Assembly (NCBI GenBank): GCA_017676145.1 | Contig: GCA_017676145.1_3628.1 | Reading direction: 5' to 3' (one strand) | Origin: a phage | DNA: 64,000 nt | Shown here: one piece after another, positions 1 through 64,000 of the stretch | Numbering within the stretch: position 1 is the stretch's first letter | How the letters are laid out: each line of letters starts with the position of its first letter | Notes under the pieces: generated by a model | The model's input: only the letters and a program-made list of their open reading frames with translations | What the model was told of the DNA's origin: nothing | Database searches by the model: none | Translations under genes and position numbers: made by a program

Positions 1-966
1 AAAAAACAAAAAGAGCAAGATTGGGCAGAGGATGAAGTGGATTTGTCGCAATCTATTTCAGATTTTGTAACATGCTCAAAGTCAACTTATGACGTGATGG
101 TGCAGACCTTGATGTGGCAATGGGAGGCTGATAGCGTTGCGGCAAGATCGATCATCTGCCTCTTTTCACCATTCATCACTAATAGTGAGCTTTTCACTCT
201 ATTGATGAAACAGTCGGAGATTGAAGTTCTTCACGCGCTAACTTACTCAGAGATTGTTAGACAATGTCTCCCCAATGCCCGTGAGATTATAGAAGAGATT
301 CAGGAAAACCAAAACGTTCTGAGCAGATCCGGCGTTATTGTCAAATACATGCAAGAGCTCGAGGTTATTGGTGCAAAATACCGACTGGATCCTTCTAGTG
401 TTGAAGAAGATGTTGTGCGGAAATGCATTCTTAGAGCGCTTTTTGCACTTTTAGCTCTGGAAAGTATTGAGTTTATTGCAAGTTTTGCATGCACTTTCGC
501 AGTAGCTGAACAGGGTATCTTTGTTCAGGTGGCGCAGCTTGTTCAAAAAATCATGCTTGACGAAATGCTACATTCGAAAGGTGATTTTGCTATCATCGAT
601 ATCCTGCTTGATGATCCTGCATGGGAGCAAAGCTTCCTTGAGATTAAGGGTGAGTTAAAAGAAATTCTTGACGAAGTGCGGACCAAGGAGTACGGTTGGA
701 GTGACTATATTTTCAGCGAAGGAAGAGCGATTATAGGTCTTAATTCACCGTTGCTTAAAGAATGGGTTGACTATAACTGCTCACCGATTTATGATTATTA
801 CGACATCGACAAAGACTTTGTGCCGCCAACAAAAGACCCGCTACCGTTTATGCAGGTGTGGATGAAACCTTCACTGCAACAGACGGCTAACCAGGAAATG
901 TCTAACACCGACTACCGCGTCAACACAACCGTTAACGACGCTGAAGAAGAAATTTGGGAGTTTTAA
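1..966 (+). CDS. nrdB: ribonucleotide reductase small subunit-like protein (class I R2 fold), 5' end outside window
   Basis: Reading frame open from window start (track ORF 37..966). Two E-x-x-H motifs (EVLH, DEMLH) and an IASFACTFAVAE segment resembling the R2 iron-ligand helices. Lies upstream of grx-nrdD-nrdG. Confidence 0.5.
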   Translation, partial: KKQKEQDWAEDEVDLSQSISDFVTCSKSTYDVMVQTLMWQWEADSVAARSIICLFSPFITNSELFTLLMKQSEIEVLHALTYSEIVRQCLPNAREIIEEIQENQNVLSRSGVIVKYMQELEVIGAKYRLDPSSVEEDVVRKCILRALFALLALESIEFIASFACTFAVAEQGIFVQVAQLVQKIMLDEMLHSKGDFAIIDILLDDPAWEQSFLEIKGELKEILDEVRTKEYGWSDYIFSEGRAIIGLNSPLLKEWVDYNCSPIYDYYDIDKDFVPPTKDPLPFMQVWMKPSLQQTANQEMSNTDYRVNTTVNDAEEEIWEF

Positions 967-969
967 TAT

Positions 970-1248
970 ATGAGCTGCGAAAAATCTTTTTTCATCATCA
1001 TTTACGGCAAGGATAACTGCCCACATTGTGTAAGAGCAAAAGAATTTGCAGTCAGCAAAGGCATACCTTTCGTATACAAGACGCTAGGTGAGGGATACAC
1101 AAAAGAAGAGCTTATCGAGAAGTGTAGCCCATTTGTTCCCAGAACGTTGCCTCAGATCTTCTTGGAAAGCAACCTTGACAGTATCCACATAGGTGGTGCT
1201 GACGATTTCATCTCTTTTGTTAAGAATGGTTTTGGAGAGAAAAAGTGA
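970..1248 (+). CDS. glutaredoxin-like redoxin (NrdH/NrdC-like), 92 aa
   Basis: C-P-H-C active-site motif near N-terminus (YGKDNCPHCVRAK), size and fold pattern of glutaredoxin; stop overlaps nrdD start (GTGA). Confidence 0.7.
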   Translation: MSCEKSFFIIIYGKDNCPHCVRAKEFAVSKGIPFVYKTLGEGYTKEELIEKCSPFVPRTLPQIFLESNLDSIHIGGADDFISFVKNGFGEKK

Positions 1249-2105
1249 AAGTTGTAAAACGGGACGGTAGAGAAGAGTTTTATAACGGAATTAAGGTGAT
1301 CAAGGCGGCAGAGTCCGCCTTACTTGAGTCTGGACATACTGAAGAAGAAGCTTACCGGATTGCCTGTGCGGTTAATGAAGTTGTTGCCAACAATCTGCCA
1401 ACCGACCAGTGCACGATCTCTGTAAAAAATATCCATATCCTTGTTGAAGATGCTCTTATGGATATGGGTTTAAAATGTGCAGCCAGAGAATACATCCAGT
1501 ATAGACAGACAAGAGATAATAACAGAGAGGCAGGTGGAAAACTGCTTGCAGATATTAGTGGCTTCTTGGATCGTACTTGTGATGAATTTACAAAAGAAAA
1601 CGCAAATAAGCCTACTAATCATGTACACACTCATCGTGACCTGCTTGCAGGCATCCTTAGCAAACACCTTGCATCAACACAGATCCTGCCAGATCGTGTC
1701 TCAGAAGAGCACAACAAGGGCTTCATCCATGTGCATGATCTTGACTACTTGATCAGCCCGTTAACAAACTGTTGTTTGGTGAATTATCCGGATATGCTGG
1801 AAAACGGATTCAACATTGGCAACGCCCATGTCAGTAAGCCGAAGTCAATAGGGGTTGCAACAACAATCCTTAGCCAAATCTCTAGTGCAGTAGCTAGTGC
1901 TCAATATGGTGGTCAGACCATGAGCCATATTGATCATTATCTGGCACAGTATGCTGAAGCAACCTACGAGAAGAACCTTAAATTTTGTCAGGAACATTGG
2001 TTGCCAGATGCTGAGACTGTTGCAATGCAAATGACAGATAAAGACGTGTTTGATAGTATGCAAACTTTGCTCTACCAAATCAATACGTTAACTTCTGTCA
2101 ACGGT
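1245..2105 (+). CDS. nrdD: anaerobic ribonucleoside-triphosphate reductase NrdD, exon 1 (ATP-cone and N-terminal half)
   Basis: N-terminal ATP-cone (MKVVKRDGREEFYNGIKV). ORF stops at 2106-2108 exactly where the NrdD-like sequence is interrupted; C-terminal half resumes in the same frame at 2904. Confidence 0.8.
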
Positions 2106-2903
2106 TAACAAACTGGCCGTTGTAAAACTCTCCTAACCTCATAAGAGGGGTCGGTAAATCCGGCTAACGGGGAACGCTAAGGCGAAAGCTATGCCAATCC
2201 CGTGACTAGTTCTTACAGGAGTTGGAACGGTTGTAACGACTAACGAAAGGCAGAGATGCTTGACAAACATTTCTGAACCGAGTAGTGTAGGGGTTAGTTG
2301 AAATACTAACTTCGAAAGGGAGAGACTCTATGAAAAAGATCATTCTTAATGGTGAAGAATCGAACTACGTGATTGATGAGGTGGGAAACGTATACGGAAA
2401 ACGTGGAATGCTGCACCCCATATTGTGGGGAGGTTATGGAAAAGGTAACAAGCATGTTAAACGCCGCTATATGTATTCTTTCAACCACAAAGGTAAGAAG
2501 ATTCGAATCCAAACTTCAAGGGTTGTTGCCTTGTATTGTTTGCCAGATGTCCCAGAAGACCCTGAAAACTGGGAAGTGAATCATAAAGATGGCAATACAT
2601 TGAATGATCATCCGTCTAACCTAGAGTGGGTTTTGCCGGAAGATAATAAGAGACATGCTTTCCGAACAGGGCTTTGTCCAGGCAAGTGCTACAGGAAAGT
2701 GCAGGCATACCAAGGGAAAACCTTGGTGGGTGAATATCCTTCACTCTATGCCTGTGCAAAAGCCTTAAATTTGAACGTAGGGAACGTCCATAGGGCTATC
2801 GAAGGAAATGCCGAAGGTAAGCATCTCACAATAAAGGGTTATTATCTTATTGAAGTAGAGTAAGAGATAGTCTGGCCCTGTGGAAACACAGGGGTGGAGA
2901 CAG
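2106..2903 (+). mobile_element. group I self-splicing intron in nrdD carrying an HNH homing endonuclease ORF
   Basis: 798 nt (multiple of 3) between two NrdD halves. Exon 1 ends in U (caacggt) that can pair with downstream ccgttg (P1/IGS-like). Intron ends in G. GACUA / UAGUC P7-like elements flank the ORF. Predicted junction gives ...TSVNG/QTPFITL. Confidence 0.6.
2330..2863 (+). CDS. intron-encoded HNH homing endonuclease, 177 aa
   Basis: HNH motif VNHKDGNTLNDHPSNLEWV; located entirely inside the nrdD intervening sequence; ATG preceded by purine-rich SD. Confidence 0.75.
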   Translation: MKKIILNGEESNYVIDEVGNVYGKRGMLHPILWGGYGKGNKHVKRRYMYSFNHKGKKIRIQTSRVVALYCLPDVPEDPENWEVNHKDGNTLNDHPSNLEWVLPEDNKRHAFRTGLCPGKCYRKVQAYQGKTLVGEYPSLYACAKALNLNVGNVHRAIEGNAEGKHLTIKGYYLIEVE

Positions 2904-4163
2904 CAGACTCCATTCATCACATTAAGTTTAGGGCTAGATACCTCGGTCTTTGGTAGAATGATTACCAAAAACTACTTGAAAGTTCACAAAATGGGTCTTG
3001 GTGAAGAACGGATCACACCTGTGTTCCCTAAAGTGCTGTTCTTCTTAGAGGAGGGTGTCAACATGAACCCTGGGGATCCTAACTACGATTTGAAACGATT
3101 GGCTCTAGAATGTTCTGCAGAGCGGATTTATCCTGACTTTGTTTCTGTTCCGCTGAATCGTAAAGTGACAGGTTCAACAGACGGCAAAGTAACAAGCATG
3201 GGATGTAGGTCGTTCCTTGGCAAATATGTTACACCGGAGGGTGATGAAAAATACCTTGGCAGATTCAACTTGGGTGTTGTTAGCCTTAACCTACCAATGA
3301 TTGCGGCAAAAGCTAAGACGGAAGGTATTGATTTCTTTGCAGTTCTTGACGAATACTTGGATCTTGCATACGAGGCTCACCTTGTAAGGGTTAACCGTCT
3401 AAAAGGAACAAAGGCAGGGCAGAACCCTATCATGTGGTGTGAAGGAGCTCTTGCTCGCCTGGATCCTGAAGAGAGTATCGATAAACTCTTCTATGACGGG
3501 TACGCTTCCATCAGTATTGGGTATATTGGTGTGTATGAAACCTGTCAGATTTTGGGCAGAGAGGGTGACAAGGCTTTAGCTCTTGGAATCCTTCAGCACA
3601 TGAAAGATGCTTGTGAGCGATACAAGAAGGAAAGTGGACTAGCATTTAGCTTGTACGGCACACCTTCTGAGAGTTTATGCTATAAAGCTGCAACCTGTCT
3701 GGATCGTGAATACCCAGAAGTGTTGAAGCACGAGCATGAATACCTCACCAACAGTTTCCATCAGCCAGTATGGATCAATAGCTCGCCTTTTGATAAGTGG
3801 AAGTATGAGGAAGGTTTTGCTATGATCTCCTCTGGTGGTAACATTGGGTACATAGAGACACCAAATCTGAAAAACAACTTAGATGCTTTGGAAGCTCTTG
3901 TTGATTTCGGATATAAACACATTATGTATTTTGGTATTAACCAGCCTGTGGATAAATGTCTTAAGTGTGGATTCTCTGGTGAGTTCAGTGCAACAGCTAA
4001 AGGCTTTGTATGCCCAGAGTGTGGAAACCATGAAGAGGGAACGATCAGTGTGATTAGACGTGTATCCGGGTATCTATCCAGTCCAAACTCCCGTCCTTAC
4101 AATAAAGGTAAGCAAGCGGAGGTTATAGAACGGGTTAAGCACTACGGAAGTTGTGGTTGCTGA
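2904..4163 (+). CDS. nrdD: anaerobic ribonucleoside-triphosphate reductase NrdD, exon 2 (C-terminal half with glycyl-radical domain)
   Basis: C-terminal zinc ribbon (CLKCG...CPECG) and glycyl-radical motif RVSGYL; in frame with exon 1 after removal of 2106-2903. Confidence 0.8.
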   Translation, partial: QTPFITLSLGLDTSVFGRMITKNYLKVHKMGLGEERITPVFPKVLFFLEEGVNMNPGDPNYDLKRLALECSAERIYPDFVSVPLNRKVTGSTDGKVTSMGCRSFLGKYVTPEGDEKYLGRFNLGVVSLNLPMIAAKAKTEGIDFFAVLDEYLDLAYEAHLVRVNRLKGTKAGQNPIMWCEGALARLDPEESIDKLFYDGYASISIGYIGVYETCQILGREGDKALALGILQHMKDACERYKKESGLAFSLYGTPSESLCYKAATCLDREYPEVLKHEHEYLTNSFHQPVWINSSPFDKWKYEEGFAMISSGGNIGYIETPNLKNNLDALEALVDFGYKHIMYFGINQPVDKCLKCGFSGEFSATAKGFVCPECGNHEEGTISVIRRVSGYLSSPNSRPYNKGKQAEVIERVKHYGSCGC

Positions 4164-4166
4164 TAC

Positions 4167-4196
4167 TTGACAAAAGTCACAAGGATGTGGCATATT
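4167..4196 (+). promoter_or_regulatory. sigma70-like promoter (TTGACA, about 17-18 nt spacer, CATATT) with conserved CACAAGGATGTGGCAT box
   Basis: TTGACA at about 4167; spacer contains a box that recurs near 11118-11140. Confidence 0.4.
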
Positions 4197-4226
4197 GTTG
4201 TCACACAGTAAACTAGGAGGTGCAGT

Positions 4227-4343
4227 ATGTCTACAGGTATTTATAAAATTTGCAAGTGTGGTTGTCATTGCAATCTTCGTTGGTGTAAGGCACTGGACGA
4301 TTTTATTTGGCATTGTCCTAAATGCGATGCGGAGTACGTATGA
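4227..4343 (+). CDS. small Cys-rich protein (38 aa, zinc-ribbon-like), translationally coupled to nrdG
   Basis: ATG after strong SD (aggagg); sequence MSTGIYKICKCGCHCNLRWCKALDDFIWHCPKCDAEYV; stop overlaps nrdG ATG (ATGA). Not on ORF track (<60 aa). Confidence 0.4.
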   Translation: MSTGIYKICKCGCHCNLRWCKALDDFIWHCPKCDAEYV

Positions 4344-4813
4344 ATATTGTCGGGTATACAGAGATATCTTACACCGAGGGACCGGGTATTAGGACAGCTT
4401 TGTGGGTATCTGGGTGCCCACACGCTTGCCCTGGTTGCTTTAATCAAGCATTTTGGTCAAAAGATAAAGGAAGGGAGTTCACAGAAGAAGATTTGCAGAA
4501 AGTTTTGTCGGACTTAGACAATGAATCTGTATGCGGTATTTCTTTACTTGGTGGAGAGCCTTTGGCTACTTATAATGAGCCAGGTATTATAGACCTTATG
4601 AGGAGAATTAAGGAAAAGTTTGGTGACAAGAAAACTATTCTTGTGTATACTGGGTTCACATTTGAGCATATCTCTAGTGATGTTCTTAAACTGGCTGATA
4701 TCGTCATTGATGGAAAGTATGTAAAAGATTTACCAACCAAGAAACCATTTCGAGGCAGTGATAACCAAAGAATGTTTAAAAAGGTAGCAGGCGGTTGGGT
4801 TCAGGTTGACTAA
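4340..4813 (+). CDS. nrdG: anaerobic ribonucleotide reductase activating protein NrdG (radical SAM)
   Basis: Radical-SAM cysteine cluster CPHACPGC; small size (157 aa) and position directly after nrdD; ATG at M7 of track ORF 4322..4813. Confidence 0.8.
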   Translation: MNIVGYTEISYTEGPGIRTALWVSGCPHACPGCFNQAFWSKDKGREFTEEDLQKVLSDLDNESVCGISLLGGEPLATYNEPGIIDLMRRIKEKFGDKKTILVYTGFTFEHISSDVLKLADIVIDGKYVKDLPTKKPFRGSDNQRMFKKVAGGWVQVD

Positions 4814-4816
4814 TTG

Positions 4817-4846
4817 TTGACAAAGTCTTGTTAAGTTGGTTATAAT
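4817..4846 (+). promoter_or_regulatory. strong sigma70-like promoter (TTGACA-17-TATAAT)
   Basis: ttgacaaagtcttgttaagttggttataat immediately downstream of nrdG stop. Confidence 0.55.
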
Positions 4847-4875
4847 TAGCGTAATGAAAGCAGAGGAGGTGCCCA

Positions 4876-4989
4876 ATGGCTAAAAAGGCCTTGAAGAAGG
4901 CGTACAAAAAAGAGATTGCGCTTGAGCTTAAGAAAAAACACAAGCGTGAAAAGAAACATCATGAGGATGAAGAGGGGGTGCAGCAGTGA
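4876..4989 (+). CDS. small Lys-rich protein (37 aa)
   Basis: ATG 6-7 nt after gaggaggt SD; MAKKALKKAYKKEIALELKKKHKREKKHHEDEEGVQQ; stop overlaps GTG start of next ORF. Not on track (<60 aa). Confidence 0.4.
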   Translation: MAKKALKKAYKKEIALELKKKHKREKKHHEDEEGVQQ

Positions 4990-5336
4990 CACAAGAACGT
5001 ATCGATTTGGCTAATAAGTTTGTAGATCTCATTTTGCCACGGTTAGTTACTCAACATGCAGACGCTATTTCTACTAATCTTGATGGCTTACGCCTGATGC
5101 TGAATCGCACAGATGACCCTCGTATTCGGGCTGATTTAGAAGCCTCTGCCAACAAACTGGAAAAGTTCTTGCAGGTAGACACGCAAGAAGCCTTGCACAA
5201 AATTATGGTGGAAGGTTTCTCTAAAGAATTTACCATTAAAGAGCTTAAGGAGCTGATCCACCAAGAAGAGATGAATATCCGAGTTCAGGCTGTTGCAAGC
5301 AGCATGGAAGCGGCTATTGAAAAACTATTGCAGTAA
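4986..5336 (+). CDS. hypothetical protein (116 aa)
   Basis: Track ORF; GTG start overlapping upstream stop; no recognised domain. Confidence 0.5.
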   Translation: MTQERIDLANKFVDLILPRLVTQHADAISTNLDGLRLMLNRTDDPRIRADLEASANKLEKFLQVDTQEALHKIMVEGFSKEFTIKELKELIHQEEMNIRVQAVASSMEAAIEKLLQ

Positions 5337-5374
5337 AAGCACTTGGCACATCTCAATCTGAAAGGAGTCCCAAC

Positions 5375-6163
5375 ATGGGTCGAGCTAAAGAAACAAAACG
5401 CATGCGTGATGAAGCTAGAGAGGCTCGCAAATCTGATCGCCTGCGTAAGGCTGCTGAGAAATTTGCTGAAGAACGAGAGCACACAGCTCCAGCTCTCAGA
5501 CCAATGAACAAAAAGCAGCAAAAGTATCTTGATTATCTAGGATCGCGTAAGATTATTATTGTAAACGGTGTGTTTGGATCCGGTAAGACATTCATGGCAT
5601 CCGCATATGCAGGTGATCTTCTGCGTAAGAACGAGATTGATAAGATCATTGTTGCACGCCCTTACGTTCAGACAGGAAAGACTTCAGGATTTAAACCTGG
5701 AAATGCAATGCAGAAACTATGGCCCTATCTTCGAAGCATGATGGACACTATTTGTCGTCGTGTTGGCAAAGGTGCTTTTGCAGCAATGCTTGGGGACGGT
5801 CAGAACAGCCGTATCGAGATTTGTGAGGTTGAAAGCATTCGTGGTCGTAGTTTTGATGAACGATGCTTTGTCCTTATTGATGAAGCACAGCAAACTAACC
5901 CTGAAGAAATGTTGTCAATTATTACAAGGATCTCTGATCAGGCCACCCTTGTAATTATGGGTGATAATAGCCAACGTGACATCCCAGGTAAGTCTGGCCT
6001 TGCATGGGTGACAGATTTCTTTACGCGTCATCCAGACCCTGAGGTTGGAATGATTAGCTTTGATAGTCCAGACGATGTCGTTCGTTCTGGGTTGGGCCGT
6101 CAGATTGCACTCAATCTTATTGAGGATCGTGCAAATCATATTTGGACTCCTGTTTCCGAGTAA
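5375..6163 (+). CDS. phoH: PhoH-like ATPase
   Basis: Walker A GVFGSGKT, Walker B-like LIDEAQ, overall PhoH architecture; ATG after aaaggag SD. Confidence 0.8.
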   Translation: MGRAKETKRMRDEAREARKSDRLRKAAEKFAEEREHTAPALRPMNKKQQKYLDYLGSRKIIIVNGVFGSGKTFMASAYAGDLLRKNEIDKIIVARPYVQTGKTSGFKPGNAMQKLWPYLRSMMDTICRRVGKGAFAAMLGDGQNSRIEICEVESIRGRSFDERCFVLIDEAQQTNPEEMLSIITRISDQATLVIMGDNSQRDIPGKSGLAWVTDFFTRHPDPEVGMISFDSPDDVVRSGLGRQIALNLIEDRANHIWTPVSE

Positions 6164-6167
6164 TACA

Positions 6168-6189
6168 GAAGGGTGGTTATTCCACCCTT
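6168..6189 (+). terminator. stem-loop after phoH (8-bp stem aagggtgg/ccaccctt), weak U-tract
   Basis: Perfect hairpin directly after phoH stop; followed by A-rich rather than T-rich sequence, so termination efficiency uncertain. Confidence 0.3.
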
Positions 6190-6207
6190 AAATATCTAAA
6201 ACAGTTG

Positions 6208-6236
6208 TTGACAAGCAGGTGAGCTTTAGATACTAT
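6208..6236 (+). promoter_or_regulatory. sigma70-like promoter (TTGACA-17-TACTAT)
   Basis: ttgacaagcaggtgagctttagatactat upstream of ORF 6267. Confidence 0.5.
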
Positions 6237-6266
6237 TATTGGAAAAAACAAGGAGAAGGGCACAGT

Positions 6267-6578
6267 ATGGCTACAATACAAGAGAGATTGAATAAAATAT
6301 ACTGCCTGTTTGTCTATAACGGCGAGACAATTTTGGCAAATAAGGGATCCAAGAATGTGTGGACCAAGGACAGTGGTGGTAACATAATCAACTTAGCGTT
6401 GCTACGTGAGCGCAGACACAGATTCTTTATCGAGTCTCGGATTATTGAAAGCAGCACCTGCTACAGAACAGGCGATAAAGTAATTGTTGACAATGATACG
6501 TGGTATGTGGTAGACTGGCAATCATTGAGCTGTGATGCTTCTGACAATCGTAAGTATTCTATAGTGATTGCTAAATAA
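6267..6578 (+). CDS. hypothetical protein (103 aa)
   Basis: In-frame ATG (M17 of track ORF 6219..6578) preceded by aaggagaag SD; no recognised domain. Confidence 0.5.
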   Translation: MATIQERLNKIYCLFVYNGETILANKGSKNVWTKDSGGNIINLALLRERRHRFFIESRIIESSTCYRTGDKVIVDNDTWYVVDWQSLSCDASDNRKYSIVIAK

Positions 6579-6638
6579 AGGTAAATGTGAATCAGGTTTA
6601 AATAAATAGCTTTCAACTTCCAATATTAAGGATTTCTC

Positions 6639-7688
6639 ATGAATTTAACACCTCGCAGCACCATGGTACACGGCATGAAAGAAAAACAGAACGGTTTCGA
6701 ACCTATGAGTAACAAAATGTTCGGCATGCCTGGTGGTATTATGGAAACATACAGCTACCCAACACCTGTTGTTGACCACGTTCTTTATATCGACGATTTG
6801 GACGACCTGCAAGATCATATGTCTCGTCTACAGACGATCCGTATGGCTCAGCCAGAAGAAAGTATCCGTGTAATCATTAACAGTCCTGGTGGTTGCGTTC
6901 ACATTGCTATGGCGTATTTGCAGGCATTCCGCGAGTCTCAGGCAAGCGTTGTTGTACACGCTGAAGGGATGTGCTGCTCGGCAGGAACAATCTTATGGCT
7001 GGGTTGCAAAGAACGAACTGTGGCTCCGGACACAGAATTTATGTTCCACTACTATCAAGGTGGCACCTATGGTAACGGTGTGAACATGAATACCCAGATC
7101 AACTACTGGAAGAAACGTTTTGAACGCCTGATCGAAAAATACTACGGTGGGGTGTTAACAGAGGATGAGATCGCATCCATCACAGCTGGCGGTGAAGTGT
7201 GGTTAGATGGAGAAGAGCTGGCATCTAGAACTGGTGCTATCATTCTGGACGATGAAAACATTCAGCGCATTCAGAATGGACAGAAACCGAAAAAGCTTTT
7301 GGCAAAAAGTGATGAAGAAGGTGTGCTAGGCGAAGCAGGCCTGCCAGAGATTCACCAATGCACATCTCTGGACGAGCTGGTTCATGCTGTTGAGTCTGCA
7401 AAAGCAAATGGTATGAAAGGTGATGTTCACACTGTGTTCCTGAATCTGCAGATGGAGAGTGGTGAGACCGTTAAGATTGCACTGGGTGAGATTACCTCGG
7501 AAGATCTGCAGCGATTCTCTGTGGTAGAGCTTCAGGACATTTTGTCCCAATTGAAAACCACCCTGAACGGCGGCGAAGAAGTTCAGGTGAAAGATAAGAC
7601 CCGTAAGCGTCTGGTGGACAATATTATTAAAACAGCAAAAGAGCTCAATGAAAAAATCCTGGGCGCAGGAATTGTCGAAGAAGCTTAA
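6639..7688 (+). CDS. ClpP-family serine peptidase (S14) with about 150 aa C-terminal extension
   Basis: INSPGG motif, GMCCSAG (active-site Ser context) and MFHYYQGG (His context) aligned by eye with E. coli ClpP; followed by intrinsic terminator. Confidence 0.7.
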   Translation: MNLTPRSTMVHGMKEKQNGFEPMSNKMFGMPGGIMETYSYPTPVVDHVLYIDDLDDLQDHMSRLQTIRMAQPEESIRVIINSPGGCVHIAMAYLQAFRESQASVVVHAEGMCCSAGTILWLGCKERTVAPDTEFMFHYYQGGTYGNGVNMNTQINYWKKRFERLIEKYYGGVLTEDEIASITAGGEVWLDGEELASRTGAIILDDENIQRIQNGQKPKKLLAKSDEEGVLGEAGLPEIHQCTSLDELVHAVESAKANGMKGDVHTVFLNLQMESGETVKIALGEITSEDLQRFSVVELQDILSQLKTTLNGGEEVQVKDKTRKRLVDNIIKTAKELNEKILGAGIVEEA

Positions 7689-7700
7689 ACATTAATTCTA

Positions 7701-7724
7701 AAGCCCTCTTCGGAGGGCTTTTAT
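7701..7724 (+). terminator. rho-independent terminator
   Basis: gccctc-ttcg-gagggc hairpin followed by TTTT, 12 nt after ClpP-like stop. Confidence 0.7.
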
Positions 7725-7739
7725 GATCTGGAGATTTGC

Positions 7740-8273
7740 ATGACTTGTGCTAGAAAACCTGATGAACAACGTAACGCTTACGACGAGTATGTGACACCGG
7801 AGTGGTGTGCAGAAGGGCTGTATGACCTTATTCCGTTCCCAGAAGACTGGACCTACTTAGAGCCTTGCAGGAATAGCGCCTCAGGCGTGTTCTACTCCCG
7901 TATGCCGTTAGGATCTGCATGGGGAGAAATCCAAGAAGGTGTTGACTATCTGAATACAGAATACAACCATGTTGACTGTATTATCACCAACCCGCCGTAC
8001 AGCCTGGCTCGGGAATTTGTGGACAAGGCGTTGAAAGATGCCGACGTAGTTATTATGCTTTTGCGTCTTAATTTTCTGGAAAGCAAGGCCAGATTTGAAT
8101 GGTGGCTTGATAATGCACCTACCACTGTGATCACAATATCTAAGCGACCGTCATTCCAATCCAATGGTAGAACGGATGGGCAGGCATATGCCTATTTTGT
8201 ATGGGACAAGAAAAACCGTCTAGACTTGCCGCCATTTATGTGGTTGGCACCACCAGAGGCAGACTTGAAATGA
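7740..8273 (+). CDS. DNA N6-adenine methyltransferase-like protein (gamma-class motif order)
   Basis: Motif I-like LEPCRNSASGVF followed by catalytic NPPY (IITNPPYSLA); 177 aa. Confidence 0.6.
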   Translation: MTCARKPDEQRNAYDEYVTPEWCAEGLYDLIPFPEDWTYLEPCRNSASGVFYSRMPLGSAWGEIQEGVDYLNTEYNHVDCIITNPPYSLAREFVDKALKDADVVIMLLRLNFLESKARFEWWLDNAPTTVITISKRPSFQSNGRTDGQAYAYFVWDKKNRLDLPPFMWLAPPEADLK

Positions 8274-8554
8274 AAATGAGTGCTAAGGACAAGTTGCACC
8301 AGTTAGCGCTAAAACGCCCTGTAACGCTTCCTGACGAGCTTAACTCTATTTATGATGCGATTGTAGGGGAGATACAAAATAAAGCGTTAGCAGGCTTTCT
8401 GGGATGCGGATTTTCGATAAATCTCCCATCACACCTCTCAGACTACTTCCCACACATCGTTGGGGATTTGAGGGCAGGGGGTCTGCAGGTGGATGTTGTT
8501 GGCATCTCTCCGGAGAAAAATAACACGGTTGCCTACTTGACAGTGACTTGGTAG
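8270..8554 (+). CDS. hypothetical protein (94 aa)
   Basis: ATG overlapping upstream stop (ATGA); M24 of track ORF 8201..8554. Confidence 0.45.
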   Translation: MKMSAKDKLHQLALKRPVTLPDELNSIYDAIVGEIQNKALAGFLGCGFSINLPSHLSDYFPHIVGDLRAGGLQVDVVGISPEKNNTVAYLTVTW

Positions 8555-8591
8555 TAGTGTATTTTGTTTTCAACAAGAGGGGGGGTCATCT

Positions 8592-8831
8592 ATGTATAAG
8601 TCGTTTTCAATTTACTCAAGACAGGCAAAACACTACACAGAGATTCTGATCACTCAGAAAAAATCTGTAGAAGGTGAGTGGGAATATCATCATAAAATGT
8701 TGCGTCCAGATTGGGTTTTTGATAGACTTATTGCTATGATTCCCCTTGGAGAAGTATACCCTCTGACAGGTCATAGGGATGCTTGGGATTTAATTGATTA
8801 CATAGATTCATTTAAGGAGCCCAGTGTATGA
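8592..8831 (+). CDS. hypothetical protein (79 aa)
   Basis: Track ORF with G-rich SD upstream; stop overlaps next start. Confidence 0.5.
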   Translation: MYKSFSIYSRQAKHYTEILITQKKSVEGEWEYHHKMLRPDWVFDRLIAMIPLGEVYPLTGHRDAWDLIDYIDSFKEPSV

Positions 8832-9226
8832 AGATTGAGATCACTAAAGAAGGTAAGAAAGTGTCTGGCGATTATGCAACAGTAATTCGGGATGTAATGT
8901 TCGAAGTCACTAAGATTGGCACATCCAAGGTTGGTCAAACGGTGAGTGTGCAAGGTAATATCGCCTCAGGAGAGAAGATAATCATCGTGATCAAAGGACA
9001 AGACCCTGTGGAAGGAACAGTGGGCCGAGGAGGCTACCTGTGCATTTCTGAAGAACCGCGCATGCTGGTTGCTGATGACTCCACAGGTAAAAAGCGGGTA
9101 TGTAACACTGACGAGGTGATGATTATCTATCCAGTCAACCCGGATGATCCGGCAACATGGATTGTGGGAAATGAAATCTTCTCTTTAGAAGAGTTATCCT
9201 TCCCAGCTCCGCGCTTTGTTCAGTAA
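8828..9226 (+). CDS. hypothetical protein (132 aa)
   Basis: Track ORF; aaggag SD 8 nt upstream of ATG. Confidence 0.55.
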   Translation: MKIEITKEGKKVSGDYATVIRDVMFEVTKIGTSKVGQTVSVQGNIASGEKIIIVIKGQDPVEGTVGRGGYLCISEEPRMLVADDSTGKKRVCNTDEVMIIYPVNPDDPATWIVGNEIFSLEELSFPAPRFVQ

Positions 9227-9265
9227 TAATTTATCTTACCAGGGACGGTAGGAGTAGGAGGTAGC

Positions 9266-9499
9266 ATGAAAGTTAAATTTCTTACAGATTTAGGGTACCC
9301 TTCCTTGGTTGACTGCGTTGGTAAAATTGTGGAAGCAAAACGGCTATCTGCAAACGATAATGTTGTCATGGTTAAGGGAAAAGATTTACTGGCTGCAGGT
9401 GCAGAGTCTGGCAGGATCTCTCCTGACTATACGTATTACCTGTCTTTAAGTAATCTACCAGAACGAGGCGGCAAAGGCCTTGAAGTTGTGGAGGAGTGA
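9266..9499 (+). CDS. small protein, member of MKVK...KGxDLxAAGA...EVVEE paralogous family
   Basis: MKVKFL N-terminus, VKGKDLLAAGA core, C-terminal LEVVEE; ggaggt SD. Confidence 0.55.
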   Translation: MKVKFLTDLGYPSLVDCVGKIVEAKRLSANDNVVMVKGKDLLAAGAESGRISPDYTYYLSLSNLPERGGKGLEVVEE

Positions 9500-9503
9500 C
9501 AGT

Positions 9504-10022
9504 ATGCTATTAGTTGATTGGAAAGATTTTTATGGAGATAAAGACCCGAAAGCCTTTATATATAAGCCATGGAGATACTCAGAGAGTCAAATTGCTGCAA
9601 TAAACCTTACAGCAAAGCGCCGAAAAATTATCGAAAGTAAATATAGATACGCTCAGCTAGTAGCTGGTGTTTCTCCACAGGTAGAGAGTTTTGTGCTCAA
9701 ACTGTACGAAAAGTTTATGAGTTACGATCTGTCATTCGTGAAGGTTGGTGATGATTTATCTCCTGGTAACAACGTAACCCGTTGGAAAGTTTCATGTGAC
9801 AAAAAACTCCCGGTCAGTATTGAGGTGTGCCGATACTGGGGGTATCATGATTGTGGATTGTACGACTATCATGATGTGGAAATAAAGCCACGCAATCATC
9901 TAAGCGACCCAGAAAAAGATTACTTGAAGCATGTGATTCTTTCCATGTTTGGAGGGTACATCACAGAGAAAAATAGCGAAGACAGGGTATCCTTTCTTAA
10001 CAGTTTGAACCAGGAGATGTAG
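9504..10022 (+). CDS. hypothetical protein (172 aa)
   Basis: ATG at M9 of track ORF 9480..10022, preceded by gaggag SD. Confidence 0.5.
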   Translation: MLLVDWKDFYGDKDPKAFIYKPWRYSESQIAAINLTAKRRKIIESKYRYAQLVAGVSPQVESFVLKLYEKFMSYDLSFVKVGDDLSPGNNVTRWKVSCDKKLPVSIEVCRYWGYHDCGLYDYHDVEIKPRNHLSDPEKDYLKHVILSMFGGYITEKNSEDRVSFLNSLNQEM

Positions 10023-10023
10023 T

Positions 10024-10260
10024 ATGACTATAGACACTGTGCTGGTTTGGTATTGCGCATTGACCTTTCTGACAATGGTTGTTTTAGCAACTCTTTGCAT
10101 CATATCTTGTAGAAAAATTAAGTTTGACGACTTCATAACTATAATCACTGCCGCACCTTTTTGGCCTGTTGTTCTCTTCATTGTGGTTATGTGCTTGGTA
10201 GATCACTGTAAAACCGTCAGGAAAATGAAGGAGGCAGATAAGAATGGTAACAGTGCCTGA
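10024..10260 (+). CDS. small membrane protein (78 aa, two predicted TM helices)
   Basis: Hydrophobic stretches LVWYCALTFLTMVVLATLCII and ITAAPFWPVVLFIVVMCLV. Confidence 0.5.
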   Translation: MTIDTVLVWYCALTFLTMVVLATLCIISCRKIKFDDFITIITAAPFWPVVLFIVVMCLVDHCKTVRKMKEADKNGNSA

Positions 10261-10374
10261 AACTGTTTATGCTGTTCTTAGGGAGATTGCATTCTATACA
10301 GACCTTAGTTTAGCATCTTCATGGGAAAAGAGTATGTATTTAAAATGGTGCGTGAAATTAGAGGGGGCCTTCTA

Positions 10375-10494
10375 ATGTTTCAAGCCATGTTTATTGAAAT
10401 GCTCTCTGGAGTATTACTGCTAGTAGCCATTTTGGGTGGCGCGGCACTGATGTATAATTATCTTGAAAAAGGGGACAGTAATGACAAAAAATAA
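10375..10494 (+). CDS. micro-ORF encoding hydrophobic peptide (39 aa)
   Basis: ATG 6 nt after gaggggg SD; MFQAMFIEMLSGVLLLVAILGGAALMYNYLEKGDSNDKK; overlaps next start by 14 nt. Not on track. Confidence 0.35.
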   Translation: MFQAMFIEMLSGVLLLVAILGGAALMYNYLEKGDSNDKK

Positions 10495-10666
10495 ATCCTT
10501 AGAACAGGCTGAAAACCTTCTCCACGAGCTGGTAAAGGAGTGGAAAGTCGAATACTCAGATTTTAATGCAAGAGAGGGGGAAGATTATTGGCCTACGGAG
10601 CGCTCAGAGGGAGAGTGGTATCAAGATTTCATAGAATGGTTATATCAGACGTGCGATGAGGGGTGA
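10481..10666 (+). CDS. hypothetical acidic protein (61 aa)
   Basis: ATG at M7 of track ORF 10463..10666 preceded by aaggggac SD. Confidence 0.45.
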   Translation: MTKNKSLEQAENLLHELVKEWKVEYSDFNAREGEDYWPTERSEGEWYQDFIEWLYQTCDEG

Positions 10667-10668
10667 CG

Positions 10669-11124
10669 ATGTTTGTTAAATATGTAAAAACGTGCCTCAA
10701 CAACCTTGGTAGAGAGCATTGGTACACCCTGCTTGAAAAAGGAGAAATTTTAACAAAATCTGGAAAGATAACTTTGATACCCTTGGATGATAAAGACCCG
10801 TCACTACTTGTCATAGATGATTACGTTACAGGTGTGTCGTACGAAGTCTCTGTGGAGAGGTTAATACGCAGATCTGGAGGGCCTTATGACCGAAGAGAGT
10901 ATGTTTTCGATTCTGTTACAGAGAAGGAGGATCCGTCTCTAATGTTTAGGATGGTAATCAGAGATATGAAATCATCTATACATAGGATCGTAAAGGACAT
11001 TAAAGAGCCTTTTAGGGTAAAAGTTAAGAAGTTTTTTGATTCTAAGATCAACATACTCGCCGTTGTGCTGGGCGTAATTCAACTTCTGTTAATTTTGCAC
11101 TATCTTGAACTGTTGTTCAAGTAG
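10669..11124 (+). CDS. hypothetical protein with C-terminal TM segment (151 aa)
   Basis: ATG at M3 of track ORF 10663..11124; C-terminal ILAVVLGVIQLLLILHYL. Confidence 0.5.
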   Translation: MFVKYVKTCLNNLGREHWYTLLEKGEILTKSGKITLIPLDDKDPSLLVIDDYVTGVSYEVSVERLIRRSGGPYDRREYVFDSVTEKEDPSLMFRMVIRDMKSSIHRIVKDIKEPFRVKVKKFFDSKINILAVVLGVIQLLLILHYLELLFK

Positions 11125-11184
11125 TGTACAACAAGGCACAAAGGATGTGCCATGATCAAATAAACTAAGAAAGAGGTAGAGAGA

Positions 11185-11532
11185 ATGCCAAAGATTAAGT
11201 CGATACTAATGTGGGCAGCTGTTGTGGCTTTTGTAGGATACTGGACTTGGGAAACTGAATTAAAAGATATCGGATATACCAGTCTTGAGAGCAAGGCATG
11301 CATTGGCATAACCGATGCATTCAGGCAAAATGCTATGGATCACGAATGTGTCGATGCAGATATAGATGAGAAACTGTCTAAGGACAAGGATTTTTACCAT
11401 GGTCATGCCTTGCTTGATAGTGGTGACACTGTAGAATTCTGGTCGTGGTTCCGTGAAGATGGAACAATAAAGACAGCAGTAAAGATTTCCAACAAAGAGT
11501 TAATGCTGTTGCAGCAGAAGGAGGTGCAATGA
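11185..11532 (+). CDS. hypothetical protein with N-terminal TM/signal-anchor (115 aa)
   Basis: agaggtagagag SD; N-terminal ILMWAAVVAFVGYWTW. Confidence 0.5.
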   Translation: MPKIKSILMWAAVVAFVGYWTWETELKDIGYTSLESKACIGITDAFRQNAMDHECVDADIDEKLSKDKDFYHGHALLDSGDTVEFWSWFREDGTIKTAVKISNKELMLLQQKEVQ

Positions 11533-11816
11533 TTTGGATATCCTACACTGATGGCACCATGCTGTATACTGCAGGTACTAGGTATGAAGTTCAGGAGGAC
11601 GATAAAAAATTTATCGTAAAAACATTTGACAAGGACGACAACCTTTTGTTAGAATTGACTTACAAGGTTGGGGAGGTATCTAGCATCCAATTGGATTGCG
11701 GTCATAAAGATAACCCGCTCAAGAAACCTGGGGTAGGTAAAGCTTCAGAAGAACGCCTGTCTCGTATTGCAGAAAGTGTTTCTGCACAAAAATCTAAGAA
11801 GGGGACTAGAAAATGA
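11529..11816 (+). CDS. hypothetical protein (95 aa)
   Basis: Track ORF, start overlaps upstream stop (ATGA). Confidence 0.5.
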   Translation: MIWISYTDGTMLYTAGTRYEVQEDDKKFIVKTFDKDDNLLLELTYKVGEVSSIQLDCGHKDNPLKKPGVGKASEERLSRIAESVSAQKSKKGTRK

Positions 11817-12007
11817 AAAACTTACGTTTTAACACTTATTACTACAACACTTTGAATGATTTGTATTATATTGTTCGAAGTAAAAGTCCTGAAACAGTCC
11901 TATTCTGCCGCGAACCTTTCAAAGGGGAGGAAGTAGAGTCTGAGATGAATGTTAGCCATATTACCTCTTTGTTGCTCTCAGGTGCAATGGAAGAAGCAAT
12001 ATTCTAA
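11813..12007 (+). CDS. hypothetical protein (64 aa)
   Basis: Track ORF, start overlaps upstream stop. Confidence 0.45.
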   Translation: MKNLRFNTYYYNTLNDLYYIVRSKSPETVLFCREPFKGEEVESEMNVSHITSLLLSGAMEEAIF

Positions 12008-12025
12008 ACCAGTCGGGAGGGTTCT

Positions 12026-12211
12026 ATGAAGCACTATTGCCTGTCTGGTAGGATGGGTGCAGATTGTGATTGGATTTTCTTAAAACTTGTCAGCATCCGA
12101 GAGTCAATCCCAGAGGAAGAGCAAGAAAGCGAGCTGATGTCATGGATCAACTATTACGGCAACACTTTCCGGTATGTCAAAATGGAAGAGCTGCCAAACG
12201 AGGATGATTGA
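12026..12211 (+). CDS. hypothetical protein (61 aa)
   Basis: Track ORF with gggaggg SD. Confidence 0.45.
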   Translation: MKHYCLSGRMGADCDWIFLKLVSIRESIPEEEQESELMSWINYYGNTFRYVKMEELPNEDD

Positions 12212-12213
12212 TT

Positions 12214-12303
12214 ATGGTCGCATCAATATTAACGTTTATGGGTGGCGTGGCATTCGGATTCATTATTTGTCTGTTTATAGTTATTATGGCTATGCGAGGC
12301 TGA
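12214..12303 (+). CDS. micro-ORF encoding TM peptide (29 aa)
   Basis: MVASILTFMGGVAFGFIICLFIVIMAMRG between two track ORFs; weak SD. Not on track. Confidence 0.3.
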   Translation: MVASILTFMGGVAFGFIICLFIVIMAMRG

Positions 12304-12306
12304 ATT

Positions 12307-12591
12307 ATGAAACTGTTTGAGTGGTTTAAAAAGTTTAAATACCGAGCCGTTGCTGTATCGAAATGGACCGTCCGCTGGGTGGACGATGATGGAACACAAA
12401 TTCCAGGTGATCAGGATACAGGATACTGGGTTATGATGGAGAACGGATTTGGGAAAAGGAAGTTTAAATGTGTTGGTGCTCCTACTCTTTTAAATGTTAG
12501 AAGTGTGCCAGGGTACAGCACTATGGTTGTTTGGGAGCTATCCGGTGTTCCTCCTGCCAATGTGCAATATCTGCCAAACCCAGAAAAATAA
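12307..12591 (+). CDS. hypothetical protein (94 aa)
   Basis: Track ORF. Confidence 0.5.
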   Translation: MKLFEWFKKFKYRAVAVSKWTVRWVDDDGTQIPGDQDTGYWVMMENGFGKRKFKCVGAPTLLNVRSVPGYSTMVVWELSGVPPANVQYLPNPEK

Positions 12592-12603
12592 AAGGAGAAG
12601 ATA

Positions 12604-12888
12604 ATGAGCAATGGTGTCAGTAACAGTGCTGCAGAGTTTAAAGTGATCTGTAAAGGAACTTATTGGATAGTGAAACAGAAGGTGTACCTATTCGGTTTCA
12701 TACCGTTTTGGCAGAGATTTTGCTGGGGAGCTAACGAGCTTAAGAGATACGCTACCAAGTCTATGGCACTTATTGGTATAGCTGAATACATTGCTGCCAG
12801 AGACAGAGAGGGGAAAACTTGTTACTACACTGCTGACGAGATTCGTAACAGTGTTTACGTTCCACAACCGCCCGATGGAGACCGCTGA
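12604..12888 (+). CDS. hypothetical protein (94 aa)
   Basis: Track ORF with aaaaggagaag SD. Confidence 0.5.
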   Translation: MSNGVSNSAAEFKVICKGTYWIVKQKVYLFGFIPFWQRFCWGANELKRYATKSMALIGIAEYIAARDREGKTCYYTADEIRNSVYVPQPPDGDR

Positions 12889-13112
12889 TGAAAGTTAAAG
12901 TTTTAGATTCAAACTTCTATATTGGTCAAGAGCCTTTAGTTGGAAAAGTGTTTACCGCTATCCCTAACGAAGATTATCCTGACCTTTTAAAAATAAAAGG
13001 GGAAGATCTTATTGCCGCTGGCGCGTCTCAGGAATGCTTTGACAGTCAGTGGACCTACAACTTTGCCCTAGGGGAGGATGTGGAGGTAGTGGAGGACGAT
13101 TATGAAGGTTAA
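12888..13112 (+). CDS. small protein, MKVK...EVVEE family member (first gene of duplicated triplet A)
   Basis: MKVKVLDSNFYIGQ..IKGEDLIAAGA...VEVVEDDYEG; ATGA overlap with upstream gene. Confidence 0.55.
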   Translation: MKVKVLDSNFYIGQEPLVGKVFTAIPNEDYPDLLKIKGEDLIAAGASQECFDSQWTYNFALGEDVEVVEDDYEG

Positions 13113-13356
13113 AATTCTTGACTCTAACGTCTACTTGGGACAATCATTCCTGAAGGGAAAGGTCGTACCTGCTGTATACTTCGAAGGGTTGCCGTGGGAT
13201 GATCCTGTGCGGCAAAATCACAGCCATGTAGGCCACAATGTGGTGTTCATTTTGGGATCAGACCTGATCGCGGCTGGTGCCCCGGAATATTATTTCGGAG
13301 ATGACTCGTATTATGCCTTTGGGGTAGGGTCAGATGCAGATATTTTAGAGCCGTGA
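13102..13356 (+). CDS. small protein, MKVK family member (triplet A, gene 2)
   Basis: MKVKILDSNVYLGQ...LGSDLIAAGA; paralogous to 12888 and 9266 ORFs. Confidence 0.55.
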   Translation: MKVKILDSNVYLGQSFLKGKVVPAVYFEGLPWDDPVRQNHSHVGHNVVFILGSDLIAAGAPEYYFGDDSYYAFGVGSDADILEP

Positions 13357-13767
13357 TTGGGGACTGTTGTGAAAAATAAACTGTTCAAAGTTACAATGAA
13401 AATTCGCGGAGCTTGGAGCGTAAAGCAAGGGCGTATCCCGGAATTTGAGAAAGACTTCTACGTAGTCTCTACCTCTGAAGAGGCTGCATGCTGGCAGGCT
13501 GGCTATGCCTACGCAAGAACTTGGTACGAAGGGTACCAGACTGGGGGCTATGACGGAGAAATTGTCAGTAAGGGTGTGGAAGAAATTAATGTGTTGACAA
13601 GTGAAAAAGTTTTTGTTATAGTACATCCTGATTCCAGAGTGAAGCATTACTGGAATGCCAGAACAAAAACCTGGACACCGTTTGCAGATTCTGCTACACC
13701 ACTTTTAAACCAGAAAGCTCTTGACTCTGCCCCGAGCTACGGGGTTGTTGAAGAAAAGATAAGCTGA
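13357..13767 (+). CDS. hypothetical protein (about 130 aa), paralog of 15571..15966 (triplet A, gene 3)
   Basis: Shares HP..S.V.HYW...T.TWTP block with 15571 ORF; exact start uncertain (TTG 13357 / GTG 13369 / ATG 13396). Confidence 0.45.
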   Translation: MGTVVKNKLFKVTMKIRGAWSVKQGRIPEFEKDFYVVSTSEEAACWQAGYAYARTWYEGYQTGGYDGEIVSKGVEEINVLTSEKVFVIVHPDSRVKHYWNARTKTWTPFADSATPLLNQKALDSAPSYGVVEEKIS

Positions 13768-13784
13768 AATAGTGGGGTACTTAC

Positions 13785-14075
13785 ATGATGGATTTAGTTT
13801 TGGATACTGATAACACCGAATCGTTTAAAAAAGATGGTGTAATAAGCATGGACCAATCCTGCCATGCCAAGATTGACTCAAAATGGACCTACAAGTTTGA
13901 CGGTGAGATCTTCGCAAATGATGAGAAGGTCGTGGATGCTGTAGCCATTTTAAAAGCTTTAGGGTATGACCCTGTGAACTCATTGATCAAGGATCCTGTT
14001 GAGTTTGCAGAGTATGTTCGTAAAATGGCAGATCTTGCAGTGGATATTTTAAAAACTATCGACGACAAGCTGTAA
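13785..14075 (+). CDS. hypothetical protein (96 aa)
   Basis: Track ORF with ggggta SD. Confidence 0.5.
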   Translation: MMDLVLDTDNTESFKKDGVISMDQSCHAKIDSKWTYKFDGEIFANDEKVVDAVAILKALGYDPVNSLIKDPVEFAEYVRKMADLAVDILKTIDDKL

Positions 14076-14081
14076 AAACTG

Positions 14082-14110
14082 TTGACACAACATTTGATCT
14101 TTAGTATCAT
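14082..14110 (+). promoter_or_regulatory. sigma70-like promoter (TTGACA-17-TATCAT) upstream of hpf-like gene, followed by 5' UTR hairpin
   Basis: ttgacacaacatttgatctttagtatcat, then gaggg-tttggtt-ccctc hairpin (about 14121-14137), aaggag SD, ATG 14158. Confidence 0.5.
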
Positions 14111-14157
14111 TATTTTCAAAGAGGGTTTGGTTCCCTCTTCTTTAAAAGGAGCACGTT

Positions 14158-14475
14158 ATGCAGATTGAAATCACTGGCAACGTAGAGATCACTGAAGGTA
14201 TGGTGTCTTTCATTTCCCACAAAATGTCCAAACTGGAGCGTTTGCACCCATCTGCCAACTATGCACGTGTGAGTGTAAAAGTTGAAAATGATCACCAGGA
14301 AGTTATGGCTTTTATTTTTGACAATTCTGGGAAAGAAGTTATCGCCAAAGCTAAAGGTAGCGATGCTTACGAGGCAACTGACCGTATGGTGGATGTTGCA
14401 GCACGCCAGTTGGCTAAATGCGGTGGAAAGAAAGGTAAGGGAAAAGGTAAAGTAAAGATTGACTTTTGGGATTGA
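14158..14475 (+). CDS. hpf: ribosome hibernation promoting factor / RaiA (S30AE family) homolog
   Basis: N-terminus MQIEITGNVEITEG and ...AARQLAK closely parallel E. coli HPF (MQLNITGNNVEITEA...LARQLTK); 105 aa with Lys/Gly-rich tail. Confidence 0.75.
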   Translation: MQIEITGNVEITEGMVSFISHKMSKLERLHPSANYARVSVKVENDHQEVMAFIFDNSGKEVIAKAKGSDAYEATDRMVDVAARQLAKCGGKKGKGKGKVKIDFWD

Positions 14476-14484
14476 GGTGCTACA

Positions 14485-14586
14485 ATGGGTATGATTAAGA
14501 AATTAGTCCCAAATGTAGAGATTGCATGCTTTGAAATTATGTTTGCAATCGCAGTTGTAGTTAATGTGTTAGGTTACGGCTATTAA
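14485..14586 (+). CDS. micro-ORF encoding hydrophobic peptide (33 aa)
   Basis: ATG 5 nt after gaggtg SD; MGMIKKLVPNVEIACFEIMFAIAVVVNVLGYGY. Not on track. Confidence 0.3.
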   Translation: MGMIKKLVPNVEIACFEIMFAIAVVVNVLGYGY

Positions 14587-14612
14587 TATCAAATAATTGA
14601 GGAGACCTCTAA

Positions 14613-14882
14613 ATGAAAATTAAATTATTCAAAACTGAGCTGGCAGACAAAAACTGCGGACTGGTTGAAGGCATGATCGTTGAAGCACAACCAGTGGACT
14701 ACATGAAGGTGGTTCGTGATGCTCTGGGTGAAGGTTTTGATCTGATGGAGCCAGCTCTGCGAGAAGATGTCATCGAGATGGCTAAAAAGCACACACCGGA
14801 AGGTTTGGTAGTGTTTGTTGCTCCAGGTAACGGAGAAGAGTTGATTGTAACTCCGGATGTGTATGAGGTTGTAGAGGAGTAA
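14613..14882 (+). CDS. small protein with C-terminal YEVVEE (family-related)
   Basis: MKIKLF start, ends VYEVVEE; gaggagacc SD. Confidence 0.55.
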   Translation: MKIKLFKTELADKNCGLVEGMIVEAQPVDYMKVVRDALGEGFDLMEPALREDVIEMAKKHTPEGLVVFVAPGNGEELIVTPDVYEVVEE

Positions 14883-14970
14883 TCTTGGGTTAGCCATACT
14901 TCCTCGACAAGAAAGGTTTGTAATTATTTGCGGGAAAGGAATCCCCATCTCTTACCAGAGGTGATACTGT

Positions 14971-15234
14971 ATGATTGTTTATTTTAAAACTTCAGGTGGA
15001 TACCCTGATTCTCAAAGCTTGATTGGAAAAACGTGCACAGCATACTCGCCTCTTGATGATGAGGTAAGTGATACCCTACGAAATATGTATCGGATTGATC
15101 CACAAGAAGCTTTTGATCAGAACCTTGTATTTGTCAAGGGCTCAGACATGAAGTCTTTGGGGGCATTTCCTGAAGCAGATGATAATGCTGTTTATTCGTT
15201 TATGACCCCTTTTGAAGCTATGGTTGTTGGGTGA
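14971..15234 (+). CDS. small protein, MKVK family-related (triplet B, gene 1)
   Basis: ...VKGSDMKSLGA... core; gaggtga SD. Confidence 0.5.
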   Translation: MIVYFKTSGGYPDSQSLIGKTCTAYSPLDDEVSDTLRNMYRIDPQEAFDQNLVFVKGSDMKSLGAFPEADDNAVYSFMTPFEAMVVG

Positions 15235-15238
15235 GAAT

Positions 15239-15571
15239 ATGAAAGTACGCTTTATTGGTGAAACAATTCCTGTGCATCTCCGGTCGCCTGAGGATTCTGC
15301 AGATCTTGCATCTCAAAAGGCCAGAGGGTATGATAAGAAAGTAATCTCAACCGATGTAGAGCTTGAGGCTACCAGTCTGCCTGACCCTGCTGCATTCTTT
15401 AATCATTATGGATACTATTTCAGCAATCTGATGAATATCGGTGAGCTTGTGTTTATTAGTGGTGGAGAAATAGTTAGCAAGCTTGGCGGCGATCCGGATG
15501 TCTTTCATGAAACCTGCCCTTTTGCATTTGTGGTAGGTTCAGATGTGGAAGTTATTGAGGAGGTGCGGTAA
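15239..15571 (+). CDS. small protein, MKVK family member (triplet B, gene 2)
   Basis: ATG at M10 of track ORF 15212..15571 (MKVRFIGE); C-terminal VEVIEEVR. Confidence 0.5.
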   Translation: MKVRFIGETIPVHLRSPEDSADLASQKARGYDKKVISTDVELEATSLPDPAAFFNHYGYYFSNLMNIGELVFISGGEIVSKLGGDPDVFHETCPFAFVVGSDVEVIEEVR

Positions 15572-15966
15572 TGGTAAGTCTATACCGTGTTGAGTATAGC
15601 TCAGATACTGTATACAACGTAAGAAGCAAAGATCGTAGCGACAGAGTGCAAGAAATGTATGTTCTTGCCGACAGTCCGTTATCTGCAGCGTTTAAGGCAG
15701 GAGCTCTTGCATCTCGTTGGAAATTCGAGGGTGGATCTTTCTATGAAGAAACTCTTGAAGATTCTGTTGTTATTTCTTCTGTAGAGGTTTCAACTGACTA
15801 CGAAGGGAAAAAGTTCGTAATGCGGCACCCACACAGCAACATTGCGTACTACTGGGATGTTCTGAACAACGAGTGGACTCCAGATCTTCAGAAGGCCACT
15901 GTTCTGACTCCGTTCTTGGCAGATAAGTTCCCACCAGAAGGTAATTTATCTGCACTGTTTCAGTAA
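15571..15966 (+). CDS. hypothetical protein (131 aa), paralog of 13357..13767 (triplet B, gene 3)
   Basis: Shares RHPHSNIAYYW...NEWTP block with 13357 ORF. Confidence 0.5.
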   Translation: MVSLYRVEYSSDTVYNVRSKDRSDRVQEMYVLADSPLSAAFKAGALASRWKFEGGSFYEETLEDSVVISSVEVSTDYEGKKFVMRHPHSNIAYYWDVLNNEWTPDLQKATVLTPFLADKFPPEGNLSALFQ

Positions 15967-15984
15967 TTTTATTCTACACAGGTG

Positions 15985-16013
15985 TTGACAACACCAACCC
16001 TGTGTGCAATAAT
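15985..16013 (+). promoter_or_regulatory. sigma70-like promoter (TTGACA-17-AATAAT) flanked by inverted repeat
   Basis: cacaggtgttgacaacaccaaccctgtgtgcaataat; cacagg/cctgtg inverted repeat brackets the -35 region (possible operator). Confidence 0.45.
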
Positions 16014-16045
16014 ACCTTCATCTTAACAAGACAGGAGACTGATTG

Positions 16046-16303
16046 ATGAAGATTAAATTGAAAAACCTTGAAATGGCAGAGGTTCAGGAAGGTGTTGATT
16101 TCCGCTCTAAAGATGGCGACATCTTAGAGGCGAATATCCCGACCTATAAGTTGATTAAAGGTTTTGGCAACGTTCCTGAAGAGGATATTACAGACATTCT
16201 TATGATGTTGATCCTTGACGGGACCGTGTTTGTAGGTGAAGGTGAGAACGCTATTGCAATCCCAGGCCATTTTTATGAAGTAGTTGACGAAGAGGTGCTG
16301 TAA
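16046..16303 (+). CDS. small acidic protein with C-terminal YEVVDEEVL (family-related)
   Basis: ATG at M2 of track ORF; acaggag SD. Confidence 0.5.
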   Translation: MKIKLKNLEMAEVQEGVDFRSKDGDILEANIPTYKLIKGFGNVPEEDITDILMMLILDGTVFVGEGENAIAIPGHFYEVVDEEVL

Positions 16304-16654
16304 ATGAAAGTAGAGATCACAGGTTTTGATATGAATGTGGTTCCGGAAGATATTTTAGCTAAACTTCCGGAAGGTTTTGGTAACGGTGTTGTGGTGGATG
16401 CTGTCCCTCCTACCAAAGACATTCTGCTGCAGTATGGTGTAGCAGAGGAAGATGTCGATAAAGTTCTTACAATGATGGCAATAGACCGTGTTGTCGTTGT
16501 TAAAGGTCTTGAAGGTTTTGATGACGATCCTCTGATTATTCGTGGTGATGACTATCGCATCATCGACAACGAAGGCCAAGAGTTCTACGAACCTTCTGCT
16601 GAAGATGTTCTTAACTTACTACTGGAAGCAGGCACCGAAGAGGAGGAAGAATAA
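16304..16654 (+). CDS. hypothetical acidic protein (116 aa)
   Basis: Track ORF, ATG directly after upstream stop. Confidence 0.5.
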   Translation: MKVEITGFDMNVVPEDILAKLPEGFGNGVVVDAVPPTKDILLQYGVAEEDVDKVLTMMAIDRVVVVKGLEGFDDDPLIIRGDDYRIIDNEGQEFYEPSAEDVLNLLLEAGTEEEEE

Positions 16655-16983
16655 TGAAAATTGATCCGTTACTAAAGGCTCGTGCAGAAAAAGCATACAC
16701 TATCAAGCTGACCTCTCTGGTCCCTACTTGTCATCCGGATGTAGGTTGGCCTGAAGGCCTGGTAGAGGGGACTGTAACAGCTGCATACCTTCCTAACATC
16801 AAATACCTCATGGAGATCTTGGAGATGGATGAGGAAACGGCAGAACAGTTCCAGTTAGACATGAAGCAAAGTGGGACTCTGGTTATTCACGGGTGGTATA
16901 ATACTAAAGATGCAGAAGATCCCCTGGTAACTTCTAATCTGGCATATGAAATCTTAGGACCTTTGAACTTGGGGGAAGACTAA
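16654..16983 (+). CDS. hypothetical protein (109 aa)
   Basis: Track ORF, start overlaps upstream stop. Confidence 0.5.
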   Translation: MKIDPLLKARAEKAYTIKLTSLVPTCHPDVGWPEGLVEGTVTAAYLPNIKYLMEILEMDEETAEQFQLDMKQSGTLVIHGWYNTKDAEDPLVTSNLAYEILGPLNLGED

Positions 16984-17270
16984 TGAAAGGTTTGGTTAAG
17001 ATCAAGATTAAAGACACCAAGGGAGAACTCAGCCATTTTGGAATTAACGATGGTGACGAGCTGATCGCCCACCTGCCTACCAAGGAAGTTGTAAGCAAAG
17101 CTGTTGCCGGAGAAGAAGATGCAATGCAGGCTGCAGGTGTGGATGAAAACTATGTAGCAATGTGTATGTGCCGAGATCAGGTTGTTCTGTATAAAGCGTA
17201 TCGACCAAATGGAGCACCTGAGTGGCTTGTTTTCCGACCCGAAGGGTATGAAATTTTAGAGACGCTATGA
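16983..17270 (+). CDS. hypothetical protein (95 aa)
   Basis: Track ORF, start overlaps upstream stop. Confidence 0.5.
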   Translation: MKGLVKIKIKDTKGELSHFGINDGDELIAHLPTKEVVSKAVAGEEDAMQAAGVDENYVAMCMCRDQVVLYKAYRPNGAPEWLVFRPEGYEILETL

Positions 17271-17359
17271 TAAATCTTGCCAAGGTTGCAACGGCACTGT
17301 TAATTATTTGCTGGATAGTGACCTTGGCACTATGTCTTGTATTTCATTAAGGGGGCTGT

Positions 17360-17623
17360 ATGAACATCCTGATGTGGGTTGTGGCAGTGGCGTTTGTTGC
17401 GTGCCTCTCTTGTTGGGTTGCTGTGAGGATTTCTATAGCCACTCTTCGGAAATTAGGGTTCTCAGAGTGGGATATTAATATCCTCTCTTTTCGCAATGAG
17501 ACGATCTCAGCTGCCTTACTGTGCAAGAAGTTCAAGTGGAAACCTTGGGAGGTCATGAGCTATCTAAGAACAGGAGATATTCCTGAGAGATTTAAAAAAG
17601 TTCTTGACGGCGAAGATAAATGA
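17360..17623 (+). CDS. small membrane protein (87 aa)
   Basis: N-terminal TM helix MNILMWVVAVAFVACLSCWVAV; gggggctg SD. Confidence 0.5.
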   Translation: MNILMWVVAVAFVACLSCWVAVRISIATLRKLGFSEWDINILSFRNETISAALLCKKFKWKPWEVMSYLRTGDIPERFKKVLDGEDK

Positions 17624-17651
17624 TAGTATAGTTACTAACAAGAGGTGAGGA

Positions 17652-17792
17652 ATGACTGATTTTACTGAAGCTTTAATGATGGCCTTATCTGTTTTAGCGC
17701 TGTCGGTGTGTTTTGGGGCGTTATTCACATCTCTGGTTAAAGTTTTACATACCATATTATCACCCAAGGAGCACAGTAATGACGAAGATTGA
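17652..17792 (+). CDS. micro-ORF encoding TM peptide (46 aa)
   Basis: ATG after gaggtgagg SD; MTDFTEALMMALSVLALSVCFGALFTSLVKVLHTILSPKEHSNDED; overlaps next start by 14 nt. Not on track. Confidence 0.3.
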   Translation: MTDFTEALMMALSVLALSVCFGALFTSLVKVLHTILSPKEHSNDED

Positions 17793-18030
17793 CTTAAATG
17801 CTGGCGACCATGTTGTTGTCAAATGCATCGGGGATTATCTTGGATTCACAATCGGCAATACTTACGAGGCGGTAGTGGCGAAGGTTTACCATGATAAAGT
17901 CCTCAGTCTTGTATTTGACTGCGATGATGATGGGGATGACCGATACGTCTGTGAGGTGCTGGCACGAGACGATAGTGAAGACCAGAAATTCCTGGTTATT
18001 GAACTGAACGGTATTTTTGTAGAACGTTAA
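17779..18030 (+). CDS. hypothetical acidic protein (83 aa)
   Basis: ATG at M23 of track ORF 17713..18030, preceded by aaggagcac SD. Confidence 0.5.
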   Translation: MTKIDLNAGDHVVVKCIGDYLGFTIGNTYEAVVAKVYHDKVLSLVFDCDDDGDDRYVCEVLARDDSEDQKFLVIELNGIFVER

Positions 18031-18058
18031 TTTAAAACAACATAAGGAGACTCTTACT

Positions 18059-18364
18059 ATGGCTAAATCTAAAGTCGAACTGTTCACCTCTCTTCCTTCT
18101 GACACTGCAGAACGTGATCGCCTTCGCAAAACAATCGAAGAACTGGTGGAACTCCAGCTTCAGATTAAAGATCTGAAAGACGCTATCAAGGATATTATTC
18201 TTGTCGAGAAACAGGATCACCTGTACTCTCCTAAGTTTATCAAGTCCTTGGTGGCTACCGAATTCGATATTCGCTATGAGGCTGAAAAACGTCGAGCTAA
18301 AATCGAAGAAGAGGTTGAACACATGTCCGAGGCAGACATTCTGTTCAAACGCTCTGTAGAATAA
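18059..18364 (+). CDS. hypothetical coiled-coil protein (101 aa)
   Basis: aaggagac SD; heptad-like charged sequence; followed by terminator. Confidence 0.55.
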   Translation: MAKSKVELFTSLPSDTAERDRLRKTIEELVELQLQIKDLKDAIKDIILVEKQDHLYSPKFIKSLVATEFDIRYEAEKRRAKIEEEVEHMSEADILFKRSVE

Positions 18365-18373
18365 TGACAAAGA

Positions 18374-18398
18374 GAGGGGCTTGGGCCCCTCTTTTTAC
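18374..18398 (+). terminator. rho-independent terminator
   Basis: gaggggc-ttgg-gcccctc hairpin followed by TTTTT. Confidence 0.65.
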
Positions 18399-18419
18399 TA
18401 TCTATGAAGGAGATTTGAG

Positions 18420-18746
18420 ATGGGTATACCGATCACTGTAAAAGAGTTGAATGAACGTGATGCAGGTGGTCTATGGCCTGCACGAAAAATCCGCTGCGTC
18501 CGTATGAAAGAGAATCTTGAACATCTTGATCAACAGATCGAGGTCGGTGATATTTTTGAGGTCTTCTATTCCAATCGTCGCAACTGGGAAACCATTCAGC
18601 CTTCTGGTTTTGTTCTTGCCAAACTTGATACTGGAGAAGTGATTATCCCTGGGTTAGATATTGTCTTCGAAATTATCCAGGAGTGGGATCCGGATAAGAT
18701 TAGATACGAAGAGTTATTCGGTAAAGGTATTATCAAACCTGTGTGA
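18420..18746 (+). CDS. hypothetical protein (108 aa)
   Basis: gaaggagat SD; track ORF. Confidence 0.55.
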   Translation: MGIPITVKELNERDAGGLWPARKIRCVRMKENLEHLDQQIEVGDIFEVFYSNRRNWETIQPSGFVLAKLDTGEVIIPGLDIVFEIIQEWDPDKIRYEELFGKGIIKPV

Positions 18747-18754
18747 GGTGGATT

Positions 18755-19054
18755 ATGTCTACAAGGGCGGCTAAATACTCCTATATGCCATCAACCTCTG
18801 CAGAGGTAGACTTTAGTTTCGATGTGTTTCCATTGTTTGAGATAGTTCTGGCATACCCAACAATTCTATCTACTCCTGAATCACTTGTGCCTATTAAGTT
18901 GCAGAACGCTATGCATTCCATGCACTACAACAATAAATGTAGACACAGATGGTGTCAGGACGAGGAAAAAGATCTGGACAGTTTGAAAGATTTTGACAGT
19001 CACCTTTTGACCCCTTTCAGTTACTCCAACCTGGACAAGCCCTCATGGGTATAG
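18755..19054 (+). CDS. hypothetical protein (99 aa)
   Basis: ATG at M5 of track ORF 18743..19054. Confidence 0.45.
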   Translation: MSTRAAKYSYMPSTSAEVDFSFDVFPLFEIVLAYPTILSTPESLVPIKLQNAMHSMHYNNKCRHRWCQDEEKDLDSLKDFDSHLLTPFSYSNLDKPSWV

Positions 19055-19079
19055 CAAAATATCAAATTTAAGGCACCTA

Positions 19080-19105
19080 GGACGCTCTGTGGCGTCCTTT
19101 TCTTT
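19080..19105 (+). terminator. rho-independent terminator closing the rightward early-like block
   Basis: ggacgc-tctgtg-gcgtcc hairpin followed by TTTTCTTT. Confidence 0.65.
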
Positions 19106-19267
19106 ATCTGGTGCACGATTGCATACCTTAGATGAATAATCTTATTACAGAGCGTTTAAGGGCGGCCTGTAAACAACTCTCTATTTCGAGCGTAGCGAGA
19201 ACGCACGTCCGTTTTGACCCAAATCACCATACGCTCGGATTTTAACCAAACCCTCGCGGCGTTTCTG

Positions 19268-19296
19268 TTGACACATTCCCGCTCCTGTGATAGTAT
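19268..19296 (+). promoter_or_regulatory. sigma70-like promoter (TTGACA-17-TAGTAT)
   Basis: ttgacacattcccgctcctgtgatagtat; drives region with two coupled micro-ORFs (about 19329-19591). Confidence 0.45.
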
Positions 19297-19710
19297 CCTC
19301 ACATAGTTTGTAGAATATGGAATACGCAATGAAAACATTATCCGAGGTTTTGGTGGTGATCCTGATGATCATTACGTCCATAGCAGTTGTTGCCGGAATA
19401 CTCACGGGTGGAACATGACCAACACACATGCATCTGAAGAGGTGACTATAGAGAAAAACTTCAATTCTGAGGATTCTCTATCTCCGTCCCAGGTGGACCC
19501 TGAGGCTGATGACCTGACGTGGGAGGACATCATAGCCATCTGGTTCTCTATCATGCCTGAGAACGAAGAGTTCAGAGGTGGCAGACTATGAAGCACCGAG
19601 CCCACACAAGTTTATCATGCTAAAGCATGGCCTGAAGAGGCAAACGTGCATAATTCCTGTGCATTGGAACGTATAACCCTGTTCACACTCTCATTTCCAG
19701 AGGAGATTTT

Positions 19711-19926
19711 ATGAAGATAGAAATATTTGGTGGAGCTGACAACACTCGTGGCCTGATTTACCTTGAATTCGATGAATCATACCTGCCAGAGGTGTTAAAT
19801 ATAGACTCTGTTGCTGAGGCTTTGGGAGTAAACCCTAAAGAACTCCACTCTTGTGCTGAGATCGATGGTTGGGAAGAGACCCTGAACATCGATTTCAGTG
19901 AAGTAGAGGATGAACCGCTGGACTGA
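19711..19926 (+). CDS. small acidic protein (71 aa)
   Basis: agaggag SD; MKIEIF start similar to other small ORFs in block. Confidence 0.45.
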   Translation: MKIEIFGGADNTRGLIYLEFDESYLPEVLNIDSVAEALGVNPKELHSCAEIDGWEETLNIDFSEVEDEPLD

Positions 19927-20053
19927 CACACAATTAGCTGCCCGGCTAAAGTGCTGGAAGCACCTATAACACATCTTTCAACTAAATTTCCTACCACCAC
20001 AATCACTTACCTCCCACACATGACTGTTTGCTTGTTTAGTGAGCAGTCATGCC

Positions 20054-20081
20054 TTGACATTCTTACCTATCCTGATAAAAT
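20054..20081 (+). promoter_or_regulatory. sigma70-like promoter (TTGACA-16-TAAAAT) followed by hairpin + T-run within about 50 nt
   Basis: ccttgacattcttacctatcctgataaaat, then ccgagtaattcggg hairpin and T-rich tract (about 20110-20135): possible very short transcript or attenuator. Confidence 0.35.
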
Positions 20082-20499
20082 TAAGTTCTTCTCTTTTCTT
20101 TTACCGAGTAATTCGGGTTTTCTGTTCTCTTCGGTTTGAAGGGGTATGGAGATACACCTGAGTGAACAGGGTGAACAACCGAACAGTTAGCTATGGCATT
20201 AGCATGGCGAAGCGGACGGGTGACGAAAGAGGGGCCGGAGGACACCAGTCACTGCCATATGGTATATGGGTGATAACCTGAAGAGTCTGAATAAGTGTTT
20301 AAGTACCAGTCAGAGGAAAAGGTGAATGGTAGCCGAAGGGGGAGGGGGGTTTCTTGTATCTTTAATTTGTATACTTTATATACACTTGTAAACCAATTCA
20401 ATTAGAATCTGTTTACCACACAAAGTGGATACAGGCAAATATTCCCTATTAAACTTGAATTATTTATAGAAAATACCACAACACCACTTAAGTCTTTGA

Positions 20500-20660
20500 T
20501 TTTACACACAAATCTTACAGATATTCAACCTCCATATTTAACATACCTGTAACATATCCCATACTCTACCTGCCTGATCAATTTCCCAAACTACATCCCC
20601 ATATTTTCCCTTCCTGTACTACCCCTGCCCCGCCGGGAGTCCCGTCATATCTGGCTTTCC
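20500..20660 (+). other. strongly strand-biased pyrimidine-rich (C+T) tract in non-coding hub
   Basis: About 160 nt with very few G on + strand (aacctccatatttaacatacctgtaacatatcccatactctacc...). Confidence 0.5.
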
Positions 20661-21044
20661 AGCAAATATCACACCCACAAATATCATCACCTGAAGAGTG
20701 ATTCCTCCCATAATCCACACCCTGCCTGAAGAGCGCTTCATACACCGCGTAAATTTTTTAATTGATCCCTCCCCGCCGCCGGAGAGGTTGGCTTTTCCCA
20801 CACAGGCCTGAAGAGTCAGCCAGAAATATCTGAAGGGTGTCCAGTTCTACCACGATTTTGACCTGACCTACAGGAGTGCTGCCCTGTCAGGAGCCGTAGC
20901 GACTGGAGTGCTGCCAGGCGGACGAAATGGGAATACTTCTCATTCTTATAACAATTCTCAAATATCGGGGCAGTGAGGCAAATTAATAGGCGAGGCCGCT
21001 CACACAGTGGCACAACATTTGCAGGCTATTTTGTGGGGGTGAAT

Positions 21045-21078
21045 GAGAATACCTATCATTGTGAGAATAGTTATCATT
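21045..21078 (+). repeat. tandem pair of 16-bp motif GAGAAYRNYTATCATT
   Basis: gagaatacctatcatt and gagaatagttatcatt 2 nt apart; same motif recurs at about 31924 and 32050. Confidence 0.55.
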
Positions 21079-21473
21079 ACGGGCAATTTAACATAATACC
21101 CATTATGCGCACCACTGTCGATACATACAGGGATTGATAACATGGGTTACTGTTTACGCATATAACAATTGTATTTCTTATTATTTGTGGGGGATATAGT
21201 TAGCAACCAATAGATTAGTTATTAACCTGCGGACTTCTGACCGTCTAGACGTCCAAACGCCCACACCACAAGGATTATACATACACTCCTGAATGTAAAC
21301 AGGTCCGAAAAAATGCTACCATACCAGTTTGTAAATTTTCCATGCAGCACTTGACAAAGAGGAGAAAAACTTGTCTGACACCTTATACACACCGGGCACC
21401 TTATACACTTTCGACACAATAACGACTGTTATTATTTCATGTTTCATTATTCACGTGCAGATTGTTCCTGCGT

Positions 21474-21535
21474 AGACTGTTTACGCCTGGATAGTTTGCA
21501 CCTGAATAGTTTACACCCTGACAGTTTACGCATAG
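21474..21535 (+). repeat. array of four AGTTTAC(G/A)C-type iterons spaced 14-15 bp
   Basis: ctgtttacgcc / tagtttgcacc / tagtttacacc / cagtttacgca in direct orientation. Confidence 0.55.
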
Positions 21536-21543
21536 ATGATAAG

Positions 21544-21562
21544 CCATGACATTCGTTTGCAT
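21544..21562 (+). repeat. 19-20 bp direct repeat copy 1 (gccatgacattcgtttgcat)
   Basis: Exact second copy at 21837..21855; the pair brackets iteron/palindrome-rich segment. Confidence 0.6.
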
Positions 21563-21594
21563 GATAACACCCTTGAGACGAGGGCTATGCTCCC

Positions 21595-21660
21595 GAGTTT
21601 AACAATTAACAAGATAACAATTGACAAGCTAACAGCCAACAAGCTGACAATTAACAGGTT
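21595..21660 (+). repeat. array of AACAATTAACAAG-like iterons
   Basis: taacaattaacaag ataacaattgacaag ctaacagccaacaag ctgacaattaacagg: four direct repeats. Confidence 0.5.
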
Positions 21661-21836
21661 AATAATATATGACATAATATAAAAGCAGGGCAACTATTAG
21701 CAGATCTATAGTTGCCTTGCTTATTATGTCATGATTAACTGAATACAAGGCAACTATGATCTGATTAATAGATTGCAGACAAACTATCACGGGGGTGATT
21801 GTTACTGCTTTTATATTATGTCGCGACTCCGTCGCG

Positions 21837-21855
21837 CCATGACATTCGTTTGCAT
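21837..21855 (+). repeat. 19-20 bp direct repeat copy 2 (gccatgacattcgtttgcat)
   Basis: Identical to 21544..21562. Confidence 0.6.
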
Positions 21856-22470
21856 AGTTGCCTTATTGTTACAGGTAAAATAATTACATTGTTAACTATT
21901 TCTTATCTTTCTCTTAGTCATCTAATGATTCCAGTCAGTATAGTTATGTGCAGTAAACATTAGACGACTAAAGATTTCTCTGATTATAGTAACCTATCGT
22001 GACAATTTCGGACTGTTTACGAAAAATGTTGACACCTGGGCAGGTTTATGTTATGCAGTTTGTACGAATAATTATTTTGTACAGGTATTGACTATTCCGT
22101 TATTCTGTGGTTGGAATAAATACTTTGCAGGCTATAGAATGGTGATCGTACGTGGATTCTGAGATCTGTCGGCTATAGTTACACCCGATTTTTCACGTAG
22201 GACGCGCTTTTTGGTTTGTGTAAGTGTATGACTTATAAGGGTTTTTAATTGTTGACAGTATACTGAAAATGTGCATCAGGTTAAATTTTGCGCAATAGCT
22301 GCATTACGTGCAATTTTGGGAGAGAAAACAGGTAAAAATAGCACCGCTACCACACAATGAAAGGTTATGCAATAGTTATTTTACATGTATATTTGTACAG
22401 TGTGCTGGATTAATGGCTCGTCAATTATTCCACTTGTCAGGTAGGGCCGTTTATGGTAGGAAAAGAGCAG

Positions 22471-22497
22471 ACAAAAAAGAAAGGGGCCTAAGCCCCC
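22471..22497 (-). terminator. rho-independent terminator at the 3' end of the leftward block
   Basis: On - strand ggggc-ttag-gcccc hairpin followed by TTTCTTTTTT; 15 nt after stop of 22512..22775. Confidence 0.6.
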
Positions 22498-22511
22498 TTG
22501 ATAATGTTGTA

Positions 22512-22775
22512 TTATTTGTTGCTCATCCAGTTTTCCCAAGCTGCCTGATAATCTGCCTCACTGCGGCGGATCTCTTCTTGTTCTTCAAGCCGGATCTCTT
22601 CTTCCAGGTACCCAAGGATATCGGATTTTTTGGTCTGGCGTAACATCCAATCATCTTTTTTACGAGTAAAGATCTTGTACGCTTTCTCGCAAACCTCTTT
22701 TTTACTACCTTTTTGGACTTCAAGAACTTTGTAGGCCATGTACTGAACTAGTTTGAGCTGATCAAGACGTTTCAT
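22512..22775 (-). CDS. hypothetical charged protein (87 aa)
   Basis: Track ORF; aagaggta SD; last gene of leftward block. Confidence 0.5.
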   Translation of the reverse strand: MKRLDQLKLVQYMAYKVLEVQKGSKKEVCEKAYKIFTRKKDDWMLRQTKKSDILGYLEEEIRLEEQEEIRRSEADYQAAWENWMSNK

Positions 22776-22838
22776 GATGTTTACCTCTTTATGGGGTTCT
22801 GGTTTGGTGTGGGCCTTTTGGCCCGTGTCATTATCTTA

Positions 22839-23111
22839 TTACTTGCGGCGGCAAAATTCAAGCGTTTTTAATTGATAATCTTCCTCAGCCTGGAGTACAA
22901 CCGCCTCGATCATTTCGTTGGCATTGGTGAAGCCATACCCTTGAGCGAACTCATCCGCGCCACCTTCGTGATCATGTTCTGCGTTCATCGCTTCCACAAA
23001 ATGGAATTCAAGATTATTGAGGTAAGGGCTTGATGTTCCGTCCTCTTTTTCGATGAGATCCCAAATAGCGTTGAAACGTGATTCGACTTCTTGGTTAATC
23101 CAGCTTGACAC
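22839..23111 (-). CDS. hypothetical acidic protein (90 aa)
   Basis: Track ORF (GTG start) downstream of promoter 23166..23194 and 5' UTR hairpin. Confidence 0.45.
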   Translation of the reverse strand: MSSWINQEVESRFNAIWDLIEKEDGTSSPYLNNLEFHFVEAMNAEHDHEGGADEFAQGYGFTNANEMIEAVVLQAEEDYQLKTLEFCRRK

Positions 23112-23165
23112 GGCGTTTTCCTCTCTTCTGGTTGTTGTGTGGGCACTTTTGCCCCTTCAAGGTAA

Positions 23166-23194
23166 ATGCTACCCCACCACCTGGCAGATGTCAA
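23166..23194 (-). promoter_or_regulatory. sigma70-like promoter (TTGACA-17-TAGCAT) with CCAGGTGG spacer box
   Basis: - strand ttgacatctgccaggtggtggggtagcat; the spacer box gccaggtgg is shared with the + strand promoter at 31824. Confidence 0.4.
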
Positions 23195-23224
23195 CGGTTT
23201 TTATAGTTTTTTATATAACAGGCA

Positions 23225-23246
23225 CCCCCGGTGATTGTCTCCCCCC
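23225..23246 (-). promoter_or_regulatory. GC-rich conserved element GGGAGACAATCACCGGGGG (copy 1 of 3)
   Basis: - strand ggggggagacaatcaccggggg about 30 nt upstream of the -35; near-identical copies at 31886 and 32002 on + strand. Confidence 0.45.
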
Positions 23247-23280
23247 GTCGCCAGGTGCCGCCCGTAAAACAAGTATAACA

Positions 23281-23310
23281 AAAAACAGGACCATTGCAAG
23301 CCCTGTTTTA
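23281..23310 (-). terminator. putative intrinsic terminator (short stem)
   Basis: - strand acagg...cctgt stem followed by TTTTT, after stop of 23324..23515. Confidence 0.3.
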
Positions 23311-23323
23311 TAGTTTATAAAGA

Positions 23324-23515
23324 TTATATTTTTTCGCCTATGTAGTCCGGTCGGTTTTTCTCTGTCATGCGCTTGAGCAATTCTTGCATGTTGCTTATGG
23401 CTTGCAGTGTATCCCCTTCCAGACTTGAATCAACATAATCAGGATCGTCTATAACCTTTTTATGATTATGATAACGCAGTACCGCCAGTACTTTTTTAAC
23501 CTCTTCTGCTGTCAT
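23324..23515 (-). CDS. hypothetical protein (63 aa)
   Basis: Track ORF; taggtg SD. Confidence 0.45.
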   Translation of the reverse strand: MTAEEVKKVLAVLRYHNHKKVIDDPDYVDSSLEGDTLQAISNMQELLKRMTEKNRPDYIGEKI

Positions 23516-23523
23516 TATCGCAC

Positions 23524-23658
23524 CTAAAACAATGAGTTAATATATAACACCAGATCGCTGACTACCAGGACAACACCGATCAGCACATACCTAACCATAA
23601 AGGGAAAGATCGCCAATATTGCCGCCACGATCCCTATGGTAATAATTATCTTTCTCAT
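23524..23658 (-). CDS. micro-ORF encoding TM protein (44 aa)
   Basis: ATG 3 nt after stop of upstream gene; MRKIIITIGIVAAILAIFPFMVRYVLIGVVLVVSDLVLYINSLF. Not on track. Confidence 0.35.
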   Translation of the reverse strand: MRKIIITIGIVAAILAIFPFMVRYVLIGVVLVVSDLVLYINSLF

Positions 23659-23660
23659 GG

Positions 23661-23945
23661 TTAACGGTTCACGTAAGTTTTCCCGTTTACGGTTATCGGC
23701 AGATCCTCCAGGTCTGGATCTTCTTTAAGGTCGCGAGCAAGCTCACCGCACCGGATACCTTCGAATCCGTAGTACTCTGTTGTGCCGTCCTTAAAAGTTT
23801 TTGCGGCAAGGCATAACCGATAAGTAACACCGATTTGATTGACGGCATGGATATCAGTTAGATCTACCTCTTTTGCCAGCTCTTTAGCCATTACAGGCGC
23901 ATTAAGTCCAATAACCAGGGCAACTACTGCGATCATCTTTTTCAT
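23661..23945 (-). CDS. small secreted protein (94 aa) with N-terminal signal peptide
   Basis: MKKMIAVVALVIGLNAPVMA signal-like N-terminus followed by two Cys. Confidence 0.55.
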   Translation of the reverse strand: MKKMIAVVALVIGLNAPVMAKELAKEVDLTDIHAVNQIGVTYRLCLAAKTFKDGTTEYYGFEGIRCGELARDLKEDPDLEDLPITVNGKTYVNR

Positions 23946-24034
23946 GTTGTCTATTCTCTTTCTGCTGCGTTTAAGGCGGTCACCGCCGCCTGTTTATGCT
24001 TTGTTAGTTAATGGGGCGTACGGTATAGATTAAA

Positions 24035-24250
24035 CTATGCTGTACGCTCAACTATAACAACGGCTTGAGGGATCTCACCTTCCACCACTATCAAGGCTTT
24101 TTTCTGCGTGATAGATATCTTTACCCGCTTCAGCGTGGCGGTAAAATCTTTCATTTCGTCACGTGGTGTTTTAGTGCAATACCAGATCTCAGGCTTACCT
24201 ATTTGCAAGCCGCGTAAAAATTCCGTTTTGCCTGTTTTGTTCGTGATCAT
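24035..24250 (-). CDS. hypothetical protein (71 aa)
   Basis: ATG at M4 of track ORF 24035..24259; aaggtga SD. Confidence 0.45.
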   Translation of the reverse strand: MITNKTGKTEFLRGLQIGKPEIWYCTKTPRDEMKDFTATLKRVKISITQKKALIVVEGEIPQAVVIVERTA

Positions 24251-24260
24251 TTGTTTCACC

Positions 24261-24365
24261 TTACCCGATACCGTGGGAAGATAGGATCATGTTAGCCATA
24301 GTTGCAACCACTCCAACCGATAATGCCATGCCAACTACTACAACCGTGAAAATTTTTTCTAACAT
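24261..24365 (-). CDS. micro-ORF encoding TM peptide (34 aa)
   Basis: MLEKIFTVVVVGMALSVGVVATMANMILSSHGIG; not on track. Confidence 0.3.
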   Translation of the reverse strand: MLEKIFTVVVVGMALSVGVVATMANMILSSHGIG

Positions 24366-24437
24366 GATTCCACCATCATTAATGGGCGTTGCCTTATTGC
24401 CCCGCCCTATGTCGTACATTTTTCTTCTGATCCTCTG

Positions 24438-24701
24438 TTAGCATACGATAGCGATCACGCCGCCACAAATAAAAGGTAAATCAAAACGGTCTACCTTGCA
24501 AGCTATTTTTAAACGAAAGGCAACATAAAAGAAAAGTTGCAAACAATCGATCATTGTGTTAGCTGTTGAAACGCTGCCAGCATTAAACATCGCCCCGCCC
24601 ACGGCGTTAAACGTTGCGTTACTCACGAAAGCGAAAAGGCAAGCGATCACGGTGGCGATCATAATGTTGCGTTTTGTCAATCTGTAAATGATGTTTCTCA
24701 T
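24438..24701 (-). CDS. small membrane protein (87 aa)
   Basis: Track ORF with hydrophobic segments; start uncertain (alternative internal ATG at about 24662). Confidence 0.4.
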   Translation of the reverse strand: MRNIIYRLTKRNIMIATVIACLFAFVSNATFNAVGGAMFNAGSVSTANTMIDCLQLFFYVAFRLKIACKVDRFDLPFICGGVIAIVC

Positions 24702-24765
24702 TCTGTCATGTTGGCGGCATCGCTGCCGCCTTATGTATTATGCTTTGTTAGATTGTTGTTTGTTG

Positions 24766-24999
24766 TCAACTATTTTCAAAAAATTTTTCTGCTGTAATAT
24801 TTTTCCCGGTAGGGTTCGCTACTTTCAAAATTTTATCATGCACTGGACGCCCAAAAGAATAAGCGCCGTACACAGTACACCAATAATCGCCGTCAGGCTG
24901 TACTATTACCGCCGCATAGGGTACGCCTTTTTCGTTTTTGCTGACAAAATAGATCACATTGCCATTAATAGCCTCAGCGCGTTTAATTTGTTCCATCAT
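24766..24999 (-). CDS. hypothetical protein (77 aa)
   Basis: Track ORF; aggtga SD. Confidence 0.5.
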   Translation of the reverse strand: MMEQIKRAEAINGNVIYFVSKNEKGVPYAAVIVQPDGDYWCTVYGAYSFGRPVHDKILKVANPTGKNITAEKFFENS

Positions 25000-25062
25000 G
25001 ATGATTCACCTATCTTTATTTTTTCATAGTTTCAGGAGGGGCCTTTTTCGGCCCCGCCAGGC

Positions 25063-25347
25063 TTATTTATTGATGGCGTGCAGCGGGAAAGGTACGCCAG
25101 GTTGATAGATAACTTTTACAACCTCATCAGGGCAAAAGAAGTTACAAAATTCACCCTGATAAGCCTCATCCTCTTTTAATTCTTCACCAACATACTGGAA
25201 AAAGTAGTCAATGCTTGGATAATCCTGGCCGGGATTATAGTCGACCATTGTCAGGACTAACTCAAGATCGTTGCGTAGGATATGCATGCCCGCTTTTAAG
25301 TATTTTGCTTCCATTTCTACTACATCGCCAAAGGTAACAATAGCCAT
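25063..25347 (-). CDS. hypothetical acidic protein (94 aa)
   Basis: Track ORF; agaggag SD; downstream of promoter 25404..25432. Confidence 0.5.
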   Translation of the reverse strand: MAIVTFGDVVEMEAKYLKAGMHILRNDLELVLTMVDYNPGQDYPSIDYFFQYVGEELKEDEAYQGEFCNFFCPDEVVKVIYQPGVPFPLHAINK

Positions 25348-25403
25348 GATTTTAACTCCTCTCTATCCGGTTAATGATTGGGGGCCGCCCCCCTGATACG
25401 TCC

Positions 25404-25432
25404 TATTATCCATATTGTAGGGCTTGATGCAA
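25404..25432 (-). promoter_or_regulatory. sigma70-like promoter (TTGCAT-17-ATAATA)
   Basis: - strand ttgcatcaagccctacaatatggataata; shares AATATGGATAATA with promoter 26223..26251. Confidence 0.45.
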
Positions 25433-25571
25433 GTACTTTTTAAAAATTTTTTAAACGCCTTGGGGGCCGCTGTAGCGCTAAAATAAAAAAGGCCATGCAA
25501 CCGCATAGCCTTTGTGCGATTATATCGCTGCAGGCCCTGCCACGGGCCTTATTTTGCATCATTTGCCGGAA

Positions 25572-25877
25572 TTATCTGGAGAAAACATCGTTCACAATAG
25601 CGATCACAATGCCGCCCACCTTGTCACGGTCAACAATGCACAAATCACCATAGATCATGTGGTAGTCTGGATGATCTTTCACGGAATAGTCAATAAGTGT
25701 CTTCTTATCATCCAGCTTTTTAACTTCCACAGTCATTGTAATAAATTGATCGTTAAAGGCACTATTGCGGAAGATCATTACCTGGCCGCCTTGACATCCA
25801 GTGATCTCAACTTCCACGCCGTCTACGATCTGACCATCAAAGAAATAAAGATTATTGGCGGGTATGAACATGATCAT
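25572..25877 (-). CDS. hypothetical protein (101 aa)
   Basis: Track ORF; aaaaggag SD. Confidence 0.5.
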   Translation of the reverse strand: MIMFIPANNLYFFDGQIVDGVEVEITGCQGGQVMIFRNSAFNDQFITMTVEVKKLDDKKTLIDYSVKDHPDYHMIYGDLCIVDRDKVGGIVIAIVNDVFSR

Positions 25878-25915
25878 TGCTCCTTTTTGCGCTGATTATT
25901 TTAGCAGGGTTTAAA

Positions 25916-25961
25916 TTTACTTTATTTGATGGCCCTGGAGTCAAGGCCATCTAAAAATAAA
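25916..25961 (-). repeat. 46-bp conserved intergenic element, copy A
   Basis: tttactttatttgatggccctggagtcaaggccatctaaaaataaa immediately 3' of stop codon of 25964..26164; near-identical to copies at 29635 and 30257. Confidence 0.6.
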
Positions 25962-25963
25962 CT

Positions 25964-26164
25964 TTACAGGCCTACAATGTCTTTAATTCGTTTTACTGCT
26001 GCCTCAGCGCCTTGAGGGTAAAAATTATGGTAACCAATCACGCGGGTAATACTGATCGCCGCCTGATGATCTTCGTAATACCCCTTGAATATTTCTTGAC
26101 CATCAACCAGCACAGCAATTTTTTCTTCTTTTTTGAAGTTAATAACGCGGATATTGTTGCTCAT
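25964..26164 (-). CDS. hypothetical protein (66 aa)
   Basis: Track ORF; aaaaggag SD; own promoter and 5' UTR hairpin upstream. Confidence 0.5.
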   Translation of the reverse strand: MSNNIRVINFKKEEKIAVLVDGQEIFKGYYEDHQAAISITRVIGYHNFYPQGAEAAVKRIKDIVGL

Positions 26165-26207
26165 TTTGTTTCTCCTTTTGGAACTTTGTCTGTGTGGTGG
26201 GGAGTGT

Positions 26208-26222
26208 CTCCCCGTTGATTGT
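26208..26222 (-). promoter_or_regulatory. 5' UTR stem-loop GGGGAGACACTCCCC between promoter and SD
   Basis: Perfect palindrome located between -10 of promoter 26223..26251 and the RBS of 25964..26164. Confidence 0.45.
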
Positions 26223-26251
26223 TATTATCCATATTCAGGACCGGATTGCAA
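26223..26251 (-). promoter_or_regulatory. sigma70-like promoter (TTGCAA-17-ATAATA)
   Basis: - strand ttgcaatccggtcctgaatatggataata. Confidence 0.45.
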
Positions 26252-26261
26252 CACCCCGGAA

Positions 26262-26306
26262 GAAAAATTTTTTGAAAAAAGTTAGGCCCCCCAGGGATCG
26301 GGGGCC
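26262..26306 (-). terminator. rho-independent terminator
   Basis: - strand ggcccccgatccctggggggcc hairpin followed by long T-rich tract. Confidence 0.55.
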
Positions 26307-26310
26307 GTTA

Positions 26311-26430
26311 TCAGGTACGTACAGCGATAAAATACATCCCTACGCCTAACAATATTTCAAGGGCGAGGATCTCCAGCCATACCATAACACGGCGCGCCTT
26401 ATCGGTGCGGAGCTTATCCTTGGGTGTCAT
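26311..26430 (-). CDS. micro-ORF encoding TM protein (39 aa)
   Basis: ATG after strong SD (aggaggaaaggggga); MTPKDKLRTDKARRVMVWLEILALEILLGVGMYFIAVRT. Not on track. Confidence 0.4.
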   Translation of the reverse strand: MTPKDKLRTDKARRVMVWLEILALEILLGVGMYFIAVRT

Positions 26431-26450
26431 CGTCTCCCCCTTTCCTCCTG

Positions 26451-26672
26451 TTAGCGGTTACGTGGTTTGCAATGGCCCCCAGTAGTCCGATCACGACACA
26501 CACCGCAAGAAAAATTATCTCTGTCGTTGTTCGATCCATTGTTATAAAATTCCTCAAGATCAGGCCTAAAAGTAAATCCTTCGTTATTGAATCCATCCCG
26601 CCAGGCGGCTGGCTTCAAATCTTCACTAAATGGATTAATTAACGTGGTATTATTTAAACGGCTGGCCCACAT
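26451..26672 (-). CDS. hypothetical Asn-rich protein (73 aa), uncertain
   Basis: ATG at M7 of track ORF 26451..26690 with gaggag SD; competes with alternative frame 26414..26596. Confidence 0.3.
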   Translation of the reverse strand: MWASRLNNTTLINPFSEDLKPAAWRDGFNNEGFTFRPDLEEFYNNGSNNDRDNFSCGVCRDRTTGGHCKPRNR

Positions 26673-27021
26673 ATTTTCTACTCCTCTCAAATAAGCGATC
26701 CGCCTCAGTTAAACAAATCTCATGGGCGTGATCTCTGGTTTTAGCCTCATCGAAAACCTGTTGCGCAAGGCTGCAACGTAGGGAGATCGGGAGATCACTA
26801 TAATAGGCGTTGACAAACGTTTGAGCGTCGTACAGGTCTGAAAATACTTTACCCTTTCTATTATTCCCCTTGTCAACAATTGCAAGGATAATTAATACAA
26901 TAGTTGCAACCACCCCCAGGAAAATAGATATAATAAACCATAAAAAGGCGGATCTTCCCATCTTGCCAGCGATCCAGGCGTTAAATAAGGCGACCAACAC
27001 AGTCAAAATAATAAATTCCAT
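26650..27021 (-). CDS. membrane protein (123 aa, two N-terminal TM helices)
   Basis: ATG at M12 of track ORF; aagaggta SD; MEFIILTVLVALFNAWIAG...FLWFIISIFLGVVATIVLIILAIV. Confidence 0.5.
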   Translation of the reverse strand: MEFIILTVLVALFNAWIAGKMGRSAFLWFIISIFLGVVATIVLIILAIVDKGNNRKGKVFSDLYDAQTFVNAYYSDLPISLRCSLAQQVFDEAKTRDHAHEICLTEADRLFERSRKYVGQPFK

Positions 27022-27085
27022 TCTATGTACCTCTTTTGCAGTTCTTATCAACAATAAGGCGGCAAATATGCCGCCTGCTACCTGA

Positions 27086-27466
27086 TTAAAAATTATCGCC
27101 GTAAATCTTTCCGCTTTCTACCCATACCACCACGCGAGGCATACTATCCCACACGTCTTGTTTTAGATTGAGCGCGTGCAATTCTTCGGTGGTGCTCATA
27201 CCAGGCACGGGCTGATTGTATACTGCAAAACGACCGCCTGCATAATCATAGGCCAGGGTTAAATCACACTGGATCATCTTTTTGATCATGGCATTAAGCA
27301 TGGCGTTAGCCGCATATTGATCACGTTTTAAAGGCAACTCTTTGATTAGTTTGCGATAGTTTTCGATATGGTCGCACACTGTTTCACGCGGAAGATCTTT
27401 CATATCTTCACGGAATGTGACCAGGTTAAACATAACGGTGTCAATAGCCTTGGTGGTGTTTTTCAT
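27086..27466 (-). CDS. hypothetical protein (126 aa)
   Basis: Track ORF; agagga SD; promoter and 5' UTR hairpin (ggggcaagacgtttgcccc) upstream. Confidence 0.5.
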   Translation of the reverse strand: MKNTTKAIDTVMFNLVTFREDMKDLPRETVCDHIENYRKLIKELPLKRDQYAANAMLNAMIKKMIQCDLTLAYDYAGGRFAVYNQPVPGMSTTEELHALNLKQDVWDSMPRVVVWVESGKIYGDNF

Positions 27467-27519
27467 GATGTTATCCTCTATGTTTTGTGTTGGGGCAAAC
27501 GTCTTGCCCCTTGAGTTTT

Positions 27520-27547
27520 AATATAGCAGGTTTTTAGGTTATTGCAA
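27520..27547 (-). promoter_or_regulatory. sigma70-like promoter (TTGCAA-16-TATATT)
   Basis: - strand ttgcaataacctaaaaacctgctatatt upstream of 27086..27466. Confidence 0.45.
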
Positions 27548-27551
27548 CACT

Positions 27552-28178
27552 TTATTTATGAAAACTCATTTCCCCATATTCATCCACATCAAACCTCCAA
27601 TCATTGGCCGCGATAAGGCCGATCAGGTTTTCTGCGGTGAACTGCTCTAGATAGGCCTCCTCTAGGTCTACGTAAACCTTGCGGGATAGCTCCCGTACCG
27701 TCTCGGTGATCAGCTCCTCCAGGTCTTCCACTTTGTTTTCTTGTTTAGCGGTCAGATCTAGCCATGTGGTATCAATGTACCCGCTTACAGTGTTTTCATG
27801 GCTGTAACGGCTGTACTTGTCGCGTTCAATACTGGCGGATAGTTCGCCATCGTGCATTGTGCCGAACAAGTGACGAATTGATCGGAACTTGGTCAGGGCC
27901 TTGACTTTACGCAAGAATTTTTCTAAGTCTACATTTTCAGCACTGATCGATGCGCCATCGCCTTGACACCAAAAGCCGGACCAATGTACTTCAGTATCTT
28001 CAAGGCCGTACTCTGGAAAAACTTGTTCTTTATAGTATTCAATTACATTTTCTGAGAAAAAATCATCCTCGCTGCGTTCTTCTCTTTCGCGGACCATTTC
28101 AATGGCTTTTTCTTTTTGTTCGTCGGTCAGCACGTCGAAAGATAAATTGTAACCTGTGGTAATGTTAACGGTGGTCAT
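27552..28178 (-). CDS. hypothetical acidic protein (208 aa)
   Basis: Track ORF; acaggagaaaa SD; no domain recognised by eye (HWSGFWCQGDGAS segment noted). Confidence 0.55.
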   Translation of the reverse strand: MTTVNITTGYNLSFDVLTDEQKEKAIEMVREREERSEDDFFSENVIEYYKEQVFPEYGLEDTEVHWSGFWCQGDGASISAENVDLEKFLRKVKALTKFRSIRHLFGTMHDGELSASIERDKYSRYSHENTVSGYIDTTWLDLTAKQENKVEDLEELITETVRELSRKVYVDLEEAYLEQFTAENLIGLIAANDWRFDVDEYGEMSFHK

Positions 28179-28206
28179 GATATTTTCTCCTGTTTTCTTT
28201 GTTAAT

Positions 28207-28225
28207 GGCGGGAAGTTTTCCCGCC
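28207..28225 (-). promoter_or_regulatory. 5' UTR stem-loop GGCGGGAAAACTTCCCGCC between promoter and SD
   Basis: 8-bp perfect stem; sits between -10 of promoter 28236..28263 and RBS of 27552..28178; related hairpins at about 30728, 24713, 23972. Confidence 0.5.
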
Positions 28226-28235
28226 TATGTTTTTA

Positions 28236-28263
28236 ATTATACTTATTGAGATTTACTTGTCAA
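28236..28263 (-). promoter_or_regulatory. sigma70-like promoter (TTGACA-16-TATAAT)
   Basis: - strand ttgacaagtaaatctcaataagtataat. Confidence 0.5.
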
Positions 28264-28513
28264 CACTATTTTTTAAATTATTGTGGCGCAAAATGTTTAA
28301 AATCTCCTCAACGTCATCAACACGGCGGCAATTTTTAAACGCTACCAATTGCCCCATGATTTTAATCACTGGGCGGCCTTGCCAGTGCCCTTGAAGAAAG
28401 CGCGCTTTGACTTTATCGGTGGAACTATCCCGCCACCAGATAGCTTTATTGTTGCAGTAGTAAAAATTATTCAGGATAACATCAACTTTATCAAAATTTT
28501 TTAATTTACGCAT
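28253..28513 (-). CDS. hypothetical protein (86 aa)
   Basis: Track ORF; aaaggag SD. Confidence 0.5.
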   Translation of the reverse strand: MRKLKNFDKVDVILNNFYYCNNKAIWWRDSSTDKVKARFLQGHWQGRPVIKIMGQLVAFKNCRRVDDVEEILNILRHNNLKNSVDK

Positions 28514-28544
28514 GGCGTTTACTCCTTTCTCTCTTTGATGTGGT

Positions 28545-28572
28545 TATTATAGCTAACCTGTTGACGATGTCA
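28545..28572 (-). promoter_or_regulatory. sigma70-like promoter (TTGACA-16-TATAAT)
   Basis: - strand ttgacatcgtcaacaggttagctataat upstream of 28253..28513. Confidence 0.5.
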
Positions 28573-28694
28573 ATGATATTTTTAACGCTATAAAACGGCC
28601 CTAGGCGATGCTTTCAGGTTAAAGGGGGGCGATTGCATAGGTGGGGGCCTTTTTGGCGCTTACAGGGCCAACCAGGGGCGCTATTCGTAGGATA

Positions 28695-28724
28695 GAAATA
28701 AAAAGCCCCGCACAATGGCGGGGC
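28695..28724 (-). terminator. rho-independent terminator
   Basis: - strand gccccgc-cattgt-gcggggc followed by TTTTTATTTC. Confidence 0.6.
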
Positions 28725-28732
28725 GTTGGTTG

Positions 28733-28930
28733 TTATTTGTCTTTATGGCGGTATCGTTCTGCCTGTCGTTCACGTTCCAAAAGTAGGCCGGGCAATTTAC
28801 GATCATAATGATTCCGCCAGATCTTCCCAAACCTTTTTGGCTTATTCAGTTTATTGTTGCGCTGTCGGCGTTCTGGCAGATCTTCGGAATCATGAGGGCG
28901 CTTTATAATTTTCTCGAAATTAATTTTCAT
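28733..28930 (-). CDS. small basic protein (65 aa)
   Basis: ATG at M9 of track ORF 28733..28954; aagggggg SD. Confidence 0.45.
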   Translation of the reverse strand: MKINFEKIIKRPHDSEDLPERRQRNNKLNKPKRFGKIWRNHYDRKLPGLLLERERQAERYRHKDK

Positions 28931-29273
28931 ATATTCCCCCCTTGCTAACTTCAATATTGGCCTGAATAGCCCGGATACGGCGCTTTATACCTTCCCGATC
29001 TGTGTGATCGTATCCCCAAAAGTCAACAATTTTTGCGCCGCCCGCCTCCAAGCGGTATAGTGTTTCCTGCATTTTGTAAGCCGGGATCGGTCGCGGTGTT
29101 ACTTGGTCACCTTCTTTATTTTTATACTTTATAATATAATCTTCGTTATCGTTGAATGTCCAAAATGGATATTCTGCAAGGGCGGTACTTCCTCTTTCCT
29201 TTTTATCCTGGATCTTGTTTACAATTAAAGCCGTAGCAATAGCGCCAATAATAAAACTAGTCCCGCTAATCAT
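28920..29273 (-). CDS. membrane-anchored protein (117 aa, N-terminal TM helix)
   Basis: ATG at M3 of track ORF; aaaggagaaa SD; MISGTSFIIGAIATALIV. Confidence 0.5.
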   Translation of the reverse strand: MISGTSFIIGAIATALIVNKIQDKKERGSTALAEYPFWTFNDNEDYIIKYKNKEGDQVTPRPIPAYKMQETLYRLEAGGAKIVDFWGYDHTDREGIKRRIRAIQANIEVSKGGIYEN

Positions 29274-29349
29274 GTGCACTTTCTCCTTTCATGGTGTTAA
29301 TAAATTATCTTTATAGATGGCCCTGCAACCAGGACCACCGAAAAAATAA

Positions 29350-29595
29350 CTATTTCACAATACCTACAAAACAGATCCCGCCTTCACCTATGTAAGCAAT
29401 ATCGGTTACTTTGTAGTCGGTTAAGATCTGTTTATTCAGATCATTAATAAAATCAGTCATTACGTTGGTATAATTGTCTTCCATATCTAGGGAATAGTCC
29501 CAGGTGTAGACCTTTTTACGTCCGAAGCCTTTTACCATGATACGGGCGCTTTTGGTGTTGGTGGGCGCATAATATTTTGTGATTAGTGCTGCCAT
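29350..29595 (-). CDS. hypothetical protein (81 aa)
   Basis: Track ORF; gaggag SD. Confidence 0.5.
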   Translation of the reverse strand: MAALITKYYAPTNTKSARIMVKGFGRKKVYTWDYSLDMEDNYTNVMTDFINDLNKQILTDYKVTDIAYIGEGGICFVGIVK

Positions 29596-29634
29596 GGTTT
29601 TAACTCCTCATTAGTTCAGTGTTAACAGTGTAAA

Positions 29635-29680
29635 GTTTACTTTATTGATGGCCCTGGAGTCAAGGCCATCTAAAAATAAA
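29635..29680 (-). repeat. 46-bp conserved intergenic element, copy B
   Basis: gtttactttattgatggccctggagtcaaggccatctaaaaataaa directly after stop of 29683..30024; identical to copy C. Confidence 0.6.
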
Positions 29681-29682
29681 TT

Positions 29683-30024
29683 TTACTCGTTTTCTTCCAG
29701 CTCTGAAAGCTCCTCTTTCACTTCTTCCAGCTCTGTCTGCAATTCCTGGTATTCCTCATCGTCCTCAATATCCAGGCTGTCGATGTAGTCGCTAAATCCG
29801 CAGCGGTAAGCGATAGGATCTAACTCCTTGAGGATACGCGACGGAAGAAAAGAAATGTTACCGATCATAATTTCGCCGTGGATCTCGTCTAACCATTCAT
29901 CATAGTTTTCGTCGTACTTGTCCTCGTCGATTTCAAAGTTATCGATCTTGTTCTCAAGATCTGCGATCTGTTTTTTCAGCGCGGCGATCTGCATAGCTTT
30001 TTCTGCGGCGGTCATAGTAGTCAT
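29683..30024 (-). CDS. hypothetical acidic coiled-coil protein (113 aa)
   Basis: Track ORF; aaaaggagaaaa SD. Confidence 0.5.
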   Translation of the reverse strand: MTTMTAAEKAMQIAALKKQIADLENKIDNFEIDEDKYDENYDEWLDEIHGEIMIGNISFLPSRILKELDPIAYRCGFSDYIDSLDIEDDEEYQELQTELEEVKEELSELEENE

Positions 30025-30074
30025 GGTGTTTTCTCCTTTTTTGTGTTTTGGGAAGTTTTCCCGTTTACGTGTTT

Positions 30075-30103
30075 AAGTATACTGATTTGGGTTAGCTTGT
30101 CAA
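30075..30103 (-). promoter_or_regulatory. sigma70-like promoter (TTGACA-17-ATACTT)
   Basis: - strand ttgacaagctaacccaaatcagtatactt upstream of 29683..30024. Confidence 0.4.
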
Positions 30104-30256
30104 TTAAAAATTTAAGAAAAATTTTGCAAAACTGTTGGCGCTACTCATTAACATTTGCGCCAGGATGTAACCGACAACGCAAACGATAATAGTTACCTTT
30201 GTGTATTGGCGTGTAGTGCTCATCTTAAAGCCCCCTTTTTCGCTTAGTTGAGACTA

Positions 30257-30302
30257 GTTTACTTTATTGATGGCCCTGGAGTCAAGGCCATCTAAAAATA
30301 AA
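30257..30302 (-). repeat. 46-bp conserved intergenic element, copy C
   Basis: Identical to copy B; directly after stop of 30304..30708. Confidence 0.6.
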
Positions 30303-30303
30303 C

Positions 30304-30708
30304 TTAATAAGTTTTCAGTACTTTCCCGTCCAACCTGTCAAGCTGGATCTCAATAGCTGCAGAAAACCTATTGTACACCACGTCGCCCATAGAATCCAAC
30401 CAATCTATGACGTTATATACCTGCTCTTTATTCTTACAGGTCCGGATCCGTTTCATGATGTAAGCCGGATCAATATTGGTACTCTCGTTGGTGTTCTCCT
30501 GTGCCTGGTTTGCCGTATTAGTTACATCTTTAATGGCCTTTACCACCACCTGGAACGGCTTTAAGGTGCCTTTTGCGTTCATCTCACGCGCTTTTGCGGC
30601 GCGGTTGTTATATGTTACACAACGGCGGCAAATGTTGATCAAATGCATGTCAATAATTTTTTCATCGTTTGCCAGCTCGTTCATGATGCGGCGTACGTTC
30701 TTATTCAT
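30304..30708 (-). CDS. hypothetical protein (134 aa)
   Basis: Track ORF; 5' UTR hairpin ggcgggaatgtctcccgcc upstream. Confidence 0.5.
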   Translation of the reverse strand: MNKNVRRIMNELANDEKIIDMHLINICRRCVTYNNRAAKAREMNAKGTLKPFQVVVKAIKDVTNTANQAQENTNESTNIDPAYIMKRIRTCKNKEQVYNVIDWLDSMGDVVYNRFSAAIEIQLDRLDGKVLKTY

Positions 30709-30727
30709 GATCTTTTTCCTTTGTTCT

Positions 30728-30746
30728 GGCGGGAGACATTCCCGCC
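30728..30746 (-). promoter_or_regulatory. 5' UTR stem-loop GGCGGGAATGTCTCCCGCC
   Basis: Perfect 8-bp stem between putative promoter and RBS of 30304..30708. Confidence 0.45.
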
Positions 30747-30790
30747 TTTTGTGCCTAGTTTACTTGAATTTTGCAGCGTGTCAATGATTT

Positions 30791-31189
30791 TTATTCGTGG
30801 GCACATGTCACAATGTGCTTTTTATAGCCCAGGCGGTCAGCAAGTGCCGCCAAAAACTCTTCTTCGTAGATCCAGCCGTCGGCAGTGATCCCCATAGCAT
30901 TTAATGCGCTCTCAAGTGCTGCGTTGGCTTTATCATAACCGTGACCGCTCGCCTTGCCGCCAGTATAGCCGTACTTATTGTTCTTGTTGTCGTGTATCCA
31001 AAAAACGCAGTAGTAAGTGTTCCCGCTGGCGGCGGCATAATACCGGATCTCAGCTACTTCGTGCAAATTATTGTCATCGTCCAGGCCCACCAGATTATAG
31101 GCCTTGTAAAATCCACGATCACGGCGGCAGTTCTTGACATCAGAAAAAGAAAAGTCCGCATTATCAAAATTAAAGGTGGTGGTTTTCAT
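30791..31189 (-). CDS. hypothetical protein (132 aa)
   Basis: Track ORF; gagagga SD. Confidence 0.5.
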   Translation of the reverse strand: MKTTTFNFDNADFSFSDVKNCRRDRGFYKAYNLVGLDDDNNLHEVAEIRYYAAASGNTYYCVFWIHDNKNNKYGYTGGKASGHGYDKANAALESALNAMGITADGWIYEEEFLAALADRLGYKKHIVTCAHE

Positions 31190-31253
31190 GATTTTATCCT
31201 CTCAGTGTCTTTTGTGCTTTTAGTGTATTTGGTGTCGGCCTATATGTCAATAC

Positions 31254-31451
31254 TTATTTTTTATTAAACCAGTGGTTGATCTGGCCTTTTGTCAGGGCGC
31301 AACGATTAAGCTGTTGCCGGGTATAGCTCTGACCGCGACGGAATTTATAAAGGCCTTGCCCGTTGTTGATGGTCACATCCACCTGGCAAATCATTTGATC
31401 GGTGACCACCTGGCGAGTGCTGCGACGTACTTTAATTCCGTAGGCGTTCAT
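31254..31451 (-). CDS. hypothetical basic protein (65 aa)
   Basis: Track ORF; gagagga SD. Confidence 0.45.
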   Translation of the reverse strand: MNAYGIKVRRSTRQVVTDQMICQVDVTINNGQGLYKFRRGQSYTRQQLNRCALTKGQINHWFNKK

Positions 31452-31487
31452 GATTTTTATCCTCTCTGTTAATTAGTGTGGTGTTGT

Positions 31488-31712
31488 TCACCTTGCGAGG
31501 ATAAGAATAACAAAAACTGTCCTAGCTGTCAACCACCAGTTAAAATTATTTTTTGGGTAGAATTCTCCAGCCGCCGCCCCTGCCAGGTTGACCATCATTT
31601 TTTCGTACTCTTCTTTATGTTCCAACGCTCCCGCCATAGCCTTTTCAACCAGGGCGATGGCCTCCGCGTTATTAATAGCTACATTTTCCAGGAGGATCCT
31701 ATTACCTTTCAT
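31488..31712 (-). CDS. hypothetical protein (74 aa) with C-terminal hydrophobic segment
   Basis: Track ORF; gaggagg SD. Confidence 0.5.
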   Translation of the reverse strand: MKGNRILLENVAINNAEAIALVEKAMAGALEHKEEYEKMMVNLAGAAAGEFYPKNNFNWWLTARTVFVILILAR

Positions 31713-31823
31713 TTTTGTACCTCCTCTTCAATTGTTACCTATCCTATAGCATAGGCCCACCAGGCTGGCCCCGCCAGGTTGCAGCGGTCAGCGCATCAGG
31801 TTAGAAAAATTTTTTGAAAAGTG

Positions 31824-31852
31824 TTGACAGCGGCCCCGCCAGGTGGCATAAT
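31824..31852 (+). promoter_or_regulatory. strong sigma70-like promoter on + strand inside the leftward block (TTGACA-17-CATAAT)
   Basis: ttgacagcggccccgccaggtggcataat; no ORF of 60 aa or more downstream on + strand; transcribes conserved GGGAGACAA / GAGAA-TATCATT elements. Confidence 0.5.
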
Positions 31853-31885
31853 ATACATATCGAAAGGACGGCAGGCACCGGTGAC

Positions 31886-31906
31886 GGGGGAGACAACCAC
31901 CGGGGA
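31886..31906 (+). promoter_or_regulatory. GC-rich conserved element GGGGGAGACAACCACCGGGG (copy 2 of 3)
   Basis: About 35 nt downstream of -10 of promoter 31824; followed by GAGAACGATTATCATT at about 31924. Confidence 0.45.
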
Positions 31907-31923
31907 TGGGCGCTGCATGAAAT

Positions 31924-31939
31924 GAGAACGATTATCATT
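31924..31939 (+). repeat. 16-bp motif GAGAACGATTATCATT
   Basis: Third of four copies of GAGAAYRNYTATCATT. Confidence 0.5.
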
Positions 31940-32001
31940 ATCGTCTAAAAATTTATGCAAAAACTTCTTGCTTTCTTTGTCCTGTGTGGTACTATAATAA
32001 C

Positions 32002-32020
32002 AAGCCGGGGCAGTAGGGGC
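32002..32020 (+). promoter_or_regulatory. GC-rich conserved element GGGAGACAATCACCGGGGG (copy 3 of 3)
   Basis: Preceded by TACTATAAT -10-like element; followed by GAGAATGATTATCATT at about 32050. Confidence 0.45.
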
Positions 32021-32049
32021 CGGGAGACAATCACCGGGGGTGCCCGTTA

Positions 32050-32065
32050 TTCTGCAAACGAGAAT
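32050..32065 (+). repeat. 16-bp motif GAGAATGATTATCATT
   Basis: Fourth copy of GAGAAYRNYTATCATT. Confidence 0.5.
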
Positions 32066-32696
32066 GATTATCATTCAAAATTCTAAATGAGAACTTTTCG
32101 CATTTCATAAATTTAGTTAGCATGCTAATTACCTACCGTGACAATTCTATATAAAATAATAACTCCTAAAATATTCCCATATAGAAATTTTAAAAATCCA
32201 TTTCTGAAAACGAAAAATCGATTTAGTCCCCAAAAATTTCAGGTCGAGCGCCGGAACGATTTCCAGAAAATCTGATTCAGAAAACGAAAAACAGATCGAG
32301 TACTGAGAGATTTATCGAGAAAAATTTTCAGAAAATCCAATCTTTGAAACGAAAAACAGATCGAGTACTGGGAAAGATGTATCAAAACCTATTGATAATA
32401 ATTAACTTATTGTTATAAAAGGTCAGAAGTAAGTTGGGAAAGTTCTGGTAGAAGGGTGAGAGTGTGTGCGGAAAATCTGGAACGGTGATTTGAAGTACGG
32501 TGCGAACGATAGGATGATCAGCACAGCTTATCGTGCCTGTCTTGAAAAATCCATTTTAGTTTTCGATCCATTTTCTGATTTTCTAAGGATTTCCAAATAT
32601 CTGCAAATATCTGATAAATAAGGGAAAATCCATTACATATTTTCCCTCATCGCCTAAAATTTTTATAATTTTAAAATAAATACTACCATAAATATC

Positions 32697-33341
32697 TTAA
32701 ATAAATTTCACCAATGTTATAGTCTCCTTATTATTTTTCAAATCATTCTCAAGGATAGTTATTGCACGTTTAATGGCGAACAGCCAAATCTCATCTTTGT
32801 TTTTAATAGCCTGAAGTTTCATCTCCTCAAGTTTCATTTCTTGCCACACCTTGTGTGCTGTCTGTGGATCATCGAAATGACCGCCATGAACAATTTTTCC
32901 ATCTCGATGACAATGCACGAGATACTTGTTTACATCTTTTCTAAGTGTCACACCCAAAGGTAAATCCCCTCGTGCTGCCTGTCTTATGCCAAATAGGGTG
33001 TTTATTTGTGGTGGAACAAACATGCATGTTTCTGGGGAGTATATTCTGTTTCCAGGGATTTTCAGATCTTTGTCAAGAGTGAACTTCTTAGCGTCTCTTT
33101 TCCACTCTTGTGTATCCATCCATTTCCAGAATTCTGAGAACAACCACCAATCTTCTACAACTTCACAACCTGTATGGTACTTTGAGTTATCGCCGTAGCA
33201 CCTCTGGAATAATGCTTTCCATGTAGCATAGTGGGGTTCTGGTACTCTCTTACCATTAACAGATTGGTACATTGGGACTTTGTCTTTTAAATCGTTTACT
33301 CCACGACCACATACTTTTCTGTCTTTAACAGGTATTCCCAT
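32697..33341 (-). CDS. putative homing endonuclease-like protein (degenerate HNH-like segment plus AP2-like DNA-binding segment)
   Basis: ATG at M18 of track ORF; LDKDLKIPGNRIYSPETC (HNH-like) and KYLVHCHRDGKIVHGGHFDDPQTAHKVWQE (AP2-like pattern); flanked by AT-rich repeat region. Confidence 0.35.
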   Translation of the reverse strand: MGIPVKDRKVCGRGVNDLKDKVPMYQSVNGKRVPEPHYATWKALFQRCYGDNSKYHTGCEVVEDWWLFSEFWKWMDTQEWKRDAKKFTLDKDLKIPGNRIYSPETCMFVPPQINTLFGIRQAARGDLPLGVTLRKDVNKYLVHCHRDGKIVHGGHFDDPQTAHKVWQEMKLEEMKLQAIKNKDEIWLFAIKRAITILENDLKNNKETITLVKFI

Positions 33342-33666
33342 CAATCCCACCTTTTCCTTTGTACATGCGTAGAGGTATAGTCTTTGTAACATTCCATCTC
33401 CCCAACCCTTCCCAGTTCCAATTGTGGGCGTGGTACCCAGTTATGCATGCACTGCTGGAGTGATCATAGGCATAGGAGAACGCTATGCGTAACAGATGAG
33501 GCCAGTCTTTCCACGGCTGTGGTCCGTAAGCCTTTCTCCAACACCGACACAAACTAAATGTCTCAAGAATAGGCAGGATAACAAATCCATACACCACCAC
33601 CAAGATGATCAGCGCAATGATTGTCAGGAATACATACCCTGCAGTTGAAATGATGATCTCTGTCAT
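33325..33666 (-). CDS. membrane protein (113 aa, N-terminal TM helix)
   Basis: Track ORF; ISTAGYVFLTIIALIILVVVYGFVILPI. Confidence 0.4.
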   Translation of the reverse strand: MTEIIISTAGYVFLTIIALIILVVVYGFVILPILETFSLCRCWRKAYGPQPWKDWPHLLRIAFSYAYDHSSSACITGYHAHNWNWEGLGRWNVTKTIPLRMYKGKGGIDGNTC

Positions 33667-33857
33667 TTGTCATCCCCTTTACGAATATAGATGTGTGAGC
33701 CTGCCTGTATATAAATTTCTCGACCATCTTCTGCAAAAATATGGAATACACGGTCACCTTCGTATTCAATACGGGATATCTTCATAACGGTCTTCCCACC
33801 CGGAATGCGGATCTCATCGCCTACAGCAATGTTCCATGCAGATTTAAGCTTAAACAT
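33663..33857 (-). CDS. hypothetical protein (64 aa)
   Basis: ATG at M3 of track ORF; aaaggaggg SD. Confidence 0.45.
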   Translation of the reverse strand: MFKLKSAWNIAVGDEIRIPGGKTVMKISRIEYEGDRVFHIFAEDGREIYIQAGSHIYIRKGDDK

Positions 33858-34095
33858 CAGCACCCTCCTTTGGTAGCTTGAACTCTGGCATAGCCATATA
33901 CGCTACAACAGGGTTGTGATCAAAGTAGAACTGACCGTTAATTATCCCGGTTTTACTCACATAGTTACCAGATCCTGCAAGAACAACCTCGCAAGCTCCG
34001 AAATCTACATTGCCATCCTCATCAGTCATGGCTACGATATACTTTCCTAGAGGCATGTTTTTAACTCCGTCTACAAATGTCCACCCTTTGTTCAT
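33850..34095 (-). CDS. hypothetical protein (81 aa)
   Basis: Track ORF; caggagat SD. Confidence 0.5.
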   Translation of the reverse strand: MNKGWTFVDGVKNMPLGKYIVAMTDEDGNVDFGACEVVLAGSGNYVSKTGIINGQFYFDHNPVVAYMAMPEFKLPKEGADV

Positions 34096-34115
34096 ACTTT
34101 ATCTCCTGCACTTTC

Positions 34116-34448
34116 TTAAGGTAACCAGTAAACAATCTCGCCTTTCAGCCTCATGTCGTTTCCAACATAAATTTCCCAGCCATCCATCTTAGCAACTGTA
34201 GGCCCAAAGTCATCCGCACCCCTTACCTCTTTCCAGGCTCCGTAGTCAGGTTGCCAGATATAGAATCCACCTTCTTTGTCCCATGCTCCGTACACTACGT
34301 TTAACAGGTTTCCCATTGCAACAATGGTGGGCCGTGGGAATAATACATCTACAGATGCGCCACAATTTCGGGTATCTTTTAAGTTGCAATCCCAAAAGAT
34401 GTCTGCCAGTGTGGCGGCGATAGCTTTACGTCTTTCCAATGTTACCAT
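34116..34448 (-). CDS. hypothetical protein (110 aa)
   Basis: Track ORF; weak SD. Confidence 0.45.
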   Translation of the reverse strand: MVTLERRKAIAATLADIFWDCNLKDTRNCGASVDVLFPRPTIVAMGNLLNVVYGAWDKEGGFYIWQPDYGAWKEVRGADDFGPTVAKMDGWEIYVGNDMRLKGEIVYWLP

Positions 34449-34458
34449 GGCACGATAC

Positions 34459-34650
34459 TCACTTGTTGTTAATAAGTTCTAAAACTTTCTGTCTTACTTT
34501 GTCAAGGTCTGTTGATTCAAAAACTGTGCGATATCCCCAACTTTGCCCATAGGAGTGACTGCAATCTCCGTAGCACCATTGCTCAATTTGATAGTATTCA
34601 AGGAAGGGGTGCTGTCTAACTATGATGCCATCCCGGTTAAAAATTACCAT
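34459..34650 (-). CDS. hypothetical protein (63 aa)
   Basis: Track ORF downstream of promoter 34682..34709. Confidence 0.45.
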   Translation of the reverse strand: MVIFNRDGIIVRQHPFLEYYQIEQWCYGDCSHSYGQSWGYRTVFESTDLDKVRQKVLELINNK

Positions 34651-34681
34651 AATACGTCGCTCTCTGTTAGTCTGTGCGTAT

Positions 34682-34709
34682 ATTATACACTGTAGTTTTC
34701 AGATGTCAA
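34682..34709 (-). promoter_or_regulatory. sigma70-like promoter (TTGACA-16-TATAAT)
   Basis: - strand ttgacatctgaaaactacagtgtataat. Confidence 0.5.
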
Positions 34710-34713
34710 TCTT

Positions 34714-34908
34714 TTACAGGTTACTCCAGTATACTCGGCATTTACATTTCGGGCAATGAGGCTCTTTTATGTAATAACCATCAGTCTTTGGAACACTTTT
34801 TGGTGCAGTTTTAAGATTGTACCGAGTAAAACACCGGAAGCAGGTTACCTCTCCAACCTGTTGATCGTTTATCCACGCGCCAGAGTAAAGCTCTCTCTTG
34901 TTTCTCAT
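34714..34908 (-). CDS. small Cys-rich protein (64 aa, C-x2-C...C-x2-C zinc-ribbon-like)
   Basis: ATG at M20 of track ORF 34714..34965 with gggagag SD; CFRCF...CPKCKC. Confidence 0.4.
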   Translation of the reverse strand: MRNKRELYSGAWINDQQVGEVTCFRCFTRYNLKTAPKSVPKTDGYYIKEPHCPKCKCRVYWSNL

Positions 34909-34934
34909 AATTCTCTCCCAAATCCTCTGCAATC

Positions 34935-35105
34935 TTATACCAAAATCTCCAGCCAGAAAGCACACGGGAACACTTTGATGATTGAATCTTTACCTGGTTC
35001 AGAAGTTCTTTTTCCGTAGGGTAGGTAGAAATGCCCTCCTGCAGATTCGAATATAGCTCCTTCGGTTGTATCTATCACAGCCAGAATTAAGATTTTAGTC
35101 TCCAT
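34935..35105 (-). CDS. micro-ORF (56 aa)
   Basis: ATG after acaggggaac SD downstream of promoter 35135..35163; not on track. Confidence 0.3.
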   Translation of the reverse strand: METKILILAVIDTTEGAIFESAGGHFYLPYGKRTSEPGKDSIIKVFPCAFWLEILV

Positions 35106-35134
35106 AGTGTTCCCCTGTTTTAGTCGTTGTGGTG

Positions 35135-35163
35135 ACTATACCACCTCAGAAGATGGTCGTCAA
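35135..35163 (-). promoter_or_regulatory. sigma70-like promoter (TTGACG-17-TATAGT)
   Basis: - strand ttgacgaccatcttctgaggtggtatagt overlapping stop of macro-domain gene. Confidence 0.45.
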
Positions 35164-35618
35164 CACTTTTTGTACTCCACCACAATCACATCAATGTCTG
35201 TGGTGGCAAGATTAATAACGTCTTCCACGTGTTCCCACTTTAGACCACCAATACCGCATCCGATTTTAGGAATGTAGAACGGTAATGACATACCTTTGAA
35301 TACCTCGTTGACTCGCTCAAAGCCTTTCATGATTGAGAAGTATTCAGCATTGGGCCCTGGGTAGAACTGGGTATACAGGTTGATTCCATATACGACCCTG
35401 TTCTTGGCAAAATGCTCCCAACAAGAAAACATGCCCAGCTTGTCTAGATTACCATAAGCAGTTTCTTTGTCGGCTGCCAGTGCTTGAGGGAACTCACGGG
35501 CAATATCTTTCGCTATACCTGCACCCATTGTGTGAAAGCAGTTACAACCGTGGATCATGTGGCCTGACCCTTTCTTGAAAATGGAGATTAGATCTCCACC
35601 TATAGTATCAATAATCAC
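35160..35618 (-). CDS. macro domain protein (ADP-ribose binding / de-ADP-ribosylation family)
   Basis: GDLISIF...HMIHGCNCFHTMGAGIAKDI and IGCGIGG segments match the macro-domain nucleotide-binding pattern by eye; start set at in-frame GTG (V34 of track ORF), because upstream gene occupies 35608..36033; exact start uncertain. Confidence 0.65.
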   Translation of the reverse strand: MIIDTIGGDLISIFKKGSGHMIHGCNCFHTMGAGIAKDIAREFPQALAADKETAYGNLDKLGMFSCWEHFAKNRVVYGINLYTQFYPGPNAEYFSIMKGFERVNEVFKGMSLPFYIPKIGCGIGGLKWEHVEDVINLATTDIDVIVVEYKKC

Positions 35619-36033
35619 GGTATGCCAGCTCCTCTTCCGCAATTTCAAAAAACTCAGTCCAGCACTGTGGCATATTGGAGTTACCGAAGTGGCTTTCATA
35701 GTAAAGGTTCTCACCACTCGGAAGATAGAAATCTGTTACCTCGTAGAATCCACAATCGTCGCACTCACCTTCTTCAAACTTGGCCTCAACCTTGATACCG
35801 AGGAAGGTGAAAAGTTTATGGATATCTTCAGTTTCGAACTCCCAGTGAATGTTGTTTTCCGCATCGGTGTAGAACTGGATCAGCAGACCATTGTCCAGTT
35901 TACCAAAATACTCTGTGAAGTAACTTCCTTCCCAGAAATCTTTATGACAAATAATATCCATGCGTTTGCCCATAATAATGGTGTGAGCGTTTTGGGCATC
36001 ATCACGAATCAGTTTTGGCATTTCATAGGTCAT
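35608..36033 (-). CDS. hypothetical acidic protein (141 aa)
   Basis: Track ORF; ggaga SD. Confidence 0.5.
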   Translation of the reverse strand: MTYEMPKLIRDDAQNAHTIIMGKRMDIICHKDFWEGSYFTEYFGKLDNGLLIQFYTDAENNIHWEFETEDIHKLFTFLGIKVEAKFEEGECDDCGFYEVTDFYLPSGENLYYESHFGNSNMPQCWTEFFEIAEEELAYRDY

Positions 36034-36101
36034 CTTAGTTCTCCGGGTTCAACAGGTGGTGGCGCTATAGGAAGATCATAAAACATGGCTATCACATCCT
36101 C

Positions 36102-36299
36102 TTACACAGGAATTGCTTCAAATAGACCGTTATCTATACCGTCCTTCAGATAGAGATTATATTCTATGTCTGTATCTGTATAAAGGGCAGCATCCAGCAT
36201 TCTATCTGTGAGTCCATCCATCGGGTGGAGAAACCACCACCCACGCCAGTCAAAGTAACAGCCTGGTGCATCTTCTCTTACACGGATTCGATAAATCAT
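36102..36299 (-). CDS. hypothetical protein (65 aa)
   Basis: Track ORF; caggagg SD. Confidence 0.45.
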   Translation of the reverse strand: MIYRIRVREDAPGCYFDWRGWWFLHPMDGLTDRMLDAALYTDTDIEYNLYLKDGIDNGLFEAIPV

Positions 36300-36395
36300 G
36301 GGCAGTGGCCTCCTGTTAGTTATACATCCCAGTTTTCTTCGTTCATCACGTCCTCCCGTTCTATGAAGTTATAATTGCACACCTTTCAATCTGTG

Positions 36396-36812
36396 TCAAC
36401 AGAAAACTTCAACAAATTCTTCCACAGTTTTAATGTCGTGGGAAAAAGGTTTACGGCTATAACGGGCAATAGCACTATCAACCATCGCCCGGTACTCCAA
36501 ATCTTCAGAATATTTCATGAAGCATTGTAGCGTCTCTGGACAGATAGCTAAATAGCTCCACCACCCCTCTTCAGATTGGTAGTCGAATCCCATACTCTCC
36601 AACCACGAAGCATATACGCCTGCACCCTCAAGCCAGTGAGTATTTTCATCCAGAAACTTGTTAATAGACATGTGAGCTTCTAAGCATTTATCCAGCTCTT
36701 TTCCGTTAACCAGCCACGCACTGACAGTGGCGCATCCAAGGTCCACAGATTGAGTTGATAGATTGTATTGGTCATAGTTCTCAGGTTTAACAATGATATC
36801 TTCTAATGTCAT
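36396..36812 (-). CDS. hypothetical acidic protein (138 aa)
   Basis: Track ORF; aaggaga SD immediately after terminator 36829..36859. Confidence 0.55.
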   Translation of the reverse strand: MTLEDIIVKPENYDQYNLSTQSVDLGCATVSAWLVNGKELDKCLEAHMSINKFLDENTHWLEGAGVYASWLESMGFDYQSEEGWWSYLAICPETLQCFMKYSEDLEYRAMVDSAIARYSRKPFSHDIKTVEEFVEVFC

Positions 36813-36828
36813 TTTTCAGATCTCCTTA

Positions 36829-36859
36829 TACAAAAATGCCCCACCCTTTCGGGCAGGGC
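36829..36859 (-). terminator. rho-independent terminator with GAAA tetraloop (copy 1 of identical pair)
   Basis: - strand GCCCTGCCC-GAAA-GGGTGGGGC followed by ATTTTTG; identical 22-nt hairpin at 48641..48662. Confidence 0.65.
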
Positions 36860-36874
36860 TATGTCAGTTAGGTG

Positions 36875-37498
36875 CTAAAAGTATTCATAGAGGTATCCAT
36901 CGGGAGCTGGAATTTTTTCATGAATGTAGTAATCAACACATATTCCTGTTTCTCTTCTACAAGAATTGTGGGATACCCATTCTTTAAGAACGTTGCCATT
37001 CATGTCCAACCTCCTTACATTTTTACACCGTCTACCGCTGGTGCTTCTATGCAACAGAATATCCTCCGTCTGCTTGTCTTTATTTTCTCCCCAGGTCGTT
37101 AAACGGATATTATCAAAAGAGTACCCTTTGAAATCATCTATCCTGTCACAAGAGGGCTTTTTCCTTTTGTCGTATCCGCTGGCTACCCACTGGTCATACA
37201 ACTCTTTGTAACCGTTCAGGTATAGCCACTCCTTAAACTCTTTTTTGGTGTAAGTCGGAGGAGGGTGACCTCTTTGCTTGCTGTTGCACTTTTGAGCCTT
37301 GTACAACACGCGTATTACACCTTTTTCTGAAGAGTCGTGGGAAAACTGGTCAGCCTCCCTACTGGCCTTCTTACAACACTCTTTGCACTTATTAAGATGA
37401 CCGTCAGACATCTTTGGGTGTTTGTAGAACTCGGAGAGGTTTTTCACCTCTCCGCACTTGATGCACCTCTTACAATGCGTGGATTCTACTTTTGCCAT
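36875..37498 (-). CDS. Cys-rich protein with degenerate HNH-like C-terminal motif (possible free-standing homing endonuclease)
   Basis: ATG at M30 of track ORF; N-terminal CKRCIKCG...CKECC zinc ribbon; C-terminal [15 protein letters not shown] resembling HNH tail; overlaps 3' end of 37470..38741. Confidence 0.35.
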
Positions 37499-38741
37499 AT
37501 TGCAAACCCACCGGAGCGAAAGGTATGTCATCACAGAAGTCATACTGTGCTGGATTCTGATCCATTGGGTCATCTTCCGCATCATCTACAGGAGGGGCGT
37601 CTACAGTGTTTTGCTGTGGAGTGGCTTCCTGTTTGGCAGCTTGAGGTTCTTGATGCTCAGTAGTCCCCGCACCATTCTTGATCCAATCGTACAACGGTTC
37701 AGCAAGATTAGTCAAGACATCTTTTGCCTCTGCAGTAATTGCTGCTGCAAAATCATCAACTTTCGTTTTCTTGTCAATACGGCGACAAGCGTTCAATACC
37801 GCGTTACCAACACTGGCACCTACTTCATCTTCAGTCCGGTTGGTGGCTTGAGCGTACTCTTTCTTAAGCTCGATGGTGACCACGTGCAATGTTTTAGCCA
37901 CATCTAAAGGGCTGTCAATCTTAAACCCGCGATCCAGAATGATCTGCAACGCATTGATACTGTGCCCTGTCTCTACACCAATGGGGTCGTAAGAGGATTT
38001 ACGCTTACCACCAGAACCTTGTGTACCGTTCTCTGCTTTAGGCGGGTAGGCCTTGAAGCCGCTGATAATATTCCCGGTGTCTTTGTCAACAATAGCTGCA
38101 ACACGACCGCCAACCACCAGATCTTTAAGCTGCTCATCAGTGACAACCATGGCACCTTCGCCAATCTTGTGGTCATTAACAGTAACCACGTTGCCAACAA
38201 TCTGAGTCACATCGCCATAGATGCGTAAAACGTCCTGATTGGCATTCTGCTGAGGTTTCTGCTTCTGACCTTGTGATTGTGCACCTTGTTGCTGTTTTTG
38301 TTGCTGTGGAGCTGCTGGAGCCTCTCCTGCACCCAGTTTGACCATCTTAGCCAGTGAGCCTTTGTAATAGGTCTTACCGTTATGCTCATTTGCCTTTAAA
38401 GGGATATTTACGATCCATCCTGGCGTTACTGTTTCCCACTTGTCATCAATTTTAACAGAGACGGAATCTTGATGACCAGGTTTGAGCAATTTATCACCCA
38501 TGCTGATCCAAACTTCTTCACCACCTTGAAGTAGGTTATCAGAAGAATCCAGTTCAGAAATCAGTAAAGAGATGGTATGGCTGGACTCGATTTTCTTACC
38601 TTGCCACACAGTGGTTTTAATACCTGTTGTAGGATCGGCACCTTTGATAGGCTTGATGCTGACACGTTTAATCATGCCGTGAGCCAGTAAAACAGTTTCA
38701 CGCGGATTCATCGGGTTAGCGAATTGTTGAATAACGCTCAT
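37470..38741 (-). CDS. putative ssDNA-binding protein-like protein (423 aa) with Gln-rich linker and acidic DDIPF motif
   Basis: Low-complexity Q-rich linker and C-proximal acidic DFCDDIPF resembling SSB tail; aaggaga SD. Function call is tentative. Confidence 0.35.
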
Positions 38742-39106
38742 TATTTATCTCCTTGTTCTTCGTTAGTGTTTGCCGTGTGTGCAAACCCTGCTTGAATTAA
38801 TTTGTCCTGAACTTGAGCCAACAGGCCCATTGCAAAACTTGTGGTCCCAGAGAGGGCCATCAGCATATCTCGTTGTTGAGCTACCCAACCTAAGGCATAG
38901 TCCAAACGACGATATTTTTCTTCTTCACGCAGAGCCTGGAATAATTGTTCAGCCTCTGGCTGTTGTGTAAGCTCCTGAAGTCTTCCCATGAAAGAAGAAA
39001 GCACTAGCAGAAGAGACACTTGATCTTTACTTAACCCTAAGAAAAATTCTTGAGGTTGTTCTTGCTCGTTCATCGCAACCGACGCTTGATCGTTCATTTG
39101 TTCCAT
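38741..39106 (-). CDS. hypothetical protein (121 aa)
   Basis: ATG at M16 of track ORF 38741..39151 (ggaga SD); 5' UTR hairpin aggaga...tctcct upstream. Confidence 0.4.
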   Translation of the reverse strand: MEQMNDQASVAMNEQEQPQEFFLGLSKDQVSLLLVLSSFMGRLQELTQQPEAEQLFQALREEEKYRRLDYALGWVAQQRDMLMALSGTTSFAMGLLAQVQDKLIQAGFAHTANTNEEQGDK

Positions 39107-39188
39107 TGTGGAATCTCCGATTTTATTTGAACAACATAAAGGAGACACCATTTTAGCATCTCCTTCTGTAAATTACAACAGGTATTTG

Positions 39189-39434
39189 TTAGCCAATTAC
39201 TTCGAAAGTACCCCAACTCCCGTTCAGCAGGCAGGTGATCGGATCACCATCATCGTCAATTATTTCAAAGTTTTCAACATCCAGAATATGGTCATCGAAC
39301 ACAATACTTTCGTCACCACCGCCAGAAACAACAGTGTATTCCTTACCTTGAGTCAAGTTTTGACACCCTTTGCCACCAAAACCCACTTCAACACAACGCA
39401 CTTTCTGTCCTGCACGAGCAACTACTTCAGCCAT
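39189..39434 (-). CDS. hypothetical acidic protein (81 aa)
   Basis: Track ORF; caggagacc SD. Confidence 0.5.
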   Translation of the reverse strand: MAEVVARAGQKVRCVEVGFGGKGCQNLTQGKEYTVVSGGGDESIVFDDHILDVENFEIIDDDGDPITCLLNGSWGTFEVIG

Positions 39435-39451
39435 CTTAAGGTCTCCTGATA

Positions 39452-39754
39452 TTAATCGTCAAGTTCAAAATAGATTTTAACAGCTTCATCAAAGATTGGA
39501 ATCCCGATGTTGTTGATAAGCTGCCAAACTACCATATCTTTTCCTGGATCTGGGAGAATGTCAACCTTTCTCCATGCGCTGTATACCCAGTTCGGACCAC
39601 CTTCTGCGCTAATTGGAAGATTTTCACCAGCTTCCTGCAGATACTTATACAGCAAAAGATATTCTGGGTACTCTAAAACACTATCCTCTGTGGTATACAA
39701 TAGTTCACGGTATACTTTCAGAAATCCTTCTGGGGTAATGTTTTCAGTCTTCAT
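39452..39754 (-). CDS. hypothetical protein (100 aa)
   Basis: ATG at M7 of track ORF 39452..39772; aggagaag SD. Confidence 0.45.
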   Translation of the reverse strand: MKTENITPEGFLKVYRELLYTTEDSVLEYPEYLLLYKYLQEAGENLPISAEGGPNWVYSAWRKVDILPDPGKDMVVWQLINNIGIPIFDEAVKIYFELDD

Positions 39755-40145
39755 TTGCTGCTTCTCCTGCATTCATCAGATCTGCCATAGCGTCACCCAC
39801 GAAGAGGACAACCACGTCGTTGACAGCGTCAGCATCATCTTTATTAATGTTGCTGAATTTGGGGCACACTGCAATGACCATATATACCCCGTTGCCCAAC
39901 TGAACAGTGCGTGTAGTGCACATCAGTGTGGTGTTTGTGCCTTCTTTAAAGGCAAATCCTTGCAGACGTTCTTCCAGAGAGTCGCCTGTTGATTTCAACA
40001 AGGCAAGATCGCCCAATGAGTAGGTAGTGTCCTCATAGGTCAGTCCAGAGGTCAGTGTTGCCTTTCCATCAGAAACTATAATAACCCCATCGGCACCGTC
40101 AAGCTCAGAGGCTTCAAAGATATTGATATCCCAAATGTTTTTCAT
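39744..40145 (-). CDS. hypothetical acidic protein (133 aa)
   Basis: ATG at M2 of track ORF; overlaps upstream stop. Confidence 0.5.
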   Translation of the reverse strand: MKNIWDINIFEASELDGADGVIIVSDGKATLTSGLTYEDTTYSLGDLALLKSTGDSLEERLQGFAFKEGTNTTLMCTTRTVQLGNGVYMVIAVCPKFSNINKDDADAVNDVVVLFVGDAMADLMNAGEAANED

Positions 40146-40417
40146 CACTCTGCCTCATCATCTAAGTAATCATCAAGAGAGGTGAAGATTTCACCGAAGT
40201 ATTCTAAGATCTCTAGCTCGCGTGTGGTGCAGCAAACATAATCTCCCTGGTCGTCCTTGATAGTAGCCTCTTTACCCAGAACATCTACTTCAAATTCATC
40301 GTTCAACAGGACGGCCCCTGTGTAAACTTTGTCAGCTGTGCAGTCCCGAAAAGCAGAGTCCTTTTCCAGATAGTCTGGCTTAACCTTGGCTTTAATTCGT
40401 TGATATTGTTTGGTCAT
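40145..40417 (-). CDS. small Cys-containing protein (90 aa), paralog of 40481..40735
   Basis: ATG at M21 of track ORF 40145..40477 (aaagggga SD) downstream of promoter 40449..40477; shares KP.Y...AF.DCT...Y...DDQGD.V.CTT pattern with neighbour. Confidence 0.5.
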   Translation of the reverse strand: MTKQYQRIKAKVKPDYLEKDSAFRDCTADKVYTGAVLLNDEFEVDVLGKEATIKDDQGDYVCCTTRELEILEYFGEIFTSLDDYLDDEAE

Positions 40418-40448
40418 TGCTGTGGTCCCCTTTCGTTTTGATAGGGCC

Positions 40449-40477
40449 ATTATATTAGGCCCCATCACTGTTGTCAA
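40449..40477 (-). promoter_or_regulatory. sigma70-like promoter (TTGACA-17-TATAAT)
   Basis: - strand ttgacaacagtgatggggcctaatataat. Confidence 0.55.
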
Positions 40478-40480
40478 GTA

Positions 40481-40735
40481 TTAATGTTCAGGTTTTACAA
40501 AAACTACTTCATTAACAGTGCACCAGACAGAGTCTCCTTCATCATCTTTAAAGGTAAGGCACTGGGCTGAGTTTTCCAGCTCATCAATCTCTTCTTGTGA
40601 TAAAGGGGCCCCTTCTTCCAGAAGGGCTTTTACCAGAGGGTTCTCACAAAACTCTGCTTCATAAATTGCACCGACTGTGCAATCCTTAAAAGCCCGGTCA
40701 TTTGCAACACATTCTGGCTTCAAAGTAATTTTCAT
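40481..40735 (-). CDS. small Cys-containing protein (84 aa), paralog of 40145..40417
   Basis: Track ORF; aaggaga SD. Confidence 0.5.
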   Translation of the reverse strand: MKITLKPECVANDRAFKDCTVGAIYEAEFCENPLVKALLEEGAPLSQEEIDELENSAQCLTFKDDEGDSVWCTVNEVVFVKPEH

Positions 40736-40811
40736 CTTGGCAGTCTCCTTAGTTATTTAAAAATCAACGCTCTGTTTGTGTGAAGCATCTTATACCTAAT
40801 CTTACTTCTTG

Positions 40812-41183
40812 TCAATGACTATTTTCAATCATCCACACAGGGTCTAGGTAAATCTGTTGGCGTTTTGCCCAATGACAAACTTCATTGTACATCTGAATCT
40901 CTTTGTCCGTCAGTTCACGAATAGGCTCATCTATACCCTCATTTTTGTGGTAATCCCATTCGGCATCGATTTCCCACAACCATGACTTACGATCTTCACG
41001 TTTACGCACACAGAAGTCCCCAGGACGGCCTGCCAGTGCATTTAAGAACTCGTTCTCCGCTCGCTCCTGGAGAATACTGAGGAGCAAAACGTTGGAGCAC
41101 GACCGTAAGATATGCTTCAGCTCACAATCATCAATCTCAACTTCAATACGTTGCTTGACTGTGTGGGTACCTTTTACTAACAT
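40812..41183 (-). CDS. hypothetical protein (123 aa)
   Basis: ATG at M10 of track ORF 40812..41210 preceded by aggagg SD. Confidence 0.5.
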   Translation of the reverse strand: MLVKGTHTVKQRIEVEIDDCELKHILRSCSNVLLLSILQERAENEFLNALAGRPGDFCVRKREDRKSWLWEIDAEWDYHKNEGIDEPIRELTDKEIQMYNEVCHWAKRQQIYLDPVWMIENSH

Positions 41184-41193
41184 TCTGCCTCCT

Positions 41194-41388
41194 CTAGACA
41201 AACTCTGCAAGGGTTGTGTTGTTCACTGCACCGCAGTAGATGGAATACCCCAACCCATTATGGTGCAGAAACCACGGCACACCTTGGTCATCCTTCACGT
41301 ATACATCTCCATTTTCCGTAAAGGGCCAATACTCCTCTCCGATGGTAAAATACCTACTCATACCTTCAGCCAGATACTTTACTTTCAT
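41194..41388 (-). CDS. small protein (64 aa), member of tandem paralog trio
   Basis: YW.F.ENGDVYVKDDQGVPWFLHHNG.GY.IY pattern shared with 41385 and 41609 ORFs. Confidence 0.5.
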   Translation of the reverse strand: MKVKYLAEGMSRYFTIGEEYWPFTENGDVYVKDDQGVPWFLHHNGLGYSIYCGAVNNTTLAEFV

Positions 41389-41612
41389 AGATCCTCTTCA
41401 ACAGCTACAAACTTGGCAAGTAGGGTGGTTCCATAGATATGATACTCACCATTTGCCAGATGGGAGATAAACCAGGCAACACCTTCCTCGTCTTCGATCA
41501 TATTGTTCCTGCGATCCTTATCGTAGTAAACCTTGTAGACCTTACCTTCTTCAAAGAATGACAGGTCTGTCATCTTTTCTTCTACAAACGTCGCTTTAAC
41601 CAAAGTTGTCAT
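41385..41612 (-). CDS. small protein (75 aa), member of tandem paralog trio
   Basis: KVYKVYYDKD...EGVAWFISHLANGEYHIY; start overlaps upstream stop. Confidence 0.5.
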   Translation of the reverse strand: MTTLVKATFVEEKMTDLSFFEEGKVYKVYYDKDRRNNMIEDEEGVAWFISHLANGEYHIYGTTLLAKFVAVEEDL

Positions 41613-41920
41613 TGATCTGCCTCCTTCTTGTTGAGCCGGAACACTGCAATAATAGCATTTCCAAGATGCAGTGTCAAATCATTTCCCAGATACCATAACA
41701 TTCCACGGTCATCTTTAATGAAAGGGTAACAATCCGGTGCCTTCCAGACATTATACACTTTGCCGACCTGAAAGAAATCAGGCCCTGTTGGAATTTTAGT
41801 ACCTGGCCACACTTGAGACACCTGAACGCACTCTACCTGCATAATAACAGGAATAGTCATGGAGGTAAATGTTTTTGTCGGTTCTACTACCATAAAAGTC
41901 TCCTCTCTATCTAACAACAC
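41609..41920 (-). CDS. small protein (103 aa), member of tandem paralog trio
   Basis: KVYNVWKAPD...RGMLWYLGNDLTLHL. Confidence 0.5.
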   Translation of the reverse strand: MLLDREETFMVVEPTKTFTSMTIPVIMQVECVQVSQVWPGTKIPTGPDFFQVGKVYNVWKAPDCYPFIKDDRGMLWYLGNDLTLHLGNAIIAVFRLNKKEADQ

Positions 41921-41952
41921 TTCCGTGTGTTGATAGTTTACATTAGTGACAA

Positions 41953-42609
41953 TCAGCTTACCGAGAAATTCTGCTCGGACATACTCTTCGGGGACCTCTT
42001 CCCTTTGTTTTTACACCTTGCGGTTTTAGGTATCCCAGTGTACCATGCCCAACTCCTCCCAGTCAAGATATTGGAAATGGTTATTTGATTAACACCGAAA
42101 AGATCTGCTATAGCTTGCTGTGACATACCTGTTTTGGAAAGCTTTAATATTTCGTCAACATCTCTCTCTTTAAGTTTTGCACAGTATGATCTTTCCCCTC
42201 TTGTTTTACAGTAATCGTAGTCCACATCTTGGGCATTTTTTGAAGGCGAGGCCCATTCAAGGTTATCAGCAGCATTGTTTAGACGATTATGGTCTTTATG
42301 ATTAATCGGCACATAATCCAGCCCTGCTGCCTTACACTCTTCTACAAGCTCTTTTGAGGGAGGCTCTAGAAAGGTCTCGGCAATTAACCTGTGAAGCAAT
42401 TCCGATCTTCCATCCACATTTACTTGAATGTAACCGCTACTGTCTACGCTACCTTTTAAAATCCTGTCAGGGACAGCTTTGAAAGTAACTTTACCTGTTT
42501 GGTTACTGTACTTTCTCAGGTAAGACAGCCTTTTAATCCTTCCTTTGCTGCTAACTTCATAGTCGGCCTCCTTGCCAACCAGTTTTCTCCATTCCTCCAT
42601 AGCAAACAT
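41953..42609 (-). CDS. free-standing HNH homing endonuclease (NUMOD4-like N-terminus, HNH core, C-terminal HTH)
   Basis: EEWRKLVGKEADYEVSSKGRIKR (NUMOD4-like), INHKDHNRLNNAADNLEW (HNH), GMSQQAIADLFGVNQITISNIL (HTH); located 12 nt downstream of DNA polymerase exon 2. Confidence 0.75.
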   Translation of the reverse strand: MFAMEEWRKLVGKEADYEVSSKGRIKRLSYLRKYSNQTGKVTFKAVPDRILKGSVDSSGYIQVNVDGRSELLHRLIAETFLEPPSKELVEECKAAGLDYVPINHKDHNRLNNAADNLEWASPSKNAQDVDYDYCKTRGERSYCAKLKERDVDEILKLSKTGMSQQAIADLFGVNQITISNILTGRSWAWYTGIPKTARCKNKGKRSPKSMSEQNFSVS

Positions 42610-42620
42610 CTCTTATCAGA

Positions 42621-42974
42621 TCAATGGCAACTACCCCAATTAGCCCCACACAAGTATTCACCTGTGATCTGGAACGGAACGCCCATCATTTTAGAAGCTT
42701 GCCAGAAGCAATGTACCACCATTTCGCCCACAGGGCTCCAGATAAGTTCAAGCTTTCCGTCCTCGTTCAAGATAGGATCGTATACCGTATTTCCATCCTT
42801 GTCAACCACTTCGTTTCCGTCCTCATCCTTGCGTGCCTTTTTGTACTTATGACCGTCGAACACATGAAGTTTAGCCTCTTGCTGGGCTTTAAATGTTTCC
42901 AGCTCTTCAATTGTGTCGAAGGTGTATACAGTTTTATACTTAGGTGTGTCAGGTACTTGAAGTTGGTACTCATC
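42621..42974 (-). CDS. DNA polymerase (family A), exon 2 (C-terminal 117 aa)
   Basis: Begins DEYQLQV (completing motif C HDE with H from exon 1) and ends ...GANWGSCH, matching the conserved C-terminal His of T7-type polymerases. Confidence 0.6.
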   Translation of the reverse strand, partial: DEYQLQVPDTPKYKTVYTFDTIEELETFKAQQEAKLHVFDGHKYKKARKDEDGNEVVDKDGNTVYDPILNEDGKLELIWSPVGEMVVHCFWQASKMMGVPFQITGEYLCGANWGSCH

Positions 42975-43302
42975 CAATAGTTCAGGTAGGTCGTTAAGCT
43001 ACCCCGCACCATTACGTGCATAGCCATACAGTTTCCCGTATGGATCGGACTATCTCACTGCCTTGTCACCAAGGCACCTCTCATTTCGACCGCACTTGCT
43101 GGCCTACTCTACTCGCTTCTTCACCCCAAACTGTGTTGGAGCTATGCTTTCGATAGTCTCTGAACGTTCATCCTCTCGGATGCTTCGCTGCGGATTAGCA
43201 TATTGAGCTTTTACCATGGTTAGGTGTAAAAGTCAACTTAGCCTTCCCGTCAATTAAAGAGGTTTTCGACGTGCATCACTGCACGAAGCCACAATGTTAT
43301 TT
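42975..43302 (-). mobile_element. ORF-less group I intron interrupting DNA polymerase motif C
   Basis: 328 nt between H and DE codons of motif C; exon 1 ends in U, intron ends in G; P7-like pairing AGACUAU / AUAGUC present; in-frame stop 1 codon into intron. Confidence 0.55.
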
Positions 43303-45726
43303 ATGGTAATAAATAATCCGACGAACACCCTCATCATACCATCCACGCTTCACCAGCTGGTGGTGCATGAGGATTCCCACCAAGTCGCACAACGAGGCAC
43401 CGCCATTTTGCTGATATGCATTAAGCAAAGAGTGTTTAGAGCGGGTCCAAATGGCATGACCGTCAAAAGAGTAGATGAATTTCTTACCTGTTGCTTCCCA
43501 GAATTTCTCCAGATCCTCTTTACGCCCCTTAAGACCTGGGTTGGCATCCCAGAGAGCATCGATTACTCTCTGCCCCAGCTCTGGAGAGATATCCAGCATA
43601 TCTGCAACTTTATCTTTTTGTGCCCCGTACATAACCCCATACGTGACAGGCTTACCATCGTTACGAGACACCTCCCTGCCTGCTACTTTTGTATATGCCT
43701 CAGCATTGTTTTGGTGCGCATCTCCGTTACTTACAACATCATAGTACAGACCGTTGTCGAACTCAAAGGCACCCCAAGCCCCGATAAGCTGCTCTAAGTT
43801 GGACCCGTCAATACCGATCTCAAAGTATCCGGGAGGAACACCCCACAGACTACGCATCTCTTTACCCATAACCACTTTAGGAGATGGTTTAGGCATGTTT
43901 GCACAAATGCTGTGTTTCTGTCTGGAAGTGTTTGTTAATCCAGAACTTTTAGCAGGAAGCTTATGGTCAATCTTCAAACGTGGATGATTAAGAAGACCAG
44001 TATCAACCTTATCCTCCTTGATTGGATCAAGGACCGATCTACGGTTTCGCAAGGATAACCACAAGACGATATCTTTAGCCATCTCTCCGTTCAACTTTTC
44101 AAGATTCGGACATAGGTGTCCAAACGTATCTTTCAGTTGCGGAGAAGTAATAAGCGCTCTGGCTTTTCTACGTATCTTCCCAAACACTTCCTTTTTAATC
44201 CTTTCTGAGTTAGGGAAGCTTCGGAACTTGTGCACGGTTGTCTGAAACTTAGCATCAGTTTTGTTCCAGAAGTTTATAATTAGGTCACAATACTCTGACT
44301 CTAAAAGCTCGTCCATATATGCATATACTCGTGCATCAACATCAGCATCAGGCAGAGCTTTCTTCTTGCTGTCTTTAGTTACATCCTTAGTTCTCCACAT
44401 TGTTGGGAGCCAACCAGCACTAATCAGGTATCGCTTAATGTCGTCCTGATTGCTGATTTTCATAGGTATCTTGCAGTCAGGCATTCGCTTCTGCTGTAGG
44501 TCACTTATTGCCTGATCCATTAGCTCTTTAGGTAAAGGGTGTGGTGTAGAAGTTCCTTTGATATACCCCCTCAAGAAATCAGCCATCTTATCTGGGTCTT
44601 TACAGCCCATCTCTTCACACCATTTTATCCCCATTTTGCTGACATCCCCTGCAGAGGTAAATGCTCGCTTAGGAGGGGCTTTGAACTCTAAAGCGCTCAT
44701 GTCCACAGGATAGCCAAGCTTGTCTTTTAACCATTTCCAACCATTATTGGAGATTGTCCCATCCTGGTTAAACGGCTTTTCAGGGAACTTAGGCCGCTGA
44801 GACATTGATAACTCTTTTAAAGGAAGTTGTGGTTCAACACGATCAGCGATCTCTTTCATCCACGCATCGCAGCGGTCACGTAAAGCAATAGCCCCATCTA
44901 TGTCGAAATACACACCCTGTCGAGCCTGCAGCTCCATCAGGAAATGCTGCAGCATGCCTCGGCGTAATGCATTCTTCCAGGTAATCTTCTTGAATCCTTT
45001 AGGCTTCTCTTTGGCAGGGTCATACATAAAGTTCTGCATGTCAGATTTGCCGTAGAATACACCTTTTGATTCCGCTACCAACTCTTTCCAGAGCAACTCC
45101 TGGATGATAACGTCCTCGAACACACGATCCACATATTTCCACAGTGGAAGCTCACGCCAGTCATCGATTTGAACTTTCTGGTTACCAAGGGCATAGCCCC
45201 ATGCCATAAGGCCATGAGGCCCAACAGGTTGCATTTTCTTGGTAACTGGATTGAATACTGCGTCCGGACAACCTTTTGGCAAAGGGCGGTCAGGCCACAA
45301 GATTCGGCTCATAGCTAACGTATCAAACAGATTAACCTGGTGGTCGTTGATAGTTCCCATGCATTTAGGGTCACGGAACATATCAAAATGAATACCAGAT
45401 AATCTCTCCATCAGCATAAAGTCATAACTGTAGCAGTTATGGCAGTTCAAAGCTGTTGGTGACCAGTCGGAATTGCCTGTAAGCCAACCTTCCAACTCCG
45501 AAAAATCTGCTATGCGGACTTCAAAATCTTTATAAAGAGTTTTCTTTGCTAGAATAAAGTTCTTAGCCTTCTCTACATCCTCTTCAGAGTAGTGTGTGCG
45601 GTCATTTAGAGGAAGGAACAGCATAAAACGGTTCTTATTCAGCTCTTTAAACAAACCGCAGTGATAATAAAGATCTGGATCTTCCAGCAAGCCCGAGGCC
45701 TCCAGATCGAAAGACCACATACTCAT
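43303..45726 (-). CDS. DNA polymerase (family A, T7-like, with 3'-5' exonuclease domain), exon 1
   Basis: Exo I motif FDLEASG; motif A-like GIDGSNLEQ; motif B RNDGKPVTYGVMYGAQ; ORF terminates right after ...IIYYH, immediately before motif C acidic residues. Confidence 0.8.
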
Positions 45727-45784
45727 ATACAGTTCTCCTTAAAGGGGAGGCGGTTGTACTACCCCTCCCACTCTTGGTTAAACA

Positions 45785-47863
45785 TTAAAAAGGTGTTTCG
45801 TCGTCTTCAAAACCAGGAACGTGGTTAGAGGACGGATCATCATACTGAAGGTCTTCCTGTGTGTCAACAGGGTTAACAGTAGGAGTTATAACCTTATCAG
45901 CCACAACCTTGCCAACAGGTGTTTCTACAACTGCATGCTCCTGATCCTCAAACATAGCTTGAGGTCTCCAAACAACCTCTCCACCTTCCCCGTCTGTAAA
46001 CATCTGCATTTCTTTATCCCAATACCAATTGCTGGCATCGTGGAACTTGCCTGTGTGAGGATCCATAACTAAAGTGTCCGCAATACCTAACGTTTTTGCT
46101 GGGCGGTTTTTAAGACCTACTAGACGGACACGTCCACGGGAACGATCCACCATCTCTTCTGCCTCTACCCCAACAACTACCCAGCTAAGTTGCTCCAATC
46201 CGGCACTACCACGAAGGTTCTCTTTTCGTACAGGGTACCAGAAAGGCAACGGATTCCCATCCTTATCCTTAGGAGGTACAATCTCTGTGCGTTTCAGGTG
46301 GGCGATCACCAGGATAAACACATTAAACTGCTTACAGAACGCAGCTAGTTGAGTCATAGCCATGTCAAGCTCTTTGCGCTCATCCTTAACATTAAGCCCT
46401 GAAATCACCATAGACAAGTGATCCAGCACAATGTAACGGCAGTGATACAGGCACACCATTTGTTTAAGCTTAGTGATCAGCTCATCCACAGGGATGGAGC
46501 CGAAATGCTTGAACACTTTAATTTTTCCTGCCTTGGCCCAAGATTGATGAATCTCAGCGTGCTCCTGATCGGTCAGGAACTGACTGGGGTCTTCAACAAA
46601 CTCTTTAACATCAAATCCCAGCTGGTTAGCGTATAGAGAGTTGATTGCTTCCTCAGGATCCTCTTCAAGGTGAATCAGGCACAGGCGATCATCCTCTTCA
46701 TAGTCATCAGCTTTAGGGCATGTTGGATCCATCAAGTATCTTGCAATACAGTGTTCCAGCTTCTTGGCTACAGTTGTTTTACCACCGCCAGATGGGCCTG
46801 TCAGCATCATCAAGGTGCCTTTGTGGAGCCCTTTCAGCATCTTCTGCAATTTAGGGAACTCCGCACTGATATCTACGCCATTGGAAGTCTTCTTACGAAG
46901 AGACTCAATGGAGAAGTCTTCTAAATCAGATACAGCATCAGGCACATATTTGACTGGGTGACGGAACATGTTGACAATATCTTCCAGCTTTTTAGCCTTC
47001 AGCATGTCACGAATATCTTTTACACCATCAGGGTCGTTTACCTCACCTGGATATTCCACGTGGTAAACGTTATCAGCCATCAAAAATGCTGCGATATTAT
47101 GTGTGGCCTCAACACCTTTGATAACGTGTTTTTGCTTCTCTACCTCGTTAGCTGCATCGTTGTCCATTGCAAGGACCACTGTTCCGTAGCTACGGATAAA
47201 TTTCTCATTGTTCGCAAAAGTGTCTACGGCGTTTGCACACCCGCAGTTAATTCCAACAAAAGGCAGGCAGGGTTTTCCTGCCAGATCACCACCATTGATA
47301 ACTGCATCGATCCCATCCTGAACTTCTTTAGCCCACTGCTTCACCTTTGCTGGGGCTTTAGCATTGGTGAGAATCCCTTTTACTTGTATCTGATATGCAG
47401 CTTGCCATGCTGCAATAACATCACCCTCCCCCTCGCAAACGTTAATCTGTTTACGGTTGTTGGAGGATGCACACAGCTTTTGACCAAACATCTGAGAGTT
47501 GGCCTTTACTATGCCAACAACTGAGAAATGGCCCCTTTGCTCTTTAGGGATTGTCCAGTCGCGCTTTTTAAAGCCAGATAGATTACCGTAGCGGTCGTAA
47601 TATGGGAAATATGTTGCAGTGACCGTTACCCCATCTTCTTGAGACAATGCTGATCGCACACCGAAGTATTGTGCAGCCATCAGTCCGATATTTTGTTGTG
47701 GAACAGGGACAATTTTAGTATTTTCTAAAACAGTCTCTACAGTTTCGACCTCTTTTTCATCACGATAGTCTCGTTTCACACTCCCCCCACTTTTATATTT
47801 GGTTGCTTTCGGGTTTGGCTCACCGAAACGGTTGTATGCAGATGCCATGAATTTACTGCCCAT
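45785..47863 (-). CDS. bifunctional DNA primase / replicative helicase (TOPRIM + DnaB-like)
   Basis: TOPRIM acidic motifs (CEGEGD, DNDAAN), Walker A GPSGGGKT, Walker B-like IVLDHL; 692 aa. Confidence 0.8.
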   Translation of the reverse strand: MGSKFMASAYNRFGEPNPKATKYKSGGSVKRDYRDEKEVETVETVLENTKIVPVPQQNIGLMAAQYFGVRSALSQEDGVTVTATYFPYYDRYGNLSGFKKRDWTIPKEQRGHFSVVGIVKANSQMFGQKLCASSNNRKQINVCEGEGDVIAAWQAAYQIQVKGILTNAKAPAKVKQWAKEVQDGIDAVINGGDLAGKPCLPFVGINCGCANAVDTFANNEKFIRSYGTVVLAMDNDAANEVEKQKHVIKGVEATHNIAAFLMADNVYHVEYPGEVNDPDGVKDIRDMLKAKKLEDIVNMFRHPVKYVPDAVSDLEDFSIESLRKKTSNGVDISAEFPKLQKMLKGLHKGTLMMLTGPSGGGKTTVAKKLEHCIARYLMDPTCPKADDYEEDDRLCLIHLEEDPEEAINSLYANQLGFDVKEFVEDPSQFLTDQEHAEIHQSWAKAGKIKVFKHFGSIPVDELITKLKQMVCLYHCRYIVLDHLSMVISGLNVKDERKELDMAMTQLAAFCKQFNVFILVIAHLKRTEIVPPKDKDGNPLPFWYPVRKENLRGSAGLEQLSWVVVGVEAEEMVDRSRGRVRLVGLKNRPAKTLGIADTLVMDPHTGKFHDASNWYWDKEMQMFTDGEGGEVVWRPQAMFEDQEHAVVETPVGKVVADKVITPTVNPVDTQEDLQYDDPSSNHVPGFEDDETPF

Positions 47864-48617
47864 TAATTCTGCTCCTTACTGCAGGCTCGTTTGCTAAGAA
47901 TACAGCTTTAGCCCAGCCACGTGGTGTAAGGCTTCGAATCATCTTCGTCCTTGCACTCTTTCCACCTAGCTTAGCGTGTTGCATAGAATAACCACTAACC
48001 GCATCCACTATCTGCGGGACAGGTTTTGTGGCTGGGATTATAAATCCATTACCTATCCAACCGCAAGTTATTTTTGGGTAGGCATCACGTGGAGCTATAA
48101 ATTCAGGAAACCACGGGTTTACATCATCATCAGGTAAATACCCGCCATAATCTGAAGGATGAAAACGATAATCAGGTTTACGCCACAGTGTTGACATAAC
48201 CCCTACAGGGTTCTCTACATGCCACGGGCAATCATAAATCTCTCCCAACTCTTCTGCAACCCGAGCATCTTTTACAGCATTAATTTGGATCAGAGGGTCC
48301 TTAGCCAGCTTTTTCTTAAAATGTGCAGCACCTGATACTGCTAAATGCGTGCACGGAGGAAATGCAAGAATAAAGTCTGGAGCTGGGTACATGCAAAAAG
48401 TTTCTTGAGGGAACCACGGGTCAATCCAATAATCCACGTAGTGAATGTTGGGATGATCGGTTATCACCTCTGCATAGCTACCATGGTCAGCACCTTCTGC
48501 ATTAAAGCACAGGCACAGATACCCAGCTTTTGCCCAGTCAATGACTGCACCACCAGACCCATCAAATAGACTCCACACAACACCTTTGTGGTGGTGTTCT
48601 TTGTAGATAAATTTCAA
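47853..48617 (-). CDS. putative SAM-dependent DNA methyltransferase (C5-cytosine MTase-like motifs)
   Basis: Motif I-like LFDGSGG near N-terminus and PPC (AFPPCTHLAVSG) candidate catalytic motif; start placed at TTG (L11 of track ORF) 7 nt after aggaga SD because the track's GTG lies inside the upstream terminator hairpin. Confidence 0.4.
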   Translation of the reverse strand: MKFIYKEHHHKGVVWSLFDGSGGAVIDWAKAGYLCLCFNAEGADHGSYAEVITDHPNIHYVDYWIDPWFPQETFCMYPAPDFILAFPPCTHLAVSGAAHFKKKLAKDPLIQINAVKDARVAEELGEIYDCPWHVENPVGVMSTLWRKPDYRFHPSDYGGYLPDDDVNPWFPEFIAPRDAYPKITCGWIGNGFIIPATKPVPQIVDAVSGYSMQHAKLGGKSARTKMIRSLTPRGWAKAVFLANEPAVRSRINGQ

Positions 48618-48632
48618 TTTGCTGTCTCCTAA

Positions 48633-48662
48633 TGCAAAAAGCCCCACCCTTTCGGGCAGGGC
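48633..48662 (-). terminator. rho-independent terminator with GAAA tetraloop (copy 2 of identical pair)
   Basis: - strand GCCCTGCCC-GAAA-GGGTGGGGC followed by TTTTTG; identical to hairpin at 36838..36859. Confidence 0.65.
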
Positions 48663-48668
48663 CTAGTG

Positions 48669-49151
48669 TTAAACCCGGATACCTATTGTATACTCGGTGG
48701 ATACCAATGTCAAATCTAAATTTAAAATTTCTTGCATCTCATAGTATGCGTCCAGGGTGAGATACATTTCCCCATCCTTTTCTACATACTTGTCAAGGTG
48801 TTTGAGGCACTTTGGATAACTATCAAGAGCCGCCTTTAAGCACTCAAACTCTGTGCTGTTGATAAATCCTTCCATCTTGGCTACCCGTTCTGGGGTAACG
48901 ATAGCACTGTAGTGAGATTTAGCTTCCTGAATGCAATGGGTCCAAGCATCGACTTTCTCTTCGAAAAGTCCGAAGAACTTCTTCTTGGTGAGCTTCAGAT
49001 TCTTTAAGTGCTTAAGCACTCGGTTGCCGATCACAGACACATCACGAAACTTAAGGATCACTTTGTCAATATCCTCGCGGCCTATTTTCACAAAGCAAGC
49101 CTCACACATTTCAGGAGAGGCATAGCCTACCTTCCACATAAAATCTGACAT
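48669..49151 (-). CDS. hypothetical protein (160 aa)
   Basis: Track ORF; agaggag SD. Confidence 0.5.
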   Translation of the reverse strand: MSDFMWKVGYASPEMCEACFVKIGREDIDKVILKFRDVSVIGNRVLKHLKNLKLTKKKFFGLFEEKVDAWTHCIQEAKSHYSAIVTPERVAKMEGFINSTEFECLKAALDSYPKCLKHLDKYVEKDGEMYLTLDAYYEMQEILNLDLTLVSTEYTIGIRV

Positions 49152-49163
49152 AGCACTCTCCTC

Positions 49164-49559
49164 TTATTCCTGAAAAGCAACGATATCATATGAACTTGCA
49201 GACGAGCCTGGTGAAGAGTGACTCCAGTCTAGGTCATCAGAGTAGTCAGCATACTGTGCACCACTCCTCAGTTTGTATTTTACCCACTTACCTGGTGCAG
49301 GGTTTTCACCACCTTCCCATGCTTCCCAGCCTTCTGGCAGGCCATCCTGAGAGTAATCGTCCACCTCGCTAATAATCTTAGGGTTTGGCACCAAGACCCA
49401 TGCAGGCTCTTCCTTCTTAGCAAGTGTCCACACAATGTATGTGTCTGAGCAGGAGCATGTCAGTAAAGTATACCCACTGTTCAGAACTTCTGCAAGCTCT
49501 TTTTCAGCATCTTCTAATTTGGTTAGGTGGTATTGGATAATCTTCACATCTGTAATCAT
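49164..49559 (-). CDS. hypothetical acidic protein (131 aa)
   Basis: Track ORF; aggagg SD; start overlaps upstream stop. Confidence 0.5.
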   Translation of the reverse strand: MITDVKIIQYHLTKLEDAEKELAEVLNSGYTLLTCSCSDTYIVWTLAKKEEPAWVLVPNPKIISEVDDYSQDGLPEGWEAWEGGENPAPGKWVKYKLRSGAQYADYSDDLDWSHSSPGSSASSYDIVAFQE

Positions 49560-49864
49560 TAGAAGCCTCCTACTTCTTCAGCAAATGCTGCTGCTGTTGT
49601 TGCTGCATCCAGATAGGACTCTAGTTCACGTGCTGCACGTTTATAAATCGAGTGGCGCAGATCGTTTGGCAGCTGGTGAAAATCCACCTCTTCTCCGTTG
49701 TGGTAAACATGCACATCCGTAATCTGTCTAAATCCATAATAATCAACATCAGAATCACGGCACTCTGGATCTGGCAACTGGACAACTGCCTGAGCCTCTA
49801 CAGTGAGCATATCGTCAAGTTCGAAATCTATTTCAAAAGTGTATGGTTTATAACGCTTCATCAT
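49559..49864 (-). CDS. hypothetical acidic protein (101 aa)
   Basis: Track ORF; 5' UTR palindrome ggggaggaactcctcccc upstream. Confidence 0.5.
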   Translation of the reverse strand: MMKRYKPYTFEIDFELDDMLTVEAQAVVQLPDPECRDSDVDYYGFRQITDVHVYHNGEEVDFHQLPNDLRHSIYKRAARELESYLDAATTAAAFAEEVGGF

Positions 49865-49921
49865 TCGGTGTTCTCTTCGGTTTTGTGGGGAGGAGTTCCT
49901 CCCCTATATACTCACATCTTA

Positions 49922-50260
49922 CTACTGAAGGTCTTCAGAGTCAAGCTCAAAAAGAATCAAACTATGCATGTTTGCAGAGAGCTCAACACACTCTGCAACG
50001 ATAAGGGTCTGATAGTAAGGTTCAGCACCCTCGATGTCTTCGTTAAAATCCACAACAAGGTAGTCACCTTTGTTAAAGGTGTATTTGTCAGATGTAAACG
50101 CAAACCCTGCCCAGTCCCCTACAGGGTCTTTATCGATCACCTTTGTTAGCAGGAGGTCTTTTTCACGAGATCTTTTAGTAAAATCGTGAATCACAACAGC
50201 CTTCTCTTCAGGATTTGGATTTCCACACACGTAGTTAACTATATTTCTCCACAAACTCAT
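49922..50260 (-). CDS. hypothetical protein (112 aa)
   Basis: Track ORF; start overlaps helicase stop. Confidence 0.5.
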   Translation of the reverse strand: MSLWRNIVNYVCGNPNPEEKAVVIHDFTKRSREKDLLLTKVIDKDPVGDWAGFAFTSDKYTFNKGDYLVVDFNEDIEGAEPYYQTLIVAECVELSANMHSLILFELDSEDLQ

Positions 50261-51627
50261 ACGTCCCCCTTTTCTGCTCTAGTTTCAAAATCTTTCCTGA
50301 CTTTCTCGTCTAAGCCAGGGAAAGTTGTATTATAAAACTCTACGACTCTCGGGTCAACAATAATATCCACCTCTCTTAATGGACGCAACAAGTTTATTCC
50401 TTGTATCGTCTTAACCCGACTCAAGGCAACATACGTCATTCCGGGAGAGAAAGCTCCGCTCTTTCCGAGGTCTAGGTTGTAACAATCTAACGTAAGTCCT
50501 TGACTTTTATGAGATGTTACTGCGTACCCCGATTTCAAAGGGAGTTGCTCATAAGACCCGATCACAACCCTCTCTATGAACTTCTCCATCTTCCTTTCGG
50601 CAATATTGTACCTCTGGGAAGGTTTGTACTCGTTATTCTCCCACAATCTCGGCTCAATTTCAACCTGTGTCCCATCTTCTAGCTCAACTACCACGGATTT
50701 GGTCTTGAATTTTACCACTGTGGCACGTGTCCCGTTGACATAATACGGAACTTTGTGAGTAGGGTCAACATCGTTTGAGGTTATCATAACCTTCATCCCT
50801 ATCTTCAGCCTCATTTCCTGCTCCACAGGCAGTGTGGAAGGGAACTTACCCTTCATTTTACCAATGTAGGTCTTCTCTGGGGCCTTGATGGCATCATAGA
50901 AACGTCTGTTCACCTCCTCTGCTTGCTTATTGGTGGCACAGATGGTCAAGGCATCTGTTGGGACACCGCCATGATAGCAACGAGTGTTAAGCTCTGCTAC
51001 AACCTCTTTTATGCGACGACCTTCACGAACACAGTTCAACATTGTGGCGAAGCGAACAGATTCCTGACGGAACTGGTCTACTAAGGCTATATTGTGAAGA
51101 TTAAGATCCTCCCAAGATTCTGTATAGCAACACAGATCTGTGTGGTAGAAGTTGAAGTAGGCTTCTTTCTCCATGGAAGAGACAACTGGAGGTGCTTGGT
51201 AGAAATCTCCAAACAATAACACCTGAATGCCTCCGAAAGGTTTGTCATTTTTCCGAAGAAAGCGGAGTTTTCTGTCCATCTCTATGAACTTGTCAGCACG
51301 GATCATAGAGATTTCATCGATAATTAGGATGGTAAATGCCTTGCTTTTCAGAGGCTTTGCTGTTTTTGCCCTTATTGCTGTCCAGTCTGACTCCATGCTC
51401 ACACCTGCGGCAAGATCGAAAGTTCGGTGCGCTGTTGCTCCATTAACGTTTAAAGCGGCTACCCCTGTCGGGGCAACCGTTATGCAAGAGTCTCCATACA
51501 TGGACTGGATCATGTTGATAAGATATGTCTTCCCGGTTCCACCCGGTCCACTTACGAAGACATTCTCACCACTCATAATTGCAACAAGGGCAGCATCTGT
51601 GCCTACATCGTACTGCCCTTTTTCCAT
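50257..51627 (-). CDS. SF1B DNA helicase (Dda / RecD / Pif1-like)
   Basis: Walker A VSGPGGTGKT, Walker B IIDEISM, overall RecD-like motif order; 456 aa. Confidence 0.75.
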   Translation of the reverse strand: MEKGQYDVGTDAALVAIMSGENVFVSGPGGTGKTYLINMIQSMYGDSCITVAPTGVAALNVNGATAHRTFDLAAGVSMESDWTAIRAKTAKPLKSKAFTILIIDEISMIRADKFIEMDRKLRFLRKNDKPFGGIQVLLFGDFYQAPPVVSSMEKEAYFNFYHTDLCCYTESWEDLNLHNIALVDQFRQESVRFATMLNCVREGRRIKEVVAELNTRCYHGGVPTDALTICATNKQAEEVNRRFYDAIKAPEKTYIGKMKGKFPSTLPVEQEMRLKIGMKVMITSNDVDPTHKVPYYVNGTRATVVKFKTKSVVVELEDGTQVEIEPRLWENNEYKPSQRYNIAERKMEKFIERVVIGSYEQLPLKSGYAVTSHKSQGLTLDCYNLDLGKSGAFSPGMTYVALSRVKTIQGINLLRPLREVDIIVDPRVVEFYNTTFPGLDEKVRKDFETRAEKGDV

Positions 51628-52832
51628 TACGCCTCCTCGTAGATAATGTCGATAGTGTTACCGTCGCGGTCAACCACGTACTCGATTGGGTCTCCATCTT
51701 TGCGCGATTCTGGAGCTACTACGATTTCGTAGCGGCATGCACGGCACTTAGCGCTGTTGTGTTGGTAAGGTACACTGACTACATCAGCAGGGTCAACCAT
51801 AACCGTCATCACAGTGCCGTAGCTCTTTGCATACTCTTTGCTGGCACAGTGCAGGCCATAAGAGCATGCAGCTTCCGGATCATCCTCTACAAAGTTACGA
51901 GGCATGGATACAAAAGCGCCCTGGTATTGTGGGACTTTACCACTGTGCCAATCCACCCACTTGTCGCCGTTAAACTGAACCCCTTTGTAGCAAATGATTC
52001 GACCATCTTCTGCAATCTGAATGTCGTTTGCCTGCATAAAATCGTAGAGCATGTTTACAGATTTTGCAGACGGATTGCGTAACAGGCGAACTAGGAATTT
52101 CACATAGCGGTCATCCAGTGTTCCATCTGCATAATCTTTCTCAATTTTCTTTGCAATGGTAGATCGCATCTCTACACCGTAGTAGTAGAGCTTACCATCT
52201 TTCATAATCAGGTTGTCTGCCAGTGTAGTGAACTCATTCTTACGTTCCAGCCAGATAAGGATTTCACCAATTGCCTCGTCATATTCCTGAACAGAGATAT
52301 GGTCGAAGACTTTCTGGTAAACTTCCTCACTTTCGCTACGGCGAATTTCAAAAATACCTTCGTTGCAGGTGATCTGGAGAAGTTCTCCGCAAATAACTAC
52401 CAAAGGCTCGATGCTTCGAGTCTGTTGCTGAGACACACTGCTCACCACCTCCAGCACCGGGTCTTTGACTTCTACCGAAGGTTCTTCTGACTTAACTGCT
52501 ACCCCAGTGAACCCCACACCGTGAACAACACACAGTGGGTATACCACGCTCCAACGTTTAACGGAACCTTCGCCTAAGTCTAGGATCATGGCGTACTTAC
52601 CGTTATCTTCCAACCCATATCGAAATAAACGGGCCTCTTCACGGGTTTCAAAATCCTCACGGGTGTAGCAGACGCTGTCACGGTCAGGATCGAACACCTC
52701 TGGGGCACCAACTGCCAGTGTCCAGGTTGTGTCACCTTTCTCAATAGCGCATGTGAAACCTTTCTTCTCAAGTTCTGCACGGCGGTCTCGTGCTTCTTTA
52801 CGGGTTTTGAAATGTTCGTAGATGAAAATCAT
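51627..52832 (-). CDS. rIIB: rIIB-like protein (by synteny with rIIA-like gene)
   Basis: 401-aa ORF immediately downstream of rIIA-like gene, as in T4-type rIIA-rIIB pairs; no independent motif evidence. Confidence 0.4.
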   Translation of the reverse strand: MIFIYEHFKTRKEARDRRAELEKKGFTCAIEKGDTTWTLAVGAPEVFDPDRDSVCYTREDFETREEARLFRYGLEDNGKYAMILDLGEGSVKRWSVVYPLCVVHGVGFTGVAVKSEEPSVEVKDPVLEVVSSVSQQQTRSIEPLVVICGELLQITCNEGIFEIRRSESEEVYQKVFDHISVQEYDEAIGEILIWLERKNEFTTLADNLIMKDGKLYYYGVEMRSTIAKKIEKDYADGTLDDRYVKFLVRLLRNPSAKSVNMLYDFMQANDIQIAEDGRIICYKGVQFNGDKWVDWHSGKVPQYQGAFVSMPRNFVEDDPEAACSYGLHCASKEYAKSYGTVMTVMVDPADVVSVPYQHNSAKCRACRYEIVVAPESRKDGDPIEYVVDRDGNTIDIIYEEA

Positions 52833-52842
52833 CTTGGTCTCC

Positions 52843-54825
52843 TTATTTGATGTTATTCTTTGTATCGATCAGTTCACGGTATTCAATCATAGCAGGGGTG
52901 TCCCAATATTTCAAGCCTACATGCTTTAAAAGTGGATATTTCTTTTCCAATCTTGCAATATAGGCCTTCCCGCACTTAACTCGGTTGGCGATTAAGACTT
53001 TGGCACGATGATTCAGCTCACCATACTTCCACGTGGTGCTACCTTCCCACTTGTGGAAATGTGGCTGATAATTTCCAAAATCCTGCATGGGTATAATTTT
53101 ACCTAACTGTCTGTACAGGCTGTCATATGAAGTTTCATTTGCTGCGCGAGTCAGTAAGAATTTCCAAGCATCCTCTTTCAGCAAATGTTCCACATTCTTC
53201 TCTGTAACATATTGGCAATTAGGATCAGTCCAAAGCAGACGAGATTCTGATACCAGGTACAGATCTTCACCTTCAGGGATCTGGAGTGCCGCACGCACAC
53301 GGTCATAATTTTGCTGGTAGATGTTACTCATCTGCCCTAGCCAACAACTTCCGCGTTGGATATCCCCCTCATACGGTATGCAGTGCTTAATCTTCCTGAA
53401 CTCTGCCTTAGTAATACGCTCACGCCGGAAGTAACCATCCTTCTCAAGTTTTTTAACCCAATAACCTGGTTCGTAACGGGTTTTGGTTTCACCTTTCTTC
53501 GTAGGTCGGCGTGGAAGCTCCGATAACAATTTGACCGTATCTGCAAAAAACGGATGGTGTGCCGCCTCTTTAAACTCTTTCACCAGATCCGTGTTACGGC
53601 AATAGAAAACGTTGCGTCCGGTGATCTCGCTTAAGTAGTTACACTTATTTCGGTTATATTTACCGTCTCCGTCGTTAAATACTAAATAAACTCCCCGTAA
53701 GAATTCTACCTTTCCGTAGCAGGCGTAACCTATGCGGCCTTTATTTAAGCCGCCAGCGAAGATCTCGCAGTCCCCCAAATTCCCTAGCCCTGTTTCTTCC
53801 CAGCGGTCATACATAAAATTCTTACCGAAGATGTGCCCGAACACTCCACTGTTCTTCATCATCTCGCGTGCTTCTGAGGATGTTTTTGCTGTCTTCAGTT
53901 CTGCAACAACTTCTGCTCCACGAAGGCGAATGCCTTCTTTGACAAAAGCTTCCAAACGCTCTTGGAATCCACCATCATCGTGACCTTCTATGGTCCATTC
54001 ACGCCCTGGGTTAATATTGCAATCTCCGATAGGGATCTCTACACAAATTGCAGGATAATCTGTTAGTGTTTCCAGGAACTTAGAACGGTAAGGTTGGTGA
54101 CCCATTACCACACGACTCTCGTCAGAACTGGTATAGCCCTTCAGGATGGTCATCTTCCAACCATCTTTTTCATAATAATACTGCGCCTCTACTTTGTCTC
54201 CCTCCAGCATCTTGCTCGTCATCGGATCGGTGACAGTGAACGGAAATTTTGCATAGCGCAAACATGATGCAATAGCAGTGCGATATTTCAGAACATGCTC
54301 TTTCTTAACATGAAACTGAACTTTTACCCCGTTGTGCTCTTCAGTCTTCCGCTCACGGATCTTGGTGACATTTGGGATGCCCTGATCCAAGAACAATAGA
54401 TATGTGCTTTCCACACCATTGTGCACACTGATTACATCGAAAGTGTCTACCATGCTGAACGGGGCCTTTGAACCAACACCCTTATTACCAACCAGAGCGT
54501 TGCTATTGCGCTTGGTTGACTCACCGAGGTTCATGAAGGTGTTGCGGACCATCTCTTCTGACATGCCTAGGCCAACGTCCTGCACAAAGAAGTAGGGTTC
54601 AAGATCTGTAGGAGAGTGAATAATGATCGGTACATCACCCCGTCCAGACTCAACATGGGAGTCTACAGCATTGAAGATTGGTTCACGGCAGCTTGCCAGC
54701 ACCTTATCTTCATAAATCCCTTTAATGATTAACCCAAAAGTCTCTTTATTCAGAGAAATTGATCCCCTTGTGACCTCCATATTCCCAGTTAGCACTGCTT
54801 TAGTTTCATTACTGTTTACAATCAT
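52843..54825 (-). CDS. rIIA: rIIA-like protein with N-terminal GHKL-type ATPase motifs
   Basis: N-box-like EPIFNAVDS, G1-like VQDVGLGMSEE, G2-like GNKGVGSKA in first 120 aa; 660 aa total, size and motif order as in rIIA family. Confidence 0.55.
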   Translation of the reverse strand: MIVNSNETKAVLTGNMEVTRGSISLNKETFGLIIKGIYEDKVLASCREPIFNAVDSHVESGRGDVPIIIHSPTDLEPYFFVQDVGLGMSEEMVRNTFMNLGESTKRNSNALVGNKGVGSKAPFSMVDTFDVISVHNGVESTYLLFLDQGIPNVTKIRERKTEEHNGVKVQFHVKKEHVLKYRTAIASCLRYAKFPFTVTDPMTSKMLEGDKVEAQYYYEKDGWKMTILKGYTSSDESRVVMGHQPYRSKFLETLTDYPAICVEIPIGDCNINPGREWTIEGHDDGGFQERLEAFVKEGIRLRGAEVVAELKTAKTSSEAREMMKNSGVFGHIFGKNFMYDRWEETGLGNLGDCEIFAGGLNKGRIGYACYGKVEFLRGVYLVFNDGDGKYNRNKCNYLSEITGRNVFYCRNTDLVKEFKEAAHHPFFADTVKLLSELPRRPTKKGETKTRYEPGYWVKKLEKDGYFRRERITKAEFRKIKHCIPYEGDIQRGSCWLGQMSNIYQQNYDRVRAALQIPEGEDLYLVSESRLLWTDPNCQYVTEKNVEHLLKEDAWKFLLTRAANETSYDSLYRQLGKIIPMQDFGNYQPHFHKWEGSTTWKYGELNHRAKVLIANRVKCGKAYIARLEKKYPLLKHVGLKYWDTPAMIEYRELIDTKNNIK

Positions 54826-55322
54826 TTATTGCGCTCCTTGTAGTAGATATGACTCCCGAATTGAGCTGTCCTCTGCATCTTTTTTGCCCATTCCGGTCGT
54901 ACTTTTGTTGTATGATAGTGTGTTGCTCCACCTGTTATATCCATAGCCATGTATGCAACATGGTTGTTATTATAGACCTTTAGAAGCATCTTTGCAAGAC
55001 TTTTAGCGTGATCCCATGAATCTTTTTCTGTCACCTTAAAAGTTTTGCCGTGGTTTGTCCACGAAAACTGGTTAGGTTGGTAGACAATCTTTCTTATAGT
55101 GTCTGGGTATTTAGGGTGAGATTTCCTGTTTAGTGTGGCAAACCCAGATGCCAACATACCCATCGTGCCATCTCCTCTGGCTTCCCTGTAGATATTGCAT
55201 GCCAGAATGTTCTCCTTAGTATCCGATGGCTTGCAGGTGTGATATACTTTTTGTTTTGGTGCTGCAACAACAGGCAGCGATAAAAGTGCGCTCAAAATAA
55301 TAGCAAAGATCTTAATTTTCAC
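54822..55322 (-). CDS. secreted SleB/CwlJ-family cell wall hydrolase
   Basis: N-terminal signal peptide MKIKIFAIILSALLSLPVVAAP; catalytic-domain motifs NIYREARGD, LNR, IVYQPNQFSW match SleB/CwlJ. Confidence 0.65.
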   Translation of the reverse strand: MKIKIFAIILSALLSLPVVAAPKQKVYHTCKPSDTKENILACNIYREARGDGTMGMLASGFATLNRKSHPKYPDTIRKIVYQPNQFSWTNHGKTFKVTEKDSWDHAKSLAKMLLKVYNNNHVAYMAMDITGGATHYHTTKVRPEWAKKMQRTAQFGSHIYYKERNK

Positions 55323-55332
55323 AATAACTCCA

Positions 55333-55359
55333 AATAGAAAATCCCCGCCGAAGCGGGGG
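55333..55359 (-). terminator. rho-independent terminator
   Basis: - strand ccccgc-ttcg-gcgggg hairpin followed by ATTTTCTATTT. Confidence 0.6.
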
Positions 55360-55371
55360 TGGTCTTAGAAA

Positions 55372-55752
55372 TTAGTCGTAGTGTGCCAAAATCTCTCCAT
55401 CGTTGCAAGTTCCCTCTACGAAGTTGTGAAGATTCATGCACTCGTCTTGGTAGAAGAATTTACCGCTTTTCAGCCGTAGACCAAACAACTCCGCATCTCC
55501 ACGATGGCAAGCCTCTACAAGTTCATAGATTTCATACGGTAACTCTCCATCGTCATGGAAGAACCCCGCTTTATCGTTGACATAGATGAAGAAATAGTCA
55601 CTGCTGTCGCAAGCGTCTAATATTTTAAACCAGATTTCATCTACATCTTTTTCTCTGATATCGATCACGCAAGTGGAGCTGCATTCGTACTCCTTCTCCG
55701 GCTCCTCGGTCAATACCACCAGGTAGTTTCCCCGCTTACCTACTTTAGCCAT
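55372..55752 (-). CDS. hypothetical Cys-containing protein (126 aa)
   Basis: Track ORF. Confidence 0.5.
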   Translation of the reverse strand: MAKVGKRGNYLVVLTEEPEKEYECSSTCVIDIREKDVDEIWFKILDACDSSDYFFIYVNDKAGFFHDDGELPYEIYELVEACHRGDAELFGLRLKSGKFFYQDECMNLHNFVEGTCNDGEILAHYD

Positions 55753-55761
55753 ACAACCTCC

Positions 55762-56946
55762 TCAAGCTTTAGCTAAAATGGCGCTAAACTCTTCACCAAA
55801 CTCTTTTACAATCTTCATCAGGTTTGGGTATGCTTTGATCAGCTGAGCAACGATCTTGTCCCGGCCTTTACCAATAAGTAAGGCATTTCCTAGGGCGTTG
55901 GGTTTCATCATCGCCATAAAGACTGAGAATACAAAGTCTCGGTTCTCATCCTTGAAATTTTCCCAAAGGAAATCAAGGAAGTTTGCCACGCAGCTAACAA
56001 GATCTTCGTCTGAGACACTTGCATTTTCCATCATATTCCGAATAGCAATACAACCTTCAGACCCAAGAATCCACAAAATATCTGGCTGCTTAGGACCTAC
56101 ATACTCTTTGCAACCCCCTGCCATAATCCGACCGATTTCTGGCAAGTTTCGTTTCTTGGTGTGGTAGGTCCAGATTTCTACCGCTGCAGTGTGACCAATA
56201 GCACCTTGCAGAAGAACACGAGCCATAGCGTCAGAAATAATACCGCTGTCAAAATCGTGCAGGATGTCAGATGCAGCAACCCAAGATCGCGGTGTAGCAA
56301 AAGATGGACAATTAATCTCAGCCATAGCCTCATAATTATCGATAGCTGATGGAACTCTTTTCAGATATCCAATTACAGAGGAATGCACACCATTAAGGAA
56401 TGCGTAGTCCTCAATAAATACCTCTGCACTGCTTGTAACTTCTACAATGATAAAGCGGTTAGCCAGAGGGGCTTCGAGCGCTGAAAGAACAGCACCATCC
56501 GTAGCACGGTTACCTGCAGCTACAAAAACAGAGCCCTTAGGAAATGCATAGGTGCCGCACTTGTGGTCGAGCATAATTTGCATTGCAACCTTCTGCAGGT
56601 AGTTATCTGCATGAGTAAGCTCATCCAGAAAGATAATTCCGCTCCAGTCCGAGTCTGCAGGCCAAAATTCTGGAATTGCAAACACTGTGCGTGTAGTTCC
56701 ATCTGCCTCTACAGGGATAGGTAGTCCAGACAAGTCAGCAGGATCTTTATCTGACAGCCGCACGTCAACCAGGTTGTCATCTCGCTCACCGAACATATTA
56801 TCAGCAATCTGCTTCATCACCTGGCTCTTCCCCACACCCATCGGTCCTAAAATCAGGACAGATCGGTTATGACGCTGGGCAAATTGAATAATAGCTGGCA
56901 ACTCGCGGACAGTGATTTGACCACTTTCGAATACGTTTCTTGACAT
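55762..56946 (-). CDS. MoxR-like AAA+ ATPase
   Basis: Walker A ILGPMGVGKS, Walker B IIFLDELTHA, sensor-1-like VAAGNR; 394 aa. Confidence 0.75.
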   Translation of the reverse strand: MSRNVFESGQITVRELPAIIQFAQRHNRSVLILGPMGVGKSQVMKQIADNMFGERDDNLVDVRLSDKDPADLSGLPIPVEADGTTRTVFAIPEFWPADSDWSGIIFLDELTHADNYLQKVAMQIMLDHKCGTYAFPKGSVFVAAGNRATDGAVLSALEAPLANRFIIVEVTSSAEVFIEDYAFLNGVHSSVIGYLKRVPSAIDNYEAMAEINCPSFATPRSWVAASDILHDFDSGIISDAMARVLLQGAIGHTAAVEIWTYHTKKRNLPEIGRIMAGGCKEYVGPKQPDILWILGSEGCIAIRNMMENASVSDEDLVSCVANFLDFLWENFKDENRDFVFSVFMAMMKPNALGNALLIGKGRDKIVAQLIKAYPNLMKIVKEFGEEFSAILAKA

Positions 56947-57215
56947 TAGTAAAAGTCCTCTACTTGTGTGTAAGTGTTTTCAAAGTTTTCCAAAACAGAC
57001 ATCACATCGGATCTGTCAATATCATACGCAACTCTCCAGCCATATGCAACCCTTTCTGCTGTTGCCTCTTCTGGAGCTAGTCGTCTGCTGGCATGAAAGA
57101 GTGTTGGAGTACACTTTCTTGCTTGCCCTCTAACTTTCCCATAATAATATCTGTGAATATCTTTGTCAAAATTTAATTCTTTTTCTGCACGAAGTTCGTA
57201 CTGCTGGTATAACAT
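56946..57215 (-). CDS. hypothetical protein (89 aa)
   Basis: Track ORF; start overlaps upstream stop. Confidence 0.45.
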   Translation of the reverse strand: MLYQQYELRAEKELNFDKDIHRYYYGKVRGQARKCTPTLFHASRRLAPEEATAERVAYGWRVAYDIDRSDVMSVLENFENTYTQVEDFY

Positions 57216-57259
57216 CTCTACTGCTCCTTAAGCAGCATCCTTGCCGCCATCCCTACCCA

Positions 57260-57640
57260 CTAAAATGCAGTCCGAATCCAGACAAGGTTCTTATCTGCCC
57301 AATCATAAAGGCAAGTCATTGCACTATTGAATTGCTCACACGGAGGGTAATCTTCTTCCATCCGGCGCATAGCGGATCCTTGTGGGTATAACTCCAGTGC
57401 TGCAAACCACGCATCGTAGTCATCCACGGTGTCGAAGTAGTATACAACATCCTCCAACTCAGGATCGAACTTTGAACTATCAGGATCCAGTTGTTCAGGG
57501 AACTTGGAGCGTAACTTGCCAGCCACAATACTTGCCAACTCGCTAACATGCTTGTTGTCCCACTCTACCAGTTTCCCGTCTTCAGCTATGCGTCCTAACC
57601 ACTGATCATGAAGGTCAACTGTTGTCTTCCACTGGGCCAT
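57260..57640 (-). CDS. hypothetical acidic protein (126 aa)
   Basis: Track ORF; agaggtga SD. Confidence 0.5.
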   Translation of the reverse strand: MAQWKTTVDLHDQWLGRIAEDGKLVEWDNKHVSELASIVAGKLRSKFPEQLDPDSSKFDPELEDVVYYFDTVDDYDAWFAALELYPQGSAMRRMEEDYPPCEQFNSAMTCLYDWADKNLVWIRTAF

Positions 57641-57642
57641 TA

Positions 57643-57900
57643 TCAGTTCACCTCTTCTTCTCGTTGCAGTTCAAGATACCCGTAGGTCTGGATATCTTCA
57701 AGGGTGTGGAACTCCCCATCTGCCGCTAAGGCACGGACAACCTGGCATAGGGTTTTATAAGGTACTTTCTCCAAACCTAGATTCAGCGCAGGAAAAACCT
57801 TATCTAAGTCAACAAAATATACAAACTGTAGCTCACCAGTTTCAAAAGGCGTATCTTCGATAAACATCTTCTCGGCATTGGTTAAGATTTGCACTTTCAT
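57643..57900 (-). CDS. hypothetical protein (85 aa)
   Basis: Track ORF; start overlaps upstream stop. Confidence 0.45.
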   Translation of the reverse strand: MKVQILTNAEKMFIEDTPFETGELQFVYFVDLDKVFPALNLGLEKVPYKTLCQVVRALAADGEFHTLEDIQTYGYLELQREEEVN

Positions 57901-58256
57901 TATTCTACCTCCTCTTCTTTTTCTTCAGTATTAGTTTCAGTGCTACCCCACTCTGGAGTTTCCACCTCGATAGTAAACTCACGCACTACACGGTAATTGC
58001 CCATGAAGCGCTCCACTTCTTCAAGGCTTATGGAGAGGCCATTGGCAACCAAGTCTGCAGCACCCTTCTCTACCAGGTAGTCCAGATTGGCTTCCAAGGC
58101 TTCAGGCTCAAACCCTGTCAATGCAATCATATAACCTTCCCCTTCATCAAGGAGGGCAATACAGCCCAACTGATTTTCTTTAAAAAAGCAGTGACCATCA
58201 CTATTGATTGGGTGTTCATTACAGTAAATAGCTGCACGATAAGTAACTTTAGACAT
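57900..58256 (-). CDS. hypothetical acidic protein (118 aa)
   Basis: Track ORF; aaggagg SD. Confidence 0.5.
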   Translation of the reverse strand: MSKVTYRAAIYCNEHPINSDGHCFFKENQLGCIALLDEGEGYMIALTGFEPEALEANLDYLVEKGAADLVANGLSISLEEVERFMGNYRVVREFTIEVETPEWGSTETNTEEKEEEVE

Positions 58257-58268
58257 TGGTAGGCCTCC

Positions 58269-58547
58269 TTAGGCAACTGTCATTTTACATTCTTGAAATT
58301 TTAACACAAGACGGTGATTGTGTCTAGTGTCTAAAAAGATTTTTTCAACCATCAGGCACACGGTATAACCGTCCGTCTTGTTGACAACAAAATCCCCAGG
58401 GTGAGGGAGAATGTCTCCGGGATTGGGGAAACATAACCCGCTCAAGAAGGCATCATCGGTGGTGGACTTAATGGATTTCCACACACTATCTGCCTGAACA
58501 TTCTCACCCACATAGTATACACTACCACATGCCTTCATCATAGTCAA
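58269..58547 (-). CDS. hypothetical protein (92 aa)
   Basis: Track ORF; start overlaps upstream stop. Confidence 0.45.
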   Translation of the reverse strand: MTMMKACGSVYYVGENVQADSVWKSIKSTTDDAFLSGLCFPNPGDILPHPGDFVVNKTDGYTVCLMVEKIFLDTRHNHRLVLKFQECKMTVA

Positions 58548-59443
58548 ATCTCCGCGTAAATTAAACTGGAATCAGTATACTTCTTTAACGGGTAAATATC
58601 CTGTCCATAGATGCCGTCATTAAACACCTCATCTACCCAAAGGCTACACTTATATCCCATCATTTCTAAAACGCCCATCTCTTCTTCGGTAAACTTATCA
58701 CCACTCTTGCAAGATGTCAATACCTCATTCTGCACTCTTGCTACCTCGAAGCGGTTATTGGCAATATCACTATTGGCAATCAAATACTCACCTAAAGGGT
58801 GTGCAGCATTAAAGATGCACAGTGGACGGTTGACGTAATAGTCTCCCGGTGTATAAAAATTGTTGAGATCCTTCACCAGAACATTCTTATCAGTCACTTC
58901 ATTTATAACATCATGCATATCACACATCTTTATATGTTTGAGGATTCCATCCCCCATCACAAAATAAAAACTTGCTGAGACACTCTCGGCATAGATCTTA
59001 CTAGATCCGTTGTAGTTGTATTTTACGCGAATGCTCACAGGGGTTTTGCCTGTCGCGTTAGCCATCATCCAAAGGAACGGAAGTTCAAACTTCTCCTCTG
59101 AGGAAACAAAAGGTGAAGTTGCCAGAGATCGGAAACCACCAGAGAAGTTGAAAGTTACAGAGCCGCTCCGGCGATATGATACCGCATATTCTACTTTTAT
59201 ATCGACATAGCCGTTGGAGTAAGTGTGGCCTCCATTATCCAGATATGTCCACTTATCAGATCCGGATACCAGCCTACGCTCAATAACCTTCATTACTATA
59301 GGAATTAGCGGGTTGGTACAAACCGATTTTGAAGTAGCTTTATCATCCAAAGCCTCGTAAATTGCAGAAAGGATATCGCCTGCTGAGAGATTAGTTGTGA
59401 TATCTTGTTTCCATCGAGTGCTAAAGCTGTTAAGATTTGCCAT
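58544..59443 (-). CDS. hypothetical protein (299 aa)
   Basis: ATG at M15 of track ORF 58544..59485 (caggag SD), chosen because the - strand promoter -10 lies at about 59484-59489. Confidence 0.5.
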   Translation of the reverse strand: MANLNSFSTRWKQDITTNLSAGDILSAIYEALDDKATSKSVCTNPLIPIVMKVIERRLVSGSDKWTYLDNGGHTYSNGYVDIKVEYAVSYRRSGSVTFNFSGGFRSLATSPFVSSEEKFELPFLWMMANATGKTPVSIRVKYNYNGSSKIYAESVSASFYFVMGDGILKHIKMCDMHDVINEVTDKNVLVKDLNNFYTPGDYYVNRPLCIFNAAHPLGEYLIANSDIANNRFEVARVQNEVLTSCKSGDKFTEEEMGVLEMMGYKCSLWVDEVFNDGIYGQDIYPLKKYTDSSLIYAEI

Positions 59444-59483
59444 GATTAAGTACTCCTGTGTTCGTTTTCTTTCGAATGGGTGC

Positions 59484-59512
59484 ACTATATCGTGGATTTA
59501 GAGTAAAGTCAA
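59484..59512 (-). promoter_or_regulatory. sigma70-like promoter (TTGACT-17-TATAGT), leftward arm of divergent pair
   Basis: - strand ttgactttactctaaatccacgatatagt. Confidence 0.5.
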
Positions 59513-59525
59513 CACGTTTTTGAGG

Positions 59526-59554
59526 TTGACATATTCCCAGGCACTTGATAAGAT
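59526..59554 (+). promoter_or_regulatory. sigma70-like promoter (TTGACA-17-TAAGAT), rightward arm of divergent pair
   Basis: ttgacatattcccaggcacttgataagat. Confidence 0.5.
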
Positions 59555-59585
59555 TTCTCCACCTACAGAGCACAAGAGACAACTC

Positions 59586-60575
59586 ATGAATCTTGAAAAA
59601 TATTATACACCAGAAGAGTTAGAGCGCCTGCTCAAAAAATACAGACGCAAACAAAATAATGCACGGAAACGAGATATAGAGTTCAACCTGTCGTGGGAAG
59701 AATACCTCCTATTTGGTAAAAAACTTTTAGGAGAGGGGGTATGCGACTATACCCTTATACCTTTCGACATGCACACAGATGAAAACGGGCTGGGGAATCC
59801 TTTCTACCCATCTCTGGAGCGGATAGATGATGAAGGTCCTTACGCAATTGATAACTGTTGTGTGGTAGGATTGAGGTGTAACTCTCTGAAAGACTGCCTG
59901 GTAGATAAAAAGACCGCAATCTTGATTAAAGACAAAACTGATCGAAAAATTGTCCAGCAGATGATGCTCCACCTGAGCGAAGAGCGCATGGAGAAATTGA
60001 AAGGTGATTACACTTTTGAAGATTTCATCTTGCAATATGGGACGGAAGAGGATAAACTGGCACTCTTTGACGAAGAATGGGAGGAAGATATGTCACCAAT
60101 GCAGGATTTTAAAAACTTCATGGCTAACCGTGGAGCCAACAAGCACATTTCTGACATTGTAAACGAGCCTGCAGCAGAGGAGATTGAAGAAGTGGAGCAA
60201 CAGGCTTACGAAGAGGAAAAAGAGCCTCAAGGGGACGAAGAAGAGCTTACAGAAGAGGTTCCTGCACTGCCTGACGATGTTGAGATTGCCAAAGCTTACA
60301 CTTTCTATTGTCAGACGTTCTACGATGCAGGTATGAAAGTTGATCTGTCATTCAGTCAATTTAAGAGCACGTACATTCGAAAATGTTGTGCTTTAACTGG
60401 TGAGCGTCTCGGGGTCGGACTTAAACCACTATTAGTGACCGACTGGAATAAAGGTTTCACCAAGGGCAACTTTATGGTAGTATCTCCAATTATGGAGAAG
60501 GCTATGACAGACCTTATGAAGACCACTCGCATGACAATGACCGAGTTGGCTGGTATTTTCAAGCACGTTAAATAA
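59586..60575 (+). CDS. acidic protein with two HNH-like nuclease-type motifs (330 aa)
   Basis: ATG at M23 of track ORF 59520..60575; two segments resembling SxxRID..GY..xN..V...N..K (PSLERIDDEGPYAIDNCCVV...NSLKD and LTGERL...DWNKGFTKGNFMVVS); long Glu-rich linker. Confidence 0.35.
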   Translation: MNLEKYYTPEELERLLKKYRRKQNNARKRDIEFNLSWEEYLLFGKKLLGEGVCDYTLIPFDMHTDENGLGNPFYPSLERIDDEGPYAIDNCCVVGLRCNSLKDCLVDKKTAILIKDKTDRKIVQQMMLHLSEERMEKLKGDYTFEDFILQYGTEEDKLALFDEEWEEDMSPMQDFKNFMANRGANKHISDIVNEPAAEEIEEVEQQAYEEEKEPQGDEEELTEEVPALPDDVEIAKAYTFYCQTFYDAGMKVDLSFSQFKSTYIRKCCALTGERLGVGLKPLLVTDWNKGFTKGNFMVVSPIMEKAMTDLMKTTRMTMTELAGIFKHVK

Positions 60576-60587
60576 TGACAGGGGCCA

Positions 60588-62069
60588 ATGGCCCCTTCTG
60601 GAGTTTTAATGGATAGCAGAAGTTCAGAAATCATTGCCGCACAAAAAGATGACGCCTTGCGAATGCTGCAGGCAGCACGCATGTATCTTCTTGAAAAGCT
60701 GCCGTTTTATGGCACACTGTTGTCAGGGTTGCAGTTCGTAGAAAACCACACATGGTGCTCCACTATGGCAACAGACCATAAACGCATTTATTACAGCCCT
60801 GAGTTCATTATGGGGTTGGCGGATGAGCGCAAAACCATTCTTAAAGCATCTTTGACTGACAAGCAGTTTGAGATGGCTGAGGTTTTCTATTCCCCAAAAT
60901 CTGTGAAAGAGGTGGCATTTCTTCTATCGCATGAGGTGGGGCATATTATCTGTGATCATCTGGTCCGTGGCAAAAGTTTTGAGCCGGAGCTGTTCAATAT
61001 TGCCTGTGATCATGTTATCAACACAGGTCTTGTGGTTGACTTTAGCAAGCCTCCTTGTGTTTTCTTCCCGAAGGGGAAAAGCACTACGTTTGTAAAAGGT
61101 AAGCCTTTTGGCTTCTTAGCTAGTTGCTACTGTGACATGAGGTTCCATGGATGGATTGCTGAGAACGTCTATGCGGTTCTTGATAAGCAAAGAGATCAGA
61201 ATAGCGGTAAAAGTAAGAACGGTAAAGGCGAGAGCTCTCAAGGAGATAAACGACAAACCGATGATCACATGAGTGGTAACGGTGGCACTAGCGATGATCT
61301 TGGAAAGGCGATGGGGTATGATCAGCCACAACCAGTGATCAGTCAATCTGATAAAGATCAAGCCATGCAGGACTCTGGTGACATGTTGGAAGCAGCAATG
61401 CAGGCTTCCGGAGGTCGTTGCCCTGAGGCTGTGCGTGAGTTTGTCAAGAACAGAGGTAAGCCTGTAATCAATTATATAGACATCATTAAGCAACGTATGC
61501 TGTCTAAACGAAAGGCTGAACTAACCTATAGAAAACCCGGTCGCCGATCTGGGTCTTTGACCAGCACAATGCGAAAAGTTGGGGCTATAAACAAGAATCA
61601 GCACGTTGTTGTTCCAGGTCGTAATCCGGAAAACACTATAGATATTGTGGTGGCTCTAGACGTTTCTGGATCGATCTCCCAAAGAACTTTAAAGAAAATG
61701 TTCAATGAGATCACTGGGTTGTGCAATCTGTATAAAGAGTTCAAGGTTACGATGTTCTGCTGGTCAACCGAGGTTGGAGAGGTTAAAGTATACACTCGTG
61801 GGAACATCGACGAGATGATCAACTATGAGGTCCACTCAACATGGGGAACAACAGCCGCTTGCGTGTTCGAGTATCTGGACGCTAACATACCAAATGCAAA
61901 AGATGTCATCGTCCTGACCGACCTATACTTTGAGCATAACTTTGAACAAAAGGCTGTTGACAACAAGTGGAAAAAGTACGATACTCTATGGGTCCTCACT
62001 GAAGGGTATAATAAAAATTATATCCCGAGCTTTGGGAAAACTGTGGAATTAATCGAGTACGCTAAGTAA
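60588..62069 (+). CDS. von Willebrand factor A (vWA) domain protein with N-terminal HExxH metallopeptidase-like domain
   Basis: HEVGH zinc-binding-type motif in N-terminal half; MIDAS motif VVALDVSGS in C-terminal half; 493 aa; typical partner architecture of MoxR AAA+ ATPases. Confidence 0.7.
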   Translation: MAPSGVLMDSRSSEIIAAQKDDALRMLQAARMYLLEKLPFYGTLLSGLQFVENHTWCSTMATDHKRIYYSPEFIMGLADERKTILKASLTDKQFEMAEVFYSPKSVKEVAFLLSHEVGHIICDHLVRGKSFEPELFNIACDHVINTGLVVDFSKPPCVFFPKGKSTTFVKGKPFGFLASCYCDMRFHGWIAENVYAVLDKQRDQNSGKSKNGKGESSQGDKRQTDDHMSGNGGTSDDLGKAMGYDQPQPVISQSDKDQAMQDSGDMLEAAMQASGGRCPEAVREFVKNRGKPVINYIDIIKQRMLSKRKAELTYRKPGRRSGSLTSTMRKVGAINKNQHVVVPGRNPENTIDIVVALDVSGSISQRTLKKMFNEITGLCNLYKEFKVTMFCWSTEVGEVKVYTRGNIDEMINYEVHSTWGTTAACVFEYLDANIPNAKDVIVLTDLYFEHNFEQKAVDNKWKKYDTLWVLTEGYNKNYIPSFGKTVELIEYAK

Positions 62070-62084
62070 GAGAGGGGGTTATTT

Positions 62085-62348
62085 ATGGCAACAGAGTTAA
62101 AATTTGCATCAAACCGTAAAACTAAGAAATATCTGTCCTCAGTGGCTCCAGGCACTGTGGTGATGTTTGTTGATGAACTTGGGGATGTGAATACAGCACT
62201 TGTTGTAAAATCACATCCTGCAAACATATATGTTGGGGTATTTGACCTGTTCAGAAAAGTGTTTGTAGAACTACCCCACAGTTTAGTTGTTACAGAAATG
62301 GATGCCTGCATAGAAATTCTTGGCGAAGTTATGGTGGAGGAACAATAA
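62085..62348 (+). CDS. small protein (87 aa), paralog array member 1, C-terminal GEVMVEEQ
   Basis: Same length and K-rich N-terminus/GTVV core as next two ORFs; C-terminal tail resembles EVVEE family of block 1. Confidence 0.55.
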   Translation: MATELKFASNRKTKKYLSSVAPGTVVMFVDELGDVNTALVVKSHPANIYVGVFDLFRKVFVELPHSLVVTEMDACIEILGEVMVEEQ

Positions 62349-62611
62349 TGGCTACTAGCATTGTATTCAATTCTAAGGTGAAGAACAAAAAGCGTGCAGA
62401 CAGCTTTCCGTGTGGGACCGTGGTAAGTTGCGACGGAGACGGCATTCAAAACATAGTTATGATTGTCAAAACAGGAGAACATTGTGTGTGGGGGTTCGAT
62501 TTAGAAAATAATGAGTTGTACGATCTGCCACCAAACATGAAAGTTACAGAGCTTGACACCAAAATTACCATCCTTGGAGAGACAAGCTATTCAAAAGAAG
62601 GAGGAGAATAA
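62348..62611 (+). CDS. small protein (87 aa), paralog array member 2
   Basis: MATSIVFNSKVKNKK...CGTVV; start overlaps upstream stop. Confidence 0.55.
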   Translation: MATSIVFNSKVKNKKRADSFPCGTVVSCDGDGIQNIVMIVKTGEHCVWGFDLENNELYDLPPNMKVTELDTKITILGETSYSKEGGE

Positions 62612-62874
62612 TGACCACAAAAATCACTATCGCAGAACCGAAAGCTAACACTCAACCTATCGAAAAGTTTAAATGCGGGGAGGTGGTAACATTTACACCA
62701 GATAATGAAGATGCTAAGATTTTCGCCATGGTCACAGCTGAGTGGATGTGTGACAATACCACACAGGTTCTGCGTTTTGACACCTATCTTACAGATGAAA
62801 TCAGGAACGATAAGATCGTGACTGGTGTGGATACTGAGATTATTTTCTACAAGAGCTTTTTAGAGGGTTTCTGA
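62611..62874 (+). CDS. small protein (87 aa), paralog array member 3
   Basis: MTTKITIAEPK...CGEVV; start overlaps upstream stop. Confidence 0.55.
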   Translation: MTTKITIAEPKANTQPIEKFKCGEVVTFTPDNEDAKIFAMVTAEWMCDNTTQVLRFDTYLTDEIRNDKIVTGVDTEIIFYKSFLEGF

Positions 62875-62875
62875 T

Positions 62876-63109
62876 ATGGCAAAAATTCGTAAATTATCCA
62901 GCAATCAAGTTGTGAAAGACTTTGAATCTGGAGAGATTCTGTATGTTCGTGATGCAGATGACGAAGGTGAAGATCTTGTTATGCTAGTAGGACACGCTGA
63001 AGACGGATGCATACAGGCTGTTTTTCTTGAAACAGCTATGGTGCACTGGATAGAGCTGGACCTGAAAGCACGAAAACCTAAAGCAGAGATCCTGATTTAC
63101 GAAGATTAA
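62876..63109 (+). CDS. small acidic protein (77 aa), paralog array member 4 (divergent)
   Basis: MAKIRKLSSNQVV...GEILYV; immediately follows member 3. Confidence 0.5.
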   Translation: MAKIRKLSSNQVVKDFESGEILYVRDADDEGEDLVMLVGHAEDGCIQAVFLETAMVHWIELDLKARKPKAEILIYED

Positions 63110-63124
63110 CAAAAGGAGAGAGCC

Positions 63125-63574
63125 GTGTTGAGCAAACGTGAATGCGACAGCATCAGCCTGAATTCTTATAAAAAACAATGGTTTGGGGTAGAAGTTTGCC
63201 GACTGCGGCTAGGCTCCTACCTGAACTTCGTTTATTACGAGAGCGACAGTCGTATAGTTTCTTATGAAGTGTTCTACACTAAGAATACATTCGAACTACG
63301 CCGTAAAGTGGACGGAGGGAGAACTACCACCCAGAATAATTGGGAAACTATTCTGCCCCCGGATGTTATAGGTAGTCCCCTGAATGTATCTGAAGATGAA
63401 AATCTTATGGTTCATGCTATGATGGGACTTGACAGCTTAGAGCTGGCGATCTATGATATGTCCATCGAAGCAGTTAAGCTGGACTACATCGAAAACACTT
63501 TAGAGGAAGGTATCAAGAAGTTTCTCGGTGAGAAATTGAAAGCCCACTTTCATAAGGAGCTATATCTGTTATGA
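63125..63574 (+). CDS. hypothetical protein (149 aa)
   Basis: Track ORF (GTG start) after aaaaggagag SD. Confidence 0.5.
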   Translation: MLSKRECDSISLNSYKKQWFGVEVCRLRLGSYLNFVYYESDSRIVSYEVFYTKNTFELRRKVDGGRTTTQNNWETILPPDVIGSPLNVSEDENLMVHAMMGLDSLELAIYDMSIEAVKLDYIENTLEEGIKKFLGEKLKAHFHKELYLL

Positions 63575-63816
63575 AGACCCGTAAAGAACGTAACAAGATT
63601 TTACCTGGCGCTCTCGAACACATGATGAAGTGCAGATCTATCTGGCACTCTGCCAAGGAGGGGCAGCATGTGGTCGTGGTTAGTGATAATGCCAACCCAT
63701 TCGGTGATTATGTCACCATGATGACTCCATACATCCGCGACGGTGTTGTGGAAGTGGTTCCTTATAGCGGTCTGCATGAGAGGCATTTTGAGAGCACTTT
63801 GCTAGTGGAGCTATAA
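63571..63816 (+). CDS. hypothetical protein (81 aa)
   Basis: Track ORF; start overlaps upstream stop. Confidence 0.5.
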   Translation: MKTRKERNKILPGALEHMMKCRSIWHSAKEGQHVVVVSDNANPFGDYVTMMTPYIRDGVVEVVPYSGLHERHFESTLLVEL

Positions 63817-63818
63817 TT

Positions 63819-64000
63819 ATGGCGGTCAATGTGTCTTACAACACAGGAAAGCTTGACAGGGACATTGGGTGTCTTGTCCTTTCAGATACAGAGGAGTATT
63901 GGGGTTATGGGTTGCTGTCAGACCCACACCCGAGCAATCTTGTATCAACAGTGCTATATCGCTACGACCCTGTGCCAACGGTACACGACAAAGATATTCA
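63819..64000 (+). CDS. hypothetical protein, 3' end outside window
   Basis: ATG 3 nt after upstream stop; frame open to window end (MAVNVSYNTGKLDRDIG...). Confidence 0.4.
   Translation, partial: MAVNVSYNTGKLDRDIGCLVLSDTEEYWGYGLLSDPHPSNLVSTVLYRYDPVPTVHDKDI

Follow-up and report, generated by a model that had tools for sequence, protein, structure and literature searches.

The window, a 64,000-nucleotide stretch of DNA from a Vequintavirus (rV5-like, lytic, E. coli) that is 98.9% identical to phage FV3, carries two related three-gene modules, A and B. These modules are probably (roughly 0.6) paralogues that arose long ago from a single accessory cassette, now strongly diverged and non-redundant, with a role in host range or counter-defence. 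The cassette ORFs are present where the original prediction, which was made from the sequence letters, had placed them, and they agree with the annotation of FV3. The features of the region are as follows.

9266..9499, + strand: fifth small-family gene, 77 aa, phrog_5009 (E 2.5e-36), solitary, 3.4 kb upstream
12888..13112, + strand: A1, 74 aa, acidic (pI 4.05), small family, phrog_5009
13102..13356, + strand: A2, 84 aa, small family, phrog_5009 (E 7e-32), with a loop insertion
13369..13767, + strand: A3, 132 aa from GTG 13369, large family, phrog_7379 (E 2.4e-73)
13785..14882, + strand: spacer between the modules, four genes, listed from the window ORFs and the FV3 annotation
13785-14075, + strand: spacer gene 1, 96 aa
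14158-14475, + strand: spacer gene 2, a phage HPF/RaiA (Pfam PF02482, E 1.8e-12)
14459..14486, + strand: sigma-70-like promoter match, TTGACT-16-TACAAT with an extended -10, from a consensus scan only
within 13785..14882, + strand: spacer gene 3, a 33-codon ORF
14613-14882, + strand: spacer gene 4, belonging to a different paralogue family
14971..15234, + strand: B1, 87 aa, divergent small-family member, phrog_13920, with a helical loop insertion
15239..15571, + strand: B2, 110 aa, divergent small-family member, phrog_13661, with larger insertions and a conserved C-terminal half
15571..15966, + strand: B3, 131 aa, large family, phrog_7379 (E 4.2e-66)
15985-16013: second sigma-70-like promoter match, directly past module B, from a consensus scan only

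The larger gene of module A had been predicted to begin at TTG 13357. The gene itself stands, and its start is most likely GTG 13369, with its GGGGA ribosome-binding site, TTG 13357 being the less likely choice. The cassette genes are closely packed or overlapping (by 11 nt where A2 starts within A1, and by 1 nt between the stop of B2 and the start of B3), so that their co-translation is probable. The promoter match at 14459..14486 lies upstream of the gene at 14613 and of module B; promoters of the E. coli type are described throughout the genome in the rV5 paper.

A3 and B3 are clear paralogues, with 27% identity over 118 aa (BLASTP, E 1.4e-9), and each aligns with phrog_7379 over the full length. 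The HP..S...YW...WTP block that had been noticed in the larger genes is common to both of them (HPDSRVKHYWNARTKTWTP versus HPHSNIAYYWDVLNNEWTP). A word-indexed search for remote homologues of the large family returned orthologues only; a full HMMER search of 1.84 billion cluster representatives added two diverged lineages (P0048 and P0049), and it places the family in four lineages, all within this phage group. Several other candidates for kinship with the large family were set aside. The long repeat proteins P0051 and P0052 match through short repeated YYWTV-like stretches and were treated as spurious, and the gene at 9480-10022, which follows the lone 9266 gene, has no HMM match and an hhalign probability of 0.04% as a third family member. 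A likeness of YYW...W.P to the WW domain was dropped, as the spacing is different and no Pfam WW match is found.

Within the small family, A1 and A2 are 40% identical (E 1.8e-14) and the gene at 9266-9499, which the original prediction had overlooked, is 34% identical to A1 (E 1e-7); across the modules the pairwise similarity of the small genes is weak (E 0.002-0.19). An HMM built from A1, A2, the 9266 copy and prophage homologues, with the module-B genes excluded, was searched against 672 window ORFs and recovers both B2 (E 1.5e-5) and B1 (E 4.2e-5), the next window ORF having an E-value of 1.2. The alignment of B2 to this leave-out HMM is confined to the C-terminal 40 residues. In PHROGs, which is independent of this HMM, phrog_5009 is matched over the full length by A1, A2 and the 9266 gene (E about 1e-32 to 1e-38) and partially and weakly by B1 (E 1.4e-4), and no match to it is found for B2 at E <= 0.1. 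Judged by sequence, A1, A2, B1 and B2 are a single family. The original prediction of two MKVK-family small genes in each module is upheld as to family membership and fails as to the MKVK start of B1, which begins MIVYFK. The acidic neighbours at 14613, 16043, 16304, 16654 and 16983 were considered for the same superfamily; an iterated HMM adds none of them, the hhalign probability is 6%, and they are best regarded as a separate paralogue family.

Corresponding genes of the two modules are homologous, as had been proposed, the large pair by direct comparison and B1 and B2 by way of the leave-out HMM. The order is also the same in both modules, small-small-large on the + strand, and the occurrence of this order twice among the 35 genes of the block has a probability of 8.8e-5 (2 million permutations of gene order). 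The similarity that a dot-plot or pairwise alignment was expected to reveal is present at the protein level for all three pairs and absent at the DNA level, where blastn finds nothing between module A and module B, or between A1 and A2. Since no DNA similarity is left between the modules, the event is old, in keeping with the ancient duplication and later divergence that had been predicted. The arrangement is not tandem, as 1.2 kb with four unrelated genes separates the modules.

The proposal of a duplicated three-gene cassette thus survives in its homology, order and old divergence, and not in the tandem arrangement, the pairing of A1 with B1 and A2 with B2, or the cassette as an obligate unit. 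A strict copy of three genes would be expected to group A1 with B1 and A2 with B2, but a neighbour-joining tree leaves B1 and B2 outside a clade (100% bootstrap) that unites A1 and A2 with the 9266 copy and the homologues from prophages, a weak test with only 70 columns and long branches. One possibility is that a small gene and a large gene were copied together, the small gene being doubled afterwards in each module on its own; the other is that the pairing is masked by gene conversion or long branches. Each cassette encodes two small acidic proteins with predicted SH3/KOW-like barrels followed by a predicted alpha/beta protein of about 131 aa with the conserved HPxS...YW...WTP hairpin. The whole cassette, or else a pair of one small and one large gene to which each copy later added its second small gene, would have duplicated within the Vequintavirus-like lineage, after which the copies would have diverged until only protein similarity was left.

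Alternatively, the genome may have had no block duplication at all: each of the two families would have expanded on its own, or recombination with a related phage would have brought in module B (as a xenologue), and selection for co-expression of interacting partners would account for the shared order. Such a history is somewhat unlikely. It would be consistent with the mosaic nature of the region, where genes X and Y stand in place of cassette members in lineages L005 and L008, and with the PhoH identities, which rank counter to the mean species order and point to recombination. The small family is moreover found singly both at 9266 and in lambdoid prophages, and the small-gene tree pairs no genes across the modules. 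However, no outside donor is visible, because the large family is limited to this phage group, and the low probability of meeting the same three-gene order twice by chance also counts against this history. A xenologue from a close relative would, in any case, still count as duplication within the lineage.

The proposed duplication of an accessory cassette can also be viewed through the copies that relatives have kept. Among 119 Vequintavirus records, nearly every one has both large-gene copies. Relatives with a single copy, which the original prediction had looked to for the ancestral arrangement, do exist: a single large gene occurs in L008 and L018-L021, which lack module B, and in L005-L007, where it is of the B type. 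The large-gene tree consists of four taxa and cannot be rooted, so a single-copy lineage may be ancestral or may have arisen by loss. In the L008-like lineage the A-type large gene has no small-family gene adjoining it, and in the L005-like lineage A1 and A2 are present with no large gene after them. Since these lineages carry parts of the cassette alone, it is not an obligate unit, and its parts need not act together. The paralogue array of 14613/16043/16304/16983 is contiguous in L008-like phages, where module B is absent, an arrangement that fits a putative block insertion of module B into the array. L011 and L012 carry genuine hybrids in which A1 is fused with A2, and module A is naturally deleted in Bas59. 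The tblastn rows of phage magaca with "1-62 coverage", which were considered as chimeras, proved to be ordinary A1 genes with a variant C-terminus.

Purifying selection acts on all six genes, with dN/dS of 0.04-0.13 against phage Bas54 (0.13 for A2 and 0.04 for A3). The Bas54 orthologues of the cassette proteins are 96.5-98.5% identical and include bas54_0152 for B1 (96.6%), bas54_0151 for B2 (97.3%) and bas54_0157 for A3. Transposon-insertion sequencing of Bas54 compares E. coli K-12 with the clinical UPEC strain CFE311 (Extended Data Table 8, bioRxiv 10.1101/2025.11.20.689424); the sheet labelled CFE303 for Bas54 holds the CFE311 run, and no CFE303 values are used here. On CFE311, insertions in module B are lost, with log2 fold changes of -7.16 for B1, -6.17 for B2 and -6.77 for B3 (counts falling to 0, q = 0), a depletion as large as this table gives for bas54_0063 and bas54_0140, which are validated anti-defence genes. 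Insertions in A3 are partially lost (-2.14, q = 0), and neither A2 (-0.30) nor A1 (+0.98) changes significantly; the flanking genes bas54_0149 and bas54_0154 are unaffected (bioRxiv 10.1101/2025.11.20.689424). On K-12, module A is scored as Non-essential and module-B insertions are tolerated. Insertions in B1 and B2 could act by polar effects on B3; the authors of the Bas54 study argue against widespread polarity without excluding it, and the tables of that paper hold no knockouts of bas54_0150-0152 (bioRxiv 10.1101/2025.11.20.689424).

Inferred from this near-identical phage, module B would be needed on particular natural E. coli strains and not on K-12, A3 would contribute partly on such strains, and A1 and A2 would be dispensable. 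The modules are not redundant; both are under purifying selection and they behave differently. Most likely the cassettes neutralise or bypass some host factor peculiar to certain strains, an immune system for example; their products, probably expressed early, would act together and perhaps form a complex. Only DS-28 and Gao_Tmn are listed as defence systems of CFE311, and module B was matched to neither, follow-up having matched only bas54_0063 and bas54_0140 to DS-28 (bioRxiv 10.1101/2025.11.20.689424); the CFE311 phenotype may have a cause outside immunity. A stronger version, to be taken as tentative, is that the cassettes constitute a hitherto unrecognised three-protein counter-defence or host-range system of Vequintavirus-like phages, whose copies diverged to different host immune specificities, with module B dealing with a determinant of UPEC strain CFE311 and module A with a different one.

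The predicted folds are an SH3/KOW-like small beta-barrel for the small proteins and an alpha/beta sandwich of the eL20/LX-PurS type for the large protein. Sequence and fold searches give no match that indicates a mechanism: Pfam has none for any cassette gene, searches of PDB sequences with the cassette proteins find nothing below E 0.2, and the BFVD matches are confined to the family itself, one 185-aa protein from phage 4MG and small phage proteins of a generic kind. It is quite improbable that the cassettes serve host takeover in general, acting on translation or RNA and not on defence. That idea draws on the predicted KOW/SH3-like barrel of the small proteins, on the resemblance of the predicted large fold to ribosomal protein eL20/LX, and on the phage's own ribosome hibernation factor gene, which sits between the modules; neither a sequence relationship nor a strong fold match with a basic RNA-binding surface was found to place the large protein in eL20/LX. 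Finally, weak as the small-gene E-values across modules are, a chance resemblance of short acidic ORFs with biased composition is already refuted by the E-value and common PHROG of the large pair, by the leave-out HMM, which sets B1 and B2 five orders of magnitude apart from the other 667 ORFs, and by orthologues in three lineages that keep the same motifs.

No cassette-level repeat is mentioned in the rV5 genome paper, whose text has neither 'paralog' nor 'duplicat'. Since A3 and B3 share one PHROG, and A1, A2 and the 9266 gene another, paralogy within each of these sets is already implicit in PHROGs, where all are of 'unknown function'. In contrast, B1 and B2 stand there in separate families with no function, and gene order is not recorded.

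Paralogous accessory-gene clusters in the variable regions of large lytic phages include the hyperplastic regions of T4 and its IPI/IPII/IPIII internal-protein family. Like the modules, these consist of small genes that are non-essential, diverge fast, have host-like promoters, vary among close relatives and are important only on particular hosts. They differ in that the cassette is a repeated three-gene unit of two unrelated families, not a single gene, and shows neither a packaging signal nor an enzymatic motif nor a known target. The Bas54 genes bas54_0063 (a MoxR ATPase) and bas54_0140, active against DS-28 in CFE311, are comparable with module B in phage, screen, host and size of depletion, whereas they are unrelated to the module-B genes in sequence.

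Vequintaviruses infect a broad range of E. coli hosts and have found use in biocontrol and therapy; for the majority of their early genes no function is known. Six 'hypothetical' genes are now joined into two related cassettes, and module B is tied to a strong, strain-specific phenotype that had lain undiscussed in public Tn-seq data. The relatives offer a natural series for the duplication, divergence and loss of a module, from phages with both copies, through those with A only, B only or a fused A1/A2, to one with module A deleted. If the tentative reading as a three-protein counter-defence system is true, it would show phages broadening their host range through the copying of an entire multi-gene anti-immunity unit and its redirection to new targets.

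Across 12000-17500 the window shares 98.9% identity with Escherichia phage FV3, and its identity to about 120 further rV5-like members of the genus Vequintavirus is 90-97%. The open reading frames (ORFs) of the original prediction are those called in the FV3 annotation, which describes all of them as 'hypothetical protein' apart from one ribosome hibernation factor. The exception concerns the larger gene of module A (A3), for which the ORF holds but the start at TTG 13357 probably does not, as FV3 annotates GTG 13369 and a GGGGA ribosome-binding site lies 5' of that codon. The genes of the region are as follows.

12888..13112, plus strand: A1, small gene of module A
13102..13356, plus strand: A2, small gene of module A
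13369..13767, plus strand: A3, large gene of module A
14158-14475: ribosome hibernation factor (HPF/RaiA; Pfam PF02482, E 1.8e-12), between modules A and B
14613-14882: member 1 of a second family, of five small and very acidic paralogues
14971..15234, plus strand: B1, small gene of module B
15239..15571, plus strand: B2, small gene of module B
15571..15966, plus strand: B3, large gene of module B
16043-16303, 16304-16654, 16654-16983 and 16983-17270: members 2-5 of the acidic family, which shares MKIK..., G.IVEA.P, a helical insert and ...YEVVEE

The large genes of the two modules are clear paralogues. In an all-against-all BLASTP comparison of the plus-strand ORFs from 1 to 21 kb, A3 and B3 are 27% identical across 118 amino acids (E 1.4e-9). 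A1 matches A2 (40% identity, E 1.8e-14) and a lone gene at 9266-9499 (E 1e-7), and matches between the small genes of module A and those of module B are weak (E 0.002-0.19). PHROGs likewise places A3 and B3 in one family (phrog_7379) and A1, A2 and the 9266 gene in another (phrog_5009), with B1 and B2 each assigned to a family of its own and B1 also matching phrog_5009 weakly. To avoid circularity, an HMM was built from A1, A2, the 9266 gene and homologues from other genomes, with every B1 and B2 sequence excluded. Among 672 six-frame ORFs of the entire window it recovers B2 (E 1.5e-5) and B1 (E 4.2e-5), the next-best ORF having an E value of 1.2, and a profile enlarged with B1 and B2 finds no further members among the window ORFs. 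The window therefore holds five small-family and two large-family genes. Two small-family genes stand immediately before each large-family gene (2/2); when the 35 genes of the block were shuffled at random 2 million times, this arrangement arose at a frequency of 8.8e-5. The resemblance of the two modules that had been predicted is thus borne out and is not due to chance. No nucleotide similarity is left between them, the cassette genes have no Pfam matches, and sequence searches of the PDB gave no relatives. A profile comparison of the MKIK-type acidic array with the MKVK small family gave only 6% probability, leaving homology unsupported.

We conclude that an accessory cassette was genuinely duplicated long ago and that its two copies are now functionally diverged. 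The prediction of a tandem duplication of three genes holds in part, as an old cassette duplication; a strict three-gene copy is not demonstrated, since in the small-gene tree A1, A2, the 9266 copy and single genes of lambdoid E. coli prophages form one group and B1 and B2 fall outside it. One possibility is that copying involved a small-plus-large pair and that the small gene duplicated once more within each module. Alternatively, long-branch effects may mask a pairing of A1 with B1 and A2 with B2. The prophage genes (L002:6001-6228, L003:6001-6228 and L004:371-598) encode 75 amino acids with 37-41% identity to A1. They are located, together with other small ORFs, in the interval from the Q antiterminator to the holin/lysozyme genes, and large-family genes are absent from their vicinity.

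The large family is extremely narrow: HMMER, run in full over 1.84 billion cluster representatives, detected just four lineages (A3, B3, and the diverged P0048 and P0049). Of 119 Vequintavirus records, nearly all retain both large genes. In relatives L005-L007, whose proteins average about 60% identity to those of the window, a 9266-type gene comes first, then A1 and A2, then an unrelated gene X at the A3 position; module B is complete. L008 and four IMG/VR contigs (L018-L021; about 46%) have a 9266-type gene and one A-type large gene, with the unrelated genes X and Y in front of it; both the HPF gene and module B are absent from them. Gene X (L005:8068-8358 and L008:9343-9642; about 96 amino acids, motif ILDGxDxxPxVNRVxEL) is not in the window. 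In the L005 lineage it takes the place of A3 and in the L008 lineage that of A1, a pattern that indicates gene replacement here.

Mean identity makes the L008 split the deepest, with L005 as the sister lineage of the window phage. Identities of the large genes are 38% for A3-P0049, 38-40% for B3-P0048 and 24-30% across types, and two histories fit the unrooted tree equally well. The duplication could predate the split of all three lineages, with differential loss of copies thereafter, or it could postdate the L008 split, in which case the B copy would have evolved fast. In the window, module B interrupts the acidic array after its first member, ahead of members 2-5. The array (14613/16043/16304/16983) is unbroken in L008-like phages, which favours insertion of module B as a block.

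Turnover continues within the genus. Two independent Vequintavirus assemblies carry, instead of the A1-A2 pair, a hybrid 70-amino-acid gene (P0021; L011:3001-3213, L012:3001-3213) with the N terminus of A1, the C terminus of A2 and a junction in the common DLIAAGA motif, as expected of unequal recombination between tandem paralogues. Bas59 (EduardKellenberger, MZ501061) has lost about 3.8 kb through a natural deletion. Roughly twelve genes went with it, the whole of module A among them, and a 9480-type gene, which is annotated as a 'putative glycosidase', is now fused to the final ~33 codons of A3 (L014:3135-3602); module B and the 9266-type gene are kept. Between the window and Bas54, dN/dS is 0.04-0.13 for all six cassette genes.

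Bas54 (Escherichia phage MaxBurger, MZ501093) has been screened by phage transposon-sequencing (bioRxiv 10.1101/2025.11.20.689424). Its counterparts of A1, A2 and A3 are bas54_0159, 0158 and 0157, and those of B1, B2 and B3 are bas54_0152, 0151 and 0150 (identities 92-98%). On E. coli K-12, A1, A2, A3 and B3 were classed as 'Non-essential' and B1 and B2 as 'Intermediate'. On the uropathogenic isolate CFE311, relative to K-12, module B insertions disappear (log2FC -7.16 for B1, -6.17 for B2 and -6.77 for B3; counts 0 and q = 0 for all three), A3 is partially depleted (log2FC -2.14, q = 0), and A1, A2, the non-essential HPF gene and flanking genes show no effect (bioRxiv 10.1101/2025.11.20.689424). 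The depletion of module B equals that seen for bas54_0063 and bas54_0140, two genes validated in the same study as counters to DS-28, a predicted defence system of CFE311. The main text of that preprint does not mention bas54_0150-0152 or bas54_0157, and its authors argue against widespread polar effects yet do not exclude them. In its Extended Data Table 8, the 'resampling_K-12_vs_CFE303' sheet has a console line (experimental file B54_2_311) and numbers identical to those of the CFE311 sheet; both sheets come from the CFE311 run, so the table as deposited lacks the Bas54 results for CFE303.

We conclude that module B works as a unit, or at the least B3 does, and that it is needed on a specific natural host. 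The most likely role of the cassette is counter-defence or another host-specific takeover function. Complex formation by its products, early expression from candidate sigma-70-like sites in a consensus scan (E. coli-like promoters were reported in the rV5 paper) and the nature of its target are inferences in this reading. A role directed at translation is a minority alternative, hinted at by the predicted folds (KOW-like and eL20-like) and by the position of the HPF gene between the modules. However, the cassette proteins are acidic, the phenotype depends on the strain and is not shared by HPF, and HPF and the large gene do not co-occur in the L008 lineage. The predicted folds are widespread scaffolds that do not establish a mechanism.

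Other features of the window are as follows.

1245-2108 and 2880-4163: ORFs with a 177-amino-acid ORF (2330-2863) between them
about 20140-22300: ORF-poor stretch where coding strand and GC skew switch
43025-43312, minus strand: complete group I catalytic intron (Rfam RF00028, 75 bits, E 2.8e-17)

At the Bas54 counterpart of 1245-4163, a class III anaerobic NTP reductase is annotated as two pieces beside a 'putative homing endonuclease', suggesting that a mobile endonuclease has split the gene. The ORF-poor stretch contains four repeats of 15-nt period at 21602-21666 (ACAATTAACAAG-like) and several inverted repeats. It probably corresponds to the intergenic region of about 2 kb between the divergently transcribed bas54_0134 and bas54_0135 that tolerated zero insertions (bioRxiv 10.1101/2025.11.20.689424), and is possibly a replication origin.

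The cassette, half-visible already in PHROGs, is a new example of a familiar phenomenon, paralogue expansion in a phage accessory region. Its value lies in linking six ORFans to a strain-specific phenotype that can be tested.

Follow-up and report, generated by a model that had tools for sequence, protein, structure and literature searches.

The gene at positions 14158–14475 (+ strand) of the window, by which we mean the whole 64,000-nt stretch of phage DNA analysed here, encodes a 105-aa protein that is almost certainly a Vequintavirus homolog of the short, gammaproteobacterial-type ribosome hibernation promoting factor (HPF), with S30AE family identity. It corresponds to ORF136 of Escherichia phage FV3 and to ORF144 of phage rV5. 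The gene and its promoter were already known: they are annotated in the rV5 GenBank record and published by Mizuno et al. (2019, Nat Commun 10:752, PMC6375957; preprint 10.1101/174177), whose Table 1 counts both the FV3 and the rV5 protein among viral HPF. New here are the distribution of the gene relative to a marker gene, the dN/dS of its core, the inventory of retained and lost rRNA-contact residues and an ortholog in a sister lineage. Modulation of host ribosomes by this protein is a hypothesis. Taking family identity and mode of action together, we lean slightly towards an HPF-type protein that would dock in the decoding channel of host ribosomes, more weakly than host HPF does, and act there in a YfiA-like manner.

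Encoding translation factors is one way in which phages may gain control of protein synthesis in the host, and cultivated coliphages carry few ribosome-associated proteins, HPF homologs among them. The phage HPF spans a large genus used in therapy and in biocontrol of E. coli O157.

Family identity, distribution and constraint

The open reading frame is as the first-pass annotation described it: it lies on the + strand, begins with ATG, specifies a protein of 105 aa with the N-terminus MQIEITGNVEITEG and contains VDVAARQLAK; the C-terminus reads CGGKKGKGKGKVKIDFWD. Two parts can be distinguished. The S30AE core (14158–14424) is delimited by the Pfam match to aa 3–88, by the AlphaFold2 model, by Foldseek and by dN/dS. 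The Lys/Gly-rich tail that the same annotation had pointed out is present at aa 90–105 (GKKGKGKGKVKIDFWD; 14425–14472) and is predicted to be disordered, judging from pLDDT and charge.

The proposed homology to HPF was borne out by profile searches, in which the curated cut-offs of both S30AE models were passed, and by structure matches. The Pfam model PF02482 (Ribosomal_S30AE) is matched with E = 1.8e-12 and 48.3 bits, against a gathering score of 23.7, and the NCBIfam model TIGR00741 (HPF/YfiA family) with 45.9 bits, against a cut-off of 40.9. The best-scoring NCBIfam model is that of short HPF, NF007780, at 55.8 bits, which is below its equivalog cut-off of 125 bits. The RaiA model NF007654 reaches 17.6 bits, below its cut-off of 158 bits, so the product name ‘RaiA’ that RefSeq gives to the phage gene is a generic label. 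Judged by these scores, the protein is of the HPF type and not of the RaiA type, and it would best be described as a homolog of enterobacterial HPF, not as an ortholog-level equivalent of either HPF or RaiA.

The top sequence matches among solved structures are those of E. coli HPF (2rql, 4v8h and 6h4n; E of about 5e-12, aa 1–89), and global identity to E. coli HPF is 41.5%. The AlphaFold2 model has a mean pLDDT of 84.7, with blocks of 89–95 over aa 1–80 and 82 for aa 81–90, and its elements (E2–7, H13–29, E33–43, E46–55, E60–67 and H70–89) superpose closely on known hibernation factors: Foldseek gave an RMSD of 0.9 Å and a TM of 0.94 on the target for V. cholerae HPF, and an RMSD of 1.1 Å and a TM of 0.90 for E. 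coli HPF within the 100S ribosome (6h4n_x). All 37 significant Foldseek matches in the PDB are hibernation factors (TM up to 0.94, RMSD 0.9–1.1 Å), and the weak matches at ranks 38–48 are dsRBD proteins. Membership in the S30AE family is secure because the Pfam, NCBIfam, solved-structure and Foldseek matches all point to it.

The phage protein belongs to PHROG family phrog_12469 and also matches phrog_8990 at E = 1.5e-6. A word-indexed homolog search returned only five proteins, all of them phage orthologs, and a scan of IMG/VR only two loci. An exhaustive HMMER search gave 22 matches, among which the nearest cellular relatives are at most 45% identical; the second match, P0006 (1160 aa, eight matched stretches), was set aside as a false positive built of PPC repeats. 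In the representative library, a cellular protein of 289 aa (P0011) carries an S30AE domain fused to a PTS EIIA-2 (PtsN-like) domain, and looks like a fusion of the adjacent rpoN-operon genes hpf and ptsN. Coliphage HPF homologs were reported to group among gammaproteobacterial sequences (PMC6375957).

The surrounding DNA is 99.2% identical in nucleotides to FV3, a rV5-like Vequintavirus (0.8% differences across 13700–15000), and the region matches 119 phage records. The protein itself is 100% identical to that of FV3 (YP_007006307/AEZ65272) and 98% identical to that of rV5 (ABI79209). Using tblastn, we found it in 119 phage records; a ClpP-like marker gene of the same window is likewise present in 119, so that both genes are equally widespread in Vequintavirus. 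In GenBank the gene goes by names that include ‘sigma 54 modulation factor’, ‘ribosome hibernation promoting factor’ and ‘RaiA’; records of the O177 and bov phages mislabel it ‘ATP-dependent protease La type I’, and others have ‘hypothetical protein’. Eighteen records labelled ‘Campylobacter phage’ (MG0656xx) are rV5-like genomes that are 95–99% identical to coliphages in the HPF gene; one of them, MG065672, is flagged UNVERIFIED, and the host assignment of the set looks doubtful.

Across codons 1–88 of 12 Vequintavirus loci, dN/dS is 0.01–0.06 at dS of 0.3–0.66. The HPF core is under very strong purifying selection, and the protein is therefore clearly functional for the phage. The gene also reaches beyond the known genus. 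A sister lineage is represented by contigs of about 125–137 kb, of which some 30% can be aligned to known Vequintaviruses; over a 6.3-kb stretch, about 30% aligns, at about 80% identity. Its ortholog (P0004, 103 aa) is 64% identical, has an intact reading frame and sits in the same gene order, which indicates that the HPF gene predates the split between the two lineages. The corresponding Vequintavirus-like loci (L002–L005: Logan contigs of up to 125.8 kb, and an NCBI ‘E. coli’ contig of 136.8 kb) are missing from the phage collection searched.

Promoter, leader and neighbouring genes

The HPF gene lies in a same-strand block of small genes. The 82-nt gap between the upstream stop codon (14073–14075) and the HPF ATG holds a promoter, a hairpin and a Shine-Dalgarno sequence. 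The last, AAGGAG at 14146–14151 (+), was read from the sequence 6 nt 5′ of the ATG; the annotations of phages Murica and Mangalyan give a ribosome binding site at the equivalent position.

A sigma70-like promoter had been claimed at 14082–14110 (+), and this holds up well. The site, TTGACA-17-TATCAT, scores 11/12 against the consensus (TTGACA at 14082–14087, TATCAT at 14105–14110) and has an A-rich stretch, gtAAAAActg, upstream. In rV5 record DQ832317, ORF144 is annotated together with a ‘Sigma70-type promoter; P144’ that equals window positions 14082–14110. The hexamers and their 17-nt spacing are kept in 12/12 Vequintavirus loci (as TATCAT or TATTAT), with many variable positions in the spacer itself, and AAACTGTTGACACA is unchanged even in the sister lineage with its 64% identity, which keeps the same −35 context. 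Between 9000 and 20000, four sites score at least 11/12, each of them on the coding strand, where a first-order Markov model predicts 0.24; none of its 300 simulations reached four. The whole window contains 19 such near-consensus sites, mostly on the local coding strand: mainly on the + strand below about 21 kb and beyond 63 kb (with one at 31824) and on the − strand between about 28 and 58 kb. This distribution suggests that the part of the genome covered here relies heavily on host RNA polymerase. We found no Vequintavirus transcriptome or expression-timing data in the literature.

The hairpin between promoter and Shine-Dalgarno sequence had been placed at about 14121–14137 and taken as a sign of regulated expression. 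The structure does exist, as a 7-bp stem-loop at 14119–14139 (+) with the sequence AAGAGGG-uuugguu-CCCUCUU and a predicted energy of −9.9 kcal/mol, and begins 1–2 nt past the inferred transcription start (about 14117–14118). The regulatory implication is not supported. The Shine-Dalgarno sequence is free, lying outside the stem, and a search of 13500–15000 against Rfam gave no match. The covariation test lends no support, with one compensated and three unpaired cells and an equally high score in 209 of 500 shuffles. The hairpin is also degraded or absent in relatives: its sequence is kept in rV5, FV3, APECc02 and phita32, is weakened by an uncompensated G-to-A change (an A·C mismatch) in Murica, V18, A6-1, Mangalyan and A141, is remodelled in one IMG/VR contig, and is missing in the sister lineage (L002), where the leader is only about 25 nt long. 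Folding of the 5′ leader is not remarkable relative to shuffled sequences (z = −0.74), and a repeat search found no family containing the promoter-hairpin module. A role as a terminator was rejected, since the hairpin is not listed by the terminator scan and only three U follow the stem. The most economical reading is that of a 5′-terminal mRNA-stabilising stem-loop or an incidental structure.

Immediately downstream, a hydrophobic 33-aa ORF (MGMIKKLVPNVEIACFEIMFAIAVVVNVLGYGY; 14485–14586, +) starts 10 nt past the HPF stop, which is overlapped by its Shine-Dalgarno sequence, GAGGTG. It is annotated in rV5 as ORF145 and has no counterpart in the sister lineage (L002). At 14459–14486 there is a promoter-like TTGACT-16-TACAAT; it is probably no promoter for this ORF, because its −10 hexamer overlaps the ATG.

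Nine small paralogous ORFs of 74–119 aa flank the HPF gene between 12888 and 17270 on the + strand (12888–13112, 13102–13356, 14613–14882, 14971–15234, 15239–15571, 16046–16303, 16304–16654, 16654–16983 and 16983–17270). Sequence comparison unites them by an MKV/MKI start, a ‘..VVFV.G..’ core and acidic C-termini; the others are 18–48% identical to the first (12888–13112). Two of them, 14613–14882 and 14971–15234, were searched against Pfam and gave no match. The 89-aa product of 14613–14882, two genes downstream of HPF, is called ‘sigma 54 modulation factor’ in PQ014731, KR698074, PQ510733 and MN8506xx. It was considered as a second HPF and rejected: it has no Pfam match and no S30AE similarity and is a member of the local family of small paralogs, and the label looks like an annotation-transfer error. 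Two further + strand ORFs, 13357–13767 and 15571–15966, are paralogs of each other (131–136 aa; BLASTP E = 3e-9, 26% identity) that share an ‘HP.S...YW....W.TP’ motif and lack a Pfam match. Considered alongside the small paralogs, this pair suggests that a gene module was duplicated and now lies on both sides of the HPF gene.

Farther away, the gene for the large subunit of anaerobic ribonucleotide reductase (1245–4163, +) is split into two ORFs, 1245–2108 and 2880–4163, with an HNH homing-endonuclease gene between them according to the FV3 annotation. No tRNA genes were found in the window.

Ribosome-contact residues and proposed mode of action

A cryo-EM study of HPF and YfiA (bioRxiv 10.1101/2025.10.07.680626) provided the list of ribosome contacts, in E. 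coli numbering, with which we compared the phage proteins. K23, K26, Q29 (as R), E44, E60, R83, K87 and K91 are kept in this phage, and all of them except E60, which is K in the sister lineage, are kept in both lineages. Five positions that the same study names among the conserved contacts are replaced (this phage or sister): K80 by V/T, K89 by G or a gap, H55 by F, T53 by F/R and R33 by S/T. The basic track of helix α2, which in E. coli contacts 16S rRNA, thus retains three of its five residues (R83, K87 and K91), K80 and K89 being lost in both lineages. Such a pattern would be consistent with weaker binding at an unchanged site, and a lower affinity could in turn mean that the protein is lost during high-salt washing.

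Compared with E. coli HPF, the phage protein has 10 additional residues and a pI of 8.7 instead of 6.5; its net charge from residue 88 onward is +4. Residues 91–105 have a pLDDT below 50 in the AlphaFold2 model. The tail sequence, CGGKKGKGKGK(V/G)KIDF, is nevertheless conserved, with variation in the last 1–3 residues (FWD, FGE, FE or F); the sister lineage has a different sequence that is also basic and ends in KWDY. Indels in G/A homopolymer runs (GGGG/AAA) of the tail-coding stretch, +1 in APECc02 and −1 in Murica, alter or truncate the tail and leave proteins of 101 aa (L008, 401–706) and 99 aa (L009, 401–700), respectively, and in the YN3 record the match ends at residue 88. These may be true slippage variants or homopolymer sequencing errors. 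Mass spectrometry detected the peptide VKIDFGE from the C-terminus of the rV5 protein (PMC6375957). The C-terminal tail of YfiA is reported to run toward the RMF site (bioRxiv 10.1101/2025.10.07.680626), and by analogy the phage tail could do likewise.

The one published binding test concerns the rV5 ortholog. When it was expressed in E. coli, its peptides were detected in the crude extract and none in the high-salt 70S or 100S fractions, and 100S levels showed no discernible change; growth phase, a genuine loss of binding and salt-induced dissociation were offered as reasons for the negative result (PMC6375957). The outcome speaks in part against the first-pass idea that a phage HPF modulates host ribosomes, but we do not regard the test as decisive, because it involved high-salt washes and uninfected, growing cells. 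Our literature search found no functional study of the phage protein beyond Mizuno et al. 2019, and the BASEL collection paper does not mention hibernation.

Based on these observations, we propose the following course of events. Host RNA polymerase would transcribe the HPF gene early in infection from P144, and the leader hairpin would more likely stabilise the mRNA than regulate it. The S30AE domain may then dock in the 30S decoding channel (the A/P-site region) of vacant host 30S or 70S ribosomes, as HPF and YfiA do, though, with some of the rRNA contacts lost, probably in a weaker or more short-lived manner than host HPF. If the polybasic tail projects beyond the HPF C-terminus toward the region of the YfiA tail and RMF, the protein would therefore be expected to silence or protect monomeric 70S in the manner of YfiA rather than to promote 100S dimers. 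The unchanged 100S levels (PMC6375957) fit such a non-dimerising mode. Several facts count against this mechanism: the rV5 ortholog was missing from the 70S and 100S fractions after high-salt isolation (PMC6375957), K80, K89, H55, T53 and R33 are replaced in this phage by V, G, F, F and S, and the scores are far below the equivalog cut-offs of 125 bits for HPF and 158 bits for RaiA. Weighing both sides, we would give attenuated, YfiA-like docking in the decoding channel an even chance.

Mizuno et al. (PMC6375957) proposed that the viral protein counters hibernation: it would compete with host HPF, YfiA and RMF and, binding weakly and blocking RMF with its tail, would prevent or dissolve stable 100S and hibernating 70S ribosomes, which would leave the ribosomes of starved hosts available to phage mRNAs and on balance promote translation. 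A weak binder of this kind would fit the partly lost α2 basic track and the loss of contacts to uS9 and m2G966. The tail also exceeds the HPF tail in length and basicity, and the same authors found S30AE genes enriched in viruses of animal-associated bacteria, whose hosts are often starved (PMC6375957). The difficulty is that an S30AE domain in the decoding channel itself blocks tRNA and mRNA; moreover, 100S levels were unchanged on expression, though the growing cells used contain few 100S particles (PMC6375957). We consider this proposal unlikely, while finding it the most credible of the alternatives. A more specific form, to which we assign a similarly low probability, is that a weakened HPF with a polybasic tail blocks the RMF/anti-Shine-Dalgarno region and out-competes HPF, YfiA and RMF right after infection, keeping the ribosomes of starved gut E. 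coli in, or bringing them back to, a form that is protected from nucleases yet quickly reusable. If so, the virus would carry a factor that counters hibernation or safeguards ribosomes, and could thereby infect stationary-phase cells productively.

A canonical HPF, which would join host RMF in making 100S dimers and so hibernate the translation of the infected cell, for example during stalled infection of starved cells, is what the nearest relatives in sequence and structure would lead one to expect, as these are short HPFs that act with RMF. The published experiment speaks against it, with no effect on 100S and the protein missing from the 100S fraction (PMC6375957), and the protein's C-terminal extension is similar to the arrangement by which YfiA and RMF become incompatible, a link that we draw by inference. 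This makes canonical activity improbable, to a greater degree than competition with the host factors.

Equally improbable, in our estimate, is that the S30AE fold has been given a new function, its dsRBD-like domain and polybasic tail binding some other phage or host RNA or protein and not the decoding centre. The absence of the protein from ribosome fractions (PMC6375957), the loss of five contact residues and the weak Foldseek matches to dsRBD proteins at ranks 38–48 would all agree with this. So would an identity to host HPF of only 41.5% in the face of strong constraint, a combination from which conservation for some phage-specific role would follow. However, contacts including R83, K87 and K91 are kept in both phage lineages, every one of the 37 significant structural matches is a hibernation factor bound to the ribosome, and nothing in the present analysis indicates an alternative partner.

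That the gene is a decaying, non-functional passenger derived from the host, as the negative ribosome-association test (PMC6375957) and the three records with frameshifted or truncated tails might suggest, is excluded for practical purposes by a dN/dS of 0.01–0.06 at dS of up to 0.66, by its presence in 119 Vequintavirus records, as many as the marker gene, by an intact reading frame in the 64%-identity sister lineage and by a conserved promoter and Shine-Dalgarno sequence. Given very strong constraint and genus-wide presence, the protein must be doing something useful. The question is thereby sharpened to whether the retained and lost rRNA contacts, with the polybasic tail, make it bind weakly or transiently as YfiA does, compete with the hibernation factors of the host, or bind RNA in a repurposed role.

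Comparison with known systems

rV5 gp144 and FV3 ORF136 are the same gene, in the same genomic position and behind the same P144, with no substantive difference from the gene described here. E. coli short HPF (YhbH; 2rql, 6h4n and 6h58) resembles the phage protein in its S30AE fold (RMSD 1.1 Å), in 41.5% of its sequence and in K23, K26, E44, E60, R83, K87 and K91; it differs in having K80, K89, H55, T53 and R33, in being 10 residues shorter and without the Lys/Gly-rich tail, and in its pI of 6.5. The genes are also organised differently: E. coli hpf is embedded in the rpoN operon, whereas the phage gene has a stand-alone sigma70 promoter within a block of phage genes.

E. coli YfiA/RaiA (protein Y; 4v8i and 1n3g) shares the fold and a C-terminal extension beyond the length of HPF. 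Its sequence match is weak (17.6 vs. 158 bits), and the phage tail is polybasic, whereas the tail of E. coli YfiA ends acidic. The lack of a stimulatory effect on 100S (PMC6375957) is a YfiA-like trait of the phage protein.

The jumbo phages Cronobacter GAP32 and Escherichia PBECO4 likewise encode proteins with an S30AE fold (phrog_8990). These are only 18–20% identical to the protein studied here and belong to a PHROG family other than phrog_12469. In the published HPF tree they are placed elsewhere (PMC6375957), a separate position that indicates independent acquisition.

Follow-up and report, generated by a model that had tools for sequence, protein, structure and literature searches.

Introduction

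The closest described counterparts of the locus reported here come from rV5-like phages, the Mydovirus KPP-1 and T7. In their drawing of rV5, Kropinski et al. (2013, PMC3606486) separated the convergent genes 163 and 164 by a "non-coding" box, and Korf et al. (2019, PMC6563267) described EdH4 and HdK5 as having "short terminal redundancies of 458 bp". KPP-1 carries a 514-bp direct terminal repeat (DTR) of the T7 type, established by twofold coverage and PhageTerm (PMC9862379). The duplication of short terminal repeats is still modelled mainly on T7, for which Chung, Nardone and Hinkle (1990, J Mol Biol 216:939) are reported to have proposed a fold-back DNA structure linked to the terminal repeat, the "hairpin end", as an intermediate in its duplication.

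We analysed a gap between convergent gene blocks in a 64,000-nucleotide stretch of phage DNA (GenBank assembly GCA_017676145.1, contig GCA_017676145.1_3628.1), hereafter the window. The rV5 box (PMC3606486) and the EdH4/HdK5 redundancy (PMC6563267) occupy this same locus, between the same convergent blocks, at 86–95% identity. Neither paper puts the repeat inside the non-coding box, and the repeat edges, hypervariable flanks, inverted repeat and conserved promoter block are described in neither. The genome-end region is thus already reported for the genus; for the conserved, perfectly self-complementary element beside the repeat we found no description in the literature.

At the T7 junction, which we computed here, an exact 160-bp repeat is followed from 14 nt beyond by 13-bp-period arrays, and the phiOR promoter lies ~550 bp upstream of the repeat, pointing toward it. 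The window resembles T7 in its exact short terminal repeat in gene-free DNA, in tandem short-period arrays just past the repeat on the left-end side with a like motif scattered on the other side (flank motifs CCTAAAG in T7 and CCTGAAG in the window), and in a promoter a few hundred base pairs upstream that is directed toward the repeat. It differs in that its repeat is about three times longer, its promoter is of the sigma-70 type, the genes on both sides run toward the ends, and its arrays are not conserved outside Vequintavirus. The window phage is a 137-kb myovirus that is not known to have its own RNA polymerase. Because the T7 junction holds no long inverted repeat (one 9-nt match only), the T7 analogy leaves the self-complementary element unexplained; the T7 "hairpin end" offers a possible functional parallel, a lead rather than a sign of membership.

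Like the repeat of the window, the KPP-1 DTR sits in a gap between convergent blocks, has homologous motifs at its left and right edges and contains the internal core; ~315 bp beyond its right edge comes a long, perfect inverted repeat that ends in a GC-rich tail. KPP-1 otherwise has nearly no nucleotide similarity to the window; its left flank is much shorter, without the promoter, ultra-conserved block or 15-bp arrays, and its inverted-repeat arms are of other sequence but still perfectly complementary.

Results

A gene-free gap in an rV5-like phage

The window derives from an rV5-like Vequintavirus, a phage of E. coli, and the whole gap is matched by 122 phage records at ~86–95% identity. 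Its limits and right-hand part are as follows.

19927–22511, no strand: gene-free region between convergent gene blocks, very probably terminal (concatemer junction); equivalent to the rV5 "non-coding" box
21856–22479, no strand: conserved non-coding right flank (85–95% identity), no coding signature
22480–22499, minus strand: intrinsic terminator that ends the minus-strand gene block, called by a terminator scan and also annotated in the Murica, EdH4 and Alma records

The last plus-strand gene ends at 19926 and the last minus-strand gene spans 22512–22775. A first-pass annotation had found no credible open reading frame between them, and comparison with 11 relatives agrees: substitutions in the flanking genes show third-position bias (7/3/27 and 13/7/48 at codon positions 1/2/3), a signature absent from every gap ORF of at least 30 aa. 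Just two gap ORFs, at 20162–20281 (plus) and 20081–20245 (minus), are intact in most of the 11 relatives; their substitutions number 4/3/2 and 3/4/4, in a block that is almost invariant. The Rfam 15 covariance models gave no match in the gap at gathering score, and a tRNA was not found either; at E up to 10, only three chance-level matches appeared, all over the terminator (22459–22585). The right flank has no fold signal. It contains plus-strand TTGACA hexamers at 22029 and 22252, by eye without a good –10 partner.

Relatives place a terminal repeat within the gap

The following features bear on the genome ends; a slash in a motif marks the presumed cut.

20861–20898, no strand: patch with hypervariable indels, directly left of the terminal repeat
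20902–20930, no strand: putative left cut-site motif ACTGGAGTGCTGCCA/GGCGGACGAAATGG, without variation among 13 Vequintavirus copies
20917–21375, no strand: predicted direct terminal repeat of ~459 bp, to which the EdH4 and ECP2309 end repeats map; single copy in the window
21044–21078, plus strand: 18-bp tandem pair TGAGAATACCTATCATTG within the repeat, a repeat_region in several records
21086–21112, plus strand: 27-nt repeat core ATTTAACATAAWACNNNTTATRCGCAC, subfamily-wide and the sole significant blast match between window and KPP-1
21350–21381, no strand: putative right cut-site motif CTTGACAAAGAGGAGAAAAACTTGTC/TGACAC, invariant in the genus, with hypervariable sequence from ~21382

EdH4 and ECP2309, deposited as linear records, carry an exact 459-bp repeat at both ends that corresponds to 20917–21375 (93.75% identity for EdH4). 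As the source record is permuted with respect to the ends of virion DNA, the window contains one copy. Records from different laboratories begin at 20917 (bov10K2, bov22_2) or end at 21375 (YN3, HdK5), and a later version of the bov10K2 record begins exactly at the left repeat edge; other linearisation points within the gap occur at query positions 1400 (241Ecol014PP) and 1260 (A13b). The boundaries at 20917 and 21375 escaped the first-pass annotation. The tandem GAGAAT...TATCATT motifs that it listed do exist, as the 18-bp pair inside the repeat.

Across 13 Vequintavirus copies, both repeat edges are sharp transitions from invariant to hypervariable sequence. Beyond the genus, one IMG/VR genome (2974564184) has an exact 519-bp DTR. 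Homologues of the left-edge motif stand at the mapped edges of KPP-1 (ggtgcta/GACGGAC) and of this genome (tgtta/GACGGAC), and 14 loci, among them the mapped edges of the same two, have the right-edge motif in the corresponding place. Three independently bounded repeats from three lineages (EdH4/ECP2309, KPP-1 and the IMG/VR genome) therefore have edge motifs in common. A pattern search with the core returned 21 loci, from viral contigs of 137–152 kb.

Shared edge motifs, sharp edges and exact end repeats in relatives together argue that the gap is very probably the genome-end region of a phage with a T7-like layout, whose packaged DNA is of unit length and has fixed ends with a short DTR. It is strongly supported that virion DNA would start near 20917 and end near 21375, with the 459 bp present at both ends; these positions are placed by homology. 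With the ends and the repeat lying inside it, the gap would also be the packaging and cutting region. A cos site was considered and rejected because relatives duplicate 459 bp at both ends. Of the earlier proposal of a replication origin and/or pac/cos site or genome terminus, the terminus stands, cos and headful pac do not, and an origin is unlikely.

A conserved promoter and an ultra-conserved block precede the repeat

The left flank holds four features.

20019–20051, plus strand: hairpin CATGACTG-17 nt-CAGTCATG, read from the sequence, directly upstream of the promoter
20054–20081, plus strand: near-consensus sigma-70 promoter, predicted, TTGACA-16-TAAAAT with a TG extension; 11/12 consensus matches, the best of the region
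20088–20351, plus strand: ultra-conserved purine-rich non-coding block (95–99.7% identity) ending in GAAGGGGGAGGGGGGTTTC
20450–20860, plus strand: pyrimidine-rich left flank with CCTGAAGAG at 20690, 20725 and 20807, AAATATCA twice, and C-tracts

The hairpin may be the terminator of the plus-strand gene block; the 120-nt segment 19960–20079 folds with z = –3.6, on the plus strand only. The promoter, which the first-pass annotation did not record, points toward the terminal repeat, and its hexamers are conserved while its spacer differs in one relative. The block downstream is more conserved than the flanking genes, with 20088–20147 invariant, and is a candidate transcript or R-loop element. No codon bias and no E. 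coli match were found for it; it is specific to Vequintavirus, being absent from the KPP-1 and A73 gaps. The segment 20088–20360 folds no better than shuffles (z = –1.47 on the plus and –0.22 on the minus strand; +0.67 for 829 nt).

The CT tract previously pointed out at 20500–20660 consists of pyrimidines to 66.5% and contains 8.7% G; none of the other 161-nt stretches sampled in the 64 kb is as pyrimidine-rich. All four reported copies of CCTGAAGAG, at 20277, 20690, 20725 and 20807, were recovered on the plus strand, against 0.02 expected from dinucleotide shuffles (0/300 reach four), and 11–12 of 12 Vequintavirus copies retain them; in other lineages, related 8-mers again occur to the left of the repeat.

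Variable arrays lie beyond the right edge

Past the right edge, the order of features is as follows.

21382–21670, no strand: hypervariable zone with two 15-bp-period arrays (37–75% identity, 18–58% gaps)
21543–21562, plus strand: left copy of the 20-bp direct repeat GCCATGACATTCGTTTGCAT; FV3 keeps one copy
21671–21835, no strand: cruciform-capable element, with 18-nt arms, a 116-nt hairpin-rich spacer and a GC hairpin
21836–21855, plus strand: right copy of the 20-bp direct repeat, exact

The repeats listed in the first-pass annotation are all real and far above chance. Its AGTTTAC-type iterons form a 15-bp-period GTTTAC array at 21474–21535, its ACAATTAACAAG-type repeats a second 15-bp-period array at 21600–21666, and its inverted repeats GCAACTAT/ATAGTTGC occur 2+2 times against 0.11 expected. 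The 20-bp direct repeat is likewise genuine, although the coordinates first given were one base off; its copies bracket the long inverted repeat, and in phage FV3 one copy is kept and 21563–21855 is gone.

Less well supported is the interpretation of the arrays as origin-type iterons, given that they are hypervariable, partly dispensable and genus-specific. Both (21474–21666) lie outside the terminal repeat, in the least conserved and most indel-rich part of the gap. Their copy number varies, the ACAATTAACAAG array is absent in 8/12 relatives, and no tandem arrays were found at this position in the four other Vequintavirinae lineages scanned; of the lineages compared, Vequintavirus alone had them.

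A covarying inverted repeat stands at a set distance from the terminal repeat

The cruciform-capable element consists of perfect 18-nt arms (21671–21688 and 21805–21822), not noted in the first pass, followed by the hairpin GCGAC-TCC-GTCGC at 21823–21835. It folds with z = –9.9 as DNA and with z = –10.3 and –9.6 as RNA on the two strands. A search limited to perfect repeats located an inverted repeat in 17 related loci besides the window, at +410 to +704 relative to the core. In all sampled Vequintavirinae lineages it lies 230–320 bp inside the left genome end (~300 bp here). The arms enclose 71–204 nt across lineages, with a GTTAC motif and the GC-rich tail conserved.

Twelve of 16 arm pairs change on both sides and none on one side only, an outcome reached by 0/500 shuffles. 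All 176 of 176 arm cells are Watson-Crick, with zero G:T pairs, although this complete pairing is partly built in because the search took perfect repeats. The covariation argues that the inverted repeat is under selection to pair at the DNA level. The inverted repeat is missing from FV3, and the element is therefore not strictly essential, unless the FV3 assembly is wrong.

Discussion

Several other accounts of the gap deserve weight. Published end calls conflict within the genus: rV5 is described as "circularly permuted" (Kropinski et al. 2013, PMC3606486), the PhageTerm call for bov10K2 is "circular permutated" and BpE1AUH was published as headful, as opposed to the DTRs of EdH4 and HdK5. 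If the former calls applied here, packaging would be headful from a pac site in the gap, the genome circularly permuted and the 459-bp repeats assembly artefacts. We regard this as very unlikely. Assembly overlaps would neither share edge motifs across three lineages nor match conservation breakpoints; independently deposited records have the same end positions, the later bov10K2 record itself starts exactly at the left edge, and the KPP-1 DTR is backed by twofold coverage as well as PhageTerm. Even less probable is that genuine small protein genes lie in the gap and were missed or inconsistently called by annotation. Hypothetical proteins are annotated there in several records, a "structural protein" in one, and the 39-aa ORF at 20162–20281 is unbroken in 11/11 relatives; however, the third-position bias seen in both flanking genes occurs in none of these ORFs, the majority of gap ORFs are interrupted in most relatives, the two that stay intact sit where nothing varies, and curated records, such as those of the BASEL phages, carry no annotation in the gap. 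That the gap or part of it is a replication origin would be compatible with a terminus, and could take two forms: the 15-bp arrays could be iterons for a phage initiator, or the 20054 promoter, the G5AG6-T tract at 20337–20351 and the AT-rich 20352–20450 could form an R-loop priming DNA synthesis. R-loops prime DNA synthesis at ColE1 RNA II, T4 oriF/oriG and mitochondrial CSBII. The gap does have direct-repeat arrays and palindromes, as well as a near-consensus promoter with conserved hexamers, 3' of which 260 nt of non-coding DNA is conserved above gene level and ends in a G-run of polymorphic length and then AT-rich DNA. Moreover, the DNA polymerase and primase-helicase of the phage are T7-like, a T7 secondary origin promoter adjoins the terminal repeat, and GC skew turns here, as noted for rV5 (Kropinski et al. 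2013, PMC3606486). The skew turn is explained without an origin, however, because gene orientation switches at the same place. Like iteron-type origins (lambda ori, plasmid oriV/oriR), the gap has 15–20-bp tandem direct repeats, palindromes and AT-rich DNA; unlike them, its repeats vary in number, are partly dispensable and genus-specific, and come with neither an initiator gene nor a DnaA box. No other part of the gap is as poorly conserved as the arrays, one of which is missing from most relatives; none were seen in the other lineages scanned. No perfect DnaA box is present in the gap, and its two relaxed boxes are at chance level (reached by 23/300 shuffles); the small proteins flanking it have no Pfam match, and none beside it is initiator-like. 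As for the R-loop version, the KPP-1 and A73 gaps have no promoter-plus-G-tract block, and the G and C tracts of other lineages differ in strand and position. On balance, we think an origin unlikely.

For the inverted repeat, one possible though doubtful role is mainly that of a bidirectional transcription terminator or insulator, the gap then serving as a buffer between convergent blocks in head-to-tail joins. In each lineage examined, convergent blocks flank the element, purely Watson-Crick pairing works on both strands, and the window arms, the left one A-rich and the right one T-rich, have the layout of a two-way terminator; by rough coordinate conversion, terminators annotated inside the gap in the Murica and Alma records are consistent with the element. 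In rV5, a bidirectional terminator had been expected at this place but was not found (Kropinski et al. 2013, PMC3606486). Against this role, the minus-strand block already ends at a canonical terminator (22499–22480) ~650 bp before the element, the 71–204 nt enclosed far exceed a terminator loop, right-arm T-richness is poor in several lineages (e.g., CTCCATAACTGACTATGGCGG), and the terminator scan made no call at the inverted repeat. The fixed distance to the repeat edge, the conserved GTTAC and the GC-rich tail would also go unexplained. Non-coding RNA is a further possibility, about which we have similar doubts: the 20054 promoter would drive an early transcript of ~260 nt, and 21671–21835 might give a structured RNA. 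A strong conserved promoter followed by an ultra-conserved non-coding block fits such an account, as does the RNA folding of 21671–21835 (z = –10.3), but neither candidate matches an Rfam family even at E = 10, and 20088–20360 lacks both folding beyond shuffles and a canonical terminator. The lack of G:U in 176 arm cells and the equal folding on both strands would be unusual for constraint at the RNA level. Transcriptome data for the subfamily were looked for, and none were found.

By analogy with T7, head-to-tail concatemers would have one repeat copy common to neighbouring genomes; terminase would recognise this junction and cut at GTGCTGCCA/GGCGGAC and at CTTGACA-purine run-TTGTC/TGAC, and the repeat would be duplicated via DNA synthesis. 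Sequences just outside both cut sites may be prone to recombination or slippage, and the short repeats there (CCTGAAGAG on the left, the 15-bp arrays on the right) would behave like the arrays flanking the T7 repeat, unlike origin iterons. The role we tentatively prefer for the inverted repeat is that of a fold-back or cruciform element in end processing or priming. In a fuller version, which we rate rather unlikely, it would act at the DNA level in making the genome ends, for example through self-priming or a resolvase-cut hairpin that helps to duplicate the terminal repeat, or in starting replication at the end. Our second choice would be the bidirectional transcription stop, insulating convergent gene blocks in concatemers.

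The rV5-like phages are an abundant and therapeutically used group. Most of the ~120 deposited genomes are linearised arbitrarily and leave these 2.6 kb blank, and papers disagree on permutation. The placed repeat, the two cut-site motifs and the 27-nt core allow records to be oriented and annotated consistently across the subfamily, and they show phage engineers which DNA to keep for packaging. The ultra-conserved promoter-proximal block poses a second, genus-specific puzzle. For repeat duplication itself, a handle is offered by an inverted repeat that covaries at the DNA level and keeps a fixed distance, and by FV3, in which it has been deleted naturally; if the fold-back reading is true, the element would be a conserved, sequence-definable counterpart of the T7 "hairpin end".

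A terminal repeat lies within a known non-coding gap

The gene-free gap at 19927-22511 matched 122 phage records over nearly its full span at ~86-95% identity. These records all belong to rV5-like myoviruses (genus Vequintavirus), the majority with no annotation there. The rV5 map shows a grey 'non-coding' box that 'contained no ORFs' between the convergent genes 163 and 164; its authors noted a GC-skew change at the box and expected bidirectional terminators there, of which they found none (PMC3606486). Because this 2013 description shows the same box as 'non-coding', the gap is an already known blank on the map of the genus. Its principal features and borders are as follows.

Features of the gap and its borders
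19926 (+): end of the last + strand gene, read from the sequence
20054-20081 (+): near-consensus sigma-70 promoter, 836 bp upstream of the terminal repeat and pointed at it
21044-21078: 18-bp tandem pair
21671-21688 and 21805-21822: perfect 18-nt inverted-repeat arms around a 116-nt spacer that is itself hairpin-rich
Directly after the right arm: small GC hairpin, GCGAC-TCC-GTCGC
22499-22480 (-): canonical terminator of the - strand gene block, directly after gene 22512-22775
22512-22775 (-): last - strand gene

The coding potential of the gap was assessed by the pattern of substitutions at codon positions in 12 aligned Vequintavirus copies, rather than by ORF length. Variable sites in the flanking genes fall at codon positions 1/2/3 in the proportions 7/3/27 and 13/7/48, a strong third-position bias that is absent from every gap ORF of at least 30 aa in this alignment. 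Most of these ORFs are disrupted in a majority of relatives; the two that are intact lie in near-invariant sequence (4/3/2 and 3/4/4 variable sites). Searches of the gap with Rfam (no match at gathering score or at E up to 10) and for tRNAs returned nothing, and the first-pass annotation's description of the region as protein-free holds. In many relatives, including Septuagintavirus, a 139-aa gene adjoins the gap, between it and an 87-aa gene; it is present in the related loci L001 (6620-7039), L019 (phita32), L020, L022 and L023, and missing from the window (around 22511), FV3, EdH4 and SYGMH1. The Murica record labels its product 'Rel homology domain'; Pfam gave no match. We also observed that 19 records named 'Campylobacter phage' (host C. 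jejuni) are ~86-93% identical to the gap of this E. coli phage; the one inspected is marked UNVERIFIED, and the set has the look of vequintaviruses that were mislabelled or present as contaminants.

Several Vequintavirus records in the similarity table start or stop within the gap at two recurring positions. EdH4 and ECP2309 carry an exact 459-bp direct repeat at both record ends, which maps to 20917-21375 of the window; the bov10K2 record, in its version 2, starts exactly at the left edge of this repeat (20917), and the YN3 and HdK5 records end at 21375. The genome terminus that the first-pass annotation had offered as one option for the gap is thus borne out. The repeat sequence is single-copy in the window, which fits a record whose opening point lies elsewhere on the circular map. 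Identity across 20917-21375 is 90-96% among the 12 Vequintavirus copies and drops just beyond both edges, to 60% with indels at 20850-20900 and to 37-75% with 18-58% gaps at 21400-21650. The left edge, ACTGGAGTGCTGCCA|GGCGGACGAAATGG, and the right edge, CACTTGACAAAGAGGAGAAAAACTTGTC|TGACAC, are invariant, with variability beginning within ~20 nt and ~6 nt of them, respectively.

A blastn search in 'distant' mode recovered no relatives of the gap outside Vequintavirus, and comparison across genera was possible only through a flanking protein, the mapped repeat of KPP-1 and a core motif. KPP-1, a Mydovirus of the same subfamily, has a 514-bp repeat of T7 type, established by twofold read coverage and PhageTerm (PMC9862379); in its record the repeat sits within a ~1.8-kb gap with convergent blocks on either side, and its mapped edges are ggtgcta|GACGGAC (left) and CTTGACAAGGAGAGAGAATTGTGTT|tagc (right). 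Since the gaps of the Septuagintavirus phages A73 and A5-4 lack nucleotide similarity to that of the window, they were located through the flanking protein (67-69% identical). The window, KPP-1, A73 and A5-4 share a 27-nt core, ATTTAACATAAWACNNNTTATRCGCAC, within the repeat. Scanning IMG/VR with this core yielded 21 loci on contigs of 137-152 kb. On one of these contigs the core stands at both ends, and an exact 519-bp repeat is bounded by tgtta|GACGGAC on the left and CTTGACAGGAAGATAGAAAAGTGTT|tagc on the right. The right-edge motif lies at a constant distance from the core in 14 loci.

Published packaging calls conflict within the genus: rV5 (PMC3606486) and bov10K2 were described as circularly permuted and BpE1AUH as headful, and a 458-bp terminal redundancy was reported for EdH4 and HdK5 (PMC6563267). 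Permuted or headful packaging is, in our view, outweighed by the three independently bounded repeats, whose cut-site sequences are homologous in three lineages, and by the later bov10K2 record opening right at a repeat edge. The same homology makes an assembly artefact very unlikely as the source of the repeats. From these comparisons, we regard it as shown or strongly supported that the gap is the genome-end region, with virion DNA predicted to run from ~20917 round the map to ~21375 and 459 bp duplicated.

Repeats flanking the terminal repeat resemble those of T7

The repeats catalogued in the first-pass annotation are all present and far above chance, and its pyrimidine-rich tract at 20500-20660 (66.5% pyrimidine) is the extreme of the whole window. 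CCTGAAGAG occurs four times in the gap, each on the + strand, against 0.02 copies expected (0/300 shuffles reach four), and GCAACTAT was found 2+2 times. The exact 20-mer direct repeat is real, with its coordinates corrected by one base to starts at 21543 and 21836. The 'repeat_region' in the naswa and magaca records was considered as the terminal repeat and rejected, as it covers the 18-bp tandem pair only. The gap holds five TTGACA hexamers, every one of them on the + strand (20054, 21351, 21621, 22029 and 22252); only that at 20054 has a good -10 partner, and that at 21351 falls within the right cut-site motif, conserved across genera.

Two arrays of 15-bp period, which had been read as iterons of an origin, fall in the hypervariable zone just beyond the right edge. 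Relatives differ in how many copies the GTTTAC-type array has, the ACAATTAACAAG array is missing in 8/12 of them, and no tandem arrays were found at the matching position in the four other lineages scanned. Moreover, the gap contains no perfect DnaA box, with relaxed boxes at chance level, and Pfam gave no match for the small proteins flanking it. A replication origin within the gap is possible, the motif architecture being the sole positive evidence for it; the arrays themselves behave unlike essential origin iterons and like the flanks of the T7 terminal repeat.

For comparison, we assembled the T7 junction from the T7 record. There, an exact 160-bp repeat is followed, 14 nt beyond it on the left-end side, by the beginning of CCTAAAG arrays of 13-bp period; the heptamer is scattered on the other side, and the phiOR promoter lies ~550 bp upstream, pointed at the repeat. 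The window is laid out in like fashion, with CCTGAAGAG copies left of the repeat, arrays to its right and a promoter upstream directed toward it. The CCTGAAGAG copies are kept in 11-12 of 12 genus members, and related 8-mers occur in A73 (CCACAGAG, four copies) and in a 145,964-bp contig, L035 (CCTGAAGTG, three copies).

A covarying inverted repeat lies inside the left genome end

The inverted-repeat element at 21671-21835, which has no counterpart in T7, folds with z ~ -10 whether modelled as DNA or as RNA of either strand. In a sliding 120-nt scan, strong structure in the gap was confined to this element and one neighbour, 21400-21550; the neighbour was dropped, being non-conserved in sequence and not significant as a 170-nt DNA fold (z = -1.06). 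Beyond the window itself, 17 related loci carry a perfect inverted repeat with arms of 16-22 nt enclosing 71-204 nt. Its position is always 410-704 nt to the right of the core, hence 230-320 bp inside the left genome end, and it is accompanied by an outer GACAnnATA motif, a GTTAC that immediately precedes the right arm, and a GC-rich tail. No copy was detected in two loci whose sequence was long enough.

Arm sequences differ between lineages yet remain complementary. Across eight lineages, 12/16 pairs show changes in both arms and no pair shows a change in a single arm, a result reached by 0/500 shuffles; across 11 lineages, all 176 cells are Watson-Crick, with zero G:T. Arms swapped between lineages form a mean of 9.1/16 pairs. 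MAFFT lost the arm register in three lineages, and the formal pair count therefore covers eight rows and the ungapped count 11. Because the search demanded perfect complementarity, complete pairing is in part a product of the search; this does not apply to the divergence of the arms or to their homologous position and flanking motifs. The total absence of G:T pairs, together with equal folding on both strands, argues that it is in the DNA, and not in an RNA, that pairing is selected or kept up by template switching.

We rejected the idea that the inverted repeat and the 20-bp direct repeats make up a MITE or transposon: the direct repeats are not adjacent to the arms and exceed target-duplication length, and position is kept while the arms diverge between lineages. 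FV3 (NC_019517), the species closest to the window, is missing precisely 21563-21855. Everything between the two 20-bp repeats, of which one copy is kept, has gone, including the second array, the long inverted repeat and the GC hairpin. The cause is either a natural deletion that leaves the phage viable or a collapse in the 2012 assembly; the missing inverted repeat counts against essentiality of the element. A module of ~33 nt (window copy ACACCCTTGAGACGAGGGCTATGCTCCCGAGTTT, 34 nt) lies at 21565-21600, between the 20-mer and the second array; in A135 and phita32 a close variant interrupts the apical part of the inverted-repeat spacer as an insertion, so that the spacer there measures 149 rather than 116 nt.

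A conserved non-coding block follows the promoter

The hexamers of the promoter at 20054-20081 are kept across the genus, with the spacer varying in one genome. Downstream, 20088-20351 is 95-99.7% identical across the genus, above the neighbouring genes, with 20088-20147 invariant, and is non-coding by substitution pattern. Folding gave no signal for 20088-20360 (z = -1.47 and -0.22 for the two strands) or 20088-20916 (z = +0.67), and the idea that the purine-rich half pairs with the pyrimidine-rich half in one large structured RNA was dropped. The block has no match in E. coli genomes, which rules out a host sRNA mimic or mobile element, and the gaps of KPP-1 and A73 lack it. Its last bases are GAAGGGGGAGGGGGGTTTC, whose G-run is polymorphic in length, and AT-rich DNA comes next. 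The block end resembles sites such as ColE1 RNA II and mitochondrial CSBII, at which replication is primed from a lasting hybrid made by a G-rich transcript; we offer this as a lead only.

Loci L015 and L022-L044, in the stretch 100-360 nt left of the core, and the window, at 20622 and 20766, carry C- or G-tracts near the left repeat edge. In most lineages these are paired C-tracts (C4-6 N1-3 C4-6) that lie beyond the edge by ~100-140 bp; in Septuagintavirus and in three lineages from IMG/VR they are instead G-tracts, such as G5AG5AG5, just within it. As these tracts vary in strand and position, no model was built on them.

A putative split polymerase gene elsewhere in the window

A group I intron lies at 43025-43312 on the - strand (Rfam RF00028, 75 bits, E = 3e-17). 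On the same strand, it is preceded directly by an 809-aa ORF (43297-45726) with the look of a family-A DNA polymerase and followed by an exon-like 118-aa ORF (42621-42977) and then a 218-aa ORF with an HNH-like motif (41953-42609). With the proteins identified by eye, the arrangement points to a polymerase gene split by an intron and accompanied by a homing endonuclease.

Discussion

Terminal redundancy in the genus and the non-coding box are already published. In the open-access literature, we found no statement linking the two; nor did we find the edges, the core shared across the subfamily, the covarying inverted repeat or the conserved promoter block described.

By the T7 paradigm, neighbouring genomes in a concatemer would have a single repeat copy in common at each junction, terminase would cut at the two conserved edge motifs and the repeat would be duplicated through DNA synthesis. 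As relayed in papers citing the T7 work, models of duplication invoke strand displacement or primed synthesis, and a hairpin intermediate is seen in T7. Speculatively, the inverted repeat could fold back or form a cruciform during end processing or priming, or alternatively serve as a two-way transcription stop, and the promoter block might yield an RNA or R-loop. rV5 encodes a T7-like polymerase and primase-helicase (PMC3606486). The hypervariable flanks may reflect slippage or recombination beside DNA ends. We file the gap with the short-terminal-repeat genome ends of T7 type, with a conserved, unexplained element within it.
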